Positions 1 through 22,853 of a stretch of DNA of 22,853 nucleotides are shown here, in pieces. The stretch lies in the NCBI GenBank assembly GCA_041746255.1, contig JBGTHM010000054.1, positions 1 through 22,853 on the forward strand. Direction: 5' to 3'. The translations under genes were made by a program, and so were the position numbers. Within the stretch, counting starts at the first letter, position 1. Each line of letters opens with the position of its first letter. The notes beneath the pieces are model-generated. The model did no database searches, had not been told where the DNA came from, and saw nothing but the letters and a program-made list of their open reading frames with translations. The DNA comes from Fibrobacteria bacterium (GTDB taxonomy: Bacteria; Fibrobacterota; Fibrobacteria; UBA11236).

Positions 1-587
1 TGCAAGGCGCCCGTTCCTTCGCTTTTGGAACCTTTGAAGCCGGTGATAAAATTTCCGAACCTCTGCAAAATGACGAGGCCTTATTCATTTTGGAAAAGCT
101 GGAAACCATCGCGGAAGGCCGTAACTTTGAACGTGCGAAAGCGAAAATCAAGGGAGATTTGGTACAGCTGAGAAAACTTGAGTTGGCCCGCCAGGAATTG
201 GAAAGTCATATGGCTTCCATTCAATCCGCAGGCGAATCTCTGCCGGCCGAAATTGGAAAAGCCGTGTTGGACAGTACCACTATGATTTCAGCAAAAAGTT
301 GGGTACCCGGCTTCGGCTACGATCACCCTGCACTCCACAAAGCCATTAATTCGGAAGCCGGAAAATGGAGCCCGGTGTTGACCACAGACTTAGCCGCAGT
401 GGCCGTTTTACCCTTGGAAAAAGGTTCCCTTCCCAGGGATGAAGCCCGGGTAAGGGCCCGTGAAGTCTTTCGGCCCGTTCCCGAAAACGCCTCTTATCTG
501 GTATCCTCCCTCTATCAACGCTGGCTCGAAGAAATGAAAAGCGAAGCCAAAATTGAGAACCGATTGGACGATATCTACCGCAGTTAA
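1..587 (+). CDS. 3' part of a PpiD/SurA-type periplasmic peptidyl-prolyl isomerase/chaperone (5'-truncated by window edge)
   Basis: Frame is open from base 3 (QGARSFAFGTFEAGDKISEPLQNDEALFILEK...) to TAA at 587. The 'AF...G.ISEP', 'PGFG...A....GKWSPV.T' and terminal 'YQRWLEEMKSEAKIENRLDDIY' patterns resemble PpiD-like C-termini. Confidence 0.65.
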   Translation, partial: QGARSFAFGTFEAGDKISEPLQNDEALFILEKLETIAEGRNFERAKAKIKGDLVQLRKLELARQELESHMASIQSAGESLPAEIGKAVLDSTTMISAKSWVPGFGYDHPALHKAINSEAGKWSPVLTTDLAAVAVLPLEKGSLPRDEARVRAREVFRPVPENASYLVSSLYQRWLEEMKSEAKIENRLDDIYRS

Positions 588-589
588 CC

Positions 590-615
590 AAAATGCCGCT
601 TGCCAGCGGCATTTT
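590..615 (+). terminator. Intrinsic terminator hairpin
   Basis: Perfect 11-bp inverted repeat AAAATGCCGCT-TGCC-AGCGGCATTTT starting 3 nt after the stop codon, with short T-runs on both strands. Confidence 0.75.
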
Positions 616-636
616 CTGGATATATGGGGTGGCTTG

Positions 637-810
637 ATGTCGCAAAGGCAACTTGTTAGTTTAAAAGAAATGCTGAAATATGTTCTCCTAGGTTTATTCT
701 TTTTCTCCCTGGCTGGAATCGGCCAAATATTCAGCGACTCCTCCTCATCTTTGCCACTTCCCTCCCTCAAGGGAACCCAGTGGGCACAATTCAAAGACCT
801 TTTTAATTAA
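637..810 (+). CDS. Putative 57-aa single-pass membrane/secreted small protein
   Basis: ATG at 637 preceded by GGGGTGG. Translation MSQRQLVSLKEMLKYVLLGLFFFSLAGIGQIFSDSSSSLPLPSLKGTQWAQFKDLFN has one hydrophobic stretch. Lies in an otherwise empty intergenic gap. Confidence 0.35.
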   Translation: MSQRQLVSLKEMLKYVLLGLFFFSLAGIGQIFSDSSSSLPLPSLKGTQWAQFKDLFN

Positions 811-903
811 CCTCGAAATTATCACCCTAAACTTCTCTCTTCACAGCTATTTCAGTTGTTTGCGAAGTCTGGGTTAATCCTCCCCTTTTCCGGTAGTTTC
901 AGT

Positions 904-933
904 TTGGCCACTTGAAGCGCCGGCCTTTATAAT
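904..933 (+). promoter_or_regulatory. Candidate sigma70-type promoter of the HD-GYP gene
   Basis: Perfect TATAAT at 928-933. TTGGCC/TGGCCA lies 18/17 nt upstream. SD-like GAGGT at 957-961 before the ATG at 966. Confidence 0.5.
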
Positions 934-965
934 CGATCAGGGAATTGATTTGATTCGAGGTTAAA

Positions 966-2024
966 ATGGTGCAGCCAAAAGGCAGCATACTTATTGTGGA
1001 TGACGAGCCATCAATATGCGCGGTGATATGCGATTACCTTCAGCTGCAGGGCTATGCCTGCGCCAGTGCCAATTCCGTGGACCCCGCCTTGGAATTCCTC
1101 CGCGAAAAATACGTCGATTGCATCCTATCCGACATTAAAATGCCCGGAAAATCAGGGTTGGATTTACTCCGGGAAGTTCGCACATATTGGCCCGAAATGG
1201 CCGTAATACTTTTCACCGGTCATGCGGAAGTGCACATGGCCGTTTCCTCCATGCAGGAGGGAGCCTATGACTTCATCCTCAAGCCCATTCAACTCAAGCA
1301 AGTGGCCCATAGCATCGCCAACGCCCTGGAGAAGAAGCGGCTTAAGAAGGAACTCAGAAATTACCATAAAAATCTCGAAAACCTGGTACAGGAACGCACT
1401 TCCCAAATTCAGGACGCTATGCACGACCTGGAGTCGAGCCATCTGGATACCATTAACCGCCTTTGCCATGCCGCCGAATACCGCGATGACGAAACGGGAT
1501 ACCATGTCTTACGTATCAGCAAATATTGCGAGATTCTCGCTCAACATCTGGGCTTAGCTAAAGAAGAAGTATGGCTACTCAGCAAGGCCAGTCCATTGCA
1601 TGACATCGGAAAAATTGGAATCCCGGATTCGATATTATTAAAGCCGGGTAAATTGACGGCGGAAGAATTCGAAGTCATGAAAAAGCATACGCAAATTGGC
1701 GGTGAAATTCTGAAAAATGCTAATTCCAGAGTCTTGCAAGTCGCCGAAGAGGTAGCCATGACTCACCATGAAAGATGGGATGGAATGGGTTATCCAAATA
1801 GGCTGAAGGGGGAAGGCATTCCTCTGATGGGGCGGATAACCGCAGTTGCGGATGTATTTGACGCCTTGACCATGAAGCGATGCTATAAGCCGGCTTTTTC
1901 ACTGGAGGCGTCGGTGGAAATAATCATGGAAGGGCGAGGGGGACATTTCGATCCCCGCATCGTGGATGTTTTCATGGAACATCTGGACGAATTTTCCACT
2001 ATCCAGAAGGAATACACGGAGTAG
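966..2024 (+). CDS. Response regulator with REC + HD-GYP domain (RpfG-like cyclic di-GMP phosphodiesterase)
   Basis: REC motifs ILIVDDE, SDIKMPG (phospho-acceptor Asp) and YDFILKP. HD-GYP motifs ETGYH, LHDIGKIG, HHERWDGMGYP and VADVFDAL. Confidence 0.93.
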   Translation: MVQPKGSILIVDDEPSICAVICDYLQLQGYACASANSVDPALEFLREKYVDCILSDIKMPGKSGLDLLREVRTYWPEMAVILFTGHAEVHMAVSSMQEGAYDFILKPIQLKQVAHSIANALEKKRLKKELRNYHKNLENLVQERTSQIQDAMHDLESSHLDTINRLCHAAEYRDDETGYHVLRISKYCEILAQHLGLAKEEVWLLSKASPLHDIGKIGIPDSILLKPGKLTAEEFEVMKKHTQIGGEILKNANSRVLQVAEEVAMTHHERWDGMGYPNRLKGEGIPLMGRITAVADVFDALTMKRCYKPAFSLEASVEIIMEGRGGHFDPRIVDVFMEHLDEFSTIQKEYTE

Positions 2025-2042
2025 CCGCAACCGGCCGGGTTT

Positions 2043-5000
2043 TCAGAACCTGAGTAATTTTCGGGTTGCCGTGAACCTTTTGCCGTTGTTTGCAACGGCT
2101 TCCACCGAAATTGTGTAAGCTCCCGGAGGTACCGGCATCCTGTCGCGACCCACACCGTTCCAGGAAATTTCCAGGATATTATTGCCCTTAACCCGAGCGT
2201 CCCATACTTCTTTTCCGCTGTAATTGAAAGCCCGCACATGGTATTGGGCACTCACGACGCTCCCCGGAAGCGCATAACGCAATTGCACAGACCGGGTGAA
2301 GGGATTCGGAAACCCCGTCAAGCTTAGGAAGCCGGACGGATGCAGTTTATTTACAACCGACTGCAAATAGGCCTCGTTCCCGGCCACCAGATAGTACTCT
2401 TTATCCTGGAAATCGGAGCCGCTAAGGCGAATCTCGGAGTCTTTACTGAGTGGGATTACCCTATTTTCAAGCGCTTCCACAAGGTATACCGGTATTTCAG
2501 GCCCAACCGCATCCTCGAGTCGGAAAGAAACGCCTTCTGTCTTATTCCAAAGGTGCGCTTCGAGTGGCCAGACCCCCTGGTGCTCGCCATCCGCGCGGAT
2601 ATGCCGGGATAATGCCTCCGCCGAAGCGCCCGGAACGCGGTTCTTAAGGAACAACCCGAAGTTTTGCCCGGGCACCAGAGGCGGGCTGATTAATCTACTC
2701 TCGTTTTTACCCGTTCCAATCTGCAGCTCCATTCCTGCCGAACTATTGAAAACTTTTATCCTCGCGCGCCAAGCATCATTGGCCGATTGTTTGGCTACTA
2801 CGGTGACGCTACGCGCCGTATCGACTACAGGGAATTTGAGCGCTACTGCCGAAGATGGCTTGACGGTTATCCCCTCCCAGGGATTTACCACACTGGAAGC
2901 GGCCAGCGCTTCCCAGGCCGGTGTTGCGCTGTTATAACGGAAGGCGGGAATTTGCTCCGCGGTCAATCCGGAGGCGGTGAGAATATCCTGCCAAAGCATC
3001 GGGAAATTAAAGGGAAGCCCAATGTCGTTCCAGAGGTTGGCTCGTAAGTTAAGAGCATAGGTACCCGAGTCGAGTGAGACCCCTTCCTCGGGGGCAGGTC
3101 GGAAAGGTTGGTTGCCTCCCACCCAGATCGCTTTGCCTCCCGAGAATGGGAAATCAACTGTCGCGCCGCCTTTATAAAGGGTGTACCCTGCTTCTGCACT
3201 GCCTTGACCGTTGTAGCGCATGGCCTTGAAATTAGTCGCAATCCAATCTTTCCTACCCACCAGGCCGGCAAGGCTTGCGTAGCCCTTCTCCTCCCAAGGA
3301 AGGCTGATAAGATTCCACTTACCCGTATTCTCGAAAAACCGGGTTTCCGAAGTATGCAATTCTTTGAACGAGGTGCGAACAAAGGCACGTCCAAAGGAAA
3401 TCGCTGAACCATCGAAAACAGCGATGACGACTTCGAGACTTCGCGACCGTTTGCGGGCAGTACCATCGGATGGATAGTTCTGACCGACTTCGATACTAAC
3501 GGTGGTAGGCGCCAGGGAGCCGTCCGCCCCGATTGTCAGACCGCCATCACCCAGTGAAATAATTGAAGGGAAGTTGTTTTCGCTTATCGATCTCAACCGA
3601 AAGGGGTTTTTCATCCCCGGAGTGTTACCTTCACTCCCGGAATCCGCCCGAACCATCCGCTTAAAATACTCCATGAAACGGGAATTCTTCAGGGAATCCG
3701 GAAGGTTCGAAAACCCGGAGGTAAGCAACTGGGACTTGGCGAAATAAGTCGAGACGAACACCGAAGAATCCATATAGGCGCCCGCAGGGACTACAGCAGC
3801 AAGGACCAAGGGATTCGCCGTTTTGAAATTCGTACCGGAGAAGGTAATATCAAAGGGAGGAGGCGAAGTAGTACTTATTAGAAAGGGTACGGGTTCGGTA
3901 GGCGCCAGCGTGGATAAAGTCACCGATGACGACGGCAATTTCCCGAAAACATAAGTGAGCGCTCCTCCCTGATTTCCCTCGACCCGAATTTGGGTTTTAC
4001 CGTTTTCGATACTGCTTTCCCATGAGGTCACCAAGGCCGGAAGCCCTCCCTGTTGACCTAAAAGGAATAAATCGAGCGAATTGCTTTTTATCCTGGCATC
4101 GATTTGCGTGGAATCGAGATCGATGATGGCCGTGAAGGTTTGCGAAGAACCTTGCTTACCCAGATTGTCTTCCTTGATATTGAGCGTGAAAGCCGGGATA
4201 TCGCTGACTTGCATGCCGGAAGGCGCTACCGCCTGGGAAGAAGCGAACACGGGAACCTCCACCCGGCTGCCGCCGGCCGCGGCTTCGCGTAAAGTCACCA
4301 CGGACGTCACCCAGGTGGAAAAACCGCCATTGGCTTGAAAAACTCCGTCGGTACTGGGGCAGCGCGTGTTGGAGATAGCGAAATCGCAGGGCTCCGTGCT
4401 TTTCAGGATACCGGATTCAAGGGACCGGGTAACGGTATGGCCTCGATTGGTTCCCTTGAAAAAAGCGGCCCGAAAAAAGTAAGTGGTTTTTTCTTTCAGA
4501 CCTGTAGCCGTATCGATGATGGTTCCGGCAAGTAATTGGCGTGACGGGAAGGTCTTACGGCCCAAAACACCGGAACCCGCAGGATCGTTTACCTGGGTTT
4601 CCGCCCACCATACCTTGACGGAATCTGCGTCGAGCGTATCTACGTTGGTACTGGATACCTGGTAGGTTGCCCGGGTAAAGTCGTTTTCCACCATGGTGGC
4701 TTCGAATTTCAACCAGCTGACAACCGCATTCGGGTTCGGATTTTCAAATTCGAAGGCCCCGACTTCGGGATGATTGATTCGGAGCTTTCCGAATAAGTCT
4801 CGACTAGGCGGTCCGATGGAAGCGTCTCGGTCGCTACCTGCGAAAAGTGAGGTGCATTCGGTATTCGCATTGCAATCGAAGGGAGATCCGATCTGGGTGT
4901 GCCGGGTGCTGATAAGATCGAGAAAGTTACTGGCATGCATGTTGATTGGTGCAAGGGCAATGGTCTTGGCCAATTGCGTATCTTTTGTGATGAATCCATG

Positions 5001-5816
5001 ATAGTTCACGTTATCGATGGTATAAACGTTCCGGCTCAGCTTGGGTTGCGTATTGGCTAATGTGATATCATACGGATTACTGATTCCGGAGAAAAAATTA
5101 TTCGCAATAATTGCCGTTACATCGCCATTTTCCACCCTCATACCAGCCATGTTCGTCCCGGCCGGAAGCCCGGCATCGAGCATGAAGGTATTGTTCACGA
5201 TGCGAATGAGTGGAGAGGGCGAGTTGGCGAACTGAACGCCCGCTCCAAAACCCCAGACGAAATTATTCTGGATAACAGCTTGTGCATTATTATTGAGAGT
5301 AATAGCTGGGGTCGCCACGGAGACATTCGCAGCCGAGGGACGAAAAATATTGGCGTCTAGCACCACAGTATTATTGGAAACTCGAATCGCTGGAGCGGTA
5401 CTGCCGCTTCCCATTTCCACCACTAATCCGCGTACGGTCACATTGGGCCGATTAATAATGAGCGCGGGGGTCGAACCGGAACCTCTGATTACGGGGCGGG
5501 GAGCCAGGTACCTTCCTCCGCCGGCGGTATCGGCCATGATCAGCATGGGGGAGGTTCCCACGTTCGCGATGGTATAGCTTCCAGCGACATCGGCAAGGGC
5601 GCCGGTAAAACCGCCCTTCATAATGATGGTGCCTCCGGCCGGACGACTCCGGACCAACGTAACAGCCGTATCCAAACTGCAAAACGGTTGATTCTGCATT
5701 CCGTTCTGAGTGGGGCAGGCTGTGCTACGGATTTCCACGTAAAGCGTGGTATCACCAACTTGACCGAAAGCTTGTAACGCAAGGAAAAGCCCGGAGGCAA
5801 ACAGGAGTTTTTGCAT
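2043..5816 (-). CDS. Large secreted protein: signal peptide, parallel beta-helix (pectin-lyase-like) region, choice-of-anchor-Q-like motif, beta-rich repeats, C-terminal FlgD-Ig/T9SS type A-like domain
   Basis: Single ORF, with ATG at 5816 preferred over GTG at 5831. Signal MQKLLFASGLFLALQAFG. N-terminal 'NG.QNQPFCSL..A'. Asn ladders IQNNFV/IVNNTF/IANNFF. 'DLFGKLR...PEVGAFEF'. Paired WNLISLPW/WNDIGLPF motifs. C-terminal FPNPF...YALP...FNYSGKEV...WNG....VPPGAY. Confidence 0.8.
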   Translation of the reverse strand: MQKLLFASGLFLALQAFGQVGDTTLYVEIRSTACPTQNGMQNQPFCSLDTAVTLVRSRPAGGTIIMKGGFTGALADVAGSYTIANVGTSPMLIMADTAGGGRYLAPRPVIRGSGSTPALIINRPNVTVRGLVVEMGSGSTAPAIRVSNNTVVLDANIFRPSAANVSVATPAITLNNNAQAVIQNNFVWGFGAGVQFANSPSPLIRIVNNTFMLDAGLPAGTNMAGMRVENGDVTAIIANNFFSGISNPYDITLANTQPKLSRNVYTIDNVNYHGFITKDTQLAKTIALAPINMHASNFLDLISTRHTQIGSPFDCNANTECTSLFAGSDRDASIGPPSRDLFGKLRINHPEVGAFEFENPNPNAVVSWLKFEATMVENDFTRATYQVSSTNVDTLDADSVKVWWAETQVNDPAGSGVLGRKTFPSRQLLAGTIIDTATGLKEKTTYFFRAAFFKGTNRGHTVTRSLESGILKSTEPCDFAISNTRCPSTDGVFQANGGFSTWVTSVVTLREAAAGGSRVEVPVFASSQAVAPSGMQVSDIPAFTLNIKEDNLGKQGSSQTFTAIIDLDSTQIDARIKSNSLDLFLLGQQGGLPALVTSWESSIENGKTQIRVEGNQGGALTYVFGKLPSSSVTLSTLAPTEPVPFLISTTSPPPFDITFSGTNFKTANPLVLAAVVPAGAYMDSSVFVSTYFAKSQLLTSGFSNLPDSLKNSRFMEYFKRMVRADSGSEGNTPGMKNPFRLRSISENNFPSIISLGDGGLTIGADGSLAPTTVSIEVGQNYPSDGTARKRSRSLEVVIAVFDGSAISFGRAFVRTSFKELHTSETRFFENTGKWNLISLPWEEKGYASLAGLVGRKDWIATNFKAMRYNGQGSAEAGYTLYKGGATVDFPFSGGKAIWVGGNQPFRPAPEEGVSLDSGTYALNLRANLWNDIGLPFNFPMLWQDILTASGLTAEQIPAFRYNSATPAWEALAASSVVNPWEGITVKPSSAVALKFPVVDTARSVTVVAKQSANDAWRARIKVFNSSAGMELQIGTGKNESRLISPPLVPGQNFGLFLKNRVPGASAEALSRHIRADGEHQGVWPLEAHLWNKTEGVSFRLEDAVGPEIPVYLVEALENRVIPLSKDSEIRLSGSDFQDKEYYLVAGNEAYLQSVVNKLHPSGFLSLTGFPNPFTRSVQLRYALPGSVVSAQYHVRAFNYSGKEVWDARVKGNNILEISWNGVGRDRMPVPPGAYTISVEAVANNGKRFTATRKLLRF

Positions 5817-5959
5817 AGAATGCTTTCCCACCGCCGGCGCGGATTACAACTCCGCCGGCTGATTCGATGTCCCTAATCCTAAAAATCTGCTCAAAAAACG
5901 AGAAACCTGGTAAAGTCTACACTGGCCAAAGATAACAAATAATGTAAATTTATGCCCGT

Positions 5960-6034
5960 GGTGTGTTCGTCTAGTGGTTAGGACGCTGCCCTCTCACGGC
6001 GGAAGCAGGGGTTCAACTCCCCTACGCACTACCA
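5960..6034 (+). tRNA. tRNA-Glu (anticodon CTC)
   Basis: Cloverleaf: acceptor GGTGTGT/ACGCACT+A+CCA, D-loop region AGTGGTTAG, anticodon stem CTGCC/GGCGG with loop CT-CTC-AC, T-arm AGGGG-TTCAACT-CCCCT. CCA is encoded. Confidence 0.95.
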
Positions 6035-6051
6035 ACTCCCCCACCGCACTA
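6014..6051 (+). repeat. Imperfect tandem duplication of the tRNA-Glu 3' end
   Basis: CAACTCCCCTACGCACTA (6014-6031, inside the tRNA) vs CAACTCCCCCACCGCACTA (6033-6051): one substitution and one 1-nt insertion. Confidence 0.65.
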
Positions 6052-6110
6052 TTCTACTCTCCCAATTGCCGCAATGGCGATAATTCTCTGCAAGGAATTA
6101 CCATTAACGC

Positions 6111-6139
6111 TTGCGATACGGTGTACCATATCCTATTTT
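6111..6139 (+). promoter_or_regulatory. Candidate sigma70-type promoter for glgC-pgm
   Basis: TTGCGA-17 nt-TATTTT, ending 39 nt before the glgC ATG. Confidence 0.4.
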
Positions 6140-6177
6140 GAGCCGAAAAAGCCACTCGTCTATTCCGAAGGTAATCC

Positions 6178-7413
6178 ATGGACAGCAGTCTCCTTGTTAT
6201 GATTCTTGCCGGCGGCCAAGGGTCCCGCTTGCAACCCTTGACCAACGATCGGGCCAAACCGGCCGTTCATTTCGGGGGAAAATACCGCGTCATCGATTTT
6301 GTCCTTAATAATTTCGTGAATTCCGGGTTTTTCCAAATCAAAATTCTAACCCAATTCAAATCCGATTCGTTGAATCGCCATGTCTCCACGGCCTGGGCAC
6401 TCAATCGCAACTTGAACCAGTACGTGGATTTGGTGCCCGCGCAAATGCGCATGGGAAACACGTGGTACCTGGGCACGGCAGACGCTATCTACCAGAATGT
6501 GAACCTCATCCGCGACGAAAATCCGGATCATGTCGCGGTATTCGGCGGCGATCACATTTATAAGATGAACGTCAATCAGATGTTCCAATATCACCTTCGC
6601 AAAAAAGCCATGGCGACCGTTTCCGCCATTCCAGTTCCACTTCACGAGGCCACTGCCTTCGGCGTGGTAGAAGTTGACGAGGAAGGGCGCATGATCGGAT
6701 TCGAAGAAAAGCCCGCCCGGCCCAAACATATGCCGGGTCGACCCGAATGGGCGCTGGCCTCCATGGGCAATTATTTCTTCGATGCGGACTTTTTGGTCAA
6801 GGAACTGTTAAGCGACAGTAAAATCGCCAATTCAAATCACGATTTCGGCCGCGATATCCTTCCGAGCATTTACCCTCACCACCCCGTATACGTCTACGAC
6901 TTTGGAAGAAACCGCATCAAAGGCGAGCCTGAGATCAGCCAATCCTATTGGCGCGACATCGGAACGTTGGATGCCCTCTTCGAAGCCAATATGGATGCCT
7001 GTGCGGTTTCTCCGCCATTCAGCCTCTACAACCGGAACTGGCCGCTGCGTACCGTCAATTGGAATCTCCCCCCGGCGAAATTCGTCTTCGGCATGGAAGA
7101 CCCCCAGCAGCGTCTCGGCCAAGCACTGGACTCCGTCATCAGTGAGGGCTGCATCATTTCCGGTGGCCAAGTCATTCATTCGGTTCTCAGCCCGGGCTGC
7201 TTCATCCATTCGCATTCGCGAGTGGTGGACTCCATTCTCTTCCCCAATGTGGACGTGGGCAGGGGTGCGCTGGTGCAAAGGGCCATCGTGGAAAAAGACG
7301 TACGCATTCCCCCGGGCTACCAACTGGGCGTCAATCTCGATAAAGACCGGGAACGCTTCCACGTCACAGAAAGCGGCATCGTAGTCGTGCCCAAAGAAAC
7401 CGTCATCGAATAA
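6178..7413 (+). CDS. glgC: Glucose-1-phosphate adenylyltransferase (ADP-glucose pyrophosphorylase)
   Basis: ILAGGQGSRLQPLT.DRAKPAVHFGGKYR, WYLGTADAIYQN, GDHIYKM, FEEKP, ASMGNY, HDFGRDI, YWRDIGT and a C-terminal left-handed beta-helix. Confidence 0.97.
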   Translation: MDSSLLVMILAGGQGSRLQPLTNDRAKPAVHFGGKYRVIDFVLNNFVNSGFFQIKILTQFKSDSLNRHVSTAWALNRNLNQYVDLVPAQMRMGNTWYLGTADAIYQNVNLIRDENPDHVAVFGGDHIYKMNVNQMFQYHLRKKAMATVSAIPVPLHEATAFGVVEVDEEGRMIGFEEKPARPKHMPGRPEWALASMGNYFFDADFLVKELLSDSKIANSNHDFGRDILPSIYPHHPVYVYDFGRNRIKGEPEISQSYWRDIGTLDALFEANMDACAVSPPFSLYNRNWPLRTVNWNLPPAKFVFGMEDPQQRLGQALDSVISEGCIISGGQVIHSVLSPGCFIHSHSRVVDSILFPNVDVGRGALVQRAIVEKDVRIPPGYQLGVNLDKDRERFHVTESGIVVVPKETVIE

Positions 7414-7428
7414 AGGAAATAGCTCTCC

Positions 7429-8799
7429 ATGAACGAATCCATCTTCCGGGAATACGATATCCGTGGCTTGGTGCCCCAAGAGCTCGATACTGAAACCGTA
7501 CGTAAAATAGCCAAGGGTTTCGGCACATTACTAGGCAGCAAAGGCCTCAAGCGCATTGCTGTGGGCGGCGACGTGCGTCTGCATACCAACGAAATCAAAG
7601 ACGTTTTCATCGAAGCCATCAATCAAACCGGTATCGATGTTATCGACATTGGGCAGGTTACCACTCCGGTTTGCTATTTCAGCCCCTTTCATCTGGAAAT
7701 AGACGGCTTCGTTATGATTACCGCAAGCCACAACCCCAAGGAGTACAACGGCTTCAAATTGGGTATGGGCAAGACTACGCTTTTCGGTAGTGAAATACAG
7801 GAAGTCCGCAGTATCGCCGCCGCAGGAAAATTCCTTTCCGGAGAAGGAAAACGGGAAACGCGGAACATAACACCCGCTTACATGGACTATTTGTCCGAAC
7901 GTTTCAAAATGAAGAATCCCGTCAAAATGGTTTATGACCCCGCCAACGCCGTCGGGGCATTATTCGGGACGGAGCTTTTCCGGCGCGTGGGGGTCGATGT
8001 CATCGCCATCAACGACACCGTGGACGGCAATTTTCCCAGCCACCACCCCGACCCCACGGTAGCCGAAAACATGGTGCAGCTCGCCGCCAAAGTAAAGGAA
8101 TCCGGCGCGCGCCTGGGAATCGGCCTCGACGGGGATGGCGACCGCATCGGCGTAATCGACGAAAACGGAAACCTGATACCGGGCGACTTGCTCACTTTGA
8201 TTTTCGCCAAAGACATCCTAAAGGAGCAACCCGGGGCCAAAATCATTTTCGAAGTCAAATCGACGATGGCCATGGAAGAGGAAATCACCAAAGCGGGCGG
8301 CAAACCCATCATGTGGAAAGTGGGGCATTCGCTTCTCAAGAATAAAATGCTCGAGGAAAAGGCGCCCCTGGCCGGCGAATTGAGCGGGCATGTCTTTTTC
8401 GCCGATAAATATTTCGGTTACGACGATGCCATGTACGCCGGCCTCCGTCTGCTGGAAATCCTCGACCGTACCGGAAAGACTGTGAGTCAATTACTGGAAG
8501 GCGTGCCCGCCTACCCCGGCACCCCGGAGATACGCTGCGAAGCCGAGAACGACGTGGAAAAATTTCGCATCACGCGCCAAGCGGTCGAATACTTCAGTAA
8601 GAATTTCGAGGTAAACGACATCGACGGCGTTCGCATTCAATTCGGAGACGGCTGGGGATTAGTAAGGGCATCGAATACCCAACCCTCTTTAGTGACCCGC
8701 TTCGAAGCCAAAACCCCCGAGCGTCTCGAAGAAATCAAAAATCTGGTATTGGGTAAATTACAGGAATTCGGAAAGCTGGTGGTCGGCGCCAAGCATTGA
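7429..8799 (+). CDS. Phosphomannomutase/phosphoglucomutase (AlgC-type alpha-D-phosphohexomutase)
   Basis: IFREYDIRG, catalytic ITASHNPKEYNGFK, metal loop DGDGDR, GELSGH and LVRASNTQP. Confidence 0.95.
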   Translation: MNESIFREYDIRGLVPQELDTETVRKIAKGFGTLLGSKGLKRIAVGGDVRLHTNEIKDVFIEAINQTGIDVIDIGQVTTPVCYFSPFHLEIDGFVMITASHNPKEYNGFKLGMGKTTLFGSEIQEVRSIAAAGKFLSGEGKRETRNITPAYMDYLSERFKMKNPVKMVYDPANAVGALFGTELFRRVGVDVIAINDTVDGNFPSHHPDPTVAENMVQLAAKVKESGARLGIGLDGDGDRIGVIDENGNLIPGDLLTLIFAKDILKEQPGAKIIFEVKSTMAMEEEITKAGGKPIMWKVGHSLLKNKMLEEKAPLAGELSGHVFFADKYFGYDDAMYAGLRLLEILDRTGKTVSQLLEGVPAYPGTPEIRCEAENDVEKFRITRQAVEYFSKNFEVNDIDGVRIQFGDGWGLVRASNTQPSLVTRFEAKTPERLEEIKNLVLGKLQEFGKLVVGAKH

Positions 8800-8804
8800 T
8801 CGGT

Positions 8805-9962
8805 TCAACGCTTGTAGTCGTTGCCGAACACCACTTCGGCTTGGTCTTTGCCGTTCAGTTCGCGCACGGAATCGAGCTTACGGCCCGAGTAGTTTTCCGC
8901 CATGCCCCGGTAGAAAATTTCCAGGTTGTTGAAAAATTCGCTTAGACTGGGGGAACGCAAAAGGTTAAGCCGCCCTAAAGTGGCCCCCGGCAAGCATTTC
9001 ATCAGGCGAGCCGATGTTTGTTTCAGCTTGCCTAAAACCCGTCCTTCATATTCCGTTTCCTCGAACAGCAAATCGCGGTAGGCGTGGAAAAATTCGATTT
9101 GCTCATCCAAGCTGGGTTCGCGCGGTTCTTTGCCTTCATAGACATCGGCGATTTGTGCGAAAAGCCAGGGATTATGCATGGCACCCCGGCCTACGGCCAC
9201 TCCGTCCACCTTATAGGTTTCCAGTTTGTGAAGTACGTCCGCCACGCTTAGGATATCGCCATTGCCGATAACCGGTATGGTCGCTCGCGCCTTCGCCTCG
9301 GCCATCACCTCCCAATTGGCCAAACCTTTGTATCCCTGCAAGCGCGTGCGGCCATGGATGACCAATGCATCCGCGCCTTCCCCTTCGATAATGCGTTGGG
9401 TTTCCGCAAGATTGATGCTGTCGTCGTCCCAACCGATGCGAACCTTCACCGTTACGGGAATGCCTACGGCCCCTTTAACCGCGCGCAGGATACGCGCCAA
9501 ATTTTCGGTATCCCGCAACAGACCGGAGCCCCCGCCCTTTTTGACGACGCGGGGAACGGGACATCCGCAATTGATTTCCACGAAATCAGCGCCGCTTTCT
9601 TCCACCTTACGCGCGCCCCATGCCATCTTCTCCGGTTCTCCACCGAAAATCTGGACAGTGAAAGGCCGCTCCTCTTCGGTAAAGTCCATTTCCCGGCATG
9701 ACTTGGGGTTCATATGCCTCAGCCCTTCGACCGAGACGAATTCGGAAACCAAAAGCCCGGTGCGGCCACCGGCCAGCCTGGAGATAAGCCGCCGAAACGC
9801 CCTGTCGGTTACTCCCGACATGGGCGCCAGATAAACATTGGGGTAGATAGTCCGCCCACCCACGTTGTAGCTACGCTGCACGGCTTTGGCGCGTGCAGGT
9901 AGATTTTCGGCGTCCAACGTTAGGACAGTCGGCTCACCGGTGAATCCGACGGGTAGAATCAT
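8805..9962 (-). CDS. dusB: tRNA-dihydrouridine synthase (DusB-like)
   Basis: LAPMSGVTD, QIFG, INCGCPV, VKVRIGWD, HGRT, GNGDI and GRG motifs. Start set at ATG 9962, which overlaps the glyA stop (TGATG). Confidence 0.88.
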   Translation of the reverse strand: MILPVGFTGEPTVLTLDAENLPARAKAVQRSYNVGGRTIYPNVYLAPMSGVTDRAFRRLISRLAGGRTGLLVSEFVSVEGLRHMNPKSCREMDFTEEERPFTVQIFGGEPEKMAWGARKVEESGADFVEINCGCPVPRVVKKGGGSGLLRDTENLARILRAVKGAVGIPVTVKVRIGWDDDSINLAETQRIIEGEGADALVIHGRTRLQGYKGLANWEVMAEAKARATIPVIGNGDILSVADVLHKLETYKVDGVAVGRGAMHNPWLFAQIADVYEGKEPREPSLDEQIEFFHAYRDLLFEETEYEGRVLGKLKQTSARLMKCLPGATLGRLNLLRSPSLSEFFNNLEIFYRGMAENYSGRKLDSVRELNGKDQAEVVFGNDYKR

Positions 9963-11221
9963 CAGGCGTGTACGCTTTCCTTGCTTTCCCGGTACAAAGG
10001 AAAATGCTCGCACAAGCCTTTGACCTGGGCGCGAACCGATGCGAGGCGGTTCTCGTCTTCGGTATGTAATATGGCTTCGTCGATGTATCCCGCGATAAGG
10101 TCCATTTCGGCTTCCCCCATCCCCCGGGTCGTAACCGCGGCGGTACCCAGGCGCACGCCGGAGGGGTCCATGGCCTTGCGGGTGTCGAAGGGTATGGTGC
10201 TGCGGCTGCAGGAAATCCCGGATTTGTCGAGAGCGGCTTCGGCGGCTTTGCCGGCCACGCCCTTATTACGCAGGTCGGCCACCATAAGGTGGTTATCGGT
10301 TCCCCCCGACAATATTTCATAGCCCCGTTTAGCCAAACCTGCGGATAAAGCGCGGGCATTGGCGACGACTTGTAGCGCGTAGCCCTGGAACGAGGGCTGG
10401 AGGGCTTCCAGGAAACACACCGCCTTGGCGGCATTCAGGTGGTCGTGCGGGCCGCCCTGTACGCCGGGAAATACCGCGCGATCGATGGCCTTCTGGAATT
10501 TCTCCTTGCACATGATAATGGCGCCCCGCGGTCCCCGGAGTGTTTTATGCGTAGTCGTAGTCACGATATCGAAAATAGGTACGGGATTCTCCAAAACCTT
10601 TCCCGCTACCAGGCCCGCGATATGGGCGATATCTCCGAAGGTAATGGCGCCCACTTCGTCGGCGATGGACTGGAAGGCTTTCCAATCGATATCGCGCGAA
10701 TAGGCCGAAAATCCGGCGATAATCATTTTGGGTTTCTCGCGCAAGGCGATTTCACGCACCTTTTCCATGTCGATGCGCATGGTTTTTTCGTCCACTTCGT
10801 ATTGGGCGAAATCGTACATGGTTCCGGAGAAATTGACCGAATGCCCATGGGAAAGGTGCCCGCCATGATCGAGTTTTAAACCGAGGATTTTGTCGCCCGG
10901 TTTGACCATGGCCAAATAAACAGCCAGATTCGCCGGCGATCCGGATAGGGGTTGCACATTCACATGTTCCGCTCCGAAAAGCCGCTTGGCCCGATCCATG
11001 GCCAGAGTTTCCATTTCGTCGATGACCTCGTTGCCGCCGTAATAGCGCTTGCCGACATAGCCTTCGGAATACTTGTTGGTCAGCGCCGATCCCATGGCTT
11101 CCATTACGGCTTTGCTGACATAATTTTCGGAGGCAATGAGTTCTATTCCCTCTTCTTGCCGTAAGGTCTCCTTAACGATGATGCGGGCGATTTCGGGATC
11201 GGTTTTTTCCAAGTGCTGCAT
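9962..11221 (-). CDS. glyA: Serine hydroxymethyltransferase
   Basis: IELIASEN, LTNKYSEGY, RYYGG, GGHLSHG, PLP-Lys motif TTTTHKTLRGPRG and SGVRLGT. Confidence 0.98.
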   Translation of the reverse strand: MQHLEKTDPEIARIIVKETLRQEEGIELIASENYVSKAVMEAMGSALTNKYSEGYVGKRYYGGNEVIDEMETLAMDRAKRLFGAEHVNVQPLSGSPANLAVYLAMVKPGDKILGLKLDHGGHLSHGHSVNFSGTMYDFAQYEVDEKTMRIDMEKVREIALREKPKMIIAGFSAYSRDIDWKAFQSIADEVGAITFGDIAHIAGLVAGKVLENPVPIFDIVTTTTHKTLRGPRGAIIMCKEKFQKAIDRAVFPGVQGGPHDHLNAAKAVCFLEALQPSFQGYALQVVANARALSAGLAKRGYEILSGGTDNHLMVADLRNKGVAGKAAEAALDKSGISCSRSTIPFDTRKAMDPSGVRLGTAAVTTRGMGEAEMDLIAGYIDEAILHTEDENRLASVRAQVKGLCEHFPLYRESKESVHA

Positions 11222-11242
11222 TTTTGCCTTTCTGTTCTCGAT

Positions 11243-12427
11243 TTAAGTTCTATAAGCGGCGTTTATTTTTACATAATCGTAACTGAAGTCACAGGTCCAA
11301 TAAGTCCACGTTCCCTGGCCGAGCTTCAAGTCGAGGCGAATCGCCACTTCCCTACGGGTCATCCTCTCCTGCAAGTCTTCGAGGTCACACGCACAGGGCC
11401 TACCCTCGCGCATGACCGCGACTTCGCAAAAATCCAAATCGACCCGTTCGGACACCAACTCTCCTCCGGCAGACCCGGCCGCAGCGATGACCCTTCCCCA
11501 ATTGGGATCGCAGCCAAACAGGGCGGTTTTGACCAGGGGAGAAAGACTTACGGCCTTGGCCATGGCCCGAGCCTCCGCATCGCTCATCGCGCCTTCAACG
11601 CGTATTTCCACGAACTTGGTGGCTCCCTCCCCGTCCCAGACGATTTTCCGGGCCAAGTCGCGACAAACGGCCTCGAGTTCGGAATCGAAATTCGCTTGGT
11701 CGGCAGCGTCGAGCTTTGCGTATTCCACCCCCGAAGCGCCATTCGATAACAGCAGAGCGGTGTCGTTGGTACTCATGTCACCGTCCACAGAGATCGAATT
11801 GAAACTTTTTTCGGCAATGCTCGAAAACCGGGCTGCATACCCGTCAGGCAAATGGATATCGGTAGTCACATAGGCAAGCATGGTGGCCATATCGGGGCAG
11901 ATCATCCCCGAACCTTTGGCGACTCCTCCGATACGCACCTCTTTACCCGCAAAATCCAAAGTTTTACGGCTTTCTTTGCGGACGGTGTCGGTGGTTAAAA
12001 TGGCTTCCGCGAAATCGGCTTCTTTTTCCCGAGTCGCATCCAGCAGATGCCGCACCCCCAACTTGATTTTATCCATGGGGAGAAATACCCCGATAACCCC
12101 GGTCGAGCTGATGAAAACTTGACCCTGGGATTGAGAACCTTCCTCCACCCACAGCGCAGTCTGCCGCACATCACGGATACCGACATCGCCGGTGCAAGCA
12201 TTGGCGTTTCCGGAATTGACCAAGACATGGGAAACCGGCCGCCCCACGCGAATCAAATCCTGACCATGCAATACCGGGGCCGCGCGCACCTTGTTCCGGG
12301 TGAAAACGGCGAATGCGGCCGCAGGCGGATTAGATATCAAAATTCCCAAATCCGGTTTCCCGGTTACCTTAATGCCGCAGGCCGTTCCCCGGGCGGTGAA
12401 TCCCAGGGGGTAGGAAATTGCTTCCAT
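11243..12427 (-). CDS. argJ: Ornithine acetyltransferase / N-acetylglutamate synthase ArgJ
   Basis: VFTRN, NSGNANACTG, SSTGVIG, AILTTD, KGSGMI.PDMATML (autocleavage Thr), DGDMSTND, DGEGATK and DPNWGR. Confidence 0.97.
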   Translation of the reverse strand: MEAISYPLGFTARGTACGIKVTGKPDLGILISNPPAAAFAVFTRNKVRAAPVLHGQDLIRVGRPVSHVLVNSGNANACTGDVGIRDVRQTALWVEEGSQSQGQVFISSTGVIGVFLPMDKIKLGVRHLLDATREKEADFAEAILTTDTVRKESRKTLDFAGKEVRIGGVAKGSGMICPDMATMLAYVTTDIHLPDGYAARFSSIAEKSFNSISVDGDMSTNDTALLLSNGASGVEYAKLDAADQANFDSELEAVCRDLARKIVWDGEGATKFVEIRVEGAMSDAEARAMAKAVSLSPLVKTALFGCDPNWGRVIAAAGSAGGELVSERVDLDFCEVAVMREGRPCACDLEDLQERMTRREVAIRLDLKLGQGTWTYWTCDFSYDYVKINAAYRT

Positions 12428-12818
12428 TATTTGACTTCGCCTTCTATGTACTGACTCAGTGGATTTACCTGGTTTCCTTCGAAAATACCCGTTTTTCGAG
12501 AATAAAACGGAATCGCCCCAGGATTATGGATATTCCGAGGATAAAATTTATATATTCAGTTGAGACCCCCAACCCCTTATCAATCGGGATTTTTATCCAA
12601 TATTGATTGTGGGTTGTCAATTCCAGGTTTCCCGTGCGGAAGTTTGGCAGGGATTGGGAATGTTTTAAGCATTAATCGCCGGATGGGGCTATTAGTGTTT
12701 TTTTTTAACTCCAAATTTAGGACGAGTCGACCACCCACCTCGTTCCATACTTCCCGTGAATCGGGATACTCGCTCTCGAGAGCAGGGTGAAAGAGAAGGT
12801 AGTGTGAAGGAGAACGCC

Positions 12819-13292
12819 ATGCTTTCGGACCGCATACCCATGACTCAACATATTTATGACAAGCTCGCCAACGATTTAGAGCAGCTTAAAAAGCATGACC
12901 GCCCGGAGGTTATCGTCGAAATCGCCACGGCTCGCGCCCAGGGAGATTTAGCCGAAAATGCCGAATACCATGCCGCCAAAGAAAAGCAAGGCTTTTTGGA
13001 AGACCGCATTACGGAACTCGAAGACAAATTGGGTCGTGCCGAAATCGTTACCGCATCGCCCTCCGACAGCGATCATGTCATTTTTGGAGCCATTGTCTCC
13101 GTCAAAGACCTCAATTCCAAGAAAACCTTGGATTACACCCTGGTAAGCTCCGACGAAGTCGATGTCATCAACGGCAAAATCAGCTCGGCTTCGCCCATTG
13201 GCAAGGCATTGCTGGGCAAAAAAACCGGAGATGTGGTCGAAGTGCAAATCCCCAAGGGAATGCTGAAACTCGAGATTCTCGGATACCGTTAG
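12819..13292 (+). CDS. greA: Transcription elongation factor GreA
   Basis: ARAQGDLAENAEYHAAKE and ISSASPIGKALLGK. Start moved to ATG 12819, which follows SD AAGGAG at 12807-12812. Confidence 0.95.
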   Translation: MLSDRIPMTQHIYDKLANDLEQLKKHDRPEVIVEIATARAQGDLAENAEYHAAKEKQGFLEDRITELEDKLGRAEIVTASPSDSDHVIFGAIVSVKDLNSKKTLDYTLVSSDEVDVINGKISSASPIGKALLGKKTGDVVEVQIPKGMLKLEILGYR

Positions 13293-13336
13293 CCCTTAAC
13301 CGCTCTCAACCCTAAGGAGTCGAAAGCGTTCCCGCT

Positions 13337-14293
13337 ATGGCTTTTTTCGCTTTCATGGGTTCCGACCCCATCGGTAAACAGGAGGCCCTGGATGCAACCG
13401 TGCGTGAATGGTTGGGCTCGGCTTGCGAGGATGAATTATCGCGAAACCTCTTTTTTGGTGAAGACCTGCAAATTGAAAAAGTGGCGGAATCCTATCAAAC
13501 CGTTTCCCTGTTTTCGTCCCGCAAGGCCTTGATTTTCAAAGGGCTTGACAAGGCTTCAGCAGCGCAACAAAAGGCCTTGGCGAAACTATGGGAGCAGGAA
13601 AATCCCGACTGTGGCGTATTTGCCATGCTGACCAAATGGGACGCGGGTTCGGCCTTGGCCAAACTGTTCAAATCCAAGGGAACATGCAAAGATTTCAAAC
13701 AGCCTTATCCCAACCAAATACCCGCATGGCTGACCAAGCGTTGTCGCTCGGCTTATTCCCGCTCCCTGTCCGGTTCCGATGCCCGGCTTTTGCAGGACAT
13801 AGCCGGCAATGATTTGGGGGATTTAGACCGGGAATTGCAGAAATTGGATGCCTTTTTACCCAAAGGCCGCCCGGTGGATGGTGAATCCATTCTTGCCGTA
13901 GTCGACGCCGGGAGAGTGGCCGATGTATTCGAATTGCAAAGTAATATGGGTCTGCGCGATAAAACCCGGTTTCTTTACTCCCTCCGCAGTTTGTTGGATA
14001 GGGGCGAAACTCCGTTCCAGATTTCCATCCGCCTATTCACCCATTTCGCCTTATTGATGAAAGTCAGAAACCTGAGCGACAAGGGCGATAGCCCCGCCGC
14101 CATTTGCGACCGGCTTAAACTCAACCCCTTCTTTCACATGGAAAAACTTCGCTTCATGGATCAAGCCCATTCCCGGTCGCTGATTCTGTGGAAGAAAACC
14201 CTGGTGAGGCTGGGAAAAATGGAAATGGAGTTGAAAGCGGGTAAATATACGCATCGATTCGAAGTTGAAATGGCATTCGCCAATTTGGTTTGA
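13337..14293 (+). CDS. holA: DNA polymerase III delta subunit
   Basis: 318 aa. 'SLFSSRKALI', 'GNDLGDLDRELQKL', 'VFEL', 'L..GE.P' and a C-terminal 'ELKAG' follow the HolA pattern. Confidence 0.8.
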   Translation: MAFFAFMGSDPIGKQEALDATVREWLGSACEDELSRNLFFGEDLQIEKVAESYQTVSLFSSRKALIFKGLDKASAAQQKALAKLWEQENPDCGVFAMLTKWDAGSALAKLFKSKGTCKDFKQPYPNQIPAWLTKRCRSAYSRSLSGSDARLLQDIAGNDLGDLDRELQKLDAFLPKGRPVDGESILAVVDAGRVADVFELQSNMGLRDKTRFLYSLRSLLDRGETPFQISIRLFTHFALLMKVRNLSDKGDSPAAICDRLKLNPFFHMEKLRFMDQAHSRSLILWKKTLVRLGKMEMELKAGKYTHRFEVEMAFANLV

Positions 14294-14299
14294 TATAAT
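14271..14299 (+). promoter_or_regulatory. Extended -10 promoter (TGnTATAAT) for the KaiC-like gene, overlapping the holA stop codon
   Basis: TGA-TATAAT at 14291-14299 is a perfect TGn-TATAAT. TGGCAT lies 17 nt upstream of the hexamer. Confidence 0.55.
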
Positions 14300-14337
14300 T
14301 ACCCATTAACCTGTCACGAAATACGAGGGAATCCGCA

Positions 14338-15084
14338 TTGAATCAGACCAAGCGAGTCAAAACCGGATGTAAAGGATTGGATGAAATCCTCCGTGGAGGT
14401 CTCCTGGAGGGATCCGCCACTCTCATCGAAGGTTCCGCCGGTACCGGAAAAACCACTTTGGCCACCCAATTCATCATGGAAGGCGTCGCCCAAGGCGAAC
14501 ATGGCATCATGTTCACCTTCGAACAATTTCCCGAGCAATATTTCGCCTGCGCCGGTGAGCTGGGTTGGGATTTGCGCCGACTGGAACAGGAAGGCAAATT
14601 GAAAGTCATTTTCACCTCGCCGGAGAATTTCGTGCGGGACATCGAAGATGCCGAGGGTAAAATCGCAGCCATCATTCAGGAGAACAAGACCCGGCGGGTG
14701 GTGATCGACAGCGTAACCCATCTGGAAAAAATGGCGGAGGACATCGGAAAGCTGCGGTTTTTGGAAACCGAAATCGTGAACGCATTCAAGCGCGAAGAGG
14801 TTACCGCGATTTTCCTTAAGGAAAACGCCAATATTCTCGGCAAATGGGACGTGACCGCCAATAAGATTCCCTTCATTATCGACACCTACGTGCTACTGCG
14901 TTACCTTGAGATGGATTCCGAAATCAAACGCTGCCTGATGGTTTTAAAAATGCGCGGTAGCGATCACGATAAAGATATTCGCGAGTATCAAATCGAAGGC
15001 GGCGGTCTTAAAGTCGGCGAGAAATTCGCGGGAGTATCGGGAATCTTCCTGGGCACCGGCGTGCATGCGCGCGCGCGGGCTTGA
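14338..15084 (+). CDS. Single-domain KaiC-like RecA-superfamily ATPase (COG0467 type)
   Basis: TG..GLDEIL.GG, Walker A GSAGTGKT, FTFEQ, Walker B VVIDS and VLKMRGSDH. TTG start preceded by GAGGGA. Confidence 0.88.
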   Translation: MNQTKRVKTGCKGLDEILRGGLLEGSATLIEGSAGTGKTTLATQFIMEGVAQGEHGIMFTFEQFPEQYFACAGELGWDLRRLEQEGKLKVIFTSPENFVRDIEDAEGKIAAIIQENKTRRVVIDSVTHLEKMAEDIGKLRFLETEIVNAFKREEVTAIFLKENANILGKWDVTANKIPFIIDTYVLLRYLEMDSEIKRCLMVLKMRGSDHDKDIREYQIEGGGLKVGEKFAGVSGIFLGTGVHARARA

Positions 15085-15085
15085 T

Positions 15086-15853
15086 TTATCGCGTTTGTCC
15101 CGCCATGCCTTCGAAAAGTTTGCGCGTTCGGGCCAACTTCTCGTATAGGGAAAGCAGTTCTCCGCTCCATAACGGATCCAGTTCCTCGAACCGGGTGAAA
15201 ATTTCCTGGATGCTGCGCCTGCTGTTATAGGGTCCGACGGGTTCCGAAGTTGAGTTCGGATCAGACATCGCTGCTTGAACTTCGCCCGGGTTCCGTCTCC
15301 GACTCAGTCCCTGCCGCCGCAGGGTCAGCGCGCGGCGCATCAACCGTTCTTCCAGTTCCCTGCGCAGACGGGCCAGCCGCGCTTCCGCCTGAGGTAAGGC
15401 CGCATTTCCCCCGACTTCCGTTTCCATACGTTGAAATTCTGCCAGCAGCGCGGTCTTTTCTTCGGGAAGCAACAATCGATCGTTTGCGTTGCAGGCCGAG
15501 CGGGCCGAATCGGCCTTCTCCTTCCATATGGCGACGCGCGCCCGTGACAGGGGTGGCGGAGGCTTTTTGGCATCAGCCGTCTGGCGAGTTGACCACCGGG
15601 ACCATGTGCCTAGCGCCTGGGCCGCCAGTCTCTCCGCGGCAAGCGAAGATCCCTTGTGAAAAAGAGCGTGCGCGGATTCTTCCAACCGGCGTAAAAAAGC
15701 TTGCTGATAAGGACGAACCCAAGTCGACTTCTCCCATGCCTTGCGCGCGGAGGATAATCGGGAAACCCATTCCGGCGAAACGGATGCATTCGGTTCCAGT
15801 TCGGTTTCCGAATCCTCCTCAACCGGAGAAATACCCATGCCCGTTTCAATCAT
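15086..15853 (-). CDS. Hypothetical protein, DUF2894 (Zorya type III ZorG)-like
   Basis: C-terminal 'PVGPYNSRRSIQEIFTRFEELDPLWSGELLSLYEKL' resembles the GP[LY]NS...[SD]P.[YW] motif recalled for DUF2894. Helical protein. ATGA overlap with the upstream gene. Confidence 0.6.
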   Translation of the reverse strand: MIETGMGISPVEEDSETELEPNASVSPEWVSRLSSARKAWEKSTWVRPYQQAFLRRLEESAHALFHKGSSLAAERLAAQALGTWSRWSTRQTADAKKPPPPLSRARVAIWKEKADSARSACNANDRLLLPEEKTALLAEFQRMETEVGGNAALPQAEARLARLRRELEERLMRRALTLRRQGLSRRRNPGEVQAAMSDPNSTSEPVGPYNSRRSIQEIFTRFEELDPLWSGELLSLYEKLARTRKLFEGMAGQTR

Positions 15854-17127
15854 ACTTTGAGTTCCGACTGGACCAGCGCCTGCATAAGGACCTCGCGGGT
15901 TTTCAGGGAGTTTTCCAACAGGATCTCGGAGGATTTCTCATGAAATACTCCCAGCATTTCGCGAAGCTCGTCGAGAGTTTCCCGCCCTGCGTCTTTTTCA
16001 TCGGTGCGGGCTTCCAGCTTTTCCAATAATGAAGCCAGTCCCGCGTTCAACATGGATACGCCGGCTTGCATTTCATGCTGATTCGCTTCCATGGCTTCGA
16101 TGAGGGCGGAAAAGCGCTGGGTCGTCTGTTCCAACCCGGAAGTCACGGCCTCCGATTTCTGCGCCATTTCCAAATGCAGATTGGTTTGGGTATCCAACAA
16201 CCGGCGGGCATCTTCCATGACTTTTGCCTGGTTTTCGACGGAAGCCTGTCCGGCGGCCAAAGCCTGGGCCTGAACTTCAGCGGCAAAAGCACGGGAGTCT
16301 TGCGCCACTGCTTGCGAGGCTTCGATGGTTTCGCGGGCGGTAGTTTGGATAGCGTTGCTCGCGGTGGAAAAGCCTTCCAGCACCCGGTGCAAATCGGCCT
16401 CCCATCGTCCCAGGGTCGACTCAACCATGTCACGGTAACCCGCCGTGAACACGTCCCGGCTCTCTCCGAAAAGTTTTTCCAGGTTTCCCCTCAGACGCGC
16501 TTCACTTTCAGCCGCCCGGTTAAGCACGCTCTCTTGGGAAGCAGCCATTCCCCCAACCAGAATTTCACCCGATTTTCGGAAGGAATCCGCGGCCTCGGCC
16601 AAACCCTCCAACCATTGTCTTTTGGCCGAGTCCTCCCGCTCTTGCATTTCCTTCCGCCATCGCTCCAACCAATTTTCGATAAAGGCCTTGCGACCTTCTT
16701 CCTCTTGGCGCATGTGGGAGGAAATCTCTTCGGGAAGCCGGGAAAGCGCCTCGCGCAGACTTCCACCCACTTCACTCCCCATGGATTCGAATCGATCGCC
16801 TAAACTCACAAGGAGCGGCTCCAACTTTTCCAGCGGTTCCTTGAGGCCGTCCGCCGTACCTTCGCCTCGGCTAATGAGGGCCGGCAGTTCCGTGGATAGC
16901 CGACCCAACTTCTGCATGGCTTCGGCCATGCCTTCCCATGCCGCTTCGGTGCGGCGGCGATAGGGAAGCGATGCGAGCTGGCCGGCGCCGTACAAGGAAA
17001 AAAGACAGCCCGCCAAAAACATCGCCATTATCCATCCCTGATTCTGAATGGCGCCCACGGCCATGCCCGATCCCAGCAACAGACTTAATGCGAACAATAT
17101 TTGCTCTTTTCCATTCAGCTTAACCAT
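15850..17127 (-). CDS. Membrane protein with N-terminal TM hairpin and long helical/coiled-coil tail, similar to DUF802-type ZorA but without a MotA-like segment
   Basis: ATG 17127 follows SD AAGGAG. Two hydrophobic helices (ILFALSLLLGSGMAVGAI, WIMAMFLAGCLFSLYGAGQL), then ~370 aa of Ala/Glu/Gln-rich heptad-like sequence with no further TM-length hydrophobic run. Confidence 0.6.
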   Translation of the reverse strand: MVKLNGKEQILFALSLLLGSGMAVGAIQNQGWIMAMFLAGCLFSLYGAGQLASLPYRRRTEAAWEGMAEAMQKLGRLSTELPALISRGEGTADGLKEPLEKLEPLLVSLGDRFESMGSEVGGSLREALSRLPEEISSHMRQEEEGRKAFIENWLERWRKEMQEREDSAKRQWLEGLAEAADSFRKSGEILVGGMAASQESVLNRAAESEARLRGNLEKLFGESRDVFTAGYRDMVESTLGRWEADLHRVLEGFSTASNAIQTTARETIEASQAVAQDSRAFAAEVQAQALAAGQASVENQAKVMEDARRLLDTQTNLHLEMAQKSEAVTSGLEQTTQRFSALIEAMEANQHEMQAGVSMLNAGLASLLEKLEARTDEKDAGRETLDELREMLGVFHEKSSEILLENSLKTREVLMQALVQSELKV

Positions 17128-17155
17128 CGAAAAATATTCTCCTTGTAAAGATTGT

Positions 17156-18052
17156 TCATTTGCCTTGCATGCTATCACCGACGTTGCCGCCGCGCTGGAT
17201 TTCCCGGAACGGTAAGCCAGACAAAAGCAGTCGCCACTTATCCTGGAAGTGATCGACCATGACTTCAGTCAAACGTTCGCCGAACGCCGTAGTCAGGCGC
17301 ATAAACCCTATGAATCCATTCGGGCTGCCACCGGGCTTGGCAAAGGGCGATGCCGCCTTTTCCACCAGCTCAGCTTCGGACAGGTAGGGGCCGCCCGTCC
17401 ATTGCGAAAATCCCTGAATGAATTTTTCCTGAATCATACTTCCCATGGAAATACGGATTTGACGAAAGGCTTCGAATTCCGCTCCACGGACACTGGCTTC
17501 GAAAACCGGAAGCAGGCGCGTTAAATTACCGTGAATAGATTCTTCGTACCAAGAGGATGCCAAGCTCGCCTGCAAATGATTGATATGGCCTCCCATCGCG
17601 GATACCTGCCTTTCGCAATCCGCAGCCATATCATGTAGACACTGGATATAGAGATTCTTCAACTCCTTTGGGGTGCCTTTGCCCGCCAAGTGATACCCCT
17701 CCAAATCCTGGATAATCCATTGATTATGCCGCAGCACCGGCAGTAATAATCCCGGAACCAGGCGTTTTTCCCAGCGCTCGCGAAATTCGGAAAAACGACG
17801 CGAATTTTCCGTACGTAACCAAGTGAATTTCTTTTCGGCGGTGGCAAGGGTGGCCGAGGCTCTGGCCGGTAGATCGCTTCCGGAAGCAGTTTCCAGACTA
17901 TCCAGAACTCCGCGCAAAACGATACTATGGTTATTGTCCACCAAGGCGGAAATGGAGGTGAAAACGTCTGGAGAGGTTTCCGCCAAAACATCCGGGGACG
18001 ATCCCGGACTTTTACCCAGACGCTTGGCGAAATAGTTCAAATCCTGGTACAA
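17156..18052 (-). CDS. Hypothetical helical protein, DUF3348 (Zorya type III ZorF)-like
   Basis: 298-aa ORF with TTG start. 'LTRLLPVFE...MIQEKF' and C-terminal 'AFGERLTEVMVDHFQDKWRLLLSGL' weakly match the pattern recalled for DUF3348. It occupies the position ZorF takes in type III loci. Confidence 0.45.
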   Translation of the reverse strand: MYQDLNYFAKRLGKSPGSSPDVLAETSPDVFTSISALVDNNHSIVLRGVLDSLETASGSDLPARASATLATAEKKFTWLRTENSRRFSEFRERWEKRLVPGLLLPVLRHNQWIIQDLEGYHLAGKGTPKELKNLYIQCLHDMAADCERQVSAMGGHINHLQASLASSWYEESIHGNLTRLLPVFEASVRGAEFEAFRQIRISMGSMIQEKFIQGFSQWTGGPYLSEAELVEKAASPFAKPGGSPNGFIGFMRLTTAFGERLTEVMVDHFQDKWRLLLSGLPFREIQRGGNVGDSMQGK

Positions 18053-18097
18053 TACGCATCCGTTTCTGAGGGGTCGACCCGGGATGGGGAGGGGTGA

Positions 18098-18126
18098 AAT
18101 ATAGCATCGCCCCTGCCTTTCGCTAA
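18098..18126 (-). promoter_or_regulatory. Candidate extended -10 promoter for the three-gene module
   Basis: Minus strand TTAGCG-17 nt-TATATT with TG at the extended position (TGC-TATATT, 18106-18098), ~45 nt upstream of the TTG at 18052. Confidence 0.4.
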
Positions 18127-18983
18127 GGGGAGAAAAGTCGCAGATATTGCCGTAAAATCAGGGTTTTGACCGGTATCGGGGAGGCATCCACCTCCTCGTC
18201 TCCCTGCACCTGCCCTGCCTGCTCCAAAGACACCCATTTTTGGATTTTCAATTCAGCCTCTATCAGCCTGCCCTCATCGGCATGAAAGCGATATTTGCCT
18301 ATACCTTGCAGGACCGAAGAATCCGAATCGAACCCAAACCCCTTGTCTTTTCCAGCAAGCGAGGCGAAAGTATAATCGACTTGGAAACTACGATTCGAGT
18401 CCCCGCCCCCCACCTTTTTCAATTTCTGAGTCTTCACGATTCGGATGTCCGGGTCGACCTTGTCCCAAAGATTTTGCTCAACACTCCAGGAATCTCCCGG
18501 TTTAATGGCCTGGCCGGAAAATGCCGGTAAGAGCAACAACAACTGGCGGCCGAAATCGTAGCCCGATAACTCGATATTGGGAAGTTCCAAAGACTCGGAA
18601 ATCCGAATCACCTCCCCGGTGGAAGCCATGACCATTTTTAGCGAATAGTCGCGTAACCGGCGGGACATGAATGCATTTTCGCTGGAATCCCTCTCATGAG
18701 ACAGATAGAAAACGGAATCAAACTTAGCCTCCCATTCCAGCCAGCGGCCGGAGCTATCATGGGAAACCTTCTGGGTGAAAAAAACTTCAGCCTTTCCAAA
18801 TTCGGTTTCCGGTTGCCCAGGCCCGAATGCGGCCGTCATGCGCGACTCGAGTCGCAGAGGGGTTTCGGCCGGAAGGAACCCGGGTTCAAAGCTTTCCTGC
18901 GAGCAGCCTGAAAGAACAGCCCAAACGGAGATGCAAAAGGTAAGGCGGGCGAATGAGAAAGGCGGGGAGTTGCGTTGCATCAT
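18123..18983 (-). CDS. Lipoprotein of unknown function (beta-rich, DUF6263-like)
   Basis: Hydrophobic stretch ending in lipobox LSG-C, and an 'LP....IKPGDSW' motif. Start uncertain (GTG 19004, or ATG 18983/18980). Confidence 0.6.
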   Translation of the reverse strand: MMQRNSPPFSFARLTFCISVWAVLSGCSQESFEPGFLPAETPLRLESRMTAAFGPGQPETEFGKAEVFFTQKVSHDSSGRWLEWEAKFDSVFYLSHERDSSENAFMSRRLRDYSLKMVMASTGEVIRISESLELPNIELSGYDFGRQLLLLLPAFSGQAIKPGDSWSVEQNLWDKVDPDIRIVKTQKLKKVGGGDSNRSFQVDYTFASLAGKDKGFGFDSDSSVLQGIGKYRFHADEGRLIEAELKIQKWVSLEQAGQVQGDEEVDASPIPVKTLILRQYLRLFSP

Positions 18984-19034
18984 GTTCTTAGGGAAGGTAG
19001 CCACCCCGGCGGGAACTACAAAGTGGGTCGTAAG

Positions 19035-21764
19035 TTAAATCCGCTTATCCGACGAATTTTTTTCAATGATATAGTCGAGATAGGCCCGCTCGAAAGTTTG
19101 CGGGGGTAGAGCCTCCCGACGCCGCGAAAGATACTCCAACGCTTTGGGCAGTCCTGAAACCTTTTCGATTTTCAGAAAGTCCACCAGGATATCTTCCAAC
19201 ATTTCGTCGCGGCCTCCGGCATGCACGCCCCGACGGAAATAGTCTTCAGGAATCTTATCGGCAAGGTACGCCAATTGCAATCGTTCCCGTCTCGAAGCGG
19301 CGTCGTGACTATAAAGCCTGGCTTCCAAAACCTTCACGGAAACATTGGTGAGCCGGTTGATGAGCAGGGAGTTGAGAATACAACGGAACGGCAGCCCCTG
19401 TACCGATCCATAATGCCGATAGGTATTGTCGAATAACTCCGCCGCCAAGCTGTTCTGCCCCTCGAGAAAGGCCATCTGACCTTCCAGCAGGGAAACCTGG
19501 CCGAGTACGTCGCGATCGACCCTGTCGCGAACCCGAAGTTCGCTGAGAATGGATTTGGCGCGGGGGAAATTCTTCACCGCCACGAAATGCAGGGCCTGTT
19601 GCAGTTGCAAAGCTTGCCGGACTTCCCGATTTTCCTGGAAATATTCCAGCATTTGCAGAGAGTTTTGCACCGGACCCAACACTCCCTGGCGTCTGAAAAT
19701 TCCGACTAAATCGGCATAATGACGCCCGAACAGATGCCGCAGCCGATCCTCCTTCTGAATGAGAAAACGGAATTCTTCCGACAGCTGTCCCGCGCAAAGA
19801 GACGGATCGGCGCCGGAATTCAAACACTGGTATACGGCTTCCATCCGCATGCCGACGAGCACCATATTATACTCGGATTGAGGATAAGTCATGGGAATGA
19901 GCTTGAGTTTCTCATACCCCTCCTTAGCTTTGTCCTGGTTGAAATAGCATTGTGCCATGCGAAACAAAGCTTCGGGCACCACCTTGTTGTCTTTGGAATT
20001 ACTTGCGGCCACAGTGAGGTGATGGATGGCATCGGTGTAATTTTTCTGCACCATGAAACCTTTAGCCAACTTCAAGTGCGCCTCGTATGCGATTTCGGAG
20101 TTGGGATAGGTTTCAATGACATGCCTATAGGCATGGATGCTGTTGGAGATGAATCCCTCTTCCAAATAGGCGTCCGCCACCACGGTCGGCCCCGGAGAAA
20201 GGGCCACGGCCTTTTTATAAATCTTGAGGTCGTCGATGGCGAGACTGGAATTCCAGGTGTAGAAGCCGAATTTCTGCGATGAGCGCACTTGCACCGGCAG
20301 GGTATGGTATTGGTGCGCCACCAACTTTTCGTTGAGGTAAAGGCGCAAATCATTCCCCTCCTTTTCCAGCATGACCCGATAGGCGTCGCCACCCTTGAGG
20401 TTGACGTGGCTGGAGTTGAAGGGAAAACGTTTAAACGATCCGAATTCGATTTTGGCCCGATCGGATCCCCACTCCCCCAGGGAAAACCGGAAAGCGGAAT
20501 CGGGATTGGGTCCGAATAGAAAAAAGTTGAAATCGTTATCGCTGCCGTTGAGGCCTACCACCGTGAACTCGATACGTAAATCCCCGAAAAACTCCTGGTC
20601 CGCGACAGCGAAAGATTGACCTGTGGAAAAAGCCTCAAGGCGGCCACGGGTCACGCTCCAGGATTGAGACGCCTTCCATCCGTCGGCTCCCCGATCGAAA
20701 GATTGGAAATTCAGGGCAACGGGACCGTTGAAGGACTCTTCCAAAACCAGGCCCCAGGGAGCTCGCTTACTTTCCTCACGCACGGAGGAGGTGACGAATA
20801 CCACCAAAACCGAGAGCAAGAGTATGCCGGCGCTTACATATAAAATCGGACTGGTTTTCAGAAAGCGCCAGGCGATGAGGAATGGCCCGGGAGGTTTGGC
20901 CTTGACTGGAAGGCCATGACGGTAGGCGAATATGTCCTGTAATAATTCGCTCATGGATTGATAGCGATCGTGCAAATCCTTGGTCATGCACTTAGCGACG
21001 ATGGCCTCGAAATCGGGGTCGAGCCAGGGTGAGAGATAGCGTAACGGCACCGGTTCGGCGCGGATGGCATTCAAAGCCGTCTGATGCAGAGAGCGCGGAT
21101 CGAGATAGGGGCTTTTAAAGGAGATGAGTTCGTATAGGATGATACCCAGGGAGCAAATATCCGATAAAGGCGATACGCTGTCGCCGCGCGCCTGTTCCGG
21201 TGACATATAGGCCGGCGAACCCACCACCTCTCCGGATAAGGTCAAAGTGACCGCGAGACTGGGATCCAGGGCCTTGGCCAGGCCGAAATCGATGATGATG
21301 GGCCGATTACCCCGCATCAAAATATTGGTGGGCTTCAGATCGCGGTGGAGGATTCCCTGCTTATGGCAATATTCCAGGGCTTCCACCACCTGTTGCATCA
21401 CCTCCACCACTTCGTCGAAGCTCGGCTTTTTCTGGTGGAGATAGGCCAACATGTCCAGGCCTTCGATATATTCCATGGCAAGGTAGTGGACCCCGTTGAT
21501 CTCGCCCACCTCGAAAATCTTTATCACATTGGCATGGTTCAATTTCGCCACCGCGCGGGCTTCGACATGGAAACGGTCGATTACGCGCTGTTGCAATCCA
21601 AGCCCGAACAGCACCTTAATCGCCACCACGCGATCCAAATCGGTTTGGTGGGCTTTATAAACCACGGCCATGCCGCCGCGGCCGAGTTCGGAAAGGATGA
21701 CGTATTTTCCGAGTCGACCGCCGATGTCGATGGATTGATTGGAAGAGGGGGGAATTGATTTCAA
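19035..21764 (-). CDS. Membrane Hanks-type Ser/Thr kinase with C-terminal beta-sandwich (concanavalin/LamG-like) and TPR domains
   Basis: LGRGGMAVVY, VAIKV, HRDLKPTN, DFGLA and GSPAYMSPEQ. One TM (ILYVSAGILLLSVLVVFV). Beta-rich segment ending IDDLKIY. TPR-like YRHVIETYPNS..AYEA and ALFRMAQCY. TTG 21764 overlaps the rluC stop (TTGA). Confidence 0.9.
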   Translation of the reverse strand: MKSIPPSSNQSIDIGGRLGKYVILSELGRGGMAVVYKAHQTDLDRVVAIKVLFGLGLQQRVIDRFHVEARAVAKLNHANVIKIFEVGEINGVHYLAMEYIEGLDMLAYLHQKKPSFDEVVEVMQQVVEALEYCHKQGILHRDLKPTNILMRGNRPIIIDFGLAKALDPSLAVTLTLSGEVVGSPAYMSPEQARGDSVSPLSDICSLGIILYELISFKSPYLDPRSLHQTALNAIRAEPVPLRYLSPWLDPDFEAIVAKCMTKDLHDRYQSMSELLQDIFAYRHGLPVKAKPPGPFLIAWRFLKTSPILYVSAGILLLSVLVVFVTSSVREESKRAPWGLVLEESFNGPVALNFQSFDRGADGWKASQSWSVTRGRLEAFSTGQSFAVADQEFFGDLRIEFTVVGLNGSDNDFNFFLFGPNPDSAFRFSLGEWGSDRAKIEFGSFKRFPFNSSHVNLKGGDAYRVMLEKEGNDLRLYLNEKLVAHQYHTLPVQVRSSQKFGFYTWNSSLAIDDLKIYKKAVALSPGPTVVADAYLEEGFISNSIHAYRHVIETYPNSEIAYEAHLKLAKGFMVQKNYTDAIHHLTVAASNSKDNKVVPEALFRMAQCYFNQDKAKEGYEKLKLIPMTYPQSEYNMVLVGMRMEAVYQCLNSGADPSLCAGQLSEEFRFLIQKEDRLRHLFGRHYADLVGIFRRQGVLGPVQNSLQMLEYFQENREVRQALQLQQALHFVAVKNFPRAKSILSELRVRDRVDRDVLGQVSLLEGQMAFLEGQNSLAAELFDNTYRHYGSVQGLPFRCILNSLLINRLTNVSVKVLEARLYSHDAASRRERLQLAYLADKIPEDYFRRGVHAGGRDEMLEDILVDFLKIEKVSGLPKALEYLSRRREALPPQTFERAYLDYIIEKNSSDKRI

Positions 21765-22732
21765 AGCGAACTTTCCAAACGGCGGAGGCAATCCGACAGC
21801 TCTGCGGACAAGGGCGCCTCGAATCGTCCAGTCGCGCCGTTCCAGTCTACTTCCAGGGAGGAGGCGTGCAAAAACATACGGCGCAGTTCGAATTGTTTTC
21901 TGAAGGTCCGGTTCAATTCGAATGAACCATAGCGGTCATCCCCTATTATGGGATGACCTCGGCCGGATAAATGAGAGCGTATCTGATGCATTCTACCCGT
22001 TTCAATAATAACATCGACCAGAGTATAGTTCCCCATGTTTTTAAGGGTCTGATAGCGGGTTACCGCTGTTTTCCCTCCGGAATCGCTAAGGATCTTGGCG
22101 CCCCCTTTCCGGCTGTCCACGCGCATAAGCGGATCGTCGATTATTCCCGAGGTGGGCTCGAGCCGGCCTTCGACCAGGGCGATGTAGTTTTTTCGGAACC
22201 CGCCCTCGCGCAAAGACGAGGTCAGGGCGCGCAAGGCGCCGCCCGTTTTGGCTATGAGGATGACTCCCGAAGTTTCCTTATCCAGCCTATGCACCAATGC
22301 GGGTCGAAAAACCTCATCCGCGTTCCAGCTCGATGCGGATGCGCCGGCCAGGTATGCGGTCGCCTTTTCGATGAGAGATTGGCCAAGACCGATTCCGGTT
22401 CCGGGATGCACGGCCATGCCGGCCGGCTTGTCAATGACCAGCATGTCCGCATCCGCGTGTATCACCGAGAGATGAAAATCGGCGGTAATTACCGGCGTGA
22501 TGGGAAGCACGGTGGATTCTCCCGCTTCCTCTTCGCGCAATCCATACAACCTGATTTTTTCCTGGGCGACCAGGATATGCCCGGGGCCTATGACTTCGCG
22601 GCCGATTTTGATTTCCTTCCGTCGGAAGAGCGAGTGCATGCGGCTCCCGGTTAGATGGGGCAGCCTCCTGCGAATATAGCGGTCCGCGCGTTGACCCGCA
22701 TCGTTTTCCGAAACTACCAGTTCAAGTAACAT
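21761..22732 (-). CDS. rluC: RluA-family pseudouridine synthase with N-terminal S4 domain (RluC-like)
   Basis: GQRADRYI (S4), DKPAGMAVHPG, catalytic HRLDKETSG, TGRMHQIRSH, GDDRYG and RMFLHA. Start set at ATG 22732. Confidence 0.82.
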   Translation of the reverse strand: MLLELVVSENDAGQRADRYIRRRLPHLTGSRMHSLFRRKEIKIGREVIGPGHILVAQEKIRLYGLREEEAGESTVLPITPVITADFHLSVIHADADMLVIDKPAGMAVHPGTGIGLGQSLIEKATAYLAGASASSWNADEVFRPALVHRLDKETSGVILIAKTGGALRALTSSLREGGFRKNYIALVEGRLEPTSGIIDDPLMRVDSRKGGAKILSDSGGKTAVTRYQTLKNMGNYTLVDVIIETGRMHQIRSHLSGRGHPIIGDDRYGSFELNRTFRKQFELRRMFLHASSLEVDWNGATGRFEAPLSAELSDCLRRLESSL

Positions 22733-22740
22733 GGTTCTGC

Positions 22741-22853
22741 TCAAGCGTTGGCAGCGGAGGGCACTGCCGGGGAGTTTTCGCGGCAGTGGCTCCAAGTTTG
22801 GGCCAACCGAAGTCCATCCGCGCCGGAGGAAACGATACCGCCCGCATATCCGG
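22741..22853 (-). CDS. 3' end of an FAD-dependent oxidoreductase (COG2509-type), truncated by window edge
   Basis: Minus frame reads GYAGGIVSSGADGLRLAQTWSHCRENSPAVPSAANA*. GYAGGI.S...DG is the conserved C-terminal motif of this family. Not in the ORF track. Confidence 0.7.
   Translation of the reverse strand, partial: GYAGGIVSSGADGLRLAQTWSHCRENSPAVPSAANA

Follow-up and report, generated by a model that had tools for sequence, protein, structure and literature searches.

Three adjacent genes in a 22,853-nucleotide stretch of DNA from a bacterium of the class Fibrobacteria (contig JBGTHM010000054.1, the window) very probably form a motor-less derivative of a Zorya type III locus. Zorya type III consists of a DUF3348 gene, zorA3, zorB3 and a DUF2894 gene (Payne et al. 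2021, PMC8565338). As far as the available text of that source goes, phage protection by type III was tested for the Stenotrophomonas system only. The earlier note on this DNA had proposed a Zorya III-like module without the ZorAB motor from sequence motifs; the reading holds, supported instead by orthologous, syntenic loci in related genomes. Judged from the genes, the module appears to be a motor-less variant of the type III locus. The features that the analysis relies on are as follows.

15086..15853, minus strand: gene 3, 255 aa, at the position of the last Zorya III gene
15101..15241, minus strand: C-terminal motif codons of gene 3 (residues 205-251), GPYN ... DPxW ... Y; predicted docking element for gene 1
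15850..17127, minus strand: gene 2, 425 aa from ATG, 442 aa from an upstream GTG
15862..16125, minus strand: codons of the conserved gene 2 tail tip (residues ~335-422), motif NQxEMQAG...MLN.GL...ENxLKTxEv
16975..17103, minus strand: codons of the N-terminal membrane hairpin of gene 2 (residues 9-51), from Kyte-Doolittle windows; aligns with TM1-TM2 of the relative L023
17128..17155, minus strand: spacer between genes 1 and 2, 28 nt, with a Shine-Dalgarno-like AAGGAG read from the sequence
17156..18052, minus strand: gene 1, 298 aa with a TTG start, from the ORF call
18123..19004, minus strand: lipoprotein-like gene upstream of the module, 293 aa, with a signal peptide and Cys; weak DUF6263 likeness
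19035..21791, minus strand: membrane Ser/Thr protein kinase, directly upstream, 918 aa; Pkinase E 8e-47

Organization of the locus

An ORF check bears out three tightly packed minus-strand genes of 298, 425 and 255 aa, with the AAGGAG about 8 nt ahead of the gene 2 ATG and an ATGA junction at which the stop codon of gene 2 overlaps the start of gene 3. The promoter that the earlier note placed upstream could not be recovered: a sigma-70-type scan of positions 14900-19200 gave two sites, both on the plus strand, with 2.4 expected by chance. The six minus-strand genes between 15086 and 22795 are separated by -31, 30, 70, 28 and -4 nt, a spacing so close that a longer operon is possible. Chance ORFs are ruled out because a gene 1 homologue is present, in single copy, in 149 of the 151 class genomes, and gene 1 is followed by genes 2 and 3 in all 19 relatives' loci in which all three were aligned. 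The TTG start of gene 1 agrees with the N-termini of 19 homologues.

The families of the class are denoted f1 to f8, the window belonging to f1. The arrangement of kinase and lipoprotein ahead of genes 1, 2 and 3, with kaiC-like, holA and greA genes in convergent orientation, recurs in f1 loci, and parts of the kinase-to-greA order are repeated in f2 and f3. The kinase adjoins the module in five of six f1 loci (L017, L018, L020, L021 and L022, not L019) and in none of the f2, f4 or f5 loci retrieved. As a neighbour in the window's family only, it is regarded as context, and its membership in the module is putative. In 15 of 38 relatives' loci checked (f1, f5 and f6), a homologue of the lipoprotein is encoded upstream of gene 1. 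The window copy scores 19.4 bits against Pfam DUF6263, under the cut-off that the Fibrobacter copy reaches; the DUF6263-like lipoprotein often accompanies the module and is possibly an accessory part.

Distribution of the motor subunit

As the earlier note stated, the window contains no OmpA/MotB gene, and the ATGA overlap gives no room for zorB between genes 2 and 3. In the whole genome (130 contigs, 100% complete), the ZorB3 profile has no full-length match. Seven partial matches cover the OmpA domain, all off the window's contig (C54); the best reaches 66.5 bits over positions 85-202 of 215, and genuine ZorB3 proteins of the class score 129-169 bits. The ZorA3 model PDLC00648 likewise has no match in the window's genome.

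Across the class, ZorB3 is detected at E<=1e-25 in 95 of 151 genomes, distributed over f5 (89/95), f3 (1/1), f6 (2/2), f7 (1/1) and f8 (2/2). At the same threshold it is found in none of the 31 other f1 genomes or the window's own, none of the six f2 genomes and none of the 12 f4 genomes. Since ZorB3 is missing from every f1, f2 and f4 genome surveyed, its absence extends beyond this one genome; a deletion confined to it is the outcome that the earlier note would have read as decay. The survey of neighbourhoods recovered the same zorB-less arrangement of genes 1, 2 and 3 in f1 relatives.

The B-bearing loci display the complete arrangement. In L023 (f3), gene 1, gene 2, a 212-aa gene and gene 3 follow each other within the same neighbourhood as in the window. 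This order of four genes is also found in the f5 loci L030-L032 and L034, which do not have kaiC, holA and greA as neighbours. The extra gene of the sister families matches PADLOC ZorB3 (PDLC00651) over its full length (E 1.7e-50, 3.8e-46 and 4.7e-41) as well as Pfam OmpA. The class ZorB3 keeps the motor aspartate (D20) and is ~40% identical to the ZorB3 of annotated DUF3348-DUF802-OmpA-DUF2894 loci in Caballeronia and Azoarcus. Gene 2 of B-bearing loci contains two further membrane helices at ~130-195 (5/5 scored), with a TM3 of the LLGLMGTFFGL type and a weak MotA_ExbB match; the f6 locus has one such segment plus the hairpin, and the f7 locus has one anchor and one such segment. The extra helices occur in 0 of 13 B-less loci scored, save one borderline segment in L029 (f4).

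Gene 2 as a derivative of ZorA3

By its alignments, gene 2 is a ZorA3-derived protein consisting of an N-terminal hairpin and a long coiled-coil tail, without the MotA-like TM3/TM4 channel segment. BLASTP against the four-TM orthologue of L023 aligns residues 54-421 with 216-611 (410 columns, 368 gene 2 residues, E 3e-21) and residues 11-56 with 17-60. The hairpin and tail resemblance described earlier is confirmed in that both parts align with this ZorA3-like protein. What gene 2 lacks is the stretch corresponding to L023 residues ~61-215, which contain TM3 and TM4. Hydropathy identifies segments 9-27 (1.89) and 33-51 (1.59) and a later maximum of 0.82, and no MotA_ExbB (PF01618) match is found in gene 2 at E<=1. 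PADLOC ZorA3 (PDLC00647) matches residues 85-415 against tail positions 221-539 of 780 with an E of 2.4e-6, part of which score may derive from coiled-coil composition. The tail tip is kept in the aligned Fibrobacteria orthologues both with and without ZorB (19 orthologues, of which one, L035, is a mis-called frame).

The flanking genes

The gene 1 product is soluble and all-helical (AlphaFold model pLDDT 86, pTM 0.83). It stands where Zorya III loci have their first gene, the DUF3348 position, and its size also fits. The family is found in 30/31 f1, 6/6 f2 and 12/12 f4 genomes, with gene 1 identities of 34-38% across the family, and in none of 63 genomes from the phylum's other classes; it comprises 71 representative clusters among 1.84 billion proteins. 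No Pfam or PADLOC model matches gene 1 (0/20 family members), and PF11828 (DUF3348) matches none of 20 members and none of 38 representatives, in a search where canonical proteins match at 283-326 bits. Profile-profile comparison of gene 1 with DUF3348 families by hhalign yields probabilities of 1.7-7.6% and E-values of 0.005-0.03, colinear over 192-232 columns, with controls at E 0.2-0.5. The DUF3348-like C-terminus that had been suggested for gene 1 finds no significant match by Pfam, PADLOC or hhalign, so homology with the DUF3348 gene of Zorya III rests on its position.

Gene 3 is probably a diverged relative of ZorG/DUF2894, a grading based on its C-terminus. The protein is all-helical (structure model pLDDT 80) and little conserved outside this region (17-22% identity). 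The GPYNS motif described earlier is borne out by G207, Y209 and N210, which do not vary in 19/19 and 30/30 homologues; D226, W229 and Y237 are near-invariant. Gene 3 has no match to Pfam or PADLOC models, and PF11445 (DUF2894) matches 0/19 family members; the models that miss genes 1 and 3 match canonical proteins strongly. Against canonical DUF2894 proteins, hhalign gives a probability of 34.6% (E 4.1e-4), which with enriched alignments and 61 canonical proteins becomes 77.3% (E 2e-5) over 49 C-terminal columns with the motif in register; cross and reversed controls of this run give 0.2-0.3%. The claimed DUF2894 likeness stands for the C-terminal ~50 residues, the only part of gene 3 that aligns with canonical ZorG, and does not extend to a Pfam match. 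Three Polyangiales ORFs located directly after ZorB3 (L050, L060 and L107) are matched by both the gene 3 and the DUF2894 HMMs.

Predicted complex and proposed mechanism

Structure prediction places genes 1 and 3 in a complex with an ipSAE of 0.78 (runs 0.80, 0.75 and 0.78), against 0.00 for the best of three controls. The runs share at least 55% of contacts, with a partner pLDDT of at least 57. Among solved complexes, 116 of 157 attain the ipSAE mark; among mismatched pairs, 2 of 215 do. These counts are only rough with custom alignments. The predicted interface involves gene 3 residues 210-251 and gene 1 residues 30-61, 180-209 and 264-280, and includes N210, D226, W229, Y237, E192, K272 and G279. 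On these models, the two products are fairly likely to form a complex, and the partners probably bind each other via motifs conserved out to Proteobacteria.

The proposed mechanism starts from a soluble heterodimer in which the gene 1 protein would bind the conserved hairpin at the C-terminus of the gene 3 protein. Gene 2 would no longer rotate or sense peptidoglycan and would serve as a passive inner-membrane tether whose tail tip would keep the complex near the membrane. The working core would be the gene 1-gene 3 pair. If its activity is independent of ion flow, the signal must arise elsewhere, possibly from the co-packed membrane Ser/Thr kinase and the lipoprotein. This tether model is tentative, with a little under an even chance.

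Type I ZorAB is described as a ZorA5B2 proton-driven rotary motor with a signaling tail (Hu et al. 2024, PMC11946911), and the concept of a long cytoplasmic ZorA tail whose tip recruits soluble partners is what the proposed model has in common with it. According to the available text of the same source, the motor aspartate and the tail tip are both needed for effector recruitment, and every ZorA tail truncation tested abolished defence. In contrast to type I, which depends on the motor aspartate and rotation and on the DNA-binding, nuclease-active effectors ZorC and ZorD, the window has no motor, and its partners have no recognizable catalytic domain. Given the requirement for motor aspartate and tail in type I, a motor-less version might, by analogy, be inert. 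With the MotAB, ExbBD and TolQR stators, gene 2 shares the distant ancestry of its lost head domain; it differs in having neither a MotA_ExbB match nor a partner B subunit.

Loss of the motor

The favored scenario derives the module by vertical inheritance, minus the motor, from a Zorya type III-like locus of four genes (first gene, zorA, zorB, last gene), which is core and single-copy in Fibrobacteria. The window's lineage has lost zorB together with the channel-forming TM3/TM4 of zorA; what it retains is the membrane hairpin, the coiled-coil tail and its conserved tip, and genes 1 and 3. Loss as the direction is suggested by canonical loci outside the phylum and by tree placement, on a gene 1 tree that does not resolve deep nodes. 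A second case is provided by genus g24, which falls inside the B-bearing clade on that tree (SH-aLRT 100). Its loci consist of gene 1, a ZorA remnant of 180-235 aa and gene 3, with no B. Besides a membrane anchor, detectable in 3/4 loci, only the tail tip survives in the remnants (conserved in 4/4), two of which carry Pro-rich repeats. From these placements, the motor appears to have been lost independently at least twice. Reduction is carried further in G025, a reduced genome (1.6 Mb, one contig) in which gene 1 (82 bits) and the C-terminal half of gene 3 (19 bits), motif region included, form a single fused gene, and gene 2 is absent.

The comparison with canonical loci is consistent with this scenario. 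Gene order and orientation are those of the annotated Caballeronia and Azoarcus loci minus B, the long cytoplasmic coiled-coil tail of gene 2 comes from a ZorA3-type protein, the GP[YL]N...[DS]Px[WY] motif at the C-terminus of gene 3 is common to DUF2894 proteins, and the identity of the sister families' ZorB3 with proteobacterial ZorB3 adds to the likeness. The window differs from type III in having no zorB and no MotA-like TM3/TM4, in that genes 1 and 3 lie under all Pfam and PADLOC thresholds, and in being a vertically inherited class core locus, known from its genes alone, rather than a patchy island. The four-gene locus of Fibrobacter is directly orthologous, with the same gene 1, 2 and 3 families and upstream DUF6263 lipoprotein. 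In contrast to the window, it retains ZorB3 and a four-helix ZorA; in 12 of the 14 B-bearing loci whose upstream DNA reaches far enough, a secreted beta-helix protein separates the lipoprotein from gene 1, and the window has none.

Function and alternative explanations

Of the two functions envisaged by the earlier note, a repurposed envelope-linked system is favored by the class-wide core distribution, and a defence subtype is disfavored. The occurrence of published Zorya systems varies from strain to strain, a patchiness that the available text of PMC11890865 calls 'typical of anti-phage systems'. Gene 1 departs from the strain-variable distribution expected of defence systems, and its synteny with greA, holA and the kinase is conserved. 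Single-copy core distribution and housekeeping neighbors argue against a typical defence island, and make a constitutive envelope-linked or housekeeping job likelier than mobile anti-phage defence. A non-defence role is accordingly somewhat the better supported inference. Taken as a whole, the motor-less derivative with a gene 1-gene 3 core, a tether and an envelope or housekeeping role is the best explanation and, on balance, a reasonably likely one.

Active anti-phage defence, in which a motor-less Zorya III subtype senses or blocks infection through the tethered tail and two helpers without ion-driven rotation, is unlikely. Descent from a Zorya III-type locus speaks for it, as do the protection of E. 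coli by the canonical type III system of Stenotrophomonas, reported in PMC8565338, and the intact state of the module in three families and genus g24; the core distribution is itself compatible with a fixed defence role. Against it stand the distribution and synteny described above, the finding of no nuclease or other effector domain in the module proteins and no defence genes beside the module within the window, and the indispensability of the motor in type I, as stated in PMC11946911.

The tail protein could still be motor-driven if gene 2 paired with a MotA/ExbB-type stator or an OmpA-family anchor encoded elsewhere. Other contigs of the genome do encode 12 MotA_ExbB-family (PF01618) matches besides the seven OmpA-domain matches. 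This pairing is nevertheless quite improbable: no candidate is Zorya-like, the ZorA3 model PDLC00648 finds nothing in the genome, the ZorB3 matches are confined to the OmpA domain with scores well short of true ZorB3, the long MotA_ExbB genes have a C-terminal domain and an N-terminal signal-like sequence (ExbB-type), and gene 2 is without the helices that contact the B subunit. Functionless drift of the remaining genes after motor loss would account for the series from four-TM ZorA with ZorB, through hairpin and tail, then one TM with repeats and tip, to a fusion without ZorA, and for the low conservation of gene 3 outside its C-terminus. This reading is very improbable given intact ORFs in all B-less loci checked, the identity and near-complete retention of gene 1 in f1, f2 and f4, the invariant motifs, conserved tail tip and confident structure models, and a motor-less state old enough to be common to whole families. 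A spurious likeness, with lineage-specific coiled-coil or helical proteins bearing no relation to ZorA, ZorF or ZorG, is largely refuted by the ZorB3 matches in the class and the gene 2/L023 alignment, and is highly improbable beside orthologous loci that combine bona fide ZorB3 with a ZorA3 carrying a MotA-like head in canonical order.

Implications for Zorya type III

In the literature searched, DUF3348, DUF2894 and DUF802 are rarely mentioned, and no mode of action was found for the DUF3348/DUF2894 partners of type III Zorya. Zorya and Fibrobacter are named together there only in the context of Tn7 cargo, as far as the available texts go. The locus, present in nearly every genome of the class, provides a way into the role of the two unexplained helpers without the motor. 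The partners and the tail tip can apparently last long evolutionary times in its absence, on at least two occasions. With the predicted partner binding, this persistence makes the role of ZorF and ZorG, and the need for rotation, testable across natural four-gene, three-gene and fused forms. A bolder proposal, speculative and somewhat unlikely, is that the products of genes 1 and 3 and their families make up an ancient envelope complex, self-sufficient and constitutive in its role, to which the ZorAB motor is a dispensable regulatory add-on. If so, Fibrobacteria show a natural dissection series of full motor, tether only, minimal tether and fused pair without tether, and at least part of 'Zorya type III' would not be primarily anti-phage. 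Zorya III-like loci can be core genes, which HMM-based defence annotation misses and may also over-interpret.

The module and its surroundings

The three tightly packed minus-strand genes described in the earlier note are present as ORFs at 15086-18052. The module and its direct neighbours in the window are as follows.

19035-22795, minus strand: membrane Ser/Thr kinase (918 aa) and pseudouridine-synthase-like gene, head-to-tail with the module (gaps -31 and 30 nt)
18123-19004, minus strand: lipoprotein-like gene with signal peptide, Cys lipobox and weak DUF6263 match, directly upstream of gene 1
17156-18052, minus strand: gene 1, 298 aa, TTG start
15850-17127, minus strand: gene 2, 425 aa from ATG, or 442 aa if the upstream GTG is used
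15086-15853, minus strand: gene 3, 255 aa
14338-15084, plus strand: KaiC-like single-domain ATPase (Pfam KaiC, E 2.2e-48), convergent with gene 3, 1 nt between the stop codons

The Shine-Dalgarno sequence reported for the 28-nt spacer preceding gene 2 reads AAGGAG, and genes 2 and 3 join in the ATGA overlap already noted. The proposed promoter upstream of gene 1 did not hold up; a sigma-70-type scan gave no minus-strand site there, and its two sites, both plus-strand, compare with 2.4 expected. The same-strand genes upstream (pseudouridine-synthase-like, kinase, lipoprotein-like) are spaced at -31, 30 and 70 nt, short enough that an operon longer than three genes is possible. Of the sequencing runs listed as containing this DNA, none is of RNA; the DNA run X1 contains every word sampled and may be its source. 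Of the Fibrobacteria families, numbered f1 to f8 here, the window's own (f1) is the one in which the kinase adjoins the module; it is not found in the fetched loci of f2, f4, or f5. Of the 38 relatives' loci examined, 15 have a homologue of the lipoprotein in the equivalent place (in f1, f5, and f6), and the KaiC-like gene is retained beside the module in loci of f1, f2, and f3 and not in those of f5. The remaining genes of the window are housekeeping genes: greA, holA, the KaiC-like ATPase, argJ, glyA, dus, and glmU-like and phosphoglucomutase-like genes. A 1262-aa ORF at 2043-5831 on the minus strand matches no Pfam family at E<=1e-5.

Distribution in the class

Gene 1 is found once per genome in 40 of the 41 nearest genomes and, again single-copy, in 149 of the 151 class genomes sampled. 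Both tallies, like the ZorB3 tally of the next section, include one genome flagged unpublished (G021), on which nothing else stated here depends. In G001, one of the genomes lacking a gene 1 match, gene 3 sits at the end of a contig. Across a sample of the phylum, gene 1 is present in 58/58 genomes of the class, the window's own counted, and in 0/63 of other classes; when 1.84 billion representatives were scanned in full with HMMER, only 71 gene 1 clusters were recovered at E<=0.001. The gene 1 and gene 3 proteins of Fibrobacter loci match the window's families at 157-350 bits. On these grounds f5 is regarded as the family of Fibrobacter and its kin, and the class as Fibrobacteria.

Four-gene loci with a motor in sister families

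Between genes 2 and 3, loci of f3, f5, f6, and f7 carry an additional gene of ~212-229 aa; on an f8 contig it directly precedes gene 3, the rest of the locus being off the contig. This gene encodes a full-length ZorB3 motor subunit (PADLOC model PDLC00651, E 4.7e-41 to 1.7e-50; Pfam OmpA also matched) that retains the MotB-type Asp in its membrane helix and shares ~40% identity with ZorB3 from proteobacterial loci whose annotation reads DUF3348 / DUF802 / OmpA / DUF2894. Gene 2 of the ZorB3-bearing loci (491-627 aa) contains, at ~130-195, a further pair of hydrophobic helices bearing an LLGLMGTFFGL-type motif; its matches to ZorA3 models extend onward from the MotA-like head (PDLC00648, E 1.4e-15; E 4.6e-20 for locus L059). 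Gene 2 of the motor-less loci (f1, f2, f4) has an N-terminal anchor or hairpin only. The window's gene 2 aligns to an f3 protein in two blocks, residues 54-421 to 216-611 (E 3e-21) and 11-56 to 17-60, so that the missing piece is exactly the TM3/TM4 segment of the head. These orthologous loci bear out the core of the earlier note, namely a Zorya type III-like module without zorB.

Of the 151 class genomes, 95 carry a true ZorB3 (E<=1e-25), distributed as 89/95 in f5, 1/1 in f3, 2/2 in f6, 1/1 in f7, and 2/2 in f8. It was not detected in f1 (0/31, and the window's genome besides), in f2 (0/6), or in f4 (0/12), and the absence is thus no deletion private to one genome. Nor does the window's genome hold a zorA3/zorB3 pair elsewhere: PDLC00648 has no match, and matches to the ZorB3 model are confined to the OmpA domain. 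Its 12 generic MotA_ExbB genes all lie outside the window's contig; the long ones that were inspected resemble ExbB genes. The ATGA overlap at the gene 2/gene 3 junction leaves no DNA for a zorB pseudogene, and that option is rejected. The ORF of gene 2 in L035 (wrong frame) was left out of the gene 2 HMM, and L061 (no B ORF found) was also left out.

A secreted 230-240 aa right-handed beta-helix/NosD-like protein (sub-cut-off Pfam matches) is encoded between the DUF6263 lipoprotein and gene 1 at L031:5136-5855 and in 11 further loci (L030, L032, L034, L052, L056, L063, L066, L067, L069, L082, L133). It occurs in 12 of the 14 ZorB-bearing loci with enough upstream DNA, is missing from L134 and L059, and is absent from the window and every motor-less locus fetched. 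This protein is possibly a periplasmic partner whose loss accompanied that of the motor.

Relationship of the proteins to Zorya type III partners

Of the three family assignments that the earlier note proposed from motifs, model searches matched that of gene 2 and not those of genes 1 and 3. The match of gene 2 is a weak one to the tail portion of ZorA3 (PDLC00647, E 2.4e-6), covering 221-539 of the 780 profile positions; Pfam gave it no MotA_ExbB match. Genes 1 and 3 gave nothing at E<=1 beyond sub-threshold noise in Pfam and PADLOC. The models do match canonical Burkholderia/Caballeronia proteins, at 283-326 bits for DUF3348, 181-212 bits for DUF2894, and E 1e-73 to 1e-111 for the PADLOC models. 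Pfam family searches found no DUF2894, DUF3348, or DUF802 in the window's genome; for DUF3348 and DUF802 the negative is weak in itself, as no control genome gave a match either. None of the 38 longest of the 71 gene 1 clusters matched DUF3348, just two sub-threshold matches to unrelated families being recorded.

Single-sequence searches with genes 1 and 3 against an index of 5.8 billion proteins returned self-matches only, a limit of the word index, because relatives exist. A profile search with the gene 3 alignment, which scored the 8000 candidates sharing most words and left DUF2894 proteins out of reach, retrieved 81 proteins that all lack a Pfam domain; where a source name exists it reads 'hypothetical protein', and several of these proteins come from Fibrobacter. 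Four alignments searched against PDB sequences yielded no match at E<=0.05, Foldseek against the PDB gave no gene 1 match at E<=0.001, and the ESM Atlas returned sub-threshold helical look-alikes only (gene 1 0.89 to Sey1/GBP-type bundles, gene 3 0.87 to unnamed clusters).

The labels of the two partners differ between sources. PADLOC-DB v2 (PDLC00652-658) labels DUF2894 'ZorF3' and DUF3348 'ZorG3', the naming in Payne et al. 2021 is the reverse (PMC8565338), and both zorFABG and zorGABF appear in Hu et al. 2024 (PMC11946911). Because of this inconsistency, the partners are named here by position and domain.

The DUF2894-like GPYNS-type motif read in gene 3 is genuine, GPYN being invariant among homologues and followed by a near-invariant DPxW...Y, in register with GPLN...SPxYL...F of canonical DUF2894 proteins. 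Comparison with five canonical DUF2894 sequences by hhalign gave prob 34.6% (E 4.1e-4), and 28 against 61 sequences gave prob 77.3% (E 2e-5, 49 columns); controls from four cross comparisons and reversed sequences gave prob 0.1-0.3% (E 0.17-0.51). In three Polyangiales loci, the ORF directly after ZorB3 is matched by both the gene 3 family and DUF2894 HMMs. Judged by such sequence comparisons, gene 3 is probably a diverged ZorG/DUF2894 relative. For gene 1, profile-profile comparison gave prob 7.6% (E 0.0046, 232 colinear columns) with the myxobacterial DUF3348 type and prob 1.7% (E 0.029) with proteobacterial DUF3348, against control E-values of 0.2-0.5; these values are no more than suggestive. 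The N-terminal motifs LSxxMDxxxSIxL of gene 1 and LSxWLGWTDAIxL of DUF3348 line up, an observation that does not prove kinship. The alignments left out L035 gene 1, L023 gene 3, and L035 gene 3, and the canonical DUF3348 set left out L112_4078_4692, an overlapping alternative-frame ORF.

The four-gene locus L059, from a MAG named only 'bacterium', has a last gene that matches the Fibrobacteria gene 3 family at 144 bits and a first gene with a weak match (20 bits) to the gene 1 family. This locus is a potential intermediate for linking the families.

Probable loss of the motor and reduced forms

Canonical loci outside the phylum all possess the motor in an identical gene order, making its loss far more plausible than its gain. 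In a tree built from 29 gene 1 sequences, {f5, g24, f6, f7} and {f1, f2, f4, f3} are split by a branch with SH-aLRT 100, and the presence or absence of ZorB3 requires at least 2 changes. The minimum is also 2 in a 20-sequence gene 1 tree with bootstraps, whose deep nodes lack resolution. Genus g24, inside the f5/f6/f7 group, has ZorB3 in 0/5 genomes. Its loci consist of gene 1 (245-254 aa), a ZorA remnant of 180-235 aa, and gene 3 (174-185 aa). Complete remnants have a single membrane helix, and a conserved tail tip of ~85 aa is kept in all four; in L129 and L131, tandem Pro-rich PKIEI/PKIEV repeats replace the coiled coil. The remnants are located as follows, with L130 holding masked bases.

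L129:7183-7860, g24 ZorA remnant
L131:6519-7061, g24 ZorA remnant
L132:6183-6812, g24 ZorA remnant

The f2 genome G025 (1.6 Mb, one contig) encodes a 419-aa gene 1::gene 3 fusion at L137:6208-7467 on the minus strand; gene 2 is absent, and no ZorA-like gene lies nearby. The gene 1 part spans residues 22-276 (82 bits), and the C-terminal half of gene 3 spans 304-417 (19 bits) with a YN...DKIW motif.

Predicted structures and complex

Gene 1 is modelled as a long antiparallel helical bundle with a small beta-hairpin (pLDDT 86, pTM 0.83) and gene 3 as helical bundles with a C-terminal helical hairpin (pLDDT 80, pTM 0.43). The gene 1-gene 3 pair is predicted with an ipSAE of 0.78 (runs 0.80, 0.75, 0.78), the best of three controls reaching 0.00; at least 55% of contacts are shared between the runs, with a partner pLDDT of at least 57. 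Among solved complexes 116 of 157 attain the ipSAE mark, as do 2 of 215 mismatched pairs, counts that are only roughly valid for the alignments used here. The predicted interface places gene 3 residues 210-251, the conserved C-terminal motif, on gene 1 residues 8-61, 180-209, and 264-280, and includes the conserved N210, D226, W229, and Y237 of gene 3 and E192, K272, and G279 of gene 1. It agrees with the G025 fusion, where this C-terminal half is the only part of gene 3 retained. The modelling supports binding of the gene 1 protein to the gene 3 protein.

Mode of action and biological role

In type I Zorya, as described in PMC11946911, ZorB anchoring and proton flow rotate ZorA, and recruitment of ZorC and ZorD requires the ZorA tail tip. 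The same source reports that a motor Asp mutant and tail-tip deletion abolish effector co-localisation, and that every tail truncation abolishes defence. The window's module, in contrast, is devoid of channel helices and a B subunit and hence cannot work as type I does. Common to all motor-less lineages with gene 2 are a membrane anchor, a variable spacer, the tail tip, and two partners. In the simplest reading, gene 2 would be a passive tether whose tail tip binds the gene 1-gene 3 pair and keeps this heterodimer, the presumed active unit, at the inner membrane. The family-specific kinase and the frequent DUF6263 lipoprotein neighbour are, speculatively, candidate replacement inputs.

A defence role draws on homology, as type III Zorya is a validated defence system (PMC8565338). 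However, Zorya is described as strain-variable in its distribution (PMC11890865), whereas the Fibrobacteria locus is near-universal, single-copy, syntenic, and set among housekeeping genes. No effector domains were found in the module proteins, which together with this core distribution argues against a typical defence island. Among the titles and abstracts searched on DUF3348/DUF2894/DUF802, or on Zorya with Fibrobacter, none describes a motor-less form or a Fibrobacteria locus; the paper that names Zorya together with Fibrobacter concerns Tn7 cargo. Unlike Zorya type III, the module has neither the motor head nor ZorB, two defining features, and is most suitably classed as a motor-less variant that descends from this type. 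On balance, a non-defence or at least non-canonical role is somewhat favoured.
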